From: a virus
Taxonomy: Duplodnaviria; Caudoviricetes
Reading direction: 5' to 3' (one strand)
DNA length: 41,652 nucleotides
Virus record (IMG/VR): IMGVR_UViG_3300037991_001323
Location: 1 to 41,652 of that record
In this document: positions 1 through 41,652 of the stretch, piece by piece
Numbering within the stretch: the stretch's first letter is position 1
Layout: each line of letters starts with the position of its first letter
Position numbers and translations under genes: made by a program
The notes under the pieces: model-generated
Databases searched by the model: none
What the model was told of the DNA's origin: nothing
What the model saw: only the letters and a program-made list of their open reading frames with translations

Positions 1-764
1 TAAGGAGACTTACTGCCTCGTACTCTGGGCCTGCTATTACTGTTAGATCAGCTGGAGGAGGAGATCCTGTAAATATAGGATTTGATGCTAATGGAGATCT
101 AGACATTGCCGCAATACAATCACATTGCGGAAGCAATGACGGATTTGTAACAGATTGGTACGATCAAAGCGGTAATAACAGAAGATTTAGTCAGGGTAGT
201 GCTTCTAAGCAACCTCAAATATATATTGGTAGCTCCACCTCTGTAATTACAGCAGGTGCTCAAGGAAAGCCTGCTCTTCGTTTTGTAAAATCAGAAACCA
301 ATGAAATGGATTTTGGCACTACTATAACAGGTGTAGATGATTGGTACTTTGTTTCTGCTATTGAGTCAAATCAAGGTACTAGCAGTAGCACTGGTGTTTT
401 AATCAACAGTAATTCAAATGAAAATGATAGGATAAGAATTACATCAGGAGGTGATACTCAAGTTAGAATTTTTGGAGGTGCATCATTTACAGCATCTAGC
501 GCTCTTACTAATGGAACAGGAGCTATATATGCTGTTCAAAGAGATGGAAGCGATAATATTAGTCAATTTATTAATGCTGGAAGTGCTGTAGGTACAGGCA
601 CTAAATCAGATGATTGGCCTGCCTTTAGATTATTAGGTAGGAATCAAGCAGGAGGCAATGCATTGTTTCTTAACTCAGATGTTCAAGAGTTGATATTTTA
701 TAACTCTATTCAATCCTCTAGGGTAGCCATAGAAACAGATTTAAAAAATTATTACGTAGGATAG
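1..764 (+). CDS. Tail fibre/receptor-binding protein C-terminus with ConA/LamG-like (arabinofuranosidase-B-like) domain; 5'-truncated by the window
   Basis: Frame 3 is open from base 3 (RRLTASYSGPAITVRS...IGFDANGDLD...GFVTDWYDQSGNNR) into the listed 306-764 ORF. The WYDQSGN motif and the C-terminal ELIFYNS...IETDLKNYY are typical of this domain in phage fibres. Confidence 0.7.
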   Translation, partial: RRLTASYSGPAITVRSAGGGDPVNIGFDANGDLDIAAIQSHCGSNDGFVTDWYDQSGNNRRFSQGSASKQPQIYIGSSTSVITAGAQGKPALRFVKSETNEMDFGTTITGVDDWYFVSAIESNQGTSSSTGVLINSNSNENDRIRITSGGDTQVRIFGGASFTASSALTNGTGAIYAVQRDGSDNISQFINAGSAVGTGTKSDDWPAFRLLGRNQAGGNALFLNSDVQELIFYNSIQSSRVAIETDLKNYYVG

Positions 765-767
765 ATT

Positions 768-980
768 ATGTACTACAAAGGAACTAAAAAGCAGTGTGAA
801 GAATATAACACTATCGTTACTGAAGGAGAAGAATACGATGGGGTACATACTATAAAATGGGCTAGCGTAATAGAACATGTCAATAGAACAGATTTTGCTA
901 TAAAAGCTCATCCTAACTACGAGTCAGAAATGAGTACATTATCTGAAATTGATGAGTGGTTCCCAGAAGAAGAAGAATAA
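768..980 (+). CDS. Small acidic hypothetical protein (possible fibre accessory)
   Basis: 70-aa ORF starting 3 nt after the upstream stop and ending at a terminator. Confidence 0.7.
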   Translation: MYYKGTKKQCEEYNTIVTEGEEYDGVHTIKWASVIEHVNRTDFAIKAHPNYESEMSTLSEIDEWFPEEEE

Positions 981-1006
981 AAAAAGGGGGCATAAGCCCC
1001 CTCTTT
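979..1006. terminator. Probable bidirectional intrinsic terminator between convergent blocks
   Basis: AGGGGGC-ATAA-GCCCCCT hairpin (985-1002) with an A-run on the left (U-tract on the - strand) and CTTT on the right. Confidence 0.8.
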
Positions 1007-1008
1007 CA

Positions 1009-1701
1009 TTAAAATGGTACAGTAACACATCTATCTGACCATCTAACAGGCTTATCAATAAGCTCATTAGCTTGAGTAAAATGTTTACAAGTAAAGAAAC
1101 CAGCCTTGCCGCCAGAGTATGACTCCGCTGCAGGGTGCGCTGCTTTTAGCACATGCTGATTACCCTTGATAAACTTCTCAAAGTCTTGAGCTTTCTTGCC
1201 CCACAACATAAAGACTAGTCCGTCTTTAGATTCTGTAAGGGCAGTAATAAACCTTTCTGTAAACGGGCGCCACAGGTTCAAGTGAGATCCTGCTTTACCT
1301 TTCTCTACAGTCAGTGCCGTGTTAAGTAACAATACGCCTTGTCTAGCCCAGCTCTCTAGCGAGTGGTCAAAGTCTACTTCTAGCACATCAAAATCTGTTT
1401 CTAGTGATTTCCATATGTTTCGTAAACTAGGACTTACGTGGCCTAGAGATGAACTGTTAGCAAATGCTAGACCATTAGCCCTACCGTCGTGATAGGGATC
1501 TTGGCCTAGTATTACAATCTGCGTATCTTTGTATTGACATTCTTTAAATGCCCTAAAAGTCATCCTAGTATCAGGAAGAACTCGTACGCCGTTTGCTTTG
1601 TACGTCTTAATCTGTGTTCTAATATTATCAAAACCCTTAGACTCTAGCAACGGCTGAAGCAGGGGATACCAATCCCCTACCTGGTTTTTAATACCGCTCA
1701 T
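1009..1701 (-). CDS. ung: Uracil-DNA glycosylase, family 1
   Basis: Motifs ILGQDPYH, GLAF, PSLRNI, WARQGVLLLNTALTV, LWG..A and HPA. Confidence 0.95.
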   Translation of the reverse strand: MSGIKNQVGDWYPLLQPLLESKGFDNIRTQIKTYKANGVRVLPDTRMTFRAFKECQYKDTQIVILGQDPYHDGRANGLAFANSSSLGHVSPSLRNIWKSLETDFDVLEVDFDHSLESWARQGVLLLNTALTVEKGKAGSHLNLWRPFTERFITALTESKDGLVFMLWGKKAQDFEKFIKGNQHVLKAAHPAAESYSGGKAGFFTCKHFTQANELIDKPVRWSDRCVTVPF

Positions 1702-2438
1702 TAGATATAAATTTCTGGATTAAATACTTCCTTCTCGTCAGGTCTGCTGTACAGTTCTGCATCCTCATCAAGCTCTACATCTAGTTGCATTTCTAGCCTC
1801 TCTTTCTTCTCAGGAGATCTAAATAGAATCTGGCCAAGCTCGCCTTCAGCATCAAACCCGTGGAAGTATAGTATACTTTCTTTGTAGTCTGGACTAAATT
1901 TAGAGTACTTGCCATTCAAGAAATGCACATAGTTATCCATGTAGCGCTCAGGAATGTCGAACACAAAGGCAACAAAATACGGAGAAGGGTCAAAAGTGTC
2001 TACAAAAGTTGGAAACTTCTGAAGAGCATTCTCAAACTTAAGAAAAGTTGTATCCCCGGAGAACCTATACACCAAAACAATCTTGTTTTCGTAGTCTTTT
2101 ATACCTATAAAACAGTTAACAAAGAGACTATCAAACATAAATAGTCTCCTGTTACCTGTTAGCATAGGCATAACAAACATAGATGACTTAGTCAGATAGT
2201 CTGAAGTCAACGTGTAAACAAGTTTATTGCTAATAATGCTCCTAGTTATATGATTTACCTTGTAAGGTTTCTTATTGACAGTAACTGTACTGCCAGTAAA
2301 TATCATATGCGTCCCTAAGTCCAAAGCTATTATCTTGCCATGTAACTCTGTAGGAGTAACTCCCTCCCTGCCAGGAATTATTGTAAAACTTCTGGCATTC
2401 TTGGGAGTCATTATGTGATGTTTAGTTTTTACCTTCAT
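1701..2438 (-). CDS. Hypothetical phage protein
   Basis: 245-aa ORF coupled to both neighbours; no recognised catalytic motif. Confidence 0.75.
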   Translation of the reverse strand: MKVKTKHHIMTPKNARSFTIIPGREGVTPTELHGKIIALDLGTHMIFTGSTVTVNKKPYKVNHITRSIISNKLVYTLTSDYLTKSSMFVMPMLTGNRRLFMFDSLFVNCFIGIKDYENKIVLVYRFSGDTTFLKFENALQKFPTFVDTFDPSPYFVAFVFDIPERYMDNYVHFLNGKYSKFSPDYKESILYFHGFDAEGELGQILFRSPEKKERLEMQLDVELDEDAELYSRPDEKEVFNPEIYI

Positions 2439-3198
2439 AATCTACCGTAAAATCAAATATTACATTTAGTTTTAAATCTGGTAGTGAAGATCCTGTATAC
2501 TTTTCTACCTCTTCAGGAGTACGCAGTAAATACACAAGGTTGAATGTCTCTGTAAATCTACAAATTCCGTCCTTAAGACCAAACTTTTCGATGTACTTTT
2601 CTATAACAACCCCTTCGTAATTGTAGGTAAACTCGCTAGAAAGTGTATCAATGATCTTATCAGCAGTCTTAGGGCCTAGTCCTGGTATGCCAGGTATGCC
2701 ATCTGTAGAATCACCCATCAGGGTTTGTTTCCACAAGAATTCTGTAGCTGCTTTCTCATCAGTTTCTACCCATTCTAGTTTCTGGTAATTAAAATGTTTA
2801 CCAACAACTTGACGTAGCACATCTTTGTCAGGACTGCAGATAACAACTTTTGTATCCTTGTTTGACAATAGTTTACTGTATACAGATACACAATCGTCAG
2901 CCTCCAAACCATCTACAGAAATAAAGTGGTAAGGATTCTGCTGCAAGTAAGCTCTAAGAGCATAGAAAATTGGTGGCTTCATAGAACCACTACGATTGTA
3001 TTTGTATGCAATAGTCTCTGCTACATCATAGCGAAAGCATTTACCTAGTGTAAGAAAGCCCATGTACTCATCTGCTCCAACCTCATTCAAGATTGTAAAG
3101 ATTCTGTTATTCAGGCCTTCTATTGCTTCCTCCAAAGTATTAGCTCCCATCTCATAATACATTAAGCTATCTGCGTCTATTAGTGCAATTGTTTTCAT
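2422..3198 (-). CDS. 5'-3' exonuclease / flap endonuclease (T7 gp6 / T4 RNase H-like)
   Basis: Motifs LIDADS, YKYNR, GLEADD, SPDKD and the H3TH motif GDSTDGIPGIPGLGPKTA. Confidence 0.92.
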   Translation of the reverse strand: MKTIALIDADSLMYYEMGANTLEEAIEGLNNRIFTILNEVGADEYMGFLTLGKCFRYDVAETIAYKYNRSGSMKPPIFYALRAYLQQNPYHFISVDGLEADDCVSVYSKLLSNKDTKVVICSPDKDVLRQVVGKHFNYQKLEWVETDEKAATEFLWKQTLMGDSTDGIPGIPGLGPKTADKIIDTLSSEFTYNYEGVVIEKYIEKFGLKDGICRFTETFNLVYLLRTPEEVEKYTGSSLPDLKLNVIFDFTVDYEGKN

Positions 3199-3221
3199 AG
3201 TAATATATTTTAAGAGTTAGG

Positions 3222-3248
3222 AAAAATAGGGGGCCACAAGGACCCCCC
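3222..3248 (-). terminator. Intrinsic terminator after rIIB
   Basis: - strand reads GGGGGTCC-TTGT-GGCCCCC followed by TATTTTT. Confidence 0.65.
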
Positions 3249-3257
3249 GATAAATTA

Positions 3258-4427
3258 TTACAGAGCGTTGATCTCTGCAGTCATCTTATCGATGCTAAGC
3301 TTCTCTTCGCTAAACGCTTGGACAGCTTCTTTACGCATTTCTTCCCACTCTTCGTCAGTCTTAGCTGCATAAGTAGAACTATGGTAGATAGAACCGTTAA
3401 CACCTGCAAGAGAAGAGTGCACAAAGTATTGCAAACAACGAATTGCACCTGTCTCATCGTCAGGCACGGCACCGATATGCATAGGATCTACAAAGATGTT
3501 GTGAATCTCACCTGAGTAGAATGCAATGTATTTAAGGCCACCGAAGTGCAAGCCCTTAACACAAGACTGCATGTCGTTAGTGTTGACATAAGACCAATCT
3601 GGTAGACGGTGTGTACAACCTACCTTGATAAAGTGTCCGTTGCCAGGGAAACCGTTAGGGCCCTCACAAGAGAATGCGTCACCTTGGCTACCCATAACTG
3701 CAGGCTCAAACAAACGATGCTCTACATGTTGTGGCAGACCATCGCTCTCAATCTCACCTGTATCAGGGTTGAATGTACGCTTGTAACGAGGAACTTCCTC
3801 ACCTGTCTCTCTGTTGTACTCATGTAAAATCTCACGAGACACTTTGTAGCCATTCAAAAGACCCTCTTTAGTAATCTTCATTTGGTACATAGTAGCACGT
3901 TGCTCAGCAACCTCTTCGCTCAAGCCATGATCTTCCATAAGCTGCTCCTTGAGTTGTGGGTGCACATACTCTAGGTTAATAAAGTTGAAGAAACGCTTAG
4001 CAAATTCTTCACCTTTACCATCGTCCATCTTTTCTGACAAGATAGGGTTACGCAAGAAACGAATCCACATCTTTACCAAAGGCATAAAGTCTACACCTTT
4101 GTCTATAGACGCAAGAATACGATCTACAAGAGCCTGTGGCATAGGCACGCTAGAGACTACTCCATTGTGCTTAAGAAAGAACTCGTTAGTAAACTCGTTG
4201 ACATGAATGTAAGGACATTCTGTTTCGACAGTAGACTTGTAGTCCTGAACCGTGAGTGCAGCGAACTCTTCCATGAGCTGATTGTACTCCTCCATCGACT
4301 CAACATCATCTTGTCTGTCGTACAAAGCCATCATACTTTTGTATGTGCTTTCAGTGTAGTTGACACAAAACGGTGTGTCGCCGTAAGAACCAGAGATCTG
4401 ATCCTCAATCACATTAATTGTAATCAT
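3258..4427 (-). CDS. rIIB: rIIB-like protein
   Basis: Lies directly downstream of the rIIA-like gene. Has PLVKMWIRFLRNP, ITKEGLLNGYK and C-terminal CVKGLHFG...VDP...GAVP...RC, the rIIB pattern. Confidence 0.8.
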   Translation of the reverse strand: MITINVIEDQISGSYGDTPFCVNYTESTYKSMMALYDRQDDVESMEEYNQLMEEFAALTVQDYKSTVETECPYIHVNEFTNEFFLKHNGVVSSVPMPQALVDRILASIDKGVDFMPLVKMWIRFLRNPILSEKMDDGKGEEFAKRFFNFINLEYVHPQLKEQLMEDHGLSEEVAEQRATMYQMKITKEGLLNGYKVSREILHEYNRETGEEVPRYKRTFNPDTGEIESDGLPQHVEHRLFEPAVMGSQGDAFSCEGPNGFPGNGHFIKVGCTHRLPDWSYVNTNDMQSCVKGLHFGGLKYIAFYSGEIHNIFVDPMHIGAVPDDETGAIRCLQYFVHSSLAGVNGSIYHSSTYAAKTDEEWEEMRKEAVQAFSEEKLSIDKMTAEINAL

Positions 4428-4509
4428 AATTGGTTGATAATTAAGTGGTTAATATAAAAAATAAAAAGAACATATACAAATTGTGGGGGATAAACCCCCA
4501 CCCTTTGTC

Positions 4510-7245
4510 TTACCAATTTAGTCTATCCTTGGCTTCAAGGTAGACCATAATCTCCTTGATAAGATCCGCATCTAAGTTGCGGTTATCATCAGGAGCATAG
4601 TCAATTCCATGAATGCTATTAAGCATTACATGTATGCCTCCGCTGAACTCTTCGAGCTCGTTGAATGCATCGATCACTTCTTTGTCTTGAGCAACCGACT
4701 CCGGTATGTCAAGAACAAACAATTCTCTAGACTTTTGTTTGATAGCATCAGCATCATCTGTATTCTCTACAAACTCTTGGAACTGCATAATCTTGTCCAT
4801 AGTTCCATAGATTTCACTGTTCTGAACCCAGCTGCTAGCGCCCTGGTCTGCAGACGCAGCTTCATAAACTTTAGCATACTTATCAAACAAGTCTCTGTTG
4901 ATGTCTTTTAGACAGTATAGGTACGTCTTGTTTCTGATCGCTTTAACTTTTTGACCAGTGTACCATTTAATTGCATAGTCGTCCATAGTATATCCTCCGT
5001 TATCTGTTAGTTGTAAAAAGAATTCGCTGATGTGCTTGACATTAGGATTCATAGTAATGTGTTTAACATTAGACTGTGAAACTCTAATAAGCTGTGGCGT
5101 ATCAAAGTCAACATTGACTTCATCATCTATAGACCATGAATACCATTTGCCATTGTGGTCTCTATGACTCACAGGTGGTGTGTCAAAGAAATACACTGGA
5201 CTGTCTGCATCCTTATGCCAATAGCTTATATTAGGATAAACCTTTCTACGAGTTGGGGCATACTCATGCAAAACACCACAAGCAACTGTCAAAAGCTCTT
5301 CGTCTGCTTTCGTACCATAGTAAGTAGTACGCTCAGTCTTCATCAAGTCTTTGACCTTTGGCTCGATCTTGTCTAGAGTATAGCGCTTTCTATTGTTTGG
5401 ATCACGCCAGTAGTTAGCATTGTGTCTAAAAGTATACGCAACCATGCGCTCTTCTATCTTACGACGATCCTCTGGAGATAGATTGTCAAACTTAGCAATC
5501 TCTTCTGCAGCACTAGCATCTTGCTTGTACTCTTCTAGCCAGTCAGGATCAACAACTACATCGTCATAGCTATTAGTGTACTGAGACTCTTCCAACAACT
5601 CCCATACACGATTACGCTTAGCAATAATCTTATTGTATGCAGCAATTGCACTCTTCTTGTAGTCACCTGGTGCCATGTTACGAATCTTCTCAGGCAGCTC
5701 TGCTTTGTCTTTGCTAATAACAATGATAGGACCACCTGCAAGATGATTAAGATAGATGTCTTTCATCTTGTTAAAGTTCTCATCAGTCTTCAGGTAGATA
5801 CTAGTCTCTGAGAAACCTGCATAGCTTTTAGCATCCTCACGCTTTACCTCATCTTTGCCAGTCTTGTAGTCTCGCAGCTTAGTAATATGCATAACAGTCA
5901 TCTTCTCAAACACCTTGCTAACAGAACCATTTGTGATAGTAGGATCTGGCGCAAAAGCTGGCTTCAAAGCATCTCTGTCAATAATATTAGCAATACGACC
6001 TAGTGCACTACCGCTGTCAGCTTTGTTCAAGACCTCTTGACATGCAAGTATCCATGATACAAAATCTTCTTGCTGCAAGCTATCCTGTACCATTTCTGTA
6101 GCCTCTTCTGCAGCTGCTTTGATAACAGACAAAATGTACTCTTTGGTATGCTCATTCCATATCACCTTCTCGCGTGACGGAGTCACATCGACACCCTCTT
6201 GCAATACAATCTCGTTACCATCATCGTCAGTCATAACTTGACGGGCTGGACACTTGAATGCAATAGGGCCCCACATCTGCTCCATCTCCAACTCACGGAA
6301 ATCAATAAAGCCGTAGTTAACACCTGTGCTACCACCTTTGTCCTTTGTAAGTACAATGTGAGGTTTAGCAAACAGGTATGTGTCTGAGATGATTAGGTTG
6401 TCAGAGTTGTAAAGAATCTCTGGCTGAAAAGGCATAGTATCTTCATACCCAGACTCGTTAATACGCTTAAATCTAACGTTGTCAAAGTACATCAACTGCT
6501 CTTCTACAGCATTACGATAGTCTCTACGGTGGTGACGTTTTACACCAAACGATATAGTAGTACGGTTTCTAGTGTCAGCCTCTTCATAAAACACTTTCGT
6601 TCCATCGCTTAGTGTAATGTGAGGATTAGGCTGTCCTAATTTAGGATTAAAAGACGGTACAATAAAGTCTGTCTTGTAGTTGTAGCAGTTCATCTTAAAC
6701 CTTCTACCGTTGTGCACAGTGTCAATAGTGTAAAAGTCTACACCAGTAGACAATGCAACCTTGGCACCTAGACCGAATGCACCGAAGTTCTCTGATGTGT
6801 TACGCTTGGTAGAATAACCGAGCTCCAACACACCCTCTAGACGACGTGCACCAATACCAACACCATAGTCTGTAATACTAACAGTGTCGCAATACCCAGT
6901 ACCTTCGCCTTCTTGATACACAATGTCAATGTGCTTCAAGTGTCTAGACAAATACTCTAGGTCATAGTAACTCTCATCAAAGTTACTGTCTTCATACTGC
7001 GCACCATTGCGAGTAATGTAATAGTCTTCTGGCTTTGCTCTGCCTTCTAGTATCTCTATAGCAATCTCCTTCTCACGCTGTGAGTCACATGCATTGGTTG
7101 CAAGCTCACGGATCGTAGATGGTATCGGTGTAGAATACTGAGTCGACTGCAAAATGTCGAACACCATTCGTTCTGCGCCCTTGTTAATCTTCTTAGCAAG
7201 GCCTTCAGATCCTTTGATCTGTTTGTCAATTGTTTTGATACTCAT
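4510..7245 (-). CDS. rIIA: rIIA-like protein with N-terminal GHKL (Hsp90-like) ATPase domain
   Basis: GHKL boxes IRELATNACDS, DYGVGIG, YSTKR and GAFGLGAK, plus VTPSREKV; paired with rIIB. Confidence 0.85.
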   Translation of the reverse strand: MSIKTIDKQIKGSEGLAKKINKGAERMVFDILQSTQYSTPIPSTIRELATNACDSQREKEIAIEILEGRAKPEDYYITRNGAQYEDSNFDESYYDLEYLSRHLKHIDIVYQEGEGTGYCDTVSITDYGVGIGARRLEGVLELGYSTKRNTSENFGAFGLGAKVALSTGVDFYTIDTVHNGRRFKMNCYNYKTDFIVPSFNPKLGQPNPHITLSDGTKVFYEEADTRNRTTISFGVKRHHRRDYRNAVEEQLMYFDNVRFKRINESGYEDTMPFQPEILYNSDNLIISDTYLFAKPHIVLTKDKGGSTGVNYGFIDFRELEMEQMWGPIAFKCPARQVMTDDDGNEIVLQEGVDVTPSREKVIWNEHTKEYILSVIKAAAEEATEMVQDSLQQEDFVSWILACQEVLNKADSGSALGRIANIIDRDALKPAFAPDPTITNGSVSKVFEKMTVMHITKLRDYKTGKDEVKREDAKSYAGFSETSIYLKTDENFNKMKDIYLNHLAGGPIIVISKDKAELPEKIRNMAPGDYKKSAIAAYNKIIAKRNRVWELLEESQYTNSYDDVVVDPDWLEEYKQDASAAEEIAKFDNLSPEDRRKIEERMVAYTFRHNANYWRDPNNRKRYTLDKIEPKVKDLMKTERTTYYGTKADEELLTVACGVLHEYAPTRRKVYPNISYWHKDADSPVYFFDTPPVSHRDHNGKWYSWSIDDEVNVDFDTPQLIRVSQSNVKHITMNPNVKHISEFFLQLTDNGGYTMDDYAIKWYTGQKVKAIRNKTYLYCLKDINRDLFDKYAKVYEAASADQGASSWVQNSEIYGTMDKIMQFQEFVENTDDADAIKQKSRELFVLDIPESVAQDKEVIDAFNELEEFSGGIHVMLNSIHGIDYAPDDNRNLDADLIKEIMVYLEAKDRLNW

Positions 7246-7556
7246 TTTAATACAAGTTTTTTTAGGTTAGCTAAACATTCTAATAATTCATTTTCCATGT
7301 ATCGCTCATCTATAGGCTTTACACGATTTGCACCGTTGCTATTAACGTGGTCAATCCTCCAGATTTTACTTGAATCTTTGTAGTCCTCTGGATTAGGATG
7401 ACCCCACCAATTTACAGCGACGTAATGGAAACTGTTGTAGTGAGAACCTGTCCATCTTACAAACACACCATGTACTTCGGTATGGCTGTAAAGGACACGG
7501 ATATAATCACCTTTCTTTAGATTGTTTTGCCACTTTTGAATTTTCGACAATCTCAT
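7242..7556 (-). CDS. Hypothetical protein (SH3/KOW-like N-terminus possible)
   Basis: 104 aa, ATGA overlap with rIIA; contains LKKGDYIRV. Confidence 0.65.
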   Translation of the reverse strand: MRLSKIQKWQNNLKKGDYIRVLYSHTEVHGVFVRWTGSHYNSFHYVAVNWWGHPNPEDYKDSSKIWRIDHVNSNGANRVKPIDERYMENELLECLANLKKLVLK

Positions 7557-7824
7557 CTAAAGTGTCTTTTAAAATGTTATACTGTGTTGCACGATACTCA
7601 CGCATAAAATTATTGCGTGCGTTCTTAACTAGGATAAAGAACTCGATGCCGTATACAGGCTCGAATACTCTATCGTAGTACTCAAAATCTTCGATATAGC
7701 CAAAGGTGTCATGCTTTGTCTTATCGTAAAGCGCAGTAATCTGACGCTTTGTGTCATCGGGACTTTTAGACGTGTCAATCCCTAGCCCCTCAAGCTCTAT
7801 GAGGAGATCTTTAGAATAATCCAT
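7507..7824 (-). CDS. Hypothetical protein
   Basis: 105-aa ORF in the same operon. Confidence 0.65.
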   Translation of the reverse strand: MDYSKDLLIELEGLGIDTSKSPDDTKRQITALYDKTKHDTFGYIEDFEYYDRVFEPVYGIEFFILVKNARNNFMREYRATQYNILKDTLDEIVENSKVAKQSKER

Positions 7825-7834
7825 AAAATTTAGT

Positions 7835-8287
7835 TTAGAATTTCTCTTTAATAAGTTCTACTGTTTGTAAAACTTGCTTTTGATTCTTAGGCAGAAAAAG
7901 AACAGGAGGTTCTTCTTGCTGCATAAGATGGTTCTTAAACATCTTCCACTTCATTGGGAAGACGTCATTAGCATACCCTTTTACTTCTATAATCCATCTT
8001 CCATGAGGATCAACAAAGTCAGGTGTGTAAGTTATGTCACGAATCTTAGTTGTAGTTGTGACATAGCCGTGTGTTTTGTGAGGCTCGTACACCTCAGAAG
8101 TGTAGTAAAACCCAGACTGTAGTACATACTTATGCTTTTCGTAGTCAGACACAATGCCTGCCTCTTCTAGTTTTCTGTAAGTAAATACTTCTAATTTAGA
8201 ACGGAACTTGATCCCCTTGTAGGTCTTCGCTGTTGCGTTCTGTACTTTCTTGTTCTGTGGCTTTTTCTTTCTTCTTTTCAGTCTCAC
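7835..8287 (-). CDS. PD-(D/E)xK endonuclease (T7 endonuclease I / DUF1064-like, possible Holliday-junction resolvase)
   Basis: Motifs GIKFRSKLE, YTPDF and IEVKGY. Confidence 0.85.
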   Translation of the reverse strand: MRLKRRKKKPQNKKVQNATAKTYKGIKFRSKLEVFTYRKLEEAGIVSDYEKHKYVLQSGFYYTSEVYEPHKTHGYVTTTTKIRDITYTPDFVDPHGRWIIEVKGYANDVFPMKWKMFKNHLMQQEEPPVLFLPKNQKQVLQTVELIKEKF

Positions 8288-9281
8288 GTATCAATGTCTC
8301 TAGCACTAGAGCATTAATTACAGCAGGAGATTTGTACTTAGCAATGTAATCTGACAAGTCCTTGACACCATATTGCTCTGGCAGTACAATATTAACAAAA
8401 TTTGGGAACTCCTTAATAATTTTGTTTGCCATTGTCTGGCCAGGGTTATTTACATTGTCAAAATCGTTGTCATAAAACAGTGCAACTACGTCAAATCGCT
8501 CTTGCAGTTCGTGTACAAGGGCTTTCTCTGGCATTTGCATTTCTGACTGGAGTGCGATTGCTGGGATCCCAAGCTCGTACAGTGACATGACGTCTTTGAG
8601 ACTGGAGGTGACCACGCATATATTGTGAACACTAGGTAGTTGTAAATAGCCTTGCACATGCCGGCGAGTAGTGTTACTAATCCATTTAACATCTTCATAA
8701 GGTGAGTAGATTTTGTATTTCTTACCTATCCTGTATGCATAACTAAGATTGCAACTAAATCGCTTTTCGTTAATCCAGTAATGACTGATTGGACAGACGT
8801 CAAATTTAATCAAAGTCTTTTTACTGATAAAGAATTTAGACCAGAAGTCCGCATCTTTTTGCATCCACTTACGACGCTTCTTACGAATAATAACAACACG
8901 CTTTTGTTCTACCTTTCTATCAGTCTTAACAGCACGGGCACCCATAGAGAATCCTATAGTGTCCTTGAAAGACGATAGATTTAGACCAAAGTCATTGTCA
9001 ATTATACGTAATGCATCGTAGAAACCACAGTTGTATTTCTTCATCACATAGGAGAAACAATCAAACGTGTGCTCAGGATAACCAAAGTCTTTGTACAATA
9101 ATCTATTCTGCCATATAACAATAGAAACAGAAGGCGATCTGTCTTCACGCAACTCACTGCAAAACTTAACACCTAGCTTTCTGAAACTTGGACAATAGTA
9201 AGAAAAGATGTCTATCTCCCTAATCCTAGACAATATCATGTCCTTAGATAGGTGGTCCTCACTCTGTCTACTTTTAATCAT
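8196..9281 (-). CDS. DNA primase (TOPRIM)
   Basis: N-terminal LREDRSPS...YKDFG...DCF region and TOPRIM motifs SSLKDVMSL, YDND and KDLSDY. Start placed at ATG 9281 (MIKSRQ) because the longer 9332 start runs through a terminator and promoter. Confidence 0.85.
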   Translation of the reverse strand: MIKSRQSEDHLSKDMILSRIREIDIFSYYCPSFRKLGVKFCSELREDRSPSVSIVIWQNRLLYKDFGYPEHTFDCFSYVMKKYNCGFYDALRIIDNDFGLNLSSFKDTIGFSMGARAVKTDRKVEQKRVVIIRKKRRKWMQKDADFWSKFFISKKTLIKFDVCPISHYWINEKRFSCNLSYAYRIGKKYKIYSPYEDVKWISNTTRRHVQGYLQLPSVHNICVVTSSLKDVMSLYELGIPAIALQSEMQMPEKALVHELQERFDVVALFYDNDFDNVNNPGQTMANKIIKEFPNFVNIVLPEQYGVKDLSDYIAKYKSPAVINALVLETLIRETEKKKEKATEQESTERNSEDLQGDQVPF

Positions 9282-9288
9282 AAGCCAA

Positions 9289-9296
9289 CAAATATA
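9289..9296 (-). promoter_or_regulatory. Bacteroidota -7 promoter element for primase
   Basis: TATATTTG on the - strand matches TAnnTTTG, 7 nt before the ATG. Confidence 0.7.
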
Positions 9297-9330
9297 AACA
9301 AAGAAGGGGAACCTCTCAGCTCCCCTCTTC
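9297..9330 (-). terminator. Intrinsic terminator after SSB
   Basis: - strand reads AGGGGAGC-TGAGAG-GTTCCCCT followed by TCTTTGTT. Confidence 0.65.
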
Positions 9331-9348
9331 ATCTAGTTAAGTACATAG

Positions 9349-10098
9349 TTAAACCCAGTCGTCACTCTCTGCAGGACTGTCGTCTTCTGCGTCAGGAGTA
9401 ACAAGGGCAAGCTGAGGACTAAATGGACCCCATGCAAGAGTTGTATCAAACTCTGCGTTGAATGCACCGTAATCATCGTTTAGATTCTTAACAAATACAT
9501 CATCACGCTGTGGCTTGATGCGGCCAAACACTTTTGTGTAGACACTCTGATACTTGCCATCTTTGACACCGATCAACAAACGAACCTGGTTAGAGGCTAG
9601 CACTTTTACAAGAGCTTTGACCTCTGCTACATCACCACGTACGATCTTGTCGATAGACTCAAAGTATACATCATCACCGTTAGCAACATTAGCCCACGCT
9701 TTGACAAAGTTTACCAAAGTCTCCTCGCCTGTAAATGCATGACGAGTACCCTCTGTCTTCCACCAGTCATAGGTAGGTGCATCGTTAGACCACGTAGACT
9801 GACCAGCATTGTTTAGATACTGATGCTTGCCGCTCTGTGATACACGGGGCTTGTTGTTCATCAAGATCTCAAAGCGAGTTGTCAAGTCCTCATTCTTAAT
9901 CCAGAATGTTAGCTTGAAGTATTCTTCTCCGCTAAATTCTACATAGTAATTAGGTTCGCTTTTTAGCATGATACCTAGATCATGCAACTCATCCAATGTA
10001 GGGTTTACTGCAATTACATTGAAATTACTAAGGCCTGAGTATAGTTTTATACCACCGCCTACAACCTCATCGGTTGATTGATTACTTTTAATAGCCAT
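9349..10098 (-). CDS. Putative single-stranded DNA-binding protein
   Basis: Sits between primase and Sak4 and has an acidic aromatic-ended tail (DAEDDSPAESDDWV). Confidence 0.6.
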   Translation of the reverse strand: MAIKSNQSTDEVVGGGIKLYSGLSNFNVIAVNPTLDELHDLGIMLKSEPNYYVEFSGEEYFKLTFWIKNEDLTTRFEILMNNKPRVSQSGKHQYLNNAGQSTWSNDAPTYDWWKTEGTRHAFTGEETLVNFVKAWANVANGDDVYFESIDKIVRGDVAEVKALVKVLASNQVRLLIGVKDGKYQSVYTKVFGRIKPQRDDVFVKNLNDDYGAFNAEFDTTLAWGPFSPQLALVTPDAEDDSPAESDDWV

Positions 10099-10118
10099 AA
10101 CTATTTCTGTTTTTAAAA

Positions 10119-10490
10119 TTATTCAAAAGAGTGTTTCCAGTCTTCATTAGTATTACCTAACGGAGTGCCATGATCTACAGCTTGATCGTAAGAGCTAGTC
10201 TCATCCGGCATAGGAATACTAGTCTGTGCAGGATCAGTAAGAGGCTTATCCAACGCAGTGTCATCAACAAAGTTAAACGAGAGCTTTCTCACTTTCTTCG
10301 CTTTCTTGCCTTTCAGTGATGGGTGCTCAAACATTTGCTTTACCTCCCACGCTTGTAGGTTGTACTTCTCTTTGATACCGTTACGGTCAATGCCGTTGTC
10401 CAAGTCCTCTAGTATCATAGATACTGTGATGGTCTGTGGAGTTTCATTTTGCGTAGCCTCGCCAGGGTTCTGTGTTCTTGCTTCAATCAT
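10119..10490 (-). CDS. Hypothetical protein with HTH-like segment
   Basis: LDNGIDRNGIKEKYNL...VKQMF is helix-turn-helix-like. Confidence 0.6.
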   Translation of the reverse strand: MIEARTQNPGEATQNETPQTITVSMILEDLDNGIDRNGIKEKYNLQAWEVKQMFEHPSLKGKKAKKVRKLSFNFVDDTALDKPLTDPAQTSIPMPDETSSYDQAVDHGTPLGNTNEDWKHSFE

Positions 10491-10510
10491 TTTTTTTCGT
10501 TTTAAAGCAG

Positions 10511-11209
10511 TTAATCAATAAATATATTTGACCATTGTAAAGGCATGGTCTGACCTTTTAAGTGATCGCATCTGCTACCTGCAGTTACATCTTCTAGAGA
10601 GTTGAACGAGACCATAGTCTTGTCGTCTTCTCTGTAGACATAGCCCACAGCATCTGCATTTGCGCATGTAATCTGTTTGATTTTGCCTGTCAAGTCCAAG
10701 TCTTTGACTGCAACCTCTTTGCCTTTCTTCTCAAGCATCTTGTCTTTTAGGTGACCGACAAGGATGACGTGATCTGCTAGCAAGTTTAGTCTATCAATCC
10801 ACTTCTTGTATGCCATACGCAAGTACAAATAGCCTGCGCCGTTAGGCAATGCAAGCACAGACATACCAGGATTCTTAGTCTCAAAGTTCTTACCCATAGG
10901 TGTAGCCATGTACAACTTCTTTGCATCTTCCTCACACCACTCTTCTAGCTTTGAGATAGTGTCGATAGCAACATACTTGTACGGCTTGCCCTCTTTGATA
11001 ATAGCTTTGCCAACCTCACCAAGCTCTTTCAAACTGTTGACCTTGACTTTTAGTGCATCGACCATGTCAGAGCCTGCCTCTAGATCGATAATCAAGCAGT
11101 CTTTGAGCTGCGATAGTACTGTTGTCTTGCCGATCTTTGGTGGACCGTAGATAATCATGTTCTTTGGCGATTTACGGCTCGCCTTAACCACTGTTTTTGG
11201 TAGTTCCAT
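10511..11209 (-). CDS. Sak4-like AAA_24 ATPase (single-strand annealing recombinase)
   Basis: Walker A YGPPKIGKTT, IIDLEAGS, Walker B VAIDTIS, and GAGY; adjacent to SSB. Confidence 0.85.
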   Translation of the reverse strand: MELPKTVVKASRKSPKNMIIYGPPKIGKTTVLSQLKDCLIIDLEAGSDMVDALKVKVNSLKELGEVGKAIIKEGKPYKYVAIDTISKLEEWCEEDAKKLYMATPMGKNFETKNPGMSVLALPNGAGYLYLRMAYKKWIDRLNLLADHVILVGHLKDKMLEKKGKEVAVKDLDLTGKIKQITCANADAVGYVYREDDKTMVSFNSLEDVTAGSRCDHLKGQTMPLQWSNIFID

Positions 11210-11211
11210 AG

Positions 11212-12066
11212 TTAAAAAATGTAACGGATTTTATTCCAAGGGATTATTTTATCGTGTAACTCTATAAACTCGGCTATAAACTGACGTTTTAGCTCGTGAT
11301 TATATCTAATATTCTTACCTCCATACTCAGAGTTCTTATCCTCTTGTATGTCTGGCGTCCACAATGTGACTTCTGCATCAGGATGTTTGCCAAGGTTTAC
11401 AATATGCTTCTTGAAATTGTGTGTCAAGAATATAACCTCTGCAAATACCTGCTCCTTCCATCTAACATTGTCATCAATAAGACTAAATAGTTCTGCATAG
11501 TCATCTAGCCAACCGTCATATACAATGACAGGACTAAAGTTTATGTGAACATCATAGCCCGCATCTACAAATCTGTTGATAGCTTGTATTCTATCTATGA
11601 TTGTAGATGTGTTCTTCTCGTGTACATCAGCCATTTTCTGTGGCATCAAACTGTACCTGATACGGACCTTGAACTGCGGATTGTAGCTCAGGAATGTATC
11701 ATTTACATACTTAGTAGCAAAACTTGCCATAGCAATAGGATGGTCTCTGAAAAACTCAAAGATCTTTTCCCACTCGTGGTATTTTGCATGCAGTGCAAAG
11801 TCCTCGTTGCAACTAATGTCATAAGTAGTAAATCTAGGATGTGTCTGATTCGGCTTGTCTACAGGAGTAAAGAAGGCGTGATTGTTAATCTCTGTAAGAA
11901 TGTCGTTAGTGTTTGTAGCAACTGATAAACCATCAGGTCTATGTCGTTTCATGTAACAATAACTGCAGTCAAACAGACAACCATAGCCAAAGCTAGGACT
12001 AATAAAGTCAGTAGACCTACCAGAGGGTCTGACAATAAAAGTCTTTCGCAAGACTTTGTCTATCAC
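11212..12066 (-). CDS. splB: Spore photoproduct lyase-like radical SAM enzyme
   Basis: CxxxCxxC motif (GCLFDCSYCYM), second Cys motif YDISCNED, FATKY, RIRYSL, and RIQAINRFVDAGYDVHINFSP. Confidence 0.85.
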   Translation of the reverse strand: MIDKVLRKTFIVRPSGRSTDFISPSFGYGCLFDCSYCYMKRHRPDGLSVATNTNDILTEINNHAFFTPVDKPNQTHPRFTTYDISCNEDFALHAKYHEWEKIFEFFRDHPIAMASFATKYVNDTFLSYNPQFKVRIRYSLMPQKMADVHEKNTSTIIDRIQAINRFVDAGYDVHINFSPVIVYDGWLDDYAELFSLIDDNVRWKEQVFAEVIFLTHNFKKHIVNLGKHPDAEVTLWTPDIQEDKNSEYGGKNIRYNHELKRQFIAEFIELHDKIIPWNKIRYIF

Positions 12067-13013
12067 GTACGTTCTTTGATTGTAAATGTGCTCATGTCTG
12101 CCTCGTAGCCAATCATGCCTAGCAAACCATCACGGTTCTTCTCGACATGCACAGCTAGCAAACCTCTAGGATCCTCGTTGCAGTATGATTCTGTAATACC
12201 GTACAGGTCGTAAGGCCTGTTAAGTATCATAACCACATGCGCATCCTGACCAATACTGTCACCACCGAACAAGTCAGTTAGTAACGGTTGGTATTGGTTT
12301 TTAGCACGGTGCTCTTGCTCGATGTTACGATTTAGCTGCGACAACAATATGTTGATTGTGCCTAGCTTTGACTGCAGCCACATGCAGCCTTTGGAAATCG
12401 TGTTCAAGCGTTTCAGTTCTGTGTCCTCATTACCTCTAACAAGACGAGAGTGGTCAAACAAGTTGATCACAGTGTCGTTAGGGTGCTTGTTAAACACTTC
12501 CTCATTAGTATTCATAATAAACTCCATAGTACGAGGCACATTGTTGAAGTATATAGGATAGTTCCCATACTTCTGTACCTTCTTTGCATACGTCTTGAAG
12601 TCTACATCAGAGAGTGGTGTGTCTACAGATAGTAGTTGACCAATCTCTTTTCTTACATCTTTCGATGCGCTACGCATTACCTGCTGGTAACCTGGCATCT
12701 CGAAAGTCCAATATAATACTCTAATGTTCTTGTCAGGGTTAGTGTCAAGTACGTCAAATATTAGTTGGTTGCTAAACGCAGACTTACCCACACCGGGGCG
12801 GCCTGCAACTACATAAAGCTTGCCTTTTTGCAATCCACCTAGTAGGTTTCTGTTAAGACGTTTCCACGACGTAGGCAATACGTCACGCTGACCGAGCTTA
12901 GCTTGTTTAACAATTACGATAGATTGTTTAACAGCTTTGTCGATACGCTGGAAACCTCTGTCTGCAAATACGTCAGAGCTTTCTTGTAATTCTGGTTTCT
13001 GATTCTGTTCCAT
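12063..13013 (-). CDS. dnaB: DnaB-like SF4 replicative helicase (RecA-like domain only)
   Basis: Motifs AGRPGVGKS, FEM, LSQLNR, IGQDAH and KNRDG. Confidence 0.92.
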   Translation of the reverse strand: MEQNQKPELQESSDVFADRGFQRIDKAVKQSIVIVKQAKLGQRDVLPTSWKRLNRNLLGGLQKGKLYVVAGRPGVGKSAFSNQLIFDVLDTNPDKNIRVLYWTFEMPGYQQVMRSASKDVRKEIGQLLSVDTPLSDVDFKTYAKKVQKYGNYPIYFNNVPRTMEFIMNTNEEVFNKHPNDTVINLFDHSRLVRGNEDTELKRLNTISKGCMWLQSKLGTINILLSQLNRNIEQEHRAKNQYQPLLTDLFGGDSIGQDAHVVMILNRPYDLYGITESYCNEDPRGLLAVHVEKNRDGLLGMIGYEADMSTFTIKERT

Positions 13014-13521
13014 GTGTGCTGTCTATGTTGGTATACTTTTCCCAAGTATGGTTGTTAATCCATACCTCTAGGTTTTGCAAATATTCTAGACGCCCTCTCT
13101 CTACCTTAAGTTGCACGTCAAGCAGTTTCATAATCTTATCATGTATAAAACGCTTGTTGCCTACAACTTTACGGTATCTGTCTTTTGCACGTTTGTTTGC
13201 CTTTGCGTTAGGATCTGCAGCATGCAATACACGCACACCACTTTTAGTCTGTACCTTCATAGGGTACCTACCTAGCAACTCTACAAACATTTGATCAAAG
13301 TCTGATGAGAACAAGTCTATAAATTTTTGTCTAACAATATGCTCTTGCATACTTTCTCCGAGCTTAACAAAACCTTTGTCTTGCAAATCGTCCCAGTTAG
13401 GTGACAGATTTAGTCTACTCATGATTTTGTAGCCCTTTCTGTACAACGCATACAATGCAAGATAATCGTCTGCACTGATGTCGTTATCCAGAAGTAAATT
13501 GATGTCAATTTCTATTTGCAT
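12973..13521 (-). CDS. Putative replication initiator / helicase loader
   Basis: Immediately upstream of DnaB. N-terminal winged-helix-like part and C-terminal YP...A..RY...WINNHTWE resemble phage replisome organisers. Confidence 0.5.
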   Translation of the reverse strand: MQIEIDINLLLDNDISADDYLALYALYRKGYKIMSRLNLSPNWDDLQDKGFVKLGESMQEHIVRQKFIDLFSSDFDQMFVELLGRYPMKVQTKSGVRVLHAADPNAKANKRAKDRYRKVVGNKRFIHDKIMKLLDVQLKVERGRLEYLQNLEVWINNHTWEKYTNIDSTHGTESETRITRKL

Positions 13522-13529
13522 AAGCTATA

Positions 13530-13559
13530 CAATTTACGAAAAACATACCTGATTACCAA
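13530..13559 (-). promoter_or_regulatory. Bacteroidota-type promoter (-33/-7) for the initiator-DnaB operon
   Basis: - strand TTG-N20-TAAATTG, 8 nt before ATG 13521. Confidence 0.6.
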
Positions 13560-13563
13560 GCAT

Positions 13564-14760
13564 TTAGCTCGGTAACCACGTAATATTCTTCAGTCCTTTA
13601 ACACTACTTTTTAGCCACTTTTCTTCTTGGCTATCCTTGACATACAGTATGTATATCTTACCTTTCTTGTCTTCCTGGAAACGTATCAAACGACCGATAC
13701 GCTGTATCATAGGTAGAGCTTTGCTGGTAAGGCCACATACTACACCAACTGATGCATCTGGTACATCTAGACCTTGGTTAAGAGCTTTTGTAGAGCACAA
13801 TACATTCTTGACTCCGTCTTTAAACTCTTTTAGTGCATTCTCACGTTGCTTTTTAGTTTTACCACTGTGGTATGCAACGCTAAAAGGTTGTGTAGCGTCA
13901 CAGAGCTCGTCTGTAAAAGCATTAGCACCACCAAACACAAGCATCTTGCTATCCAAGTTCTGTATCACAAGCTTTTGTAGTTGTGCTACTTTGTTAGATG
14001 CAAAGTCTACTACCTTCTTACGCTCTCTAATACATGCGTAGAATCTAGCAGCTGCTTGTTTGTCTTGTGGTGTAGCATTCTTGTTAGCCATGATAGCTTT
14101 GGCAGCATCAAATGCACCAAACTGACCTAGCTTGTACTTCCAATACACAAACTTGTTATTGATTGCTTTGTACTCTTTCTGCTCCTCATCTGTAAGCTTG
14201 ATAGGTACACAAACAATATCATACGGCGATACTAGGCCCATAGCTACACACTGATCTAGAGATATTTTGTACACTGTAGGTGCAATGTTAAACAAATGCA
14301 ACTTGTACTCGTTCTCTTCTGGCAATGTAGCAGTCATACATAGTATTCTATCGTATGTATTATTCTCAAAGAACTTACGATACTCAGGTGACAAGCCAAG
14401 GTGTACCTCATCACATATAACAATATTGTAATGATTGTCTTTTAGCTTGTATGCAGATTGATAACAGACAAAGTCTATCAAATCAACTACATCTTCGTAA
14501 CCCCATTTAGAGAACTCTTCTTCGAATTGATCCCTAAGCTGAACAGTAGGCACAAGTACAATACCTCTGCCTTCACCGTCTTCACTGTGGTGGTCTCGCA
14601 GAGTTTTACCTGCTGCAAGCACACCACATCTAGACTTACCAAAGCCTGTACCAGCAATAATGCTGCCTACAAACCCTGCCTTAGCCCACATGTTAAGAGC
14701 GTGTCTCTGTTCAGTGTCTTTTATCTTGTTTACTTGGGACATTGTCATTTGCATTTCCAC
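13564..14760 (-). CDS. SF2 DExH helicase (XPB/UvsW-like)
   Basis: Motifs GTGFGKS, DEVH, MTAT, LNQGLDVP and QRIGRLIR. Confidence 0.92.
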   Translation of the reverse strand: MEMQMTMSQVNKIKDTEQRHALNMWAKAGFVGSIIAGTGFGKSRCGVLAAGKTLRDHHSEDGEGRGIVLVPTVQLRDQFEEEFSKWGYEDVVDLIDFVCYQSAYKLKDNHYNIVICDEVHLGLSPEYRKFFENNTYDRILCMTATLPEENEYKLHLFNIAPTVYKISLDQCVAMGLVSPYDIVCVPIKLTDEEQKEYKAINNKFVYWKYKLGQFGAFDAAKAIMANKNATPQDKQAAARFYACIRERKKVVDFASNKVAQLQKLVIQNLDSKMLVFGGANAFTDELCDATQPFSVAYHSGKTKKQRENALKEFKDGVKNVLCSTKALNQGLDVPDASVGVVCGLTSKALPMIQRIGRLIRFQEDKKGKIYILYVKDSQEEKWLKSSVKGLKNITWLPS

Positions 14761-15008
14761 ATATTTACAGTGCGGTTAGTTGCAGCATCATAGTGACTAC
14801 CTGCAGGTATAACTAAGCCTTTGTTTCTAAGCTCTGTTATTCTGCCTGTAATCCTGTTGATGTCCCAGTCAAGATGTTTAGCAAGCTGTCTGTTTGTAGC
14901 CTTGCCTAGCTCTTCCTTGAGCGCATGCAATACTTGAGACTGTCTCTTGCTAATTACTCCCTCGTCAACTAGCTGTTGATACGAGGCAATAGATTTTTCG
15001 TTTACCAT
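14745..15008 (-). CDS. Winged-helix DNA-binding protein
   Basis: ATNRQLAKHL...INRITGRITELRNKGLV. Start placed at MVNEK (15008). Confidence 0.75.
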   Translation of the reverse strand: MVNEKSIASYQQLVDEGVISKRQSQVLHALKEELGKATNRQLAKHLDWDINRITGRITELRNKGLVIPAGSHYDAATNRTVNMWKCK

Positions 15009-15033
15009 AATGTTAGGTTTTAAGTTAAATAAA

Positions 15034-15168
15034 TTATTGTTCTGCTCTACGTTCTGTCCAACGTGAGTACATTTTAGCCGCCCAAGCATTACGTTGTTGC
15101 TTATTCGGATAAATCTTTCTTAGTCTTGCTTTTGCAATCCGTAGAAACTGGCTCATCTTGCTTTCCAT
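15034..15168 (-). CDS. Small basic protein (44 aa), not in ORF track
   Basis: Manual translation MESKMSQFLRIAKARLRKIYPNKQQRNAWAAKMYSRWTERRAEQ*; fills the gap in the operon. Confidence 0.6.
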   Translation of the reverse strand: MESKMSQFLRIAKARLRKIYPNKQQRNAWAAKMYSRWTERRAEQ

Positions 15169-15301
15169 AACTAAATTCTAGATTGTAGCACGAGATGTGT
15201 CTAGCTAGCTTTTCTTTAAGCCAAGGCATTGACGATTCTGCATGCAGGTGGTTATATAATTCTTCTAATTCTTCTGTGGTTAGGTCTATAAAATGTCTCA
15301 T
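15101..15301 (-). CDS. Hypothetical protein
   Basis: 66 aa, ATGA-coupled to the upstream 59-aa ORF. Confidence 0.55.
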   Translation of the reverse strand: MRHFIDLTTEELEELYNHLHAESSMPWLKEKLARHISCYNLEFSYGKQDEPVSTDCKSKTKKDLSE

Positions 15302-15477
15302 AAGTCGATTTGTTTACGCATTTCTGAAACAGTAAGTAAATCATGTAGTCTAGAAGTAATTTTTTCTAAGTCTACAGGGTCTACAGGTTTGTTACCAACT
15401 TTTTGCTGGTTTACAAGGGCTACCCAAACCATTCTGGCTTGTTCGTAAGTTAGTGTTAGGTGGATGTCTTCGTACAT
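15298..15477 (-). CDS. Small hypothetical protein (59 aa), not in ORF track
   Basis: MYEDIHLTLTYEQARMVWVALVNQQKVGNKPVDPVDLEKITSRLHDLLTVSEMRKQIDL*; A-rich leader and ATGA overlap with the next gene. Confidence 0.7.
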   Translation of the reverse strand: MYEDIHLTLTYEQARMVWVALVNQQKVGNKPVDPVDLEKITSRLHDLLTVSEMRKQIDL

Positions 15478-15498
15478 TTGTTTTTGTTTTTAAAAGTT

Positions 15499-15560
15499 AA
15501 AGGGGAGGCTCCGCTGAACAACCAATTTACTTGTTAAATTAATAAATTCACCTCCCCTTT
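15499..15560 (-). other. Large-loop stem (AAAGGGGAGG/CCTCCCCTTT) in intergenic space; terminator or small RNA
   Basis: 10-bp perfect inverted repeat enclosing a ~40-nt loop that contains AAATTGGTTG. Confidence 0.55.
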
Positions 15561-15563
15561 GTA

Positions 15564-15839
15564 TCATTGTTCAAATTCTCTTTCTAGTATGTCCTGAGCT
15601 ATCTCGTCTTCGTCAACAATGCCAGCTTCGTGCAAGAATGGTAGTACATCTACCTCTATTTCGTTGCCTTCTCTGTCTTTTAACGTTACCCAAACTTTGT
15701 ATACCTCTACTGAAGGTGGTATACCTGGAGTTCCTGGGTCGCCGTTAGAGTCATACCATCGTTGTGGTTCTCCTGGGTCTAAGTCACAGTCTACTGTGCC
15801 TACCCATTCTTCTGAAAATTCTATGTCTCTTGTAGCCAT
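15564..15839 (-). CDS. Acidic hypothetical protein
   Basis: 91 aa, very acidic, contains GDPGTPGIPP. Confidence 0.7.
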   Translation of the reverse strand: MATRDIEFSEEWVGTVDCDLDPGEPQRWYDSNGDPGTPGIPPSVEVYKVWVTLKDREGNEIEVDVLPFLHEAGIVDEDEIAQDILEREFEQ

Positions 15840-16243
15840 ACGGTTGTGTTTTTTAATGTTTCTAGTTCTTGTTCTAATACACGTACACGCTCAGTAAGAG
15901 CGATAATAATATCTCTGCTGTCTGCAGTCTTCAACAGTTTGTCGTCTTTAACAGCTGCCTCACACACACTGTAATACTCACGGTAGTTTTTGTCAATGTC
16001 CATAAGATCTTGATGCTTTTTCTCAGCATGTAGTACAGTAGCGTGGTCTTTGTTGAAATATCTACCAGTTCCTACAAGTGTTAGTCCTAGTGTTTTACGT
16101 ATTAACACCATAGCAACTCTACGAGCTTCTACTACAGGTGTAAACCTAGAACTACCTATCATATCTTCTATAGATATTCCTGTAGGTTTAGATACAGCTT
16201 GCATAATCCTATGCACTCTGTGCTTTTCATCTATTTTTCCCAT
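15821..16243 (-). CDS. Stand-alone DnaA domain IV (Bac_DnaA_C-like HTH) protein
   Basis: GISIEDMIGSSR...VVEARRVAMVLIRKTLGLTLVGTGRYFNKDHATVLHA matches the DnaA C-terminal signature R..AMY...IG..F.RDHTTV.HA. Confidence 0.85.
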   Translation of the reverse strand: MGKIDEKHRVHRIMQAVSKPTGISIEDMIGSSRFTPVVEARRVAMVLIRKTLGLTLVGTGRYFNKDHATVLHAEKKHQDLMDIDKNYREYYSVCEAAVKDDKLLKTADSRDIIIALTERVRVLEQELETLKNTTVWLQET

Positions 16244-18120
16244 GATTTGCTAATGTTTGTGTCTGCTTTTAGCAAACCGTTTGTTACTATACCAATTGCT
16301 GCCTGCTCCATAAGAGAGGTCATTACGTCTTTCCACTGATCTGCATACTCGTTAGTACAAATTGTATCGATCTGATCGTGCACAGTCATAACTATCTTGA
16401 CAGGCACGTTAAACTCACGTATGTAGTCACGAATAAGTATCAGTGCTTTCTTAGTCATGTCTGCAGAAGCCCCTTGAATAGGTGTGTTCTTAGACGCACG
16501 CTCGATAGAACCTAGTTCCATAACGTCTGATCTGCTGTCACGAATTCTAGCATACCATTTTGGGAACCATCGTCTACGATTGTACGGTGGGAAAGTTTTG
16601 ATATACCCGTAGGTCTTACCAAAGTTACCTAGCTTATCTAAGAATCCACCTATTGCAGGGAATGCATCGAAATACTTATCAATAAGTTTCTCAGCATCCT
16701 TCGTACTAATGTCGAGTGTATCAGCGAGTTTGTGTGGGCCCATGCCATAGGCAAGACCAAAGTTTATCGTCTTTACATTAGTACGTAGTTTCTTGTGCTT
16801 AGGACAATTGCACTTACCTTTAGCTACGAGGTAGTTACAATCATCCTCTGCACTATTTATCCACTCTTCACCGTATACAAGCTCTGCACATACACTGTGC
16901 AAGTCTTGCCTTTCTTGTAGTGCTTTGATCCATACAGGATCTTTACTACCAAAAGCTATGACATTCAACTCTTGCGAACTATAGTCTGAGGATACAAAAC
17001 ACCACCCATCAGGTGCGGTAAAACAGTTTCTAAATGAATTATCTGCAGGTATCTGTTGCATGTTAGGTTTACTACTAGCAACACGACCTGTGTCTAGAAT
17101 CTGACTAAAGCTCGTATGTATTTTATTGTCACACGATACAAACTTGAAGAAGTCGTTACCATACGAGGTAGCGAGTTTCATTTTTTCTTTGTACTTAACA
17201 TACAAATCTATCATAGGATACTTGCGTCTGTACTTAAACATCTGCTTGCCATTGACATTCTCAAGATCTGGTACATACTTTTGGAACACCTTCAACACTT
17301 GTGTTGGTGATGTCCACTTGATGTCAACCTTTCTAATATCTTCTACAGGCATAAACAAGTCTCCTTGTACAGCGTCAAGTATAAACTCAGAGAACAGTGG
17401 GTCACGTAGTAGCATATCGTCTAGTTTGTCCCGCATTTCTACGGCCTCTTTCTCGCTATGCTTAGCTATGTTCTCCCATGCATCTCTGTCAATCTGCAGA
17501 CCATTGAATTCTATGTCTGCAAATGCAAGAACTGCCTCGTTCTCAAGATCAACTACACTCTGTAGTTTGTACTGATCAATCATAGGTAACTGTTTGTTCC
17601 TAATCTGACACAAGTACTCGACATCTTTAGCACCGTAGACAATCTGATCGTCACGAAATGCTTGGCCTGTCAAACCTATAAATTGATTTCTTACTTCCTT
17701 ATTTAGTTCTACACCTAGATGCCTCTCACATAAATGCAAAAGACCGTAGCGTAGTTCTTGACCACAGGTAACAACTTTCTCTACTAGGAAAGTGTCGTAG
17801 ACATTAGCACACTCTATGTATGCCCACATCTTAATAAACTTGTAGTCGAATTTAGCATTGTGAAATATCTTGATGATGTCTTTTGACTCAAGTATATCAC
17901 GAAGAGGTTCAATGCTTACACCTCTCGTGTCTATTACAAACTGCTGATCTTCATCACCAATCTGGAACATGATCATTTTCTTACAGGTGAAGTCAAAGCC
18001 TTCAGTCTCTGTATCTACGCCAAGAACTTTCTTGGTCTTACAATATTTAACAACATCATCAATGGTTCCTTGCTTGAAGGAATCACTGATAGATGTAGTA
18101 TTACTCACGAATGTTATCAT
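16231..18120 (-). CDS. polA: Family A DNA polymerase with 3'-5' exonuclease
   Basis: ExoI DTETEG, ExoII HNAKFD, ExoIII YGAKDV; TGRVAS..PNMQQIP; motif A DYSSQEL, motif B KTINFGLAYG, motif C VHDQI. Confidence 0.97.
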   Translation of the reverse strand: MITFVSNTTSISDSFKQGTIDDVVKYCKTKKVLGVDTETEGFDFTCKKMIMFQIGDEDQQFVIDTRGVSIEPLRDILESKDIIKIFHNAKFDYKFIKMWAYIECANVYDTFLVEKVVTCGQELRYGLLHLCERHLGVELNKEVRNQFIGLTGQAFRDDQIVYGAKDVEYLCQIRNKQLPMIDQYKLQSVVDLENEAVLAFADIEFNGLQIDRDAWENIAKHSEKEAVEMRDKLDDMLLRDPLFSEFILDAVQGDLFMPVEDIRKVDIKWTSPTQVLKVFQKYVPDLENVNGKQMFKYRRKYPMIDLYVKYKEKMKLATSYGNDFFKFVSCDNKIHTSFSQILDTGRVASSKPNMQQIPADNSFRNCFTAPDGWCFVSSDYSSQELNVIAFGSKDPVWIKALQERQDLHSVCAELVYGEEWINSAEDDCNYLVAKGKCNCPKHKKLRTNVKTINFGLAYGMGPHKLADTLDISTKDAEKLIDKYFDAFPAIGGFLDKLGNFGKTYGYIKTFPPYNRRRWFPKWYARIRDSRSDVMELGSIERASKNTPIQGASADMTKKALILIRDYIREFNVPVKIVMTVHDQIDTICTNEYADQWKDVMTSLMEQAAIGIVTNGLLKADTNISKSWEK

Positions 18121-18302
18121 TTTTCTGGGTTTAGTAGTCCTTCTACAGTAGCAATGTACTCAGCACTGCTGTTTATAGTTAGCACTTCACCCTTGTGGAC
18201 ATATTCACGTACGCCTTCGAGCCTTGCAAGCTCGTAAGCCAATTTAAATTCTTTATACTCGCCACTTTGTATAGTTTGGTAGAGTTCTTTCATCTTTGCC
18301 AT
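18117..18302 (-). CDS. Hypothetical protein
   Basis: 61 aa, ATGA-coupled to the polymerase. Confidence 0.7.
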   Translation of the reverse strand: MAKMKELYQTIQSGEYKEFKLAYELARLEGVREYVHKGEVLTINSSAEYIATVEGLLNPEK

Positions 18303-18310
18303 AATAAATA

Positions 18311-18337
18311 AGAAAGGAAAGGGTGCCGAAGCACCCT
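18311..18337 (-). terminator. Intrinsic terminator with cUUCGg tetraloop
   Basis: - strand AGGGTGC-TTCG-GCACCCT followed by TTCCTTTCTT. Confidence 0.75.
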
Positions 18338-18371
18338 AACCTATCTATCACCTAAAACATAACCTCCATGG

Positions 18372-18554
18372 TTATTTTTTTACTGTCTTCTTACCTTTAC
18401 TTGCAGGACGACCACGACGTTTTGCTGTAGTTGTCTTTGGTTTCGTTGAGGTTGCCACCAAGTCAATGATGATAGAAGATTCAGTTACTGTCACGTTGTG
18501 ACTAGTGTGTACTGTTACAGACGTCTTGCCTGTGTTGATGATTACATTACTCAT
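18372..18554 (-). CDS. Small basic protein with AT-hook motif
   Basis: C-terminal KRRGRPASKGKK; flanked by its own promoter and terminator. Confidence 0.7.
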   Translation of the reverse strand: MSNVIINTGKTSVTVHTSHNVTVTESSIIIDLVATSTKPKTTTAKRRGRPASKGKKTVKK

Positions 18555-18602
18555 AATCAGATAATTAGATAAAAATGTTAATAATTAGATTACATTTGTG
18601 AA

Positions 18603-18633
18603 CAAATATAAATAAAATAGATATGACACACAA
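18603..18633 (-). promoter_or_regulatory. Bacteroidota promoter (TTG-N20-TATATTTG)
   Basis: TTG at 18633-18631 and TATATTTG at 18610-18603. Confidence 0.7.
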
Positions 18634-18645
18634 GTGCCATACCTA
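18613..18645 (-). terminator. Intrinsic terminator
   Basis: - strand TAGGTATGGCAC-TTGT-GTGTCATATCTA-TTTT; G-U pairs fix the strand. Confidence 0.7.
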
Positions 18646-18663
18646 AATTATTTACAATAAATG

Positions 18664-19257
18664 TTAGCTGAAGATCTCTCCAGTTTCTACATTCACTTTC
18701 TCTGTCTCAGTCACCTTTAGTACAGGTGCTGTATCAGCTTCTAGGGATACATCTTGTGGTTCAGTGAACACAATAGATGCATTGGTAAAGATGTAATCAC
18801 CATTGTGCATGATGAAGTCACCGTCTCTACCCTTACGCTTAGCAGCTGTCTCTACGTTTGCAGCTTGCCAATCGTTTGGTTCTGTAGTCTCTACGATTTG
18901 GACACGCATTGGGAATGTCTGCCCTTCGAAGTTAACTACAGGATTGAGAATGTTTGCAGTTAGTATCTCATTACCAAGTTCATCGAACTCCCAACCTGCA
19001 TTGTCACTCAAGTCTACACCAAGTGCTTCCTCAAGATCAGCGGGCTGACCGTTCTGCCATGCACGACGTGCACTGTTACGAGTAAATCTACTATCAGATT
19101 TGTTAAAGATAAACGCAGCCGAAGGGCCACGGGATCCTTCTTTTACCTCTGCAAGTTCTACAGAAATAAATCCGTTAGCTACTTTACGAAATCTAGTCAA
19201 TAGAGTTTGACCTAGTTTTAGTGAGTTAAGCTCACCACTCATCATTACGTTTTCCAT
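18664..19257 (-). CDS. Hypothetical early protein
   Basis: 197-aa ORF ending NVETGEIFS. Confidence 0.75.
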   Translation of the reverse strand: MENVMMSGELNSLKLGQTLLTRFRKVANGFISVELAEVKEGSRGPSAAFIFNKSDSRFTRNSARRAWQNGQPADLEEALGVDLSDNAGWEFDELGNEILTANILNPVVNFEGQTFPMRVQIVETTEPNDWQAANVETAAKRKGRDGDFIMHNGDYIFTNASIVFTEPQDVSLEADTAPVLKVTETEKVNVETGEIFS

Positions 19258-19291
19258 GTTGTTGAATGTTTTAATGGAATTAATAAAAATT

Positions 19292-19335
19292 AAAAAGCAC
19301 CCAACCGTTCTTTACATAGCTACGATTGGGTGTTT
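19292..19335 (-). terminator. Probable terminator hairpin
   Basis: - strand CACCCAATCGT...ACGGTTGGGTG followed by CTTTTT. Confidence 0.55.
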
Positions 19336-19344
19336 GCTGTTATA

Positions 19345-19443
19345 CTATAGAGTAGCTATTGAAAATCCAACTGCTACCATACAAAATAAGATAAGTATGA
19401 AGACTACAATGTCCTCTATCATATCTTTTGTTTCTTGTTTCAT
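19345..19443 (-). CDS. Single-pass membrane microprotein (32 aa), not in ORF track
   Basis: MKQETKDMIEDIVVFILILFCMVAVGFSIATL*; ATGA overlap with the upstream ORF stop. Confidence 0.6.
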   Translation of the reverse strand: MKQETKDMIEDIVVFILILFCMVAVGFSIATL

Positions 19444-19682
19444 GATTCTTCACTGTTAAACATATCATCCCATAATGCTTCAGGGATGCCTGTGATTAGT
19501 AGTTCACGTTGAGCTGCTGTTAGATTAGGCAAAGCCTCTTGGATATGAATACCAAGTTGCCAAGAAGCCAATCCTTCTGCGTCAACTGTTAGTTCGTGTG
19601 TGTGACCAAGGACGTCACGAACTCCGATAGTAACCGTGTTCTCAAGGCCATCGAAGTCTTTGATGTAAAATGGTGTTGCCAT
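19440..19682 (-). CDS. Hypothetical early protein
   Basis: 80 aa containing IQEALPNLTAAQRELLITGI...WDDMF. Confidence 0.75.
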   Translation of the reverse strand: MATPFYIKDFDGLENTVTIGVRDVLGHTHELTVDAEGLASWQLGIHIQEALPNLTAAQRELLITGIPEALWDDMFNSEES

Positions 19683-19717
19683 AGTTATTGATGTTTATTA
19701 ATGATTCGTTTATAAAA

Positions 19718-20316
19718 ACAAATTGGTTACAGGCGTACATTCCTGCTCAACTGTATCAGGACTTCCTCTGGTAGGTAGATTAAGTAGTAGCCTCCGCAGG
19801 CTCTACTCCCAATTACTGCTGTCTCACGGTTTCCCGTGTTACCCTAAAATACGATCAGTCTTCAAGGGATAACCAATTTGTATTGGTTAGAGGGAAGCCA
19901 CTACAGCCTCCCTCACCAAACCAATAAACGAGTAGTTTAGGACTGCATACTCAGGCAGTGTTACTTAATTGCAACTCTCATAGCCTCACCGTAACTGTCT
20001 AGGACCATCAAGTTACCGTATCGAGGTTCCGTTAGGATGTTTGTAAGGTTAATAACAAAGAGTTGTGCGTTACCCTTGGAAAACCAAACCGACTCCGAAA
20101 TGGTAAACCAATAAGAATACACAACTCTGCAACGTCTTCTTTAATCACAATACCACGCGTTGCTTTGGTAAGGGAAGGTTTAAACACATCATCTGATACC
20201 TACAAACAGATTAAAAATAATTCCTATCAATAAGGTTTAGGTTGCGACCCTTGGCCTCTGACCCCTTATCCTCGCAACGCGTTACTGAGACTCTTTTCTA
20301 GTCCCACGGAATTATT
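19718..20316 (-). ncRNA. Candidate large structured ncRNA or tandem array of structured RNA modules
   Basis: No ORF of 60 aa or more. Nested closing helices at 20316/20216, 20208/20038 and 19881/19718, a CACGG-GAAA-CCGTG tetraloop hairpin, and two pseudoknots. G-U pairs favour the - strand. Confidence 0.6.
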
Positions 20317-20332
20317 ATTTGTAGTATGACTA

Positions 20333-20593
20333 CTACTTACCCTTAACAGATAAGTAATAGTCACGCATTTTATTTTGCTTATCAATGTACTCTTGCGATG
20401 CAGTAATAGCAAAAGCAATAGTAGTAATCATTGAGAAGATAATAAGACCACTCCCAAACCAATCTTGGAAGCCGCTTCCTGATAATAATCCAAAGACAAT
20501 TGCTGCCATTGAATTGATAGCCATAAATGTAGCTAAGAACAAAGCAAACAAGCTAACGTACTTGATTGCACATTTGAAAACAAATTTAACCAT
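20333..20593 (-). CDS. Two-TM membrane protein
   Basis: 86 aa with two long hydrophobic segments and a charged C-terminus. Confidence 0.7.
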   Translation of the reverse strand: MVKFVFKCAIKYVSLFALFLATFMAINSMAAIVFGLLSGSGFQDWFGSGLIIFSMITTIAFAITASQEYIDKQNKMRDYYLSVKGK

Positions 20594-20707
20594 TGTGTTA
20601 TAGTATTAGATTAGATAATTAATGAGGTAAATAAAAATGGTGGAAAAAAGAGAGAGTGAATGTACAACGCACACTCACTCAGTAATCAGTTAACCTAAGG
20701 GCAAACT

Positions 20708-20734
20708 AAAAAGCTAAGGACGCCGAAGCGTCCT
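20708..20734 (-). terminator. Intrinsic terminator with cUUCGg tetraloop
   Basis: - strand AGGACGC-TTCG-GCGTCCT followed by TAGCTTTTT. Confidence 0.75.
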
Positions 20735-20740
20735 ATGCTT

Positions 20741-20974
20741 TTACAACGATATAGTTTCCTCTACGTTGTAGTTGTTGACCGTAGCAATTGGCTGACCGTC
20801 GTCGGTTATGAGCACTTTGTACTCACTCAATGTCCCTTCTTGGGATTTCTTACCAACGGGTAGCGTAGACTTGTCGCCTTTCTTAGTCTCGTAAGAGATG
20901 AAAGCTCCGTTAGGGCCTACTACCTTGCTTGCTGTTACTGCGCCTTGTTGACGCAAAAAGTCTAGTAAATTCAT
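20741..20974 (-). CDS. Hypothetical protein, first gene of the - strand block
   Basis: 77-aa ORF followed directly by a terminator. Confidence 0.75.
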   Translation of the reverse strand: MNLLDFLRQQGAVTASKVVGPNGAFISYETKKGDKSTLPVGKKSQEGTLSEYKVLITDDGQPIATVNNYNVEETISL

Positions 20975-21112
20975 ACCATTTATGTTTTAGGTGGGGCGTT
21001 ACAATGCCCAAAGTATAGTGGGGGTCTGTGTTGTAGTTGGTCAACACGCTCACAAATCCTCCACAAAAAAAATTTTTTCCCCAGAAATTTTTTCTAGAGT
21101 TGTAGACTAGAT

Positions 21113-21120
21113 TATCTTTG
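21113..21120 (+). promoter_or_regulatory. Bacteroidota -7 element
   Basis: TATCTTTG, 7 nt upstream of ATG 21128. Confidence 0.65.
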
Positions 21121-21127
21121 CACATCT

Positions 21128-21253
21128 ATGACCGATGATTTTAATTTAAGTGACGACTTCCAAGATTTTGTTGACGAACTTACGAGTGACGAAAAGAACG
21201 ATAATGCTCAATGCAGCATTGATAATCCAGAATGTGAAAACTGCGGCAGCTAA
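21128..21253 (+). CDS. 41-aa acidic peptide resembling the C-terminal redox tail of class I ribonucleotide reductase alpha; not in ORF track
   Basis: MTDDFNLSDDFQDFVDELTSDEKNDNAQCSIDNPECENCGS*, preceded by a TAnnTTTG element. Confidence 0.75.
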   Translation: MTDDFNLSDDFQDFVDELTSDEKNDNAQCSIDNPECENCGS

Positions 21254-21270
21254 GAAATTATAAATTTTTA

Positions 21271-21278
21271 TATCTTTG
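21271..21278 (+). promoter_or_regulatory. Bacteroidota -7 element upstream of candidate ncRNA
   Basis: TATCTTTG with no ORF following for ~360 nt. Confidence 0.65.
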
Positions 21279-21281
21279 CCA

Positions 21282-21550
21282 TTAGAAGCACACGAAAGTG
21301 TATCACCCCAGAGGGCCAGAAGGTAGTTATGGGGTCAGACGTTGGATTGTAGTTCCTAAATAAGGAATAGAGTTTTCTCCAATAGCTTCGAAAAGAGAGG
21401 ATATAGCCTGTAGTTGGGGCACATTGCACACAGGTAGGTGCGGTGAAGTAACACTAGTTTTAGTGTCCCTAGGTAACCAGAAATGGTAGCACTGCTAAAA
21501 GGTAAAATTCCGATCGAAATGTAAATTCTCTAAGGGGGAGGTGTGTCTAA
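21282..21550 (+). ncRNA. Candidate ~270-nt highly structured ncRNA
   Basis: Own -7 box, 5'/3' closing pair TTAGA/TCTAA, about ten helices, two GAAA tetraloops; G-U pairs favour the + strand. Confidence 0.65.
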
Positions 21551-21582
21551 ACGGGTAAATGTTTAGAAATCTGACACTTTCC

Positions 21583-21614
21583 TTGTAAATGTAAATTATT
21601 TTATTATAACTTTG
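21583..21614 (+). promoter_or_regulatory. Bacteroidota promoter for the late GroES-terminase operon
   Basis: TTG-N21-TAACTTTG, 23 nt before ATG 21638. Confidence 0.7.
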
Positions 21615-21637
21615 TCCTATAACTAAATATATAGGCA

Positions 21638-21919
21638 ATGGCAGACACTAAATTAGACTTTAAACCCTATGGTGGTTGGGTTATATTACCCAATCCTGCA
21701 GCGCAGAAGCGAGAGTCAGGTATTATCTTGGAGGACGACACAGCAAATAAGTTGCGTACTAATGTATTACCAGTGTTGGCAGTAGGACCAGACTGCAGAC
21801 AGACTCAGGTTGGGGACACCGTTATGGTAGACCCTAGTTCAGAGGCAATGATTGTACATATCAATGAGGTATCGTACTTATTTGTTAACGAATTCCAGAT
21901 TTTAGGTAGATTCTTGTGA
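21638..21919 (+). CDS. groES: GroES/Cpn10-like co-chaperonin
   Basis: Motifs FKPYGGWVIL, RESGIIL, VLAVGP, VGDTV and EFQILG. Confidence 0.85.
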   Translation: MADTKLDFKPYGGWVILPNPAAQKRESGIILEDDTANKLRTNVLPVLAVGPDCRQTQVGDTVMVDPSSEAMIVHINEVSYLFVNEFQILGRFL

Positions 21920-22161
21920 TTCCCGCAGGTACAGTAACTATATCTCTAAAGGACTACCACGATTTACTAGAAAGTAAAGAGAAATCTGAAGCTTTGCGTG
22001 ATGATACCCAAAGGGCTGCTAAAGAAATAGCAGTCTTTTTGAGTTTTATGGCAACCCGTAAGGATATAGAGCCGTATGTACAAGAATTTAACAGGCAGGC
22101 TACATCTTGTGAGATAATTATAGATGGTAGCAGAGCTAGAATAAAATTTAAAGATGCTTAG
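21916..22161 (+). CDS. Hypothetical protein
   Basis: 81 aa, GTGA overlap with groES. Confidence 0.65.
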   Translation: MIPAGTVTISLKDYHDLLESKEKSEALRDDTQRAAKEIAVFLSFMATRKDIEPYVQEFNRQATSCEIIIDGSRARIKFKDA

Positions 22162-22345
22162 AACAAGATTTGCTACAAGGGATTTGACAGAGCTTGTGCA
22201 TCTAATGCTGGAATTTGAAAAAAAATTGACAATGTGGTCAGAAAAAAATATTACCGCAACATGGGATGTACGAATCTTGATAGGAGAGGGAGAGTACATC
22301 ATAGAAGTTACTGTAGAAGATGATGAAGACAAAAAAACCAAATAA
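22154..22345 (+). CDS. Hypothetical protein
   Basis: 63 aa in a tightly coupled operon. Confidence 0.6.
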   Translation: MLRTRFATRDLTELVHLMLEFEKKLTMWSEKNITATWDVRILIGEGEYIIEVTVEDDEDKKTK

Positions 22346-22598
22346 GCGCAAGCTTACAATAGACGGTGTCACATACAAAGTAGAAAAATCATTGTATGAT
22401 GTACTATACCAATTAGAAACCCAGGTAGGTAACCACACCTTAGCACTTTATAATTATATAGAGATACACATTAAGAATAAGAATGAAAAATCTCACATAG
22501 AAGAAGTGCTATATAAATATTGCATGCAACTGCCTTACGCAGAAAATGTAGTTGCAGAAATAAACGAAAATATAGATGGAGCAAAAGATAACGATTAA
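22320..22598 (+). CDS. Hypothetical protein
   Basis: 92 aa in the operon. Confidence 0.6.
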   Translation: MMKTKKPNKRKLTIDGVTYKVEKSLYDVLYQLETQVGNHTLALYNYIEIHIKNKNEKSHIEEVLYKYCMQLPYAENVVAEINENIDGAKDND

Positions 22599-22908
22599 GG
22601 TAAATTCTACCTACAAGTACTTGCAACTTTGGAATGGTATTTTTAATCTTACAGACATGGAGCTTAGAGTGCTATCTACATTAGTAGATCTGCAATTAGA
22701 AGAAGGTACAAAGAATTTGTGTGCATCTGATAATAAAAAACAAGCTGCAAGAGCTTTAGGTATTAGTGATTTTAATACCTTAAACAATTACGTAAAGAAG
22801 TTTAAGGATAAGAGAGCAATCCGTAAAGTTGGTAAGAATTACGTGCTAAATCAGTTGCTAAATGTTAAAACCACAGGAGTTAAAGTCAACATTAAACGAG
22901 AATCCTAA
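22576..22908 (+). CDS. Winged-helix DNA-binding protein
   Basis: NLTDMELRVL...KKQAARALGISDFNTLNNYVKKFKDKRAI...NYVLN. Confidence 0.65.
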   Translation: MEQKITIKVNSTYKYLQLWNGIFNLTDMELRVLSTLVDLQLEEGTKNLCASDNKKQAARALGISDFNTLNNYVKKFKDKRAIRKVGKNYVLNQLLNVKTTGVKVNIKRES

Positions 22909-23050
22909 TTATGTAATAACTCAGTATCTCGTAGACGAAATATATGTTGGAATTATACAAGATGGTTATGGAAATTTATTAGACTTAGAAATTATTGAAG
23001 TAGAGTATGAGCCAGGAGAAAGAGTTGCCGAGTATTTGGCAGATGACTAA
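22862..23050 (+). CDS. Hypothetical protein (start uncertain)
   Basis: 62-aa ORF filling the gap, overlapping both neighbours. Confidence 0.4.
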   Translation: MLKPQELKSTLNENPNYVITQYLVDEIYVGIIQDGYGNLLDLEIIEVEYEPGERVAEYLADD

Positions 23051-23309
23051 AAACTTTAGCAAAGAACTTGCAAAGTATGTATCAGAAGGGCTTCCTAATG
23101 TATCAGAAGCTGAGTATAAAAAAAGATTAGAGACTTGTGTGTCTTGTGAGTTTTATCTAGCTGATAGTACAAGGTGTGCTGCCTGCGGATGTTTACTAGA
23201 GCATAAAGCAAAATGGAAAACATCGTCTTGCCCAAAACATAAATGGGGACCACAAATAAAAAAGCATGGCAAAATCGAAAAAAGCCCTGATACAGGAGCT
23301 AGCGAGTAA
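23007..23309 (+). CDS. Cys-rich putative Zn-binding protein
   Basis: RLETCVSC...RCAACGC...CPKHKW. Confidence 0.7.
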   Translation: MSQEKELPSIWQMTKNFSKELAKYVSEGLPNVSEAEYKKRLETCVSCEFYLADSTRCAACGCLLEHKAKWKTSSCPKHKWGPQIKKHGKIEKSPDTGASE

Positions 23310-23496
23310 ACACAATCTACCACTTAAGACCGTATCCAACATTGTAGAGCACCAGTTTAAGTATGTGGCTAAGATTATGGGTCAAGGCAACTTTGAGACT
23401 GTAAGATTACCATACTTTGGTAAGTTTTCTGTAAAACCAGGTAGACTGAAAAATGTAAATAAGAAAAAAGATGCAACTACTAACAATAACAGATAA
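23266..23496 (+). CDS. HU/IHF-like DNA-binding protein
   Basis: KKALIQELASK...VRLPYFGKFSVK histone-like fold; typical position upstream of terminase in crAss-like phages. Confidence 0.8.
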   Translation: MAKSKKALIQELASKHNLPLKTVSNIVEHQFKYVAKIMGQGNFETVRLPYFGKFSVKPGRLKNVNKKKDATTNNNR

Positions 23497-24010
23497 TGTT
23501 GCAATGCCATCTGCTTATACGCTGACTATACAAGAGTTTGCAAAGCTTGTAAGTAGAGATAAGACTAAGGCAAAGGACAGATCTAGTAAAGAGCTAGCAT
23601 ATGTGTACTTTGTTTGTGACCATGCGTCACCGTTTGCTGTGTATGGCGAGGATAAGCGTGGAGAAGAAGTAAAACTTAGTGTGTTTGGGGAAACAAAATG
23701 GGAACCAGACTCTGCCATAGAAGCAGCTTGTGCAAAATACAAGAAACTAAAAGAAACATCAGCAGTAAGATTGCTAGCAGCAGCTAGAGAGTCGGTTGTA
23801 AAACTAGAAAATTATTTTAAAGACGTAGATCTTACCCTAGCAGACGATAACGGCAAACCAATTTTTTCAGCAAAAGATTTAGTAGCTAATTTGTCTAAGA
23901 TGGGGGATGTTATAAATGGAATTAGTAAATTAGAAGATCTTGTTAAGAAAGAAGAACAAGTACAATCTAGTAACCGAGGTGGTGTAGAGGTAAACAAGTA
24001 TAGTCAGTAG
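23471..24010 (+). CDS. Conserved crAss-like protein, possible small terminase subunit
   Basis: 179-aa helical protein ending RGG...NKYS, between IHF and TerL. Function inferred from position only. Confidence 0.5.
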   Translation: MQLLTITDNVAMPSAYTLTIQEFAKLVSRDKTKAKDRSSKELAYVYFVCDHASPFAVYGEDKRGEEVKLSVFGETKWEPDSAIEAACAKYKKLKETSAVRLLAAARESVVKLENYFKDVDLTLADDNGKPIFSAKDLVANLSKMGDVINGISKLEDLVKKEEQVQSSNRGGVEVNKYSQ

Positions 24011-24288
24011 TGGACTTTTTAGAAGACATAGAAAATTACGAAAAAGCGATGTACAATGCTTACAAGTTGATTGTAAAAGACATGACTCTTGATGATTTTT
24101 TTGAAGACTACTCTAATACACAAGAACTAACAGACCTATACTTACCATTTGACCCGTTAGAAAGTGACGGTCGAGATCCAGGCACAATAGACATAGTTAT
24201 AACATTTATGGAGTCTATGGAAGAGTATGAAAAGTGCCAAAAATTACTAGATATTAAAACCAAATGTTTAAAAACACAGATCGACTAA
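24010..24288 (+). CDS. Small protein with UVR-like (UvrB/C) motif
   Basis: GTG start; contains MEEYEKCQKLLD. Confidence 0.55.
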   Translation: MDFLEDIENYEKAMYNAYKLIVKDMTLDDFFEDYSNTQELTDLYLPFDPLESDGRDPGTIDIVITFMESMEEYEKCQKLLDIKTKCLKTQID

Positions 24289-26243
24289 GACCAGCCGCTC
24301 TAAAGTTTATAGAGCATGGCTATTACACAAATGCCTTAGCAGGCACAAAAGATTACTACGAGTTTTGGGACAATGAACAGCACAGATGTATGTATGGATA
24401 CACTGTGGGCGAGGGCACTGATCAAGAAATTACAATCACAGGCAATCATTACTTCTATCTTAACTATTGTCCTATAGATAGATCTGTAGACGAGGAGTTA
24501 CCAGACGGCACAGTAATTGCAAAACGTGAGCGCACGTTTCCTGCATTCTATGACGGGGATTACAAATATTTTACAGCTATAGATACATGTCGTAAGACTA
24601 ACAAGCACATGACTGTGCTAAAAGCAAGACGTAAAGGCTACTCTTACAAGGCAGCAGCTATGCTTGCACGTAATTATTTCCATATACGCAACAGTAAGAA
24701 CTATGTGTTTGCTGGGCAGAAAGAATACTTGATCGGGGACGGTCTATTGTCAAAGGCATGGGAGATATTGTCTTTTGTTGACGACAACACAGCTTGGACA
24801 CAGCCTAGATTACGTGATAGGGAGATGAACAAGATGTCTGGGTACAAGAAAAATGTAAACGGGTCTGATGTAGAGCTAGGTATGAAGTCAATGATTATGG
24901 GCGTGTCACTAAAAGACGCACCTGACAAAGTACGTGGTAAAGCAGGCGAGCTTATATTCTTTGAGGAGGCAGGTGCATTCCCAGGACTGCTAAAAGCATG
25001 GGAGGTTGCTATGCCTACAATGCGTCAGGGTAGTAAAACTCTAGGTACAATGGTAGCATTTGGTACAGGTGGTACAGATGGTGCTGATTTTGAGGGTATG
25101 GAGGAGTTGTTCTACAATCCTGAATCGTATGACTGCATGGCTTTTGACAATGAGTGGGATGACGGGGCTATGGGCACACAATGTGGACACTTTGTACCTA
25201 TTTACGAAAACTTAGATGGGTTTATTGACGCTGATGGTAACTCTGACACAGAAGGTGCAAAAGCTTTTGAGCAAGAAAATAGAAACAAGAAGAAAGGGAC
25301 TAACGATCCTAAAGCATACGACCAATACATAGCAGAACACCCTAATAGTCCTAGGGAGGCTACACTGCAAGTGTCATCTAACCTGTTTGACATTGCATCT
25401 TTGCAAGAACAATACAATAAAGTTAAGGTAAACAACTTGCAAAGTGTGGGGACAGCCGGTAAGTTATACTACGGCAAGGATAACAAGATACAGTTTAAGT
25501 TAGATGGTGATTTACGGCCTATATCTAGGTTTCCGCACAGAAAAGAAGACGATTTGTCTGGTGCAGTTGTGGTTTATGAAGGGCCGTACAAAAACCAAGA
25601 AGGACAAACACCGCATAACTTGTATTTAGTTTGTCATGACCCCTATGGGCAGAATAAAAGTGCAGACTCTACCTCGTTAGGTGCTGCATATGTAATAAAA
25701 AGAGTCAACAATATATCACAACCAGACGATATGATTGTTGCTAGCTACATAGGTAGGCCACAAACACAGGACGAGTACAACAGAAACTTGTTTATGCTAG
25801 CTGACTATTACAATGCCAAGATTGGGTTTGAGAATGACCGTGGTGCTGTGATACAATATGCAAAACAACACAGAAAGCTACACAAACTGCAGGTAGAGTT
25901 TGAGATGCTTGACAAAAAAGACTTACGCTCTAAAAATGTAAAGAGGCAATACGGTATGCACACAACAGAAGCTAGAAAAAGACAAGGCGAGTTGTACATA
26001 CGTGATTGGTTGAATACAGTTAGGAGTGTAAAAGAGGACGGGACAACTACACTAAACCTGCACAAGATATATGACTTAGCCCTGCTACAAGAACTGATAA
26101 AGTTTAACTACAAGGGCAACTTTGACCGCGTTATGGCACTTATGATTGGTATGTATCACACGCGAGAGTTGTATAATGCAGAAGTAAAAGAGGTATTAGA
26201 GGACAGATCAGTAGATTCCTGGTTTGACAATAACTACCATTAA
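24264..26243 (+). CDS. terL: Terminase large subunit
   Basis: Walker A LKARRKGYS, Walker B FFEEAG, coupling motif FGTGG, nuclease CHDPY and FDRVMA. Confidence 0.95.
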   Translation: MFKNTDRLRPAALKFIEHGYYTNALAGTKDYYEFWDNEQHRCMYGYTVGEGTDQEITITGNHYFYLNYCPIDRSVDEELPDGTVIAKRERTFPAFYDGDYKYFTAIDTCRKTNKHMTVLKARRKGYSYKAAAMLARNYFHIRNSKNYVFAGQKEYLIGDGLLSKAWEILSFVDDNTAWTQPRLRDREMNKMSGYKKNVNGSDVELGMKSMIMGVSLKDAPDKVRGKAGELIFFEEAGAFPGLLKAWEVAMPTMRQGSKTLGTMVAFGTGGTDGADFEGMEELFYNPESYDCMAFDNEWDDGAMGTQCGHFVPIYENLDGFIDADGNSDTEGAKAFEQENRNKKKGTNDPKAYDQYIAEHPNSPREATLQVSSNLFDIASLQEQYNKVKVNNLQSVGTAGKLYYGKDNKIQFKLDGDLRPISRFPHRKEDDLSGAVVVYEGPYKNQEGQTPHNLYLVCHDPYGQNKSADSTSLGAAYVIKRVNNISQPDDMIVASYIGRPQTQDEYNRNLFMLADYYNAKIGFENDRGAVIQYAKQHRKLHKLQVEFEMLDKKDLRSKNVKRQYGMHTTEARKRQGELYIRDWLNTVRSVKEDGTTTLNLHKIYDLALLQELIKFNYKGNFDRVMALMIGMYHTRELYNAEVKEVLEDRSVDSWFDNNYH

Positions 26244-26307
26244 GTGCTATACCAATAAGAGCACCTTTAAAATAACACATGTGCAGGATAGAGGGCTGTA
26301 CATTAAT

Positions 26308-26315
26308 TAACTTTG
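26308..26315 (+). promoter_or_regulatory. Bacteroidota -7 element for portal
   Basis: TAACTTTG, 6 nt before ATG 26322. Confidence 0.6.
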
Positions 26316-26321
26316 TATTCT

Positions 26322-28580
26322 ATGTATCTAGGGGGAGAAAAAATACCGCAGCAAAGGCTGCCTTTATCAAAGAAAACAAAAAAGTGGCGCGAGCAGTGCG
26401 TTGAAGCTTTTATCAGTTTATCACATAACGGTTTACACGATCACAAAAGTGATTTGCGTGTATTGTACGATTACTATAACGGTATAATTGACGAGGAAGA
26501 CTATCGTTACGTTCTAAAACCTTATGGCAAGAGCCGTAAGAACTTCCCCTCTAAAATGCGTAACTATCCTATTATTAAACCCATTGTGGATCTTCTCCTA
26601 GGCGAAAAGTCTAAAAGACCTCTCAATTATACTGTTACAGTACAAAATGCAAACGCAGTAAGCGAGAAAGAAAAAGCAAAGCAAGAGGCTATCTACCAGA
26701 ATTTGCAAATGCAATTCTTAAAAGTAATGTCTGAGCAAGCTCCTGATATGGTAGATCCTAATCAGGTTCCTCAAGAAATACCTATGCCTGAGCAGATTGC
26801 TAGCCAGTTTGACAACAACTATGTAGACAACAGAGCTATCAAAGGCCAGTATGCTATGACATACATTATGCAGGATCAAGAAGTATACGACAAGTTACAA
26901 AAGGCTTGGTTTCACTTCTTAGTTGCAGGCGAGGTGTACACGCATAGAGGTGTACGTAACAGAGAACCATTTTACGAAATACTTAATCCAATAGATGTAG
27001 ATTACGACAAAGATCCTGATCTAGAGTTTGTGGAGGATGGTGACTGGGCACTTGTACGTAAATATGTACATGCGTCTACAGTCATTGACTATTACCATGA
27101 CGCACTAAACGATCAACAAGTTCTAGAGCTAGAAGAGCCTAGACAGCACGATATTGACAGTCATTTATTTTACAAATCTTCTACTACCGACCCTAACATA
27201 CATAGAAATAGATTAGTTGAGGTAACTACAGTGTATTGGAAATCTAGAAAGCGTATTGGTTTCTTAGAGTACCTTGATCCAGAAACAGGGTCTATTGAGA
27301 CTATAGAGGTGGACGAAACTTTCAGAATGCCTGCAGAAATGAAAGAGGCAGGAGGAAAAGTAAAATACATGTGGGTAAATGAGGTATGGGAAGGTACCCG
27401 AATAGACGGGAGGTTCTACATAAACATAAACCCACTAGCAAATCAGCGTATATCGCTTGACAATCCTTCTAAGTGTAAATTACCTATTAACGGTAGAAAA
27501 TATTCTGACATAAACTCTAGAAATGTATCTCTAGTGTCTTTGGGTATTGCATACCAGTTAAATTATAATATTTACAAGTATCGATTAGAGCTTGCTATTG
27601 CTAGAAGTAAAGATATTATTGCACAGTTTGACATTAACATGATTCCTAAGAAGTGGGACATGGATAAGTTTATGTACTATGTAGAAGGTACAGGTATTGC
27701 GTGGGTTGACTACAACAAAGAAGGTATACAGCTATCTCCACAGCACCAGTCTGTACTAGATATGTCAATCAAGACTATACAGCAGTACATTGTGTTGCTT
27801 GACTCTATTTTACAAGAGTGGGAAAAACTATCTGGTGTATCTAGACAACGACAAGGTGAGATAGGTGCATACGAAGGCAAGGCATCTAGCCAACAAGCTA
27901 TATTACAGTCATCGCACATTACAGAAGACATGTTCCGCAAGTTTGCTAGACTAGAGCAGAGAGATATGCAAGCACTACTTGACTATTCTAAAGAAGCATG
28001 GTTGACAGGTAAGAAAGGACAGTTTGTTATGCCAGATGGTACAACGGATTTCTTGGACTTGGATTCTATGGAGCACTTAGAATCTGAGTACGGCATATTT
28101 GTATCTGACTCTGGTAAAGATCAACTCAAGCTAGATCAGATCAAAGGCTTGACACAGGCTATGATTCAGAACGGTGCTAAGACATCTACAGTTGCAGAGA
28201 TGTTAGATGCAGAGAGTTTCCCACAAATCAAAGAGAAACTAAAAGCAGCAGAGAAAGCTCAACAAGAGTTAGAGCAAGCACAACAACAAGCTCAACAACA
28301 GCAACAGCAACAAGCTATGCAAATCCAACAGCAGCAAATGCAGATGGATGCTCTAGAGAAAGATAAAGACAGACAAGCTAAGATAGAAGTAGCTCTTATC
28401 AATGCAGAGGCACGTAGAGATCCTGCAGCAGAGAACTTTAACTTGCAAAAAATGATGCAAGACTTTGAAGTTAAGCAAAGAGAGCTAGATCTAACAGAGC
28501 AAGAAATACAACGTAAGTCACAAGCAGACGAAAACAACGCAGATATTCAGAGAGAGAATGCTAGACAACAAGAGTCGTAG
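26322..28580 (+). CDS. Portal protein
   Basis: Follows TerL. PQQRLPLSKKTKKW, NYPIIKPIVDLLLGE, WVNEVWEG and LSGVSRQRQG are typical of crAss-like portals; Q-rich coiled-coil C-terminus. Start moved from TTG 26313 to ATG 26322. Confidence 0.9.
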   Translation: MYLGGEKIPQQRLPLSKKTKKWREQCVEAFISLSHNGLHDHKSDLRVLYDYYNGIIDEEDYRYVLKPYGKSRKNFPSKMRNYPIIKPIVDLLLGEKSKRPLNYTVTVQNANAVSEKEKAKQEAIYQNLQMQFLKVMSEQAPDMVDPNQVPQEIPMPEQIASQFDNNYVDNRAIKGQYAMTYIMQDQEVYDKLQKAWFHFLVAGEVYTHRGVRNREPFYEILNPIDVDYDKDPDLEFVEDGDWALVRKYVHASTVIDYYHDALNDQQVLELEEPRQHDIDSHLFYKSSTTDPNIHRNRLVEVTTVYWKSRKRIGFLEYLDPETGSIETIEVDETFRMPAEMKEAGGKVKYMWVNEVWEGTRIDGRFYININPLANQRISLDNPSKCKLPINGRKYSDINSRNVSLVSLGIAYQLNYNIYKYRLELAIARSKDIIAQFDINMIPKKWDMDKFMYYVEGTGIAWVDYNKEGIQLSPQHQSVLDMSIKTIQQYIVLLDSILQEWEKLSGVSRQRQGEIGAYEGKASSQQAILQSSHITEDMFRKFARLEQRDMQALLDYSKEAWLTGKKGQFVMPDGTTDFLDLDSMEHLESEYGIFVSDSGKDQLKLDQIKGLTQAMIQNGAKTSTVAEMLDAESFPQIKEKLKAAEKAQQELEQAQQQAQQQQQQQAMQIQQQQMQMDALEKDKDRQAKIEVALINAEARRDPAAENFNLQKMMQDFEVKQRELDLTEQEIQRKSQADENNADIQRENARQQES

Positions 28581-30441
28581 AGAAATCCTAGAAGCAGCTA
28601 AAGCAACTGACTATCAAGGCAGCATTATGGATCTTTACGATGCTGCTAGGCAAGGTCAAGATGTAATGCAAATGTTACAGCCTATGCAGGTTGCACAAAC
28701 TCCTGAACAGAAGCAGATAGGTTTACGAGAACAGCATGCTATGGGTAATACCCAAGCTAGTATGGCATTCCCAGATACACCCCCTAACGCAGAGTTTAAT
28801 ACGGTAGGTATGAAAGTACCTATTAATATTAGCAAGTTTGACGAACAAGGACACCTAGTACAATCGTTTAAGAATGTGCCACCAGGTATAGAAAGCTTAC
28901 CTACTGGTCCAGGCAAGGGCACAGTTATAGAAACACCTGCATACAAGAAAGGTGGATACAAAGCTAAATATCAGAAAGGGGGTTTTGAGAAATATTATCA
29001 AAGTCTTCCGCCCGAAAAGAGAGATACTTCTCAGTACAATCTTAGAAGAGCATTTGAATTAGCACCTGAAGAACAGTTGTCTAAATTTGCTAACGACCCT
29101 AAAGCCCACCTTAATACTTTCTATTTTAATAAAGAAGGCGTAGGTGAGTTTATGAAAAGTCCAGATCACCCCACAACAGACAAAGAGTTAGACTTTTACT
29201 ATTCTGACGCTGATGATGCTAAAAAATTTAGAAGTACGTACAACTTAGTGCAAGATAAATCTGGATATAAATACATACCCAAATATCAAACAGGGAGTTT
29301 TAAAGATGGTATGCGAGGCATGATGAAAGCTCGTATTGCACTGGAAAACGAGTTTGGTAATAATCCTGCTATACAGAGAATGATTGTACCGCCTGATAAT
29401 CCATATCAATTTAAAGATGGCACAACAGGTACACATCTTATGGGTAGTTATGGTGATTATGCTATTCCTGATATACAGGATGTAAATGGTAAATTAGATG
29501 AGACAGGCCCTAGAATGGATGAGGCTATACGTTTTGACCGCCCTGAAGACGCTATATATTTTGCTGAAGAAAACTATAAAGATGTAGCTCCAGCATTTAA
29601 TGAAAGCATATATCCAAATAAATATCAATTAGGAAGTTTTAAAGATAGATTATTTCCTCCAAAGGTTCAGCAAATGCATAACAATTTAGAACCTGTTAAT
29701 TATGGCGGCATGCTAGATGAGGTAACTATTACACCTTATACTCAATCAGAGTTGGCACTTCAAGAACGAATGGGCAATAAAGCTACAGGAGGAATAGAGC
29801 CTGTGTATCCTGTATTTGATGCATTAACTGGACTTGGTGTTACTCGCGCAGGTGCTAAAAAATTAGGATCAAGCATAGCGTCAAAAGCTAATACTACATT
29901 ATCAAAAGCTACCACTCCGTCTCTTTACAGAAACATAGACAATGCCGTAAGCGGGTTTCAATTTACAGATGATATGGCAAGGCAGGCAGCTAAGCAACCG
30001 TTAGCACTGCCAGAGCCTGCAACTTTTTATAGAGGTACTACCCCTGATAAATTTGCAGATATTATGAATCCTATTTCTACTGCAGGAGATAAATTTAGTA
30101 AGGCGGAAAATTTAAGATTTTTTAGCCCTGATAAAGGCATGGCACGTAGATACATGCAGGAAGCTGGAGATCAAGGAATGGGAGTGTCTGCAAGACTTAA
30201 CATACAAAATCCTTTTAATCAAGGCACTAATCCAAAAGTATTAGACAACCAGTACATACAAAGTTTAATGGATCAAGGGTACGATGCTGTGTACACTCAA
30301 GGGGCAAAAGGTCCCGGATTAAGGGACGCATACGAAATAATTCCTTTGGATAAAAATGTAATACAAAATGCACAACGGGTAAATAATTTTAGAACTGGAG
30401 GTAGACAAGTGTTATATAATAAAGCATATACGAAAAAATAA
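28558..30441 (+). CDS. Modular (probably virion-associated) protein with KYQxG(G/S)F junctions and a C-terminal ADP-ribosyltransferase-like domain
   Basis: Repeats AYKKGG, KYQKGGF, KYQTGSF, KYQLGSF and FRTGG; last domain FYRGT...FFSPDKGMARRY...LNIQNPF...GYDAV...YEII. Confidence 0.6.
   Translation: MLDNKSRREILEAAKATDYQGSIMDLYDAARQGQDVMQMLQPMQVAQTPEQKQIGLREQHAMGNTQASMAFPDTPPNAEFNTVGMKVPINISKFDEQGHLVQSFKNVPPGIESLPTGPGKGTVIETPAYKKGGYKAKYQKGGFEKYYQSLPPEKRDTSQYNLRRAFELAPEEQLSKFANDPKAHLNTFYFNKEGVGEFMKSPDHPTTDKELDFYYSDADDAKKFRSTYNLVQDKSGYKYIPKYQTGSFKDGMRGMMKARIALENEFGNNPAIQRMIVPPDNPYQFKDGTTGTHLMGSYGDYAIPDIQDVNGKLDETGPRMDEAIRFDRPEDAIYFAEENYKDVAPAFNESIYPNKYQLGSFKDRLFPPKVQQMHNNLEPVNYGGMLDEVTITPYTQSELALQERMGNKATGGIEPVYPVFDALTGLGVTRAGAKKLGSSIASKANTTLSKATTPSLYRNIDNAVSGFQFTDDMARQAAKQPLALPEPATFYRGTTPDKFADIMNPISTAGDKFSKAENLRFFSPDKGMARRYMQEAGDQGMGVSARLNIQNPFNQGTNPKVLDNQYIQSLMDQGYDAVYTQGAKGPGLRDAYEIIPLDKNVIQNAQRVNNFRTGGRQVLYNKAYTKK
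29281..29646 (+). repeat. 27-bp imperfect direct repeat pair flanking a protein module
   Basis: AAATATCAAACAGGGAGTTTTAAAGAT (29281) vs AAATATCAATTAGGAAGTTTTAAAGAT (29620), 24/27 identical. Confidence 0.8.
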
Positions 30442-30471
30442 TCAAACCAGATAAATCGGACTAATTTTAAA

Positions 30472-30479
30472 TAATTTTG
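30472..30479 (+). promoter_or_regulatory. Bacteroidota -7 element for scaffold/capsid genes
   Basis: TAATTTTG, 21 nt before ATG 30501. Confidence 0.55.
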
Positions 30480-30500
30480 TAAAGATTAATTTTATAGACA

Positions 30501-31589
30501 ATGAGTGACGCACAAGAAAAAATTGCATTAGACGACATATCTTTTGATGATATGTTTGATGGTGTGTCAATGGACTCAGAGACCAATACTGAGGAAGTTG
30601 TAGAAGAACCAACAAATGAGACCCCTGAAGCTGCAGAGCTAGACGAAGACGCAGCCCTTATGTCAGAAGAACCTGAAGGAGAGGTAGAAGAAGAAGATGA
30701 CGAGGAGCTAGAAGACGAGCTAGATGAAGTAGAGGAGAAGGAGAATGTTACAGAAGAAGCCGTAGAAGATGGCACACTTGTAGGAGAAATTCTATCTAAG
30801 TTAGGATACGAAGTAGAAGACGAATACGAGGATACCACTGAGGGCTTATTACAGTTAACTCAAGATATGAGTTCTAAGATGGCAGAAGATCAATTAGATA
30901 ATCTGTTTGAAAAGTTCCCACTGGTTAAAAACCATCTTGAGTACGTTCTTAACGGAGGTGACTCGCAAGAGTTTATGCAGGCATACGATCCTAACTTGGA
31001 CTATGACCAGATTGAACTTGATGAAGACGATGTTAGAAGCCAAAAAGGAATCTTAGCGGATTACTTTGCTGCAAAAGGCCACGACAACGAATTTATTGAG
31101 GAGATGCTAGATGATTATGAGGATACAGGTAAACTGTTCCAAAAATCAGAAGCTGCTAGAAAAGCTCTAGCTAAATCACAAGTTGCGCAAAGACAACAGC
31201 GAGCCCAACAAGAAGAAGAACAGACACAATTTTGGAACGGTGTTTATGAAACAATTAGTAATACAGACGAGTTTGCAGGTATTACAGTTCCTAAAAAAGA
31301 TAAGGCTAAGTTCTTTGATTATGTATCGAAGCCAGTAACTAAGGAAGGGTTTACACAACGTGACCTAGATCATAGAGAGGCGCAGATGGATGTAAAGCTA
31401 GCGATTGACTACTTGATGTACAAGGGTTTTAATCTAGACAAAATCATCAATACAAAAGCAAAGACAAAAGCAACAACATCATTGAGAGATAGAATCTCTA
31501 AGAATGAAGAAAGAGTTAAGAGTGCAAGAAAGGCCTCTAGACGACCATCTTCAGCTATTGACTTAGATGCTCTAGATCTTGATATATGA
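30501..31589 (+). CDS. Putative capsid scaffolding protein
   Basis: Very acidic N-terminus, helical, directly upstream of the major capsid gene. Confidence 0.7.
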   Translation: MSDAQEKIALDDISFDDMFDGVSMDSETNTEEVVEEPTNETPEAAELDEDAALMSEEPEGEVEEEDDEELEDELDEVEEKENVTEEAVEDGTLVGEILSKLGYEVEDEYEDTTEGLLQLTQDMSSKMAEDQLDNLFEKFPLVKNHLEYVLNGGDSQEFMQAYDPNLDYDQIELDEDDVRSQKGILADYFAAKGHDNEFIEEMLDDYEDTGKLFQKSEAARKALAKSQVAQRQQRAQQEEEQTQFWNGVYETISNTDEFAGITVPKKDKAKFFDYVSKPVTKEGFTQRDLDHREAQMDVKLAIDYLMYKGFNLDKIINTKAKTKATTSLRDRISKNEERVKSARKASRRPSSAIDLDALDLDI

Positions 31590-31636
31590 TAAATGGCAAT
31601 TTTAAAATGCGCTAACTTTAATAATTAGATAAAAAA

Positions 31637-33085
31637 ATGGCAATTAACGGAACAAACATTTCTGTGCAGAAAACGTTTTACAACGACTCACAGATGACAG
31701 ACATGAACAGTCTGGCAAATGCTTTGCTCTCGAAACCATCTGAGTTATCTCCAATCATCACTCACCTAGCAGGTAAAGATGACAAGCGTTTCCCATTATC
31801 TTTCTTAACAGAAGGTGTAGGTAACGTACAGTCTATCGACCGTCTTGAGTATGAATATCGTGTGGCAACACATCGTTTGAGAACTCGTCCAGTTTCAGGA
31901 GCACCTAGCAGCACTTCTAACTTAGGTCTTGGTGGCTCTTCTTTCGAGATTGAGTTTCCTGACAAACACTTTGTATTCCCTTACGTACTTGTATCTCAAT
32001 CAGGTGCGCAGGCTCGTATCATGAAAGAACCACAGCAAGTAGCTGGTAATACAGGCTGGAAATACACTCTCCAGATTGTAAATCCTTCTAGCACTGCTAC
32101 TGTACCTGCAGCTGACGTTGCAGTTGGTGCATTGTGGGCTCAGATGTTTGCCCCTGTAGGGACAGACTTCTCTCGTGGTAACGCATCTAACTGGGAATCT
32201 CCAGGTTTGGTACGTAACAAATTAACTACAGTACGTAAGTCTTACCACATGTCTGGTAACGCTAAAGAATTTGTAGCTGAGTTTGCTCTACCAACAAAAG
32301 GTGGTTCTACAACTAAGTTGTGGATGGACTACGAAGAGTACTTACACATGTTAGACTTCAAAGAAGAATGTGAAATGTACTACTGGTACGGAGAGAAAAC
32401 TTACGACAACAACGGTCACACTTTCATGAAAGATGAAAATGGTCAGCCTGTAATCGTAGGTCCTGGTTTGTTCCAGCAGATTGTAAATAAAGACACTTAC
32501 TCTACTATGACAGAGTCTAAGCTTAAAAACATCATCGGTGACTTATTCTACGGAATGACTGATGCTGCTCAAAAGCAAATTACTCTGTACACTGGTACGG
32601 GTGGTGCACGAGAGTTTGATGAAGCTCTTAAATCTCACTTCTCAAGCAATACCTTCAAGGTAGGTGGTGAGAACCGATTCATCACAGGTAGCGGACGTAA
32701 CTTAGGATTAACTGGTTACTTCACTACTTATGAGCACGTAGATGGACACGTAGTAAACGTGGTTAAACTACCTATTTTTGACCATGGTGCTGTTGCCCAG
32801 GCTCGTGCTAAACATCCTGTTACAGGTTACTCACTTGAGTCTTACCGTATGGTGTTTGTTGATCAGTCTAACTACGACGGTCAGAACAACTTACAAATGA
32901 TCTCTAAGAAAGGTCGTGAGATGATGCGTTGGTGTGTAGCTGGTTCAGTTGTTCCAAAAGGATTCGAATCGACTTCTGCAAGAGCATCTGATGTAGACGG
33001 GGCAAGCGTACACATGTTGAAGACGGCTGGTCTAGCGCTTAAGCGTTTTGACACGTCATTAGACATTGAGTGTGTCGCTTCTTAA
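31637..33085 (+). CDS. Major capsid protein (HK97 fold, crAss-like)
   Basis: 482 aa after portal and scaffold; RNKLTTVRKSYHMSGN, GPGLFQQI and LYTGTGGAREF; biased codons suggest high expression. Confidence 0.9.
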   Translation: MAINGTNISVQKTFYNDSQMTDMNSLANALLSKPSELSPIITHLAGKDDKRFPLSFLTEGVGNVQSIDRLEYEYRVATHRLRTRPVSGAPSSTSNLGLGGSSFEIEFPDKHFVFPYVLVSQSGAQARIMKEPQQVAGNTGWKYTLQIVNPSSTATVPAADVAVGALWAQMFAPVGTDFSRGNASNWESPGLVRNKLTTVRKSYHMSGNAKEFVAEFALPTKGGSTTKLWMDYEEYLHMLDFKEECEMYYWYGEKTYDNNGHTFMKDENGQPVIVGPGLFQQIVNKDTYSTMTESKLKNIIGDLFYGMTDAAQKQITLYTGTGGAREFDEALKSHFSSNTFKVGGENRFITGSGRNLGLTGYFTTYEHVDGHVVNVVKLPIFDHGAVAQARAKHPVTGYSLESYRMVFVDQSNYDGQNNLQMISKKGREMMRWCVAGSVVPKGFESTSARASDVDGASVHMLKTAGLALKRFDTSLDIECVAS

Positions 33086-33121
33086 TAAAGGCGTGTAACG
33101 CGGTCTATATATTGGTTTGGT

Positions 33122-33160
33122 TGAGGTTGTGGGGAGCTTTGCTCCTCACATCCTTACTTT
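33122..33160 (+). terminator. Hairpin/terminator after the capsid gene
   Basis: TGTGGGGAGC-TTT-GCTCCTCACA extended by GAGG/CCTT, followed by ACTTT. Confidence 0.6.
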
Positions 33161-33220
33161 AAAATATAGGAGAGTTATTCTTTCCACCCTATAACAATTA
33201 AAACTAAAAAGAACTGAATT

Positions 33221-34033
33221 ATGAGTAAAAAAGTATTTATTAGGAGAAAGGACATTGATGGTCACTTACCTAAGCAAGTACGAGCTGAGGCAACTATGAA
33301 ACTCAGTAGTATCTATGTAAATAGACAACCTTTGCACGGTTTTAGTGCTGAGGATAACAAGAAGTATCTGGATGGTATTTTAGATGTGACGCCAGAACAT
33401 GTTGACTGGCCAAAGCATGTAAAAAATTTCTACGCAGATCTTACTATTCCTGTAGGATTTACAGGAGTTGAACTAGAGGTAGGTTTAGATGGTAATAATA
33501 ACCCAATAAACATAATGGATTACATTAAGTACAATTTTGCACTTAAACATCCACATGTAGCACTGACCAAAGAGGAAATGGATGGCAACTTTAACAAGCG
33601 ATTCTATATCCAAGATCTAGGAAGAGAGGATAAGGTTAAGAACAATGAGATCAAACTTAAGAAAGATGCAGACAAAGCGTTTATCAAACTTTCTTCTAGT
33701 TTACTAAACATGAAGCGTGTATTACGTTTGATGGCAAATAGCAATCCTGATAGAATGACAGAGGAGCAAGTAGAAAACTCACTATACGAGTTGAAAAACA
33801 AAAACCCAAAGAAATTCTTACGTATTGCTACTGACAAGAACTTAGAACTAAAAGCAGAAATTGATGAAATGGTATCTGCAGGAGTTCTTAGAAAAATTGG
33901 AAACCAAGTTATCTTTATTGACGAGGTCTTAGGAGAAACAGTTGATGATACAGTTGTTTATCTAAAAGACAAGAAAAATTCAGGTAAGTTGACAGTACTA
34001 AGAGCCAAACTGCAAGAGTTGGCATTGACTTAA
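33221..34033 (+). CDS. Conserved crAss-like protein downstream of the capsid gene
   Basis: 270-aa ORF at a conserved position. Confidence 0.65.
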   Translation: MSKKVFIRRKDIDGHLPKQVRAEATMKLSSIYVNRQPLHGFSAEDNKKYLDGILDVTPEHVDWPKHVKNFYADLTIPVGFTGVELEVGLDGNNNPINIMDYIKYNFALKHPHVALTKEEMDGNFNKRFYIQDLGREDKVKNNEIKLKKDADKAFIKLSSSLLNMKRVLRLMANSNPDRMTEEQVENSLYELKNKNPKKFLRIATDKNLELKAEIDEMVSAGVLRKIGNQVIFIDEVLGETVDDTVVYLKDKKNSGKLTVLRAKLQELALT

Positions 34034-34034
34034 T

Positions 34035-35198
34035 ATGAATGTAACTGAAATGCATATCGCTGTACAGCAAGGAGTGGATAAGATTAATTCACTCCAGGCT
34101 GACAGCTTGCTATCCGAAGAGATAGACCTAGAGTTAAACAAAAGCGTATTTAGATTTATAAATACTAAATATGGTAGAAACAACATCTACCGTAAAGGTT
34201 TTGAAGAATCACAAAAACGTATTGACGACTTACGAACACTTGTACGAGAGTACGAAGCAGGTGTATCTTTTAAAGAAAGGTTACAAACTAAAATATTTGT
34301 AGACACATTTAGGTTACCGGCTGACTATATGTATCTAGTAAATCAAGTATCTAGGGTGTACATTAACAAGTGTGCTCCTATAGATTATCAGCTAGTAAAT
34401 CTACCAGACATATCTTATTTTGTATTAAACTTTGACACTTTTATACTTAATAATGAGGATGGTAATTCTACTGCATTTATAAACGGTATAGAAATGCGGT
34501 TAGATGGCGCAGCAAATGTTGCTACAATATGGGCACCGTCAGATAACCTAATATCTTCAGGATGGGTACCTACATCGTACCCTTCAAACATAGAAGCTGT
34601 TAGACAAGACATACTAAACAATGCAGGACCAGGTTTTAAAATTTACTGGGAAGAGTTTGAAACTTTGTATGAGCCAGGAAGTTTTATTGTAGCCGTAGAT
34701 ACAGAGTTCCACCCTTGGTTTAACTGGGACAACTCTATAGGAGCTGTTTCTTCTGCTCATGGTTTACCATATGTTGGTAGTGATGATATACAAGAACCAA
34801 CACCACAAGCTGGGCGTATATTAGACGCTAGCTACTCTGAAAAAAGAGAACCAATAGTTTTTACAGACCTACTTACACAAGGCAATAGGTTTTCACAACA
34901 GGATGATATTTTTGCATTACTCAATGATCCATTTAATACTACAAAGCATACGTCACCATTGACAACTATGCGTGGTAGATCCCTAGATGTGTACACGAGT
35001 GATATATTTATAATAGATTCTGTAAAAATAACCTATATAAGAAAGCCGAAAGAGATTTCCTTATCTTTGGGGGTAAACTGCGAACTACCTGAACACACTC
35101 ATCAAGAGATCGTTGCGATGACGGTAAGCAGTATTTTGGAAGCCACTTCTGATCCTAGATACCAATCTTCGTTAGTAGAGGTTACAAAGAATGAATAG
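34035..35198 (+). CDS. Tail ring / head-tail adaptor (tail tubular-like) protein
   Basis: N-terminal EEIDLELNK...GFEESQKRIDDLRTLV, LPADYMYL, C-terminal ITYIRKP...CELPEHTHQEIV; central insertion. Confidence 0.75.
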   Translation: MNVTEMHIAVQQGVDKINSLQADSLLSEEIDLELNKSVFRFINTKYGRNNIYRKGFEESQKRIDDLRTLVREYEAGVSFKERLQTKIFVDTFRLPADYMYLVNQVSRVYINKCAPIDYQLVNLPDISYFVLNFDTFILNNEDGNSTAFINGIEMRLDGAANVATIWAPSDNLISSGWVPTSYPSNIEAVRQDILNNAGPGFKIYWEEFETLYEPGSFIVAVDTEFHPWFNWDNSIGAVSSAHGLPYVGSDDIQEPTPQAGRILDASYSEKREPIVFTDLLTQGNRFSQQDDIFALLNDPFNTTKHTSPLTTMRGRSLDVYTSDIFIIDSVKITYIRKPKEISLSLGVNCELPEHTHQEIVAMTVSSILEATSDPRYQSSLVEVTKNE

Positions 35199-35228
35199 TT
35201 TTATTATTAATTTATAAATCGAGACATC

Positions 35229-36170
35229 ATGTCAAGACATTTATTTGTAGGAGATGGCACTGCGTACAGCTCATCAAGTGGTTTAGTAGCTGCGGGTGCA
35301 CTCTCTATTGAAAAATTAAGCGAAAATGGACCAACAGAATTAGTTGTTGGTGACACTATCGCTGATAGCGAACAAATTCGTATTGTTCAAGGTACATCTG
35401 GAAACAACCTCGTATCTCCATGGTTCTATGGTAGAAACGTAATCTCGTTTTCAGGTAAAGAATCTGCAGACCAAAGTGCTGCTACAGTAACTATTGATAT
35501 TGCAGGAACTTCTAGCGCAAAAGGAGATTTAACTCTTAAGTTTGTACGAAAAGGCGGACCACGTCCAGAGTTTTTCCAGTTTAGCACTGAGATTGCTAAC
35601 AGTCGTTCTGCTGCTAATGCTGCTGCAGATGTTGTAGCTGCTTACAATGCTTTAACTAACTTGCCAGATTGGTTAAGTCCAGCAAGTGTTTCTGTATCTA
35701 GCACTGATCAAGTTGTATTTTCAGGTATCCTACGAGGTGCTACTGCTCAAAGCGGTGACAGCTGGGATTACGAACCATCTAACTTTGAAATGCCTATAGA
35801 CTCTGAGCTAGTACCTGCTGGTTTAACAGTTACTATTGCTGCTGAGTCTGGAGCTGATCCAGGTGTTGGTGAGGGTTCTGCAATTATTGCTTTAGAAGAA
35901 TCACTACACGGTGTAAGCCACGGATTCTACGATCGTTTGAAAATGCCTAACAAGCCTGCAGTAAACGCAGTGGCTGGCACAGATTACGATATTTATGTTA
36001 TTGCAGCTACAAAAGACGGCAGCACTATGTCTGCTATCCAAGGTGTAGATAATCTAATAGAAATTACTGTTGCTTTATCTGATGCTACAAGTGATGCAAA
36101 CAGAGTTGCTTTTGAGTCTAAACTAAATGGTTACTTAGCATCTGCGGGGTTAGCTCCTGTTAGTTTATAA
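35229..36170 (+). CDS. Structural protein (possible auxiliary capsid protein)
   Basis: 313 aa, Ala/Ser/Gly/Thr-rich beta protein in the structural module. Confidence 0.55.
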   Translation: MSRHLFVGDGTAYSSSSGLVAAGALSIEKLSENGPTELVVGDTIADSEQIRIVQGTSGNNLVSPWFYGRNVISFSGKESADQSAATVTIDIAGTSSAKGDLTLKFVRKGGPRPEFFQFSTEIANSRSAANAAADVVAAYNALTNLPDWLSPASVSVSSTDQVVFSGILRGATAQSGDSWDYEPSNFEMPIDSELVPAGLTVTIAAESGADPGVGEGSAIIALEESLHGVSHGFYDRLKMPNKPAVNAVAGTDYDIYVIAATKDGSTMSAIQGVDNLIEITVALSDATSDANRVAFESKLNGYLASAGLAPVSL

Positions 36171-36197
36171 TTATTAACTTTTAAATTTTAAGAAAAC

Positions 36198-36575
36198 ATG
36201 GCACACCCTAAATTGATGACAGCTCACGCTAGATACGACTTTGCAGTTGATGGCGGCGCTGTAAGTACGATTGTACCAAGCAATTCTGCAATTATCCCTG
36301 ATAATGCAATTATTACAGATGTTTTTCATAGTACTACCACAGCTTTAACAAGCGATGGTTCAGCCACTCTAGCTCTTACAGCTGGTGGACTTACTTTGAA
36401 TGCTGCAGTTGCTTTTGATAATGCGGACTACGCAGACGAAAGTGTAATCGCTAACGCAGTTAACGATAAGACTACATCTGCTACAGGTATTCAGTTTGTG
36501 ATTGCAACAGCAGCTTTGACTGCTGGTGTAGTTGATGTTTACGTACAATATTACGTAGGCCCACAATCTGCTTAA
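36198..36575 (+). CDS. Structural protein (decoration/cement-like)
   Basis: IPDNAIITDV...ALTAGVVDVYVQY jelly-roll-type pattern. Confidence 0.55.
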   Translation: MAHPKLMTAHARYDFAVDGGAVSTIVPSNSAIIPDNAIITDVFHSTTTALTSDGSATLALTAGGLTLNAAVAFDNADYADESVIANAVNDKTTSATGIQFVIATAALTAGVVDVYVQYYVGPQSA

Positions 36576-36590
36576 TGGCAAATTAATTTA

Positions 36591-36628
36591 AGACTACTAG
36601 GGGGCTTGTCCCCCTACTAGTCTTTTTT
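36591..36628 (+). terminator. Intrinsic terminator
   Basis: AGACTA-C-TAGGGG-GCTTGT-CCCCTA-C-TAGTCT followed by TTTTT. Confidence 0.85.
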
Positions 36629-36642
36629 ATTATATTAGACAA

Positions 36643-37152
36643 ATGACTACACTAAACGTATCAAATACTGCAGACTGTAATAAAATTATTATTACTGTTG
36701 TTCCTACAGTTAACTCAGGACTTAAAGAAGTCCAAATAGCTAACGACGATTATTCTTTTAGATATTCTTTTACTGGAGACTCTACTAATACTAGAGTTAT
36801 AACAGTTTCTGATTTTGCAGAGAACGACAGCAATGGTATTTTTGTAATTAATTACTACGAAGATGGTGATTTAAAACTTAGATCAGCTGCATTACTATCT
36901 TGTGACGTTTTATGTTGTTTGGCTGGTAAAATGAACGAGCTTTTAGCTTGTGACTGTGACTGTACAAAATGTGCAGACCAATTAGCAGAAGCTCAAAAAA
37001 TATTTTTACTACTTAAAACTGCAGAAGCAGAGCTTGCAACTGCTGACTCAGCAGGAACTGTTCAGCAAATACAAGCTGTAATAGACAATGCTCAGAAAAA
37101 ATATATAACTGCACTCGACATGTGTGGAGGACACTGCGGTTGTAACTGTTAA
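36643..37152 (+). CDS. Cys-rich structural/tail protein
   Basis: CDVLCC, CDCDCTKC and C-terminal CGGHCGCNC. Confidence 0.6.
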   Translation: MTTLNVSNTADCNKIIITVVPTVNSGLKEVQIANDDYSFRYSFTGDSTNTRVITVSDFAENDSNGIFVINYYEDGDLKLRSAALLSCDVLCCLAGKMNELLACDCDCTKCADQLAEAQKIFLLLKTAEAELATADSAGTVQQIQAVIDNAQKKYITALDMCGGHCGCNC

Positions 37153-37154
37153 TT

Positions 37155-39416
37155 ATGGCAACTAGGCAAACATTTGTATCCTACAAGTATTTTAGAGATT
37201 CTGCAGGAATTAACTATGCAGTTCTAAACTCTCACAATTCCGATAAGATTGGATCTGTAAAGGTGGGAGACGATAGCAATCTTGTTATTTTAACAGAAAG
37301 GGTAGAAATTAAATTAGACGGTACGCAAGAAATTGTAATTGAGTACAAAGGCTTTGGTAACTTAGACATACTATTTGATTCTACTCTTCAAACTCAAGTT
37401 TACATAAAAGAAGTAGAGGCTGACCAATCTTTAAAACAAGACTTTGATTCACTTGTAAGGTCTTTTGTATTTGGGATTAATGAAGATTCAGATTTAGGAT
37501 ACACTTTCTCAGATTCTTTATTCTACGCAGAAGGCAGTCAATACAGAGATCTTTTTATATTTCCTACATCTAGTAATAGACACCTTAACGTTAGCAACTC
37601 TGAAGAGTTTTACTACACTGCGGACGGTGTAGCTGCATATCTAGCTTCTTCAGAATTACAAAATGATTTTTTAAACCAAATAGAGCATACCAATGTAGGA
37701 TCTAGTTCTTTAGATATTGGAAAGCCTAGAGGTGTAGATAAAGGAACAGAGTTAAATTTTAGTTGTACTAGTAGTATTGATGAAAATATTACACCTCCAA
37801 GAGTGTTTGGGGGGTTTGTAGTAGTATCACTAGCTGTAAGAACATCTCTTGTAAACAGAGCCTGTCTAGACCCTAGAGGTACAAATTATTACCTAAAACA
37901 ATGTGTAGACCAAAAGTTACCTTGTGTACAATCAGGTGTTCCTATAAATGATTGTGATGGAGTTGCACTTACAGCCAAAAGACTTAACGAGCATCCAACT
38001 GTTGACGGAGGCTGTTGTACATTTACGACACAATGTGATGAATATAATGTAGTTCTTAAATCTACAACAAAAGCAGACTCTGCAGTTGACAATGGTGGTA
38101 CAGCAACCTTTGAAGTTTTTGGAGGTGCTGCTAACTATAAAACTGTTGTTAATGTAAATCCTTTAGTTGGATTAGACAGCACAGATGTATCTTACTCAAC
38201 AGCAACTACTACAGGTATAAGCACAGCTGAGATTACAGTTACAGGACTATTTCCAGGAGGATATACAATTACTGTAAGCGATCAAAGCGAAGGGAGTGAT
38301 GCATGTAGTCAAACATTATCTTTTGTAATCAGCTCAGAAGGAGCAACATTTGACGGTTTATATGGATGTAAGTCTACAAGTAGTGCAATTAATTACGACA
38401 CAGGTGTAACAAATCATATTGCTTCAGGCTGTGTTTTCTGTAACGAAGGCGGTAAACTGCAGGCAGATGTTGATAATAACGGACCAATACTAGGCCCTTG
38501 GGTTTTAGACACAGGTAACTCTACAATTGTAAATACGGGCTCAGATCCTGATGGAACTAGTCTTAGTATAGGCAAAATTAATTTTGCTGGTATACTTTAC
38601 CCTGATGTCTATACAGTATTAGCTAGACCTAACCTATTAGAGTTTAAAGTATTTGAAGAGTTTGTAAGCAGTCAATCTGATCCTGTAGATTACAACCTAC
38701 GACAGATGAACGAGTCAGGAAAGATAGGGATAGATTTAGTGAATTCCGCTAAACAAATGGCTTTAGATAACCTTGACGGTAAAACTCGCATAACTGACAA
38801 CTCAGTTAGTAGAGCAACAGCTAGTAGTATAGGAACTCCGCATATATTCCCAGGACTAGCTGCTGGCGTGTATGCTATTCTTGTATTCTGGGATTCTGAC
38901 GGTACTGTTAACGATAGTCCTGAAGAAGAAAAATGTTACGAAATATTTGGACCGTTTATAGTTGAACAAACAGGTTGTACAGATACTAGAGCTAACAATT
39001 TTAATAGTGATGCTACAATTGACGATGGGTCTTGTACATTTCCAGATAATTTAAGAGGGTGTACAGATCCTACTGCTATTAACTATAATGTAAAAGCAAT
39101 ATTTGACGACGGCAGTTGTCAGTTTGAAAAAGGTCGAGAAAATATTATTGGGTGTACTGACCCTTCTGCAGACAACTATAACCCTGCTGCAACAATAGAC
39201 GATGGTAGTTGTATATTCCCATCACAGGGTAGCTATAAGTGCATTAAAGGAATTTGTACATTTATAGAAAACGATTTTACAGGATCTAAAACTTTACAAG
39301 AATGTTCTAGTAAAGGATGTAGTGGAAAAGAAACAGACGAAACCAGATTAAGAGACTTTAGCGCAAATAAATTTACAATAAGTACTACTAACTCAAGTTC
39401 TAAAACACAAAGTTAA
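37155..39416 (+). CDS. Tail/fibre-associated protein with GCTD-x2-A-x-N(Y/F)...DDGSC repeats
   Basis: Three tandem repeats at 38973-39212 plus degenerate copies and SprB/Ig-like segments (TGLFPGGYTITVSD). Confidence 0.65.
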   Translation: MATRQTFVSYKYFRDSAGINYAVLNSHNSDKIGSVKVGDDSNLVILTERVEIKLDGTQEIVIEYKGFGNLDILFDSTLQTQVYIKEVEADQSLKQDFDSLVRSFVFGINEDSDLGYTFSDSLFYAEGSQYRDLFIFPTSSNRHLNVSNSEEFYYTADGVAAYLASSELQNDFLNQIEHTNVGSSSLDIGKPRGVDKGTELNFSCTSSIDENITPPRVFGGFVVVSLAVRTSLVNRACLDPRGTNYYLKQCVDQKLPCVQSGVPINDCDGVALTAKRLNEHPTVDGGCCTFTTQCDEYNVVLKSTTKADSAVDNGGTATFEVFGGAANYKTVVNVNPLVGLDSTDVSYSTATTTGISTAEITVTGLFPGGYTITVSDQSEGSDACSQTLSFVISSEGATFDGLYGCKSTSSAINYDTGVTNHIASGCVFCNEGGKLQADVDNNGPILGPWVLDTGNSTIVNTGSDPDGTSLSIGKINFAGILYPDVYTVLARPNLLEFKVFEEFVSSQSDPVDYNLRQMNESGKIGIDLVNSAKQMALDNLDGKTRITDNSVSRATASSIGTPHIFPGLAAGVYAILVFWDSDGTVNDSPEEEKCYEIFGPFIVEQTGCTDTRANNFNSDATIDDGSCTFPDNLRGCTDPTAINYNVKAIFDDGSCQFEKGRENIIGCTDPSADNYNPAATIDDGSCIFPSQGSYKCIKGICTFIENDFTGSKTLQECSSKGCSGKETDETRLRDFSANKFTISTTNSSSKTQS
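38973..39212 (+). repeat. Tandem GCTD...DDGSC peptide repeats
   Basis: GCTDTRANNFNSDATIDDGSC, GCTDPTAINYNVKAIFDDGSC and GCTDPSADNYNPAATIDDGSC. Confidence 0.85.
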
Positions 39417-39419
39417 TAT

Positions 39420-40736
39420 ATGCCACTAGTACAAGGAATAGGGTGTGATGATCAAGCTACAGGTACAATTACTATAACTTTACCTGATACTACATCTTTG
39501 TTGCCAACTATTAGCAACCCTAATGGTGTGGTAGTTATGATAGTATTGAAAAGAAACTACGATAACTTTGTAGCTGTAAATTATGATCAGATATTTAAAG
39601 CAGCTATTCCAAAGGCTATAGCAGGCAATTTTATAAAACTTGCATCTTCTACAGGAGAAAGCTTTGAGTTTAAAAATGTACCTGCAGGAAGTTATCAGAT
39701 AAGTGTTAGATACTATGATGACGCTTTTGTAGACGGAGCTTCACTAAATGTTCCTGATATTGATAGGTATGCTGCAGTTACAGTGATAGACGCTGCTGTT
39801 AATCTAACAAGTTGTGATACTAATATATATGGATGTACAGACCCTGCAGCTAAAAATACTGTAGACGACGCAGCAGTAGATGATGGGTCATGTTTATATC
39901 AAGGTGCTGTTGGAGATGTTAGAGACATTCAATGTCCTTGCCCTCCAGATGTAGATGGTGTTATAAAAGTAGATAGAGATTGCTGTCCTGAAGAACCTGT
40001 ATTTGGGTGTACAGATCCAAATGCAACAAATTATAATAGTGCAGCATCTGTAGATAGTGGTGATTGTCAGTACGAAATTAACAGCTGTTTATCAGACTGT
40101 GAAGTAGTTAATACAGTTATACCAGCCTGTATCCCTAATGAAATAGACGAGCTGTTAGCATACAATAAAGATTGTATTATACAAGCTGGTAATAGAGTTT
40201 GGACAAAGCAAATAACTGGAATATCAGACGCATGTTCTACTATGGATACTTGGAAACTTTTAATTATAGACGATTTAATGTCTAGAAAAGGCTTACCTTG
40301 CTTATTCAACTGTACTGATCAGAATACACCTGCTATACTAGATGCAAGTAATGATTGTGAGGTAGACTGGTCAAGTTCTGGGGGTATATACTGGAACCCT
40401 TCTGAGGTAGGAACTTACAATATAAATACTATTGTAAAACGTAAAAATTTAGATGGCAGTCAAAGTATATACTCAGCAACATCTAGTACAGACCTTAATA
40501 TAGACCCAATAAGTAAAAGGCTAGATAACCCTTGGAGAAAATGTTCAAGTTTGGTTATAACAGAAACAAGAGAAGAATATTTACCTAACTTTTTAGCATA
40601 CGTGCAGCAGTACTGTAAAGATTGTGGTATAGCGCCGTACTTACGAGGAAGAGCTAGAAAGGCTGTAAAAGTTAAAAATGTATTTACAGCAGGCGGTAGT
40701 ATTATTACAGTAAATGGGGCAACCTTTAAAATTTAA
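39420..40736 (+). CDS. Cys-rich tail/fibre-associated protein with GCTD repeats
   Basis: GCTDPAAKN...DDGSC and GCTDPNATNY...DSGDC. Confidence 0.65.
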   Translation: MPLVQGIGCDDQATGTITITLPDTTSLLPTISNPNGVVVMIVLKRNYDNFVAVNYDQIFKAAIPKAIAGNFIKLASSTGESFEFKNVPAGSYQISVRYYDDAFVDGASLNVPDIDRYAAVTVIDAAVNLTSCDTNIYGCTDPAAKNTVDDAAVDDGSCLYQGAVGDVRDIQCPCPPDVDGVIKVDRDCCPEEPVFGCTDPNATNYNSAASVDSGDCQYEINSCLSDCEVVNTVIPACIPNEIDELLAYNKDCIIQAGNRVWTKQITGISDACSTMDTWKLLIIDDLMSRKGLPCLFNCTDQNTPAILDASNDCEVDWSSSGGIYWNPSEVGTYNINTIVKRKNLDGSQSIYSATSSTDLNIDPISKRLDNPWRKCSSLVITETREEYLPNFLAYVQQYCKDCGIAPYLRGRARKAVKVKNVFTAGGSIITVNGATFKI

Positions 40737-40741
40737 AAAAA

Positions 40742-41652
40742 ATGGCAGAAATAACATCTCTGAGTACATTGTCTAAAAGTGCAGTAGCAGCCACAGATTT
40801 TTTGCTGGTTGCAAACTCTAGCTCAAAAACAGCTAAGAAATTTCAGATGCAAACTTTGTTTCCATCAGTATCTACTGCAGGGACAAGCTCAGAAACTATC
40901 TATACTAGCGCAACGCTAACTAATCAAAATCAAATTGTATTTAAAGGCATTAAGTCTGCAGATGCAAAGATGACAGTAACCACAGCAAGTAACAATATTG
41001 TACTTACACTTGTAGAGGCACAGATTGATCTAAGCAACTGTAACAACTCTTCATCTGGGTTTTTGACATCTATAAACAACTCTAACTGGAGTGGTGCAGA
41101 TCTAGCAGTAACTAATGGTGGTACTGGTTTATCTGCTGTTGCTAAGGGTGCAATATTATATGCAAGTGACACAAACGTTCTTGCAGCTAGCACAGCGATG
41201 TCTACAAATGGACAACTACTTATTGGTAATGCAACAAACGGTTATCCATCTGTAGCAACACTTACTGCAGGTAGTAACATAACTATTACTAACGGTGCAG
41301 GATCTATTAGTATTGCAGCAAGCTTGGCAAGTCTAGCAGCTAACCTAGATACAGGAAGTTATAACATTGATCTAAACACTAACTATATTAGTGACGACGG
41401 ATCTGATAGAGGTATATATGTACACACTAATGGTAAGACTATCCTAAACGATTCAGGATCTTCTCTTACTACAGGTGATGCTACAGGACAGTTAAATATA
41501 CAGGGTACAACTACTACTGCAATTAAGATAGGTAACTCTGGTGCATATCAAGCTAACTATGACATTGTAGGAACTAACTCTGCATCTGGTACAAATGCAG
41601 CAAATTTGAGAATATTTGCAGCAACCTCTGGTGGAGGAGATAAAACTGGTGG
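40742..41652 (+). CDS. Tail fibre protein, 3'-truncated by the window; not in ORF track
   Basis: Open from ATG 40742 (MAEITSLSTLSKSAVAATDFLLVANSS) to the window end; fibre motifs LAVTNGGTG, NGQLLIG and LTAGSNITITNGAGSISI. Confidence 0.8.
   Translation, partial: MAEITSLSTLSKSAVAATDFLLVANSSSKTAKKFQMQTLFPSVSTAGTSSETIYTSATLTNQNQIVFKGIKSADAKMTVTTASNNIVLTLVEAQIDLSNCNNSSSGFLTSINNSNWSGADLAVTNGGTGLSAVAKGAILYASDTNVLAASTAMSTNGQLLIGNATNGYPSVATLTAGSNITITNGAGSISIAASLASLAANLDTGSYNIDLNTNYISDDGSDRGIYVHTNGKTILNDSGSSLTTGDATGQLNIQGTTTTAIKIGNSGAYQANYDIVGTNSASGTNAANLRIFAATSGGGDKTG

What the first reader, a model, noticed from the sequence alone, without database searches (positions are those of the whole stretch)
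19718..20316. ~600-nt non-coding array of self-contained RNA structures in the early region
Seen on the - strand, in order: domain 1 closed by AATAATTCC/GGAATTATT (20316-20216); domain 2 closed by TGTTTGTA/TACAAACA (20208-20038) with inner stems GCAACG/CGTTGC and AGAGTTGTGT/GCACAACTCT; a hairpin at 20028-19982; a compact pseudoknot at 19959-19930; a hairpin GAGGGAGGC/GCTTCCCTC; and domain 3 closed by the 12-bp ACAAATTGGTTA/TAACCAATTTGT (19881-19718) with four inner hairpins including CACGG-GAAA-CCGTG. This much ORF-free structured sequence is unusual in an otherwise tightly packed genome. Inference: a large ncRNA in the size class of ROOL/GOLLD, or a polycistronic cluster of small RNAs made early in infection for host takeover or anti-defence.
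Basis: partly seen in the sequence, partly recalled or inferred. Interest (0 to 1): 0.85.

Follow-up and report, generated by a model that had tools for sequence, protein, structure and literature searches.

The report
Shuffled array of small phage RNAs
At the head of a crAss-like phage's replication genes lies a gene-free string of about nine small, separately folding predicted RNA modules that close relatives carry in different combinations (some with a GOLLD-like RNA, a tRNA or a twister-like ribozyme among them), likely an early-made, swappable RNA toolkit against host defences, though that function is untested.

Summary
The stretch is not one ROOL/GOLLD-class RNA but a cassette array of independent modules in a Crassvirales phage. 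Among 17 related records spanning both flanking genes there are 11 different module strings. Four modules (C1, C2 pseudoknot, H pseudoknot, I hairpin) are constant, C1 by construction of the search. The rest vary and include a GOLLD-like RNA, tRNA-Met and a twister-like motif absent from this window. Compensatory changes support the H pseudoknot best, and domain 1, C2 and D more weakly. Domain 3 has no divergent homologue, and 'domain 2' is not a conserved unit. No window module matches Rfam; microprotein tiling fails. RNA-library contigs cover C1-C2 but show neither strand nor level. Best reading (inferred): an early polycistronic RNA with fixed boundary elements and swappable counter-defence cargo. 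One lead: module D resembles a type VI-B (Cas13b) CRISPR repeat with an insert, a possible RNA anti-CRISPR; suggestive, not shown. This scan has noted modular RNA arrays before in other phage genomes; no look-alike of this DNA was found there.

The parts
20333..20593 (-). 86-aa hydrophobic ORF, upstream flank of the array in the relatives that reach it
   Evidence: only weak Pfam hits below cut-off
20321..20333 (-). hp0: small hairpin at the stop codon of the flanking gene; duplicated around an inserted module in L047
   Evidence: in 5 of 11 module strings
20216..20316 (-). An 89%-identical copy lies in a distant 117-kb phage, and a divergent subfamily with a tRNA T-arm-like hairpin in L036, L037, L040, L044, L059
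   Evidence: (9 of 31 predicted pairs change on both sides, essentially one subfamily contrast)
20173..20209 (-). C1: conserved sequence module with a variable loop and a weak predicted fold; used as the search anchor
   Evidence: z about 0
20129..20170 (-). C2: H-type pseudoknot
   Evidence: 29 of 30 records. 11 variants: stem 2 100% paired with 4 of 6 pairs varying only to G-U; stem 1 has 3 pairs changed on both sides but is only 71% paired; does not beat the column-shuffle control
20059..20128 (-). D: long imperfect hairpin with a constant base and an apex of variable length; its ends and inner stem resemble a type VI-B CRISPR repeat
   Evidence: 7 of 11 strings
19982..20040 (-). G: bulged hairpin, weakly supported
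   Evidence: two variants only; z -0.3; 2 of 11 strings
19960..19975 (-). small hairpin before the H pseudoknot
   Evidence: kept with a one-sided change in L013
19930..19959 (-). H: compact H-type pseudoknot; a related pseudoknot (K) occurs elsewhere in relatives' arrays
   Evidence: 11 variants, 91% of cells paired, 4 of 10 pairs with changes on both sides, 0 of 500 shuffles reach the covariation score; 22 of 23 records with at least 1000 nt downstream
19881..19926 (-). I: strong hairpin, nearly invariant, following H
   Evidence: z -4.6; 4 variants over 24 matches, indels keep the pairing, no compensatory substitution
19718..19881 (-).
   Evidence: z -4.4; found only in records identical to the window; slot:
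19440..19682 (-). 80-aa ORF (phrog_20898, unknown function), downstream flank of the array
19292..19332 (-). terminator-like hairpin with a U-tail downstream of the array, also present in L032
   Evidence: not flagged by the terminator scan

Best explanation
This is a cassette array of small, independently folding predicted RNA modules at the 5' end of a Crassvirales phage's replication-gene block, which relatives carry in different combinations; it is likely transcribed early as one RNA, likely cut into stable pieces, and the swappable pieces likely act in trans as decoys against host RNA-binding defences. SHOWN: module boundaries, independent gain and loss, sharing of modules between phages whose terminases are 28-98% identical, covariation in H and (more weakly) D1, C2 and D, and GOLLD-like, tRNA-Met and twister-like RNAs in the same array of relatives. 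INFERRED: (1) early transcription by the virion RNA polymerase, by analogy with phi14:2; (2) the constant C2 pseudoknot and the H pseudoknot-I hairpin act as boundaries that block exonucleases, while tRNA ends, the twister-like motif and long stems supply cuts; (3) modules are shuffled by recombination at short A/U-rich linkers, plausibly through the phage's Sak4-like annealing protein; (4) the variable cargo is selected by host defences, with D the best candidate, as a mimic of the Cas13b repeat.
For: Crassvirales terminase, portal and capsid genes. The array heads the minus-strand block leading to DNA polymerase, helicases and primase; in phi14:2 that block is early and holds two abundant, persistent intergenic RNAs. 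11 distinct strings among 17 spanning records; 34 of 66 testable module pairs show all four presence/absence combinations. A phage with a 98%-identical terminase carries a different set. D1 occurs at 89% identity in a phage with a 28%-identical terminase. GOLLD 99-100 bits, E about 1e-25; tRNA-Met; twister-P1 24.7 bits, E 0.0013 in a 121-nt scan. H covariation. One-sided changes in C2 stem 2 are all G-U on the minus strand. Linkers are 19% GC against 44% in modules. No terminator-like site inside the array. Contigs of 4 of 4 RNA runs laid cover C1-C2. D shares four words and an equivalent inner stem with a published VI-B repeat. Phage RNA decoys have precedent.
Against: No function was tested. 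No host counterpart of H was found: 4 of 4 genome hits lie inside long ORFs. No module matches an Rfam antitoxin or CRISPR repeat family. None of 9 D variants is 36 nt long, and one (3 records) loses the GUUG/CAAC ends by a compensatory change. The repeat resemblance is post hoc: expected by chance 0.02-0.4 times if 50 repeat families are counted, up to 4 if 500. C2 does not beat the column-shuffle control. G is weak, and J has no covariation data. The RNA runs were picked with this stretch, hold contigs only, and may contain DNA. The constant modules could equally be purely cis-acting.
Confidence: 0.5

Rival explanations
1. All modules act in cis on the early transcript (processing sites, nuclease blocks, translation or stability elements), tuning the small early genes among which they sit; none is a trans-acting decoy.
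For: H-I often follows a stop codon and is followed by a gene leader, tRNA, K or J. The twister-like F often ends just before a leader. Ribozyme processing of polycistronic transcripts near phage genes has been proposed (PMC6765202). D looks like a long processing stem.
Against: Up to nine modules in a row with no gene between them, more than 20 module types, and GOLLD-like and tRNA genes in the same slots are hard to explain as regulation of one mRNA.
Confidence: 0.25
2. The array is a recombination hot spot that collects structured RNA fragments (pieces of larger ornate RNAs, selfish ribozymes) with little benefit to the phage.
For: Rapid turnover, truncated and chimeric modules (L035, L037) and short repeats shared between modules.
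Against: Stems stay paired through substitutions and indels. H-I is kept in 22 of 23 long records although not used as the metagenome search anchor. D1 has moved intact between distant phages.
Confidence: 0.12
3. The stretch is one large ornate RNA of the ROOL/GOLLD class.
For: About 600 nt, densely structured; GOLLD-like RNA lies at this locus in 5 of 11 strings; a 20-nt complementarity links D1 with C1/C2.
Against: The window's combination occurs only in records identical to it. No GOLLD or ROOL match. No conserved long-range pair; the 'domain 2' closure is in 4 of 30 records.
Confidence: 0.04
4. The hairpins work as single-stranded DNA signals (hairpin promoters for the virion RNA polymerase, or origin or ejection signals) near the point where the two gene blocks diverge.
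For: The array is within about 1.3 kb of the strand switch and GC-skew minimum. The phi14:2 polymerase transcribes single-stranded DNA, and its early transcripts have no common upstream motif.
Against: G-U-type changes on one strand, pseudoknots, and tRNA, GOLLD-like and twister-like neighbours all point to RNA.
Confidence: 0.05
5. The region is tiled by microproteins.
For: ORFs of 49-56 codons overlap it.
Against: No Pfam match. The longest ORF starting within 60 nt of the C1 anchor runs 11-60 codons from different starts across 30 records.
Confidence: 0.02

Closest known systems
Early long non-coding RNAs of crAss-like phage phi14:2 (bioRxiv 10.1101/2020.03.07.982082; passages and section 4 read)
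   Same: Same phage order, same early replicative block, long gene-free tracts of unknown function; there shown to be abundant and persistent.
   Different: No blastn similarity to the first 9 kb of phi14:2 beyond short chance-like hits, and the D1 model finds nothing there. No modular structure or shuffling appears in the passages read.
GOLLD RNA (Rfam RF02032) and ROOL in phage tRNA islands (PMC12286853; passages read)
   Same: Phage non-coding RNA next to tRNA-Met; relatives carry a GOLLD-like RNA in this array.
   Different: The window has no GOLLD match, and its modules are 13-164 nt and shuffle independently rather than forming one RNA of 650-800+ nt.
RNA anti-CRISPRs: solitary repeat units/Racrs (PMC10651486, passages), rAcrVIA1 (as reviewed in PMC13288109, passages), viral sgRNAs (bioRxiv 10.64898/2026.06.01.729453, passages)
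   Same: Intergenic phage RNA resembling a host CRISPR repeat (module D against VI-B repeats), lying among small variable genes; C2 lies 5' of D, where the spacer sits in a Cas13b crRNA.
   Different: D is not 36 nt, its stem extends beyond the repeat ends, and it is one of many modules. The Racr survey found no type VI units. No binding has been shown.
Pseudo-ToxI antitoxin mimic of phage phiTE (PMC3475682; passages read)
   Same: Phage non-coding RNA, compact pseudoknots of 30-41 nt, a locus that changes by recombination.
   Different: Here the units are all different rather than tandem copies, and no host antitoxin counterpart was found.
Type-P1 twister ribozyme (Rfam RF03160)
   Same: Module F of relatives aligns over the full model.
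   Different: F is absent from this window and scores 24.7 bits against a gathering score of 67.2; cleavage is untested.

Membership tests
GOLLD RNA | Match to the conserved 3' region (RF02032) in the window | tested here: not met
   no hit at gathering score or at E up to 10
GOLLD RNA | Match to RF02032 in relatives' arrays | tested here: inconclusive
   full-model match, 99-100 bits, E about 1e-25, below the gathering score of 150; GOLLD-like
ROOL/GOLLD-type large ornate RNA | One conserved unit of 600 nt or more with long-range pairings | tested here: not met
   11 different strings in 17 records; domain-2 closure in 4 of 30
Type VI-B CRISPR repeat / Racr (module D) | Complementary 5'-GUUG and CAAC-3' ends | tested here: met
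   8 of 9 D variants; one has a compensatory change; feature from bioRxiv 10.1101/092577
Type VI-B CRISPR repeat / Racr (module D) | Length of 36 nt | tested here: not met
   spans of 27, 30, 30, 40, 47, 64, 81, 85 and 86 nt; long repeats with an insert are known
Type VI-B CRISPR repeat / Racr (module D) | Poly-U stretch in the loop region, and sequence likeness to real repeats | tested here: inconclusive
   four-U loop in the 40-nt variant; four shared words with the F. columnare repeat, compared by eye; chance estimate 0.0003-4 depending on the comparisons counted
Type VI-B CRISPR repeat / Racr (module D) | Solitary unit, no CRISPR array or cas gene nearby | tested here: met
   only 1 of 28 GTTG..CAAC hairpin-end pairs in the window has the repeat-like 3' word; no cas family among 53 proteins scanned; the record is a fragment
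Type VI-B CRISPR repeat / Racr (module D) | Binds and inhibits Cas13b; the host carries VI-B | not testable with these tools
   host unknown; no Bacteroidota genomes could be reached for a search
Type III antitoxin mimic (pseudo-ToxI) | Compact H-type pseudoknot of about 36 nt | tested here: met
   H (30 nt) and C2 (about 41 nt)
Type III antitoxin mimic (pseudo-ToxI) | Tandem repeats similar to a host antitoxin | tested here: not met
   no direct repeat longer than 15 nt; no Rfam hit; no bacterial counterpart of H; C2 was not searched in bacterial genomes
Self-cleaving ribozymes (window modules) | Match to an Rfam ribozyme model | tested here: not met
Twister P1 (module F of relatives) | Full-model match, and self-cleavage | tested here: inconclusive
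   E 0.0013, below the gathering score; P1 variants keep pairing; cleavage not testable here
Crassvirales | crAss-type terminase, portal and major capsid protein | tested here: met
   PHROG hits; the 12 best terminase matches are crAss-like or unclassified gut phages at 40-41%
Crassvirales | Virion RNA polymerase gene | tested here: inconclusive
   not seen among the 53 proteins scanned; the record is a 41.6-kb fragment

The most novel reading that the evidence does not exclude
crAss-like phages keep an 'RNA anti-defence island': a recombining cassette array of more than 20 kinds of small structured RNAs, each neutralising a different host RNA-binding defence, exchanged between distant phage lineages like anti-CRISPR genes. 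C2-D would be an RNA inhibitor of Cas13b, a pseudoknot standing in for the spacer on a long-form VI-B repeat.
Probability: 0.25. Interest if true: 0.92.

Novelty: new variant of a known kind. Interest (0 to 1): 0.74.

Why it matters
Most phage non-coding RNAs, GOLLD included, have no known function. Here natural variants with nearly identical backbones differ in which RNA modules they carry, which gives clean module boundaries and a ready panel of small RNAs to test one by one. It also shows a GOLLD-like RNA behaving as an optional cassette. If the cargo counters host defences, phage counter-defence has an RNA layer that protein-based searches miss, with a concrete first candidate against Cas13b.

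Tried and rejected
Rfam: nothing credible in the window at gathering score or at E up to 10, including two 234-nt scans covering 19712-20153. No tRNA or tmRNA in the window. INPHARED phages: only a 27-nt chance match for the array, none for a relative's array, chance only for D; no plasmid match for D. D1 as a remnant of the GOLLD 3' end: rejected, since it forms its own family. D1 and module B as one family: the D1 model does not find B. H-I as a twister: considered from recalled motif likeness, rejected because L013's first H lacks I and Rfam finds nothing. Host copy of H: 4 of 4 bacterial hits lie inside ORFs of 268-685 codons. Homologues of J: two viral scans gave 6 and 24 hits, all chance apart from the window-identical record. 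D1 pattern scan: 1 of 14 hits was a new homologue, 1 the identical record, 12 chance. GOLLD in five more distant phage records: 0 of 5, with the controls also silent. Cas13b family search in one phage record was uninformative. Dropped before counting: 4 of 9 viral and 8 of 36 metagenome anchor hits lacking the array context, and 3 duplicate contigs, leaving 30 records; L018 and L050 are identical to the window over the array and are not independent. RNA runs: shares were 0.04-0.05; 4 of 16 runs were laid; lack of cover over the late genes is no evidence. Expression of a full relative array (GOLLD-like RNA included) stays unexamined. Print searches listed no paper on such an array. The alignment files of the viral structured-RNA catalogue PMC10690425 could not be searched (3 files not searched), so single modules may already be predicted there.

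Full report
Context. The 41,652-base record is a fragment of a Crassvirales phage: terminase, portal and major capsid protein match crAss-type PHROGs, and the best terminase matches are crAss-like phages at 40-41% identity. Genes diverge near 21,300. The finding lies at the head of the minus-strand block that runs on to DNA polymerase, helicases, a Sak4-like annealing protein and primase. In phi14:2 the replicative block is the early class, made by the virion RNA polymerase, and two long intergenic tracts there are abundant, persistent RNAs of unknown function (bioRxiv 10.1101/2020.03.07.982082, passages and section 4). 'Early' is therefore an inference by analogy.

Observation. Every helix named is present at its coordinates. 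The stretch folds better than shuffles (z -4.6 on the minus strand, -4.2 on the plus), but energy alone is weak evidence: record-wide 150-nt windows average z -1.0 and several coding windows fall below -4. Rfam and ARAGORN find nothing credible in the window. No terminator-like site lies inside the array. The overlapping 49-56-codon ORFs have no Pfam match and are not kept in relatives.

Relatives show a cassette array. A pattern from module C1 gave 9 viral and 36 metagenome hits. I dropped 12 without the array context and 3 duplicate contigs, leaving 30 records. Between the same two flanking genes, 17 spanning records fall into 11 module strings. C1, C2, H and I are in all 11, C1 by construction. 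The others vary: GOLLD-like 5, D 7, F 7, K 7, Dp 4, L 3, B, E, G, D1b and tRNA 2 each, D1a and J 1 each. 34 of 66 testable module pairs show all four presence/absence combinations, which means repeated independent gain or loss. Small ORFs are inserted between modules in many records. The window's own set occurs only in two records identical to it over the array. A phage with a 98%-identical terminase carries another set, one at 45% shares C1, C2, H and I, and a complete 117-kb phage at 28% carries an 89%-identical D1 in the same genomic niche. Modules therefore move between lineages. Linkers are A/U-rich (19% GC against 44%), and in L047 a module is flanked by two copies of hp0. Shuffling by recombination at such linkers is inferred.

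The neighbours are RNAs. Relatives carry, on the same strand and in the same array, a GOLLD-like RNA (99-100 bits, E about 1e-25, below the gathering score of 150), tRNA-Met(CAT) and module F, a twister-P1-like motif (24.7 bits, E 0.0013 in a 121-nt scan). J occupies the slot after H-I that the tRNA holds in L013 and L030.

Structure module by module. H: 11 variants (two of them the related K pseudoknot, partly out of register), 91% of cells paired, 4 of 10 pairs changed on both sides, 0 of 500 shuffles reaching the covariation score; relatedness can inflate this control. C2: an H-type pseudoknot. Stem 2 is fully paired in 11 variants, with 4 of 6 pairs varying only to G-U; stem 1 has 3 double changes but is 71% paired. 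The shuffle control is not beaten (36 of 500), and the +3 slide scores nearly as well. D1: 9 of 31 predicted pairs change on both sides, but this is mainly one contrast between two subfamilies. D: constant base with two double changes and an apex of variable length. I: strong and almost invariant, with no compensatory substitution. G: weak, with two variants. J: strong fold with no divergent homologue, so untested.

Transcription. Sixteen RNA runs labelled salt marsh or seawater hold small shares of the stretch. In the 4 laid, contigs cover at least 20100-20211 in each, and one 1,020-nt contig spans a relative's flanking gene and array. The runs were found with this stretch, and contigs show neither strand nor level and may derive from DNA, so this is a weak hint.

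Function. Shown: a shuffled array of structured modules. Inferred: one early transcript, fixed boundary elements (C2, H-I), cuts supplied by tRNA ends, F and long stems, and trans-acting cargo. Hypervariable content at the head of the early block among small unknown ORFs is what an arms race would produce, and phage RNA decoys exist (pseudo-ToxI, PMC3475682; Racrs, PMC10651486; rAcrVIA1 as reviewed in PMC13288109; viral sgRNAs, bioRxiv 10.64898/2026.06.01.729453; passages read in each). The type III antitoxin mimic fails on tandem repeats and on a host counterpart for H.

One specific lead is module D. VI-B repeats are 36 nt with complementary GUUG and CAAC ends and a poly-U loop, and long forms consist of 5' and 3' fragments split by an insert (bioRxiv 10.1101/092577, passages). 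The Flavobacterium columnare VI-B repeat (PMC5524643, supplementary file 1, two table rows) shares with D, by eye, the words at 20125-20122, 20115-20110, 20077-20071 and 20066-20062, and an equivalent inner stem. C2 lies 5' of D, where the spacer sits in a Cas13b crRNA. Against this: no D variant is 36 nt, one variant loses the ends, the stem extends further, the host is unknown, and the match is post hoc, expected 0.0003 to 4 times by chance depending on how many helices and repeat families are counted. The lead began from recall of such repeats. I put D as a VI-B mimic at about 0.3.

Novelty. Ten literature searches listed no description of such an array. Most subscription papers are not held, bioRxiv supplements are closed, and the alignment files of PMC10690425 could not be searched, so single modules may be predicted in print. 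Earlier notes of this scan describe modular RNA arrays in other phages, and none resembles this DNA. It is best filed as a new variant of phage non-coding RNA clusters, with new module families. What sets it apart is the population-level shuffling. Verdict: real and modular, function open; interest 0.74.

Noticed in passing
L001 about 1210-2151; L013 1827-2212; L030 1804-2189: A GOLLD-like RNA of about 940 nt acting as an optional cassette in crAss-like phages; Rfam 99-100 bits, below the gathering score.
   Followed up: partly
L019 2627-2683 (also L001, L013, L020, L030, L037; 22 of 30 records): Twister-P1-like motif with a non-standard second pseudoknot, often just before a gene leader.
   Followed up: partly
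L013, L020, L036, L037, L044, L046, L047, L054, L032 array regions: At least ten further structured module types with no Rfam match (B, Dp, E, K, L, M5-M10). B has a loop whose partner stretch covaries by eye; E also has GUUG..CAAC ends.
   Followed up: partly
window 20263-20282 with 20155-20174: A 20-nt, 80% complementarity between D1 and C1/C2 that could give an alternative fold; unexplained.
   Followed up: no
L063 4031-4500 (phi14:2, KC821624): ARAGORN calls a tmRNA in the early region of phi14:2, under small annotated ORFs; it may be one of that phage's unexplained long intergenic RNAs (gene numbering differs, not checked).
   Followed up: no
L069 1430-1730 on the reversed strand (G001): A distant 117-kb phage has further hairpin-rich stretches on both sides of its D1 copy, and a tandemly duplicated small gene upstream.
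   Followed up: no
L017 2501-2538: An intergenic C1-like motif in an unrelated A/T-rich phage contig without C2; dropped from the counts, possibly a distant C1.
   Followed up: no
window 34051-34200: The most strongly folding 150-nt window of the record (z -8.3, 20 shuffles), at the start of a structural-block gene.
   Followed up: no
window 20654-20734 and 18320-18645: Several terminator-like hairpins punctuate the early block (8 found against 2.5 expected over 18000-22000).
   Followed up: no

Follow-up and report, generated by a model that had tools for sequence, protein, structure and literature searches.

The RNAs closest in kind to the one described here are ROOL and GOLLD, which are likewise structured non-coding RNAs of phages and prophages, with no known protein partner; one ROOL member is 659 nt long and many GOLLD RNAs exceed 800 nt (available text of PMC12286853). 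Our RNA is predicted from a gene-free stretch of a crAss-like phage contig (IMG/VR record IMGVR_UViG_3300037991_001323), whose full 41,652 nt we refer to as the window. It belongs to an uncatalogued family, with no Rfam match and no literature description found, and with a different, smaller fold: it is about half the size of ROOL and GOLLD, or less. ROOL and GOLLD RNAs are typically of roughly 500-800 nt or more, form protein-free homo-oligomeric cages, and are often found next to tRNA arrays. Gut members of our family resemble them in lying about 880 nt before tRNA arrays, but tRNA or tmRNA genes are near only 15 of 247 loci of at least 3 kb, mainly in gut phages.

The put RNA of HK022 is a structured, cis-acting RNA that heads a long operon in a mobile element. 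The conAn2 RNA of pLS20 is placed in the same way, as is our RNA in 26 of 30 phage records, but conAn2 has a partner gene and acts only in cis (PMC8191782, in its available portion). In contrast, our RNA has no shared partner (no conAn1-like gene lies beside it, and no neighbouring protein family is common to more than 13 of 75 clusters), and it persists where there is no same-strand gene behind it.

Long non-coding RNAs are also known from the crAss-like phage phi14:2, in which they are abundant, intergenic, and located in the early region, while host polymerase makes the middle and late RNA (10.1101/2020.03.07.982082, as far as its available text goes). They differ from our RNA in this early-region place, and R1, a model of the core of our RNA, has no match in phi14:2. 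Two of the early intergenic RNAs (2950-3450 and about 4030-4500 of locus L471) look highly structured, and the second is tmRNA-like by eye; neither has a match at the Rfam gathering threshold.

Flavo-1 is a structured multi-copy motif among intergenic repeats. Similarly, TwoAYGGAY is a structured motif with many copies in intergenic repeats (10.64898/2026.09.22.753630, available portion), which is reminiscent of our RNA in two rumen genomes. However, the rumen-genome loci have no Rfam match, the fold is different, and our RNA is single copy in phages. The pRNA of phi29 is likewise an RNA gene near packaging genes; our RNA has no Rfam match to it.

Genomic setting and promoters

In the window, replication genes lie on the − strand to the left of about 21100, and genes for terminase (phrog_6681), the portal, the major head protein, and groES lie on the + strand to its right. 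The RNA interval is just inside the + block, between a Cys-rich ORF of 41 aa (21128-21253, +) and a groES-like gene (21638-21919, +, phrog_3188), which is the first of the late block. As the first-pass annotation stated, there is no gene for a protein here: no ORF of at least 60 aa overlaps 21282-21550, and the only ORFs are antisense and of 32-53 aa. From sequence comparison, we predict that this stretch encodes a folded RNA whose family is uncatalogued and is maintained through matched base changes. The predicted RNA extends from 21285 to 21548 on the + strand (about 265 nt), as judged by conservation, comparative structure, and contigs from RNA libraries, with its ends deduced from helix P1 and a conserved tail.

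The −7 box that had been reported upstream, TATCTTTG, is indeed present at 21271-21278 (+), and we predict that it is the promoter of the RNA. (We take TAnnTTTG to be the −7 promoter consensus of Bacteroidota.) Taken alone, this box is not above chance, with 4 matches in the window vs. 2.57 expected. Across the family, 36 of 73 clusters have an exact TAnnTTTG no more than 110 nt before the core, compared to 4 of 52 in a control stretch. The next gene was also said to have its own promoter, and a second box, TAACTTTG, does lie before groES at 21607-21614 (+). After that box, the + strand of the window has no further TAnnTTTG in an AT context. Because terminator-like hairpins (4 of 53 clusters) and second promoters (an exact box in 6 of 46 clusters) are rare after the tail, most phages probably make the RNA as the leading part of the late message.

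Metatranscriptome contigs cover the element in all 8 runs, but the runs were picked by this same stretch, which is the most conserved part. Under the first-pass annotation, a discrete transcript starting near 21282 is to be expected. In its favour, contigs end at 21551-21557 in four runs (with no loose genomic end in X2, X3, and X16, and before the adapter in X8); on the other side, contigs run beyond the tail in X1, X6, and X11, and those of X1 and X8 already begin before the promoter. (In X3, X11, and X16, RNA contigs are absent on the flanking genes, which we did not count as evidence.) Given how the runs were chosen, we view these contigs as a weak hint of a discrete transcript.

Other features of the region deserve mention. 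The 41-aa ORF encodes an acidic peptide with a terminal Cys-rich motif and without a Pfam match, and part of the clade retains it directly before the RNA. At four loci (L234, L267, L296, and L332), its place directly upstream of the RNA is taken by a basic peptide that is about 45 aa long, has GQG at its end, and could be an RNA binder. The − strand has another stretch free of genes (19700-20330, about 630 nt). Its fold is better than that of shuffled sequences (z = −3.0, 25 shuffles), part of it is retained in close relatives, part is covered by RNA-library contigs, and it has no Rfam match; it is a possible second non-coding RNA. At the strand switch (20975-21090) is a hairpin element with G-runs that is matched in 96 loci and has look-alikes, by eye, in IAS, DAC15, phi14:2, and cr10_1. 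As the annotated terminal repeat of DAC15 ends inside this element, it may mark a packaging cut site or an origin. Within the late block, strong terminator-like hairpins are found at 33128-33150, directly after the major head gene, and at 36598-36616. Finally, several in-frame TGA stops in the terminase matches of four crAss-like phages (G013, G016, G002, and G023) suggest stop-codon reassignment.

Conservation among relatives

The fold of the window's RNA as a single sequence is not significantly better than that of shuffled controls (z = −1.72, with 11 of 200 shuffles as good), so the folding energy does not bear out the first-pass annotation and the case rests on relatives. We obtained 113 loci via GroES and a downstream protein, and the element is on the same strand in 80 of these, in addition to the window. 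Loci whose GroES is only about 45-55% identical, or lies 2.5 kb away, retain it too. The set was widened by pattern scans of viral contigs, species genomes (53 matches), and metagenomes (118 loci), which gave 75 clusters at 78% identity and 106 after the final scan. (Two of the 53 genome matches, L527 and L532, were without other features and were removed before the counts.) Because the patterns fix the core sequence, they account for part of the core conservation in these sets and overlook diverged members.

The final scan yielded 69 new cores that formed 31 new clusters, and the family is still unsaturated. For the narrow patterns, we estimate an abundance of about 300 + 190 viral stretches and about 790 metagenome stretches. 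The span from core to tail is 124-345 nt (median 225, 74 clusters), plus about 50-80 nt upstream.

Comparative structure

The comparative structure has 49 pairs, and in 56 relatives from the window's clade these are 90.2% paired, as compared to 82.1% when shuffled. Two-sided changes occur at 27 of the 49 pairs (0/500 shuffles), and slid controls gave 37-47%. RNAalifold finds most of the same helices. In partner-swap tests, P1 (12.6 vs. 9.2) and P2 (13.8 vs. 10.7) across 74 clusters and P4 (11.9 vs. 7.8) across 56 clusters were each matched in 0/5000 swaps, and P1 was upheld in 31 held-out clusters.

Domain I (21285-21389, +) is a junction in which P1 (21285-21289/21385-21389) closes the optional P1a (21290-21301), P2 (21305-21309/21331-21335), an AGA linker (21337-21339), and P3 (21341-21346/21378-21383) with H3 (21352-21357/21363-21368). 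Domain II (21395-21515, +) is built on P4 (21395-21401/21509-21515), a conserved A-rich internal loop (21402-21405/21504-21508), and P5 (21406-21414/21494-21503), and it has variable branches: the clade-specific P6 (21416-21422/21463-21469), H4 (21426-21441), H5 (21442-21455), and H6 (21476-21487). The peripheral helices vary freely around a fixed core, and the unpaired invariant bases cluster around P3. Candidate loop types in this RNA include T-loop, loop E, and UAA/GAN. The conserved single strands (alignment A2) are short, too short for antisense action.

The helices that had been folded by hand from the window alone fared unevenly. ACCCC/GGGGT (P2), GTTCC/GGAAT (H3), and ACCA/TGGT (H6) hold, each with two-sided changes, and ACAC/GTGT has two-sided changes by eye. 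About half of them fail, including most of the long-range pairings: as a set, the long-range helices are 57.5% paired in the 56 relatives, which is the same as when shuffled (57.5%). In these relatives, GTTGGA/TCCGAT is 49% paired, TTTTCTC/GAGAGGA 67-70%, GCCTGT/ACAGGT 59%, ACACTA/TAGTGT 55%, and TTCTC/GGGGA 42%. The TTAGA/TCTAA closing pair is 37% paired, a value that is also lowered by a shift in register between two subgroups at the 5' end of alignment A1. Although GGTGC/GCACT is 89% paired, it lacks any two-sided change and is incompatible with H4. TAGCT and CCCT, which had been proposed as loop-loop partners, fall within helices P3/P1 and P6. The helices P1, P3, and P6 were absent from the hand fold.

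Within domain I, we predict a base triple (21346-21378, +) between position 21375 and the pair 21346-21378, in which the third base would be U for an A-U pair and G for a G-C pair. All unique stretches (254 of 254) have U at 21375 where 21378 is U, and G where 21378 is C, and 21346 is mostly A or G to match (159 A/U/U, 88 G/G/C, and 7 others). The scan patterns allow 21375 and 21378 to vary separately, and their coupling is seen in 67 of 69 held-out new cores. The state of these positions changed at least 8 times on well-supported branches of the tree. From positions 21375 and 21378 switching together we infer a base triple or similar contact, and this coupling implies a tertiary core.

The conserved 3' tail (21533-21548, +) consists of AGGG, a spacer, and a motif with a candidate pairing to 21402-21405. 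This candidate is 96% paired, with one-sided changes only. Swap tests were not significant for the tail vs. the UAUA loop (1130/10000 and 283/5000) or for the G-run or A-linker of the tail vs. the U-rich strand. We consider the tail pairings to be plausible. A ribosome site with a start codon is ruled out as an explanation of the tail because the codon varies (among 55, ATG in 17, ATA in 12, GTA in 12, GTG in 2, and none in 12) and the frames are mostly short.

Occurrence in phages, islands, and genomes

The RNA is present in crAss-like phages, in non-crAss phages, and in chromosomal islands of bacteria. Among 34 phage records searched, 24 have a crAss-type terminase and 6 have another type. 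The neighbours include terminases of phrog_2, phrog_9, and phrog_38, and in one phage group the RNA is directly before the small terminase gene. The RNA is upstream of terminase, on the same strand and within 15 kb, in 26 of the 30 phage records with a terminase match, and it is on the opposite strand in the other 4. Among 51 clusters with 1 kb or more of sequence on each side, 12 (3 viral and 9 bacterial) have the next gene of at least 80 aa on the opposite strand. In one phage cluster (L137/L239), the RNA is inverted relative to terminase, yet the box, P1, and a varying P2 are kept.

Neighbours of the island copies include a tyrosine integrase beside a tRNA, AAA_24 with DUF3871, HsdM, a helicase and HNH, and tmRNA, and no terminase was seen among the scanned neighbours. 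At L486, L518, and L524, a tyrosine integrase gene next to a tRNA converges on the RNA, which stops just short of that gene's 3' end. By eye, P1 at these loci and at L491 and L498 differs in sequence yet pairs. Occurrences in genomes are in named Bacteroidota isolates (including named cultured Flavobacteriaceae), assembled genomes, and a few Marinimicrobia; for some genome-bin matches from other phyla, the contig looks like phage. Island copies are present in Aestuariibaculum marinum IP7 and Winogradskyella ouciana, for example.

Two rumen Bacteroidales genomes have 16 and 12 dispersed short copies in mosaic repeats. The left flanks of these copies differ and a common boundary was not seen by eye. 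In these genomes (G036 and G037; L481, L488, and others), the short copies sit among other repeats and hairpins in mosaics close to where converging genes end, and copies differ by paired changes inside one genome. In our locus set, 0 of 344 loci have two copies, and no transposase or reverse transcriptase is common to the neighbours of the RNA. Among further genomes, R1 found the RNA in 1 of 150 from a phylum sample and in 1 of 150 from a family sample; just 28 candidates were scored for each genome, and R1 covers the core only, so that diverged copies may be missed. This patchy spread looks like that of a passenger of mobile DNA and not a housekeeping RNA.

The cultured phage crAss001 has a diverged copy at about 667-987 of NC_049977.1, before its tRNA array, with domain II and the tail but a changed P3 core. 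A profile that was built without crAss001 finds it with E = 2.3e-5 in 98 kb. That profile is the only independent support, as the R1 match in crAss001 is circular (the stretch is in the training alignment). R1 has no match in 7 of 8 named phage records, including phi14:2, DAC15, and five other crAss-type or Flavobacterium phages, and our profiles give no significant match in phi14:2. A candidate in IAS virus (L476, about 2075-2385) fits by eye only and is missed by the profiles and by R1.

Searches for known RNAs

The first-pass annotation could not match the RNA to tRNA, tmRNA, RNase P, or 6S, and this is borne out. With Rfam 15, the window's RNA has no match at the gathering thresholds (including SRP, ROOL, GOLLD, OLE, raiA, pRNA, riboswitches, and ribozymes) and only chance matches at E up to 10, and ARAGORN finds nothing in the window. 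Twenty divergent members gave no recurring family, and 10 + 20 more loci gave only neighbouring RNAs. With blastn, the window's RNA and three gut-type members had no match over the RNA in 50,697 phage records, and an island member had none among plasmids.

Short motifs around P3 are reminiscent of RNase P RNA, and the RNA may also have some likeness to group II intron domains and to a portion of 23S rRNA. RNase P RNA was rejected, including its circular permutations: the best score against 5 RNase P RNAs was −2.0 bits vs. 2.0 in shuffles, and the reverse search had a best E of 4. A Y RNA, the partner of Ro60, was rejected as well (a TROVE gene is in 1 of 24 records, that of crAss001), as was a partner of bS21 (0 of 24 records). 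A role in tRNA processing is weak given how few loci have a tRNA or tmRNA nearby.

We found no description of this RNA family in the literature outside of subscription papers, nor in the available portions of 2026 language-model preprints. In their available text, one previous study mined IMG/VR for models of 29-151 nt (Fremin 2023, PMC10690425) and another mined human microbiomes (Fremin 2021, PMC8040213). A fragment of the family may be among the unnamed candidates of these studies.

Discussion

Our leading explanation, which we hold tentatively, is that the RNA comes from a stand-alone gene that travels with mobile elements, chiefly those of Bacteroidota, and that it works in trans, serving as decoy or scaffold for a host factor and not acting on the adjacent genes. 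Host RNA polymerase would make the RNA from its own box, and the RNA would fold into a compact two-domain shape with the predicted 3D contacts. Its usual place before the late genes would give late expression, if its position and the example of phi14:2 are a guide to timing, and it would then bind the host factor in trans. We favour a stand-alone RNA because it is opposite to terminase in 4 of 30 records and faces opposite-strand genes in 12 of 51 clusters, because inverted and island copies keep the promoter and the pairing, and because there is no shared partner gene. Also, RNA antiterminators act only in cis (PMC8191782, available portion). The lack of a shared partner gene, of TROVE in all but 1 of 24 records, and of bS21 points to a host partner or none. 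Against a stand-alone RNA, its probable position as a leader in most phages is what is expected of a cis element, and the island and multi-copy forms could be relics or could have another job. The earlier idea that the late genes are headed by an undescribed structured RNA with a promoter of its own thus stands as regards conservation, covariation, and the lack of an Rfam match, but its restriction to phage late regions does not, given the copies in islands and those that face away from terminase.

Alternatively, the RNA could be a cis-acting leader that lets host RNA polymerase read through terminators in the late operon, like put or conAn2 RNA. It does head the operon in 26 of 30 records, usually with no terminator or second promoter after it, and in the window no further + strand box in an AT context follows 21614, while two strong terminator-like hairpins (33128 and 36598) lie downstream. 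Still, we think this somewhat unlikely, although it is a serious contender: a leader would not be expected to face opposite-strand genes or to be on the other strand from terminase as often as it does, the island copies converge on an integrase, there is no conAn1-like partner gene, the window's groES has its own box, and R1 has no match in the seven other crAss-type or Flavobacterium phage records. We are doubtful that the RNA is a ribozyme or an aptamer for a small molecule, in which the junction with the base triple would be an active site or a pocket (for RNA processing, say, or for soaking up a host signalling nucleotide). The invariant unpaired bases around P3, the triple-type coupling with its 8 or more switches along the tree, the peripheral helices that vary around a fixed core, and the absence of a protein partner encoded nearby would all fit; however, the RNA resembles neither RNase P, whichever circular permutation is used, nor an Rfam ribozyme or riboswitch, tRNA or tmRNA genes are rarely near, and the P3 core is changed in crAss001.

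Two other explanations are less probable still. A self-spreading RNA element in mobile DNA, of no benefit to the phage, would account for the patchy spread and for the 16 and 12 dispersed copies in the rumen genomes, but it is improbable, as no locus has two copies, the place before the late genes is fixed in most phages, there is no shared transposase or reverse transcriptase, and the rumen left flanks differ with no common boundary by eye. The first-pass annotation had raised a packaging-associated RNA like the pRNA of phi29, which forms a ring on the capsid vertex with terminase. Despite its proximity to terminase genes of four different PHROG families, in one group directly before the small terminase gene, we regard this role as very improbable. 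There is no Rfam match at gathering or at E up to 10, the top 70 mutual-information pairs include no covarying loop-loop pair (an invariant pairing would be missed), there are copies in islands with no terminase seen among the scanned neighbours, and R1, which may miss diverged copies, has no match in crAss-like relatives that share the terminase family.

There are few large structured RNA families whose tertiary core is conserved, and several of these have proved to be ribozymes or RNA-only assemblies. This RNA is common, and it crosses from crAss-like phages to unrelated phages and to chromosomal islands. Because there is a diverged copy in crAss001 and there are copies in cultured Flavobacteriaceae, its function is testable in existing strains and RNA-seq. 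A more speculative idea, to which we give little credence at present, is that the RNA might be a protein-free RNA machine of lytic phages and integrative islands with a triple-helix core, either a new ribozyme class or a sponge for a host defence signal or protein. If true, such a machine would be at once testable in crAss001.
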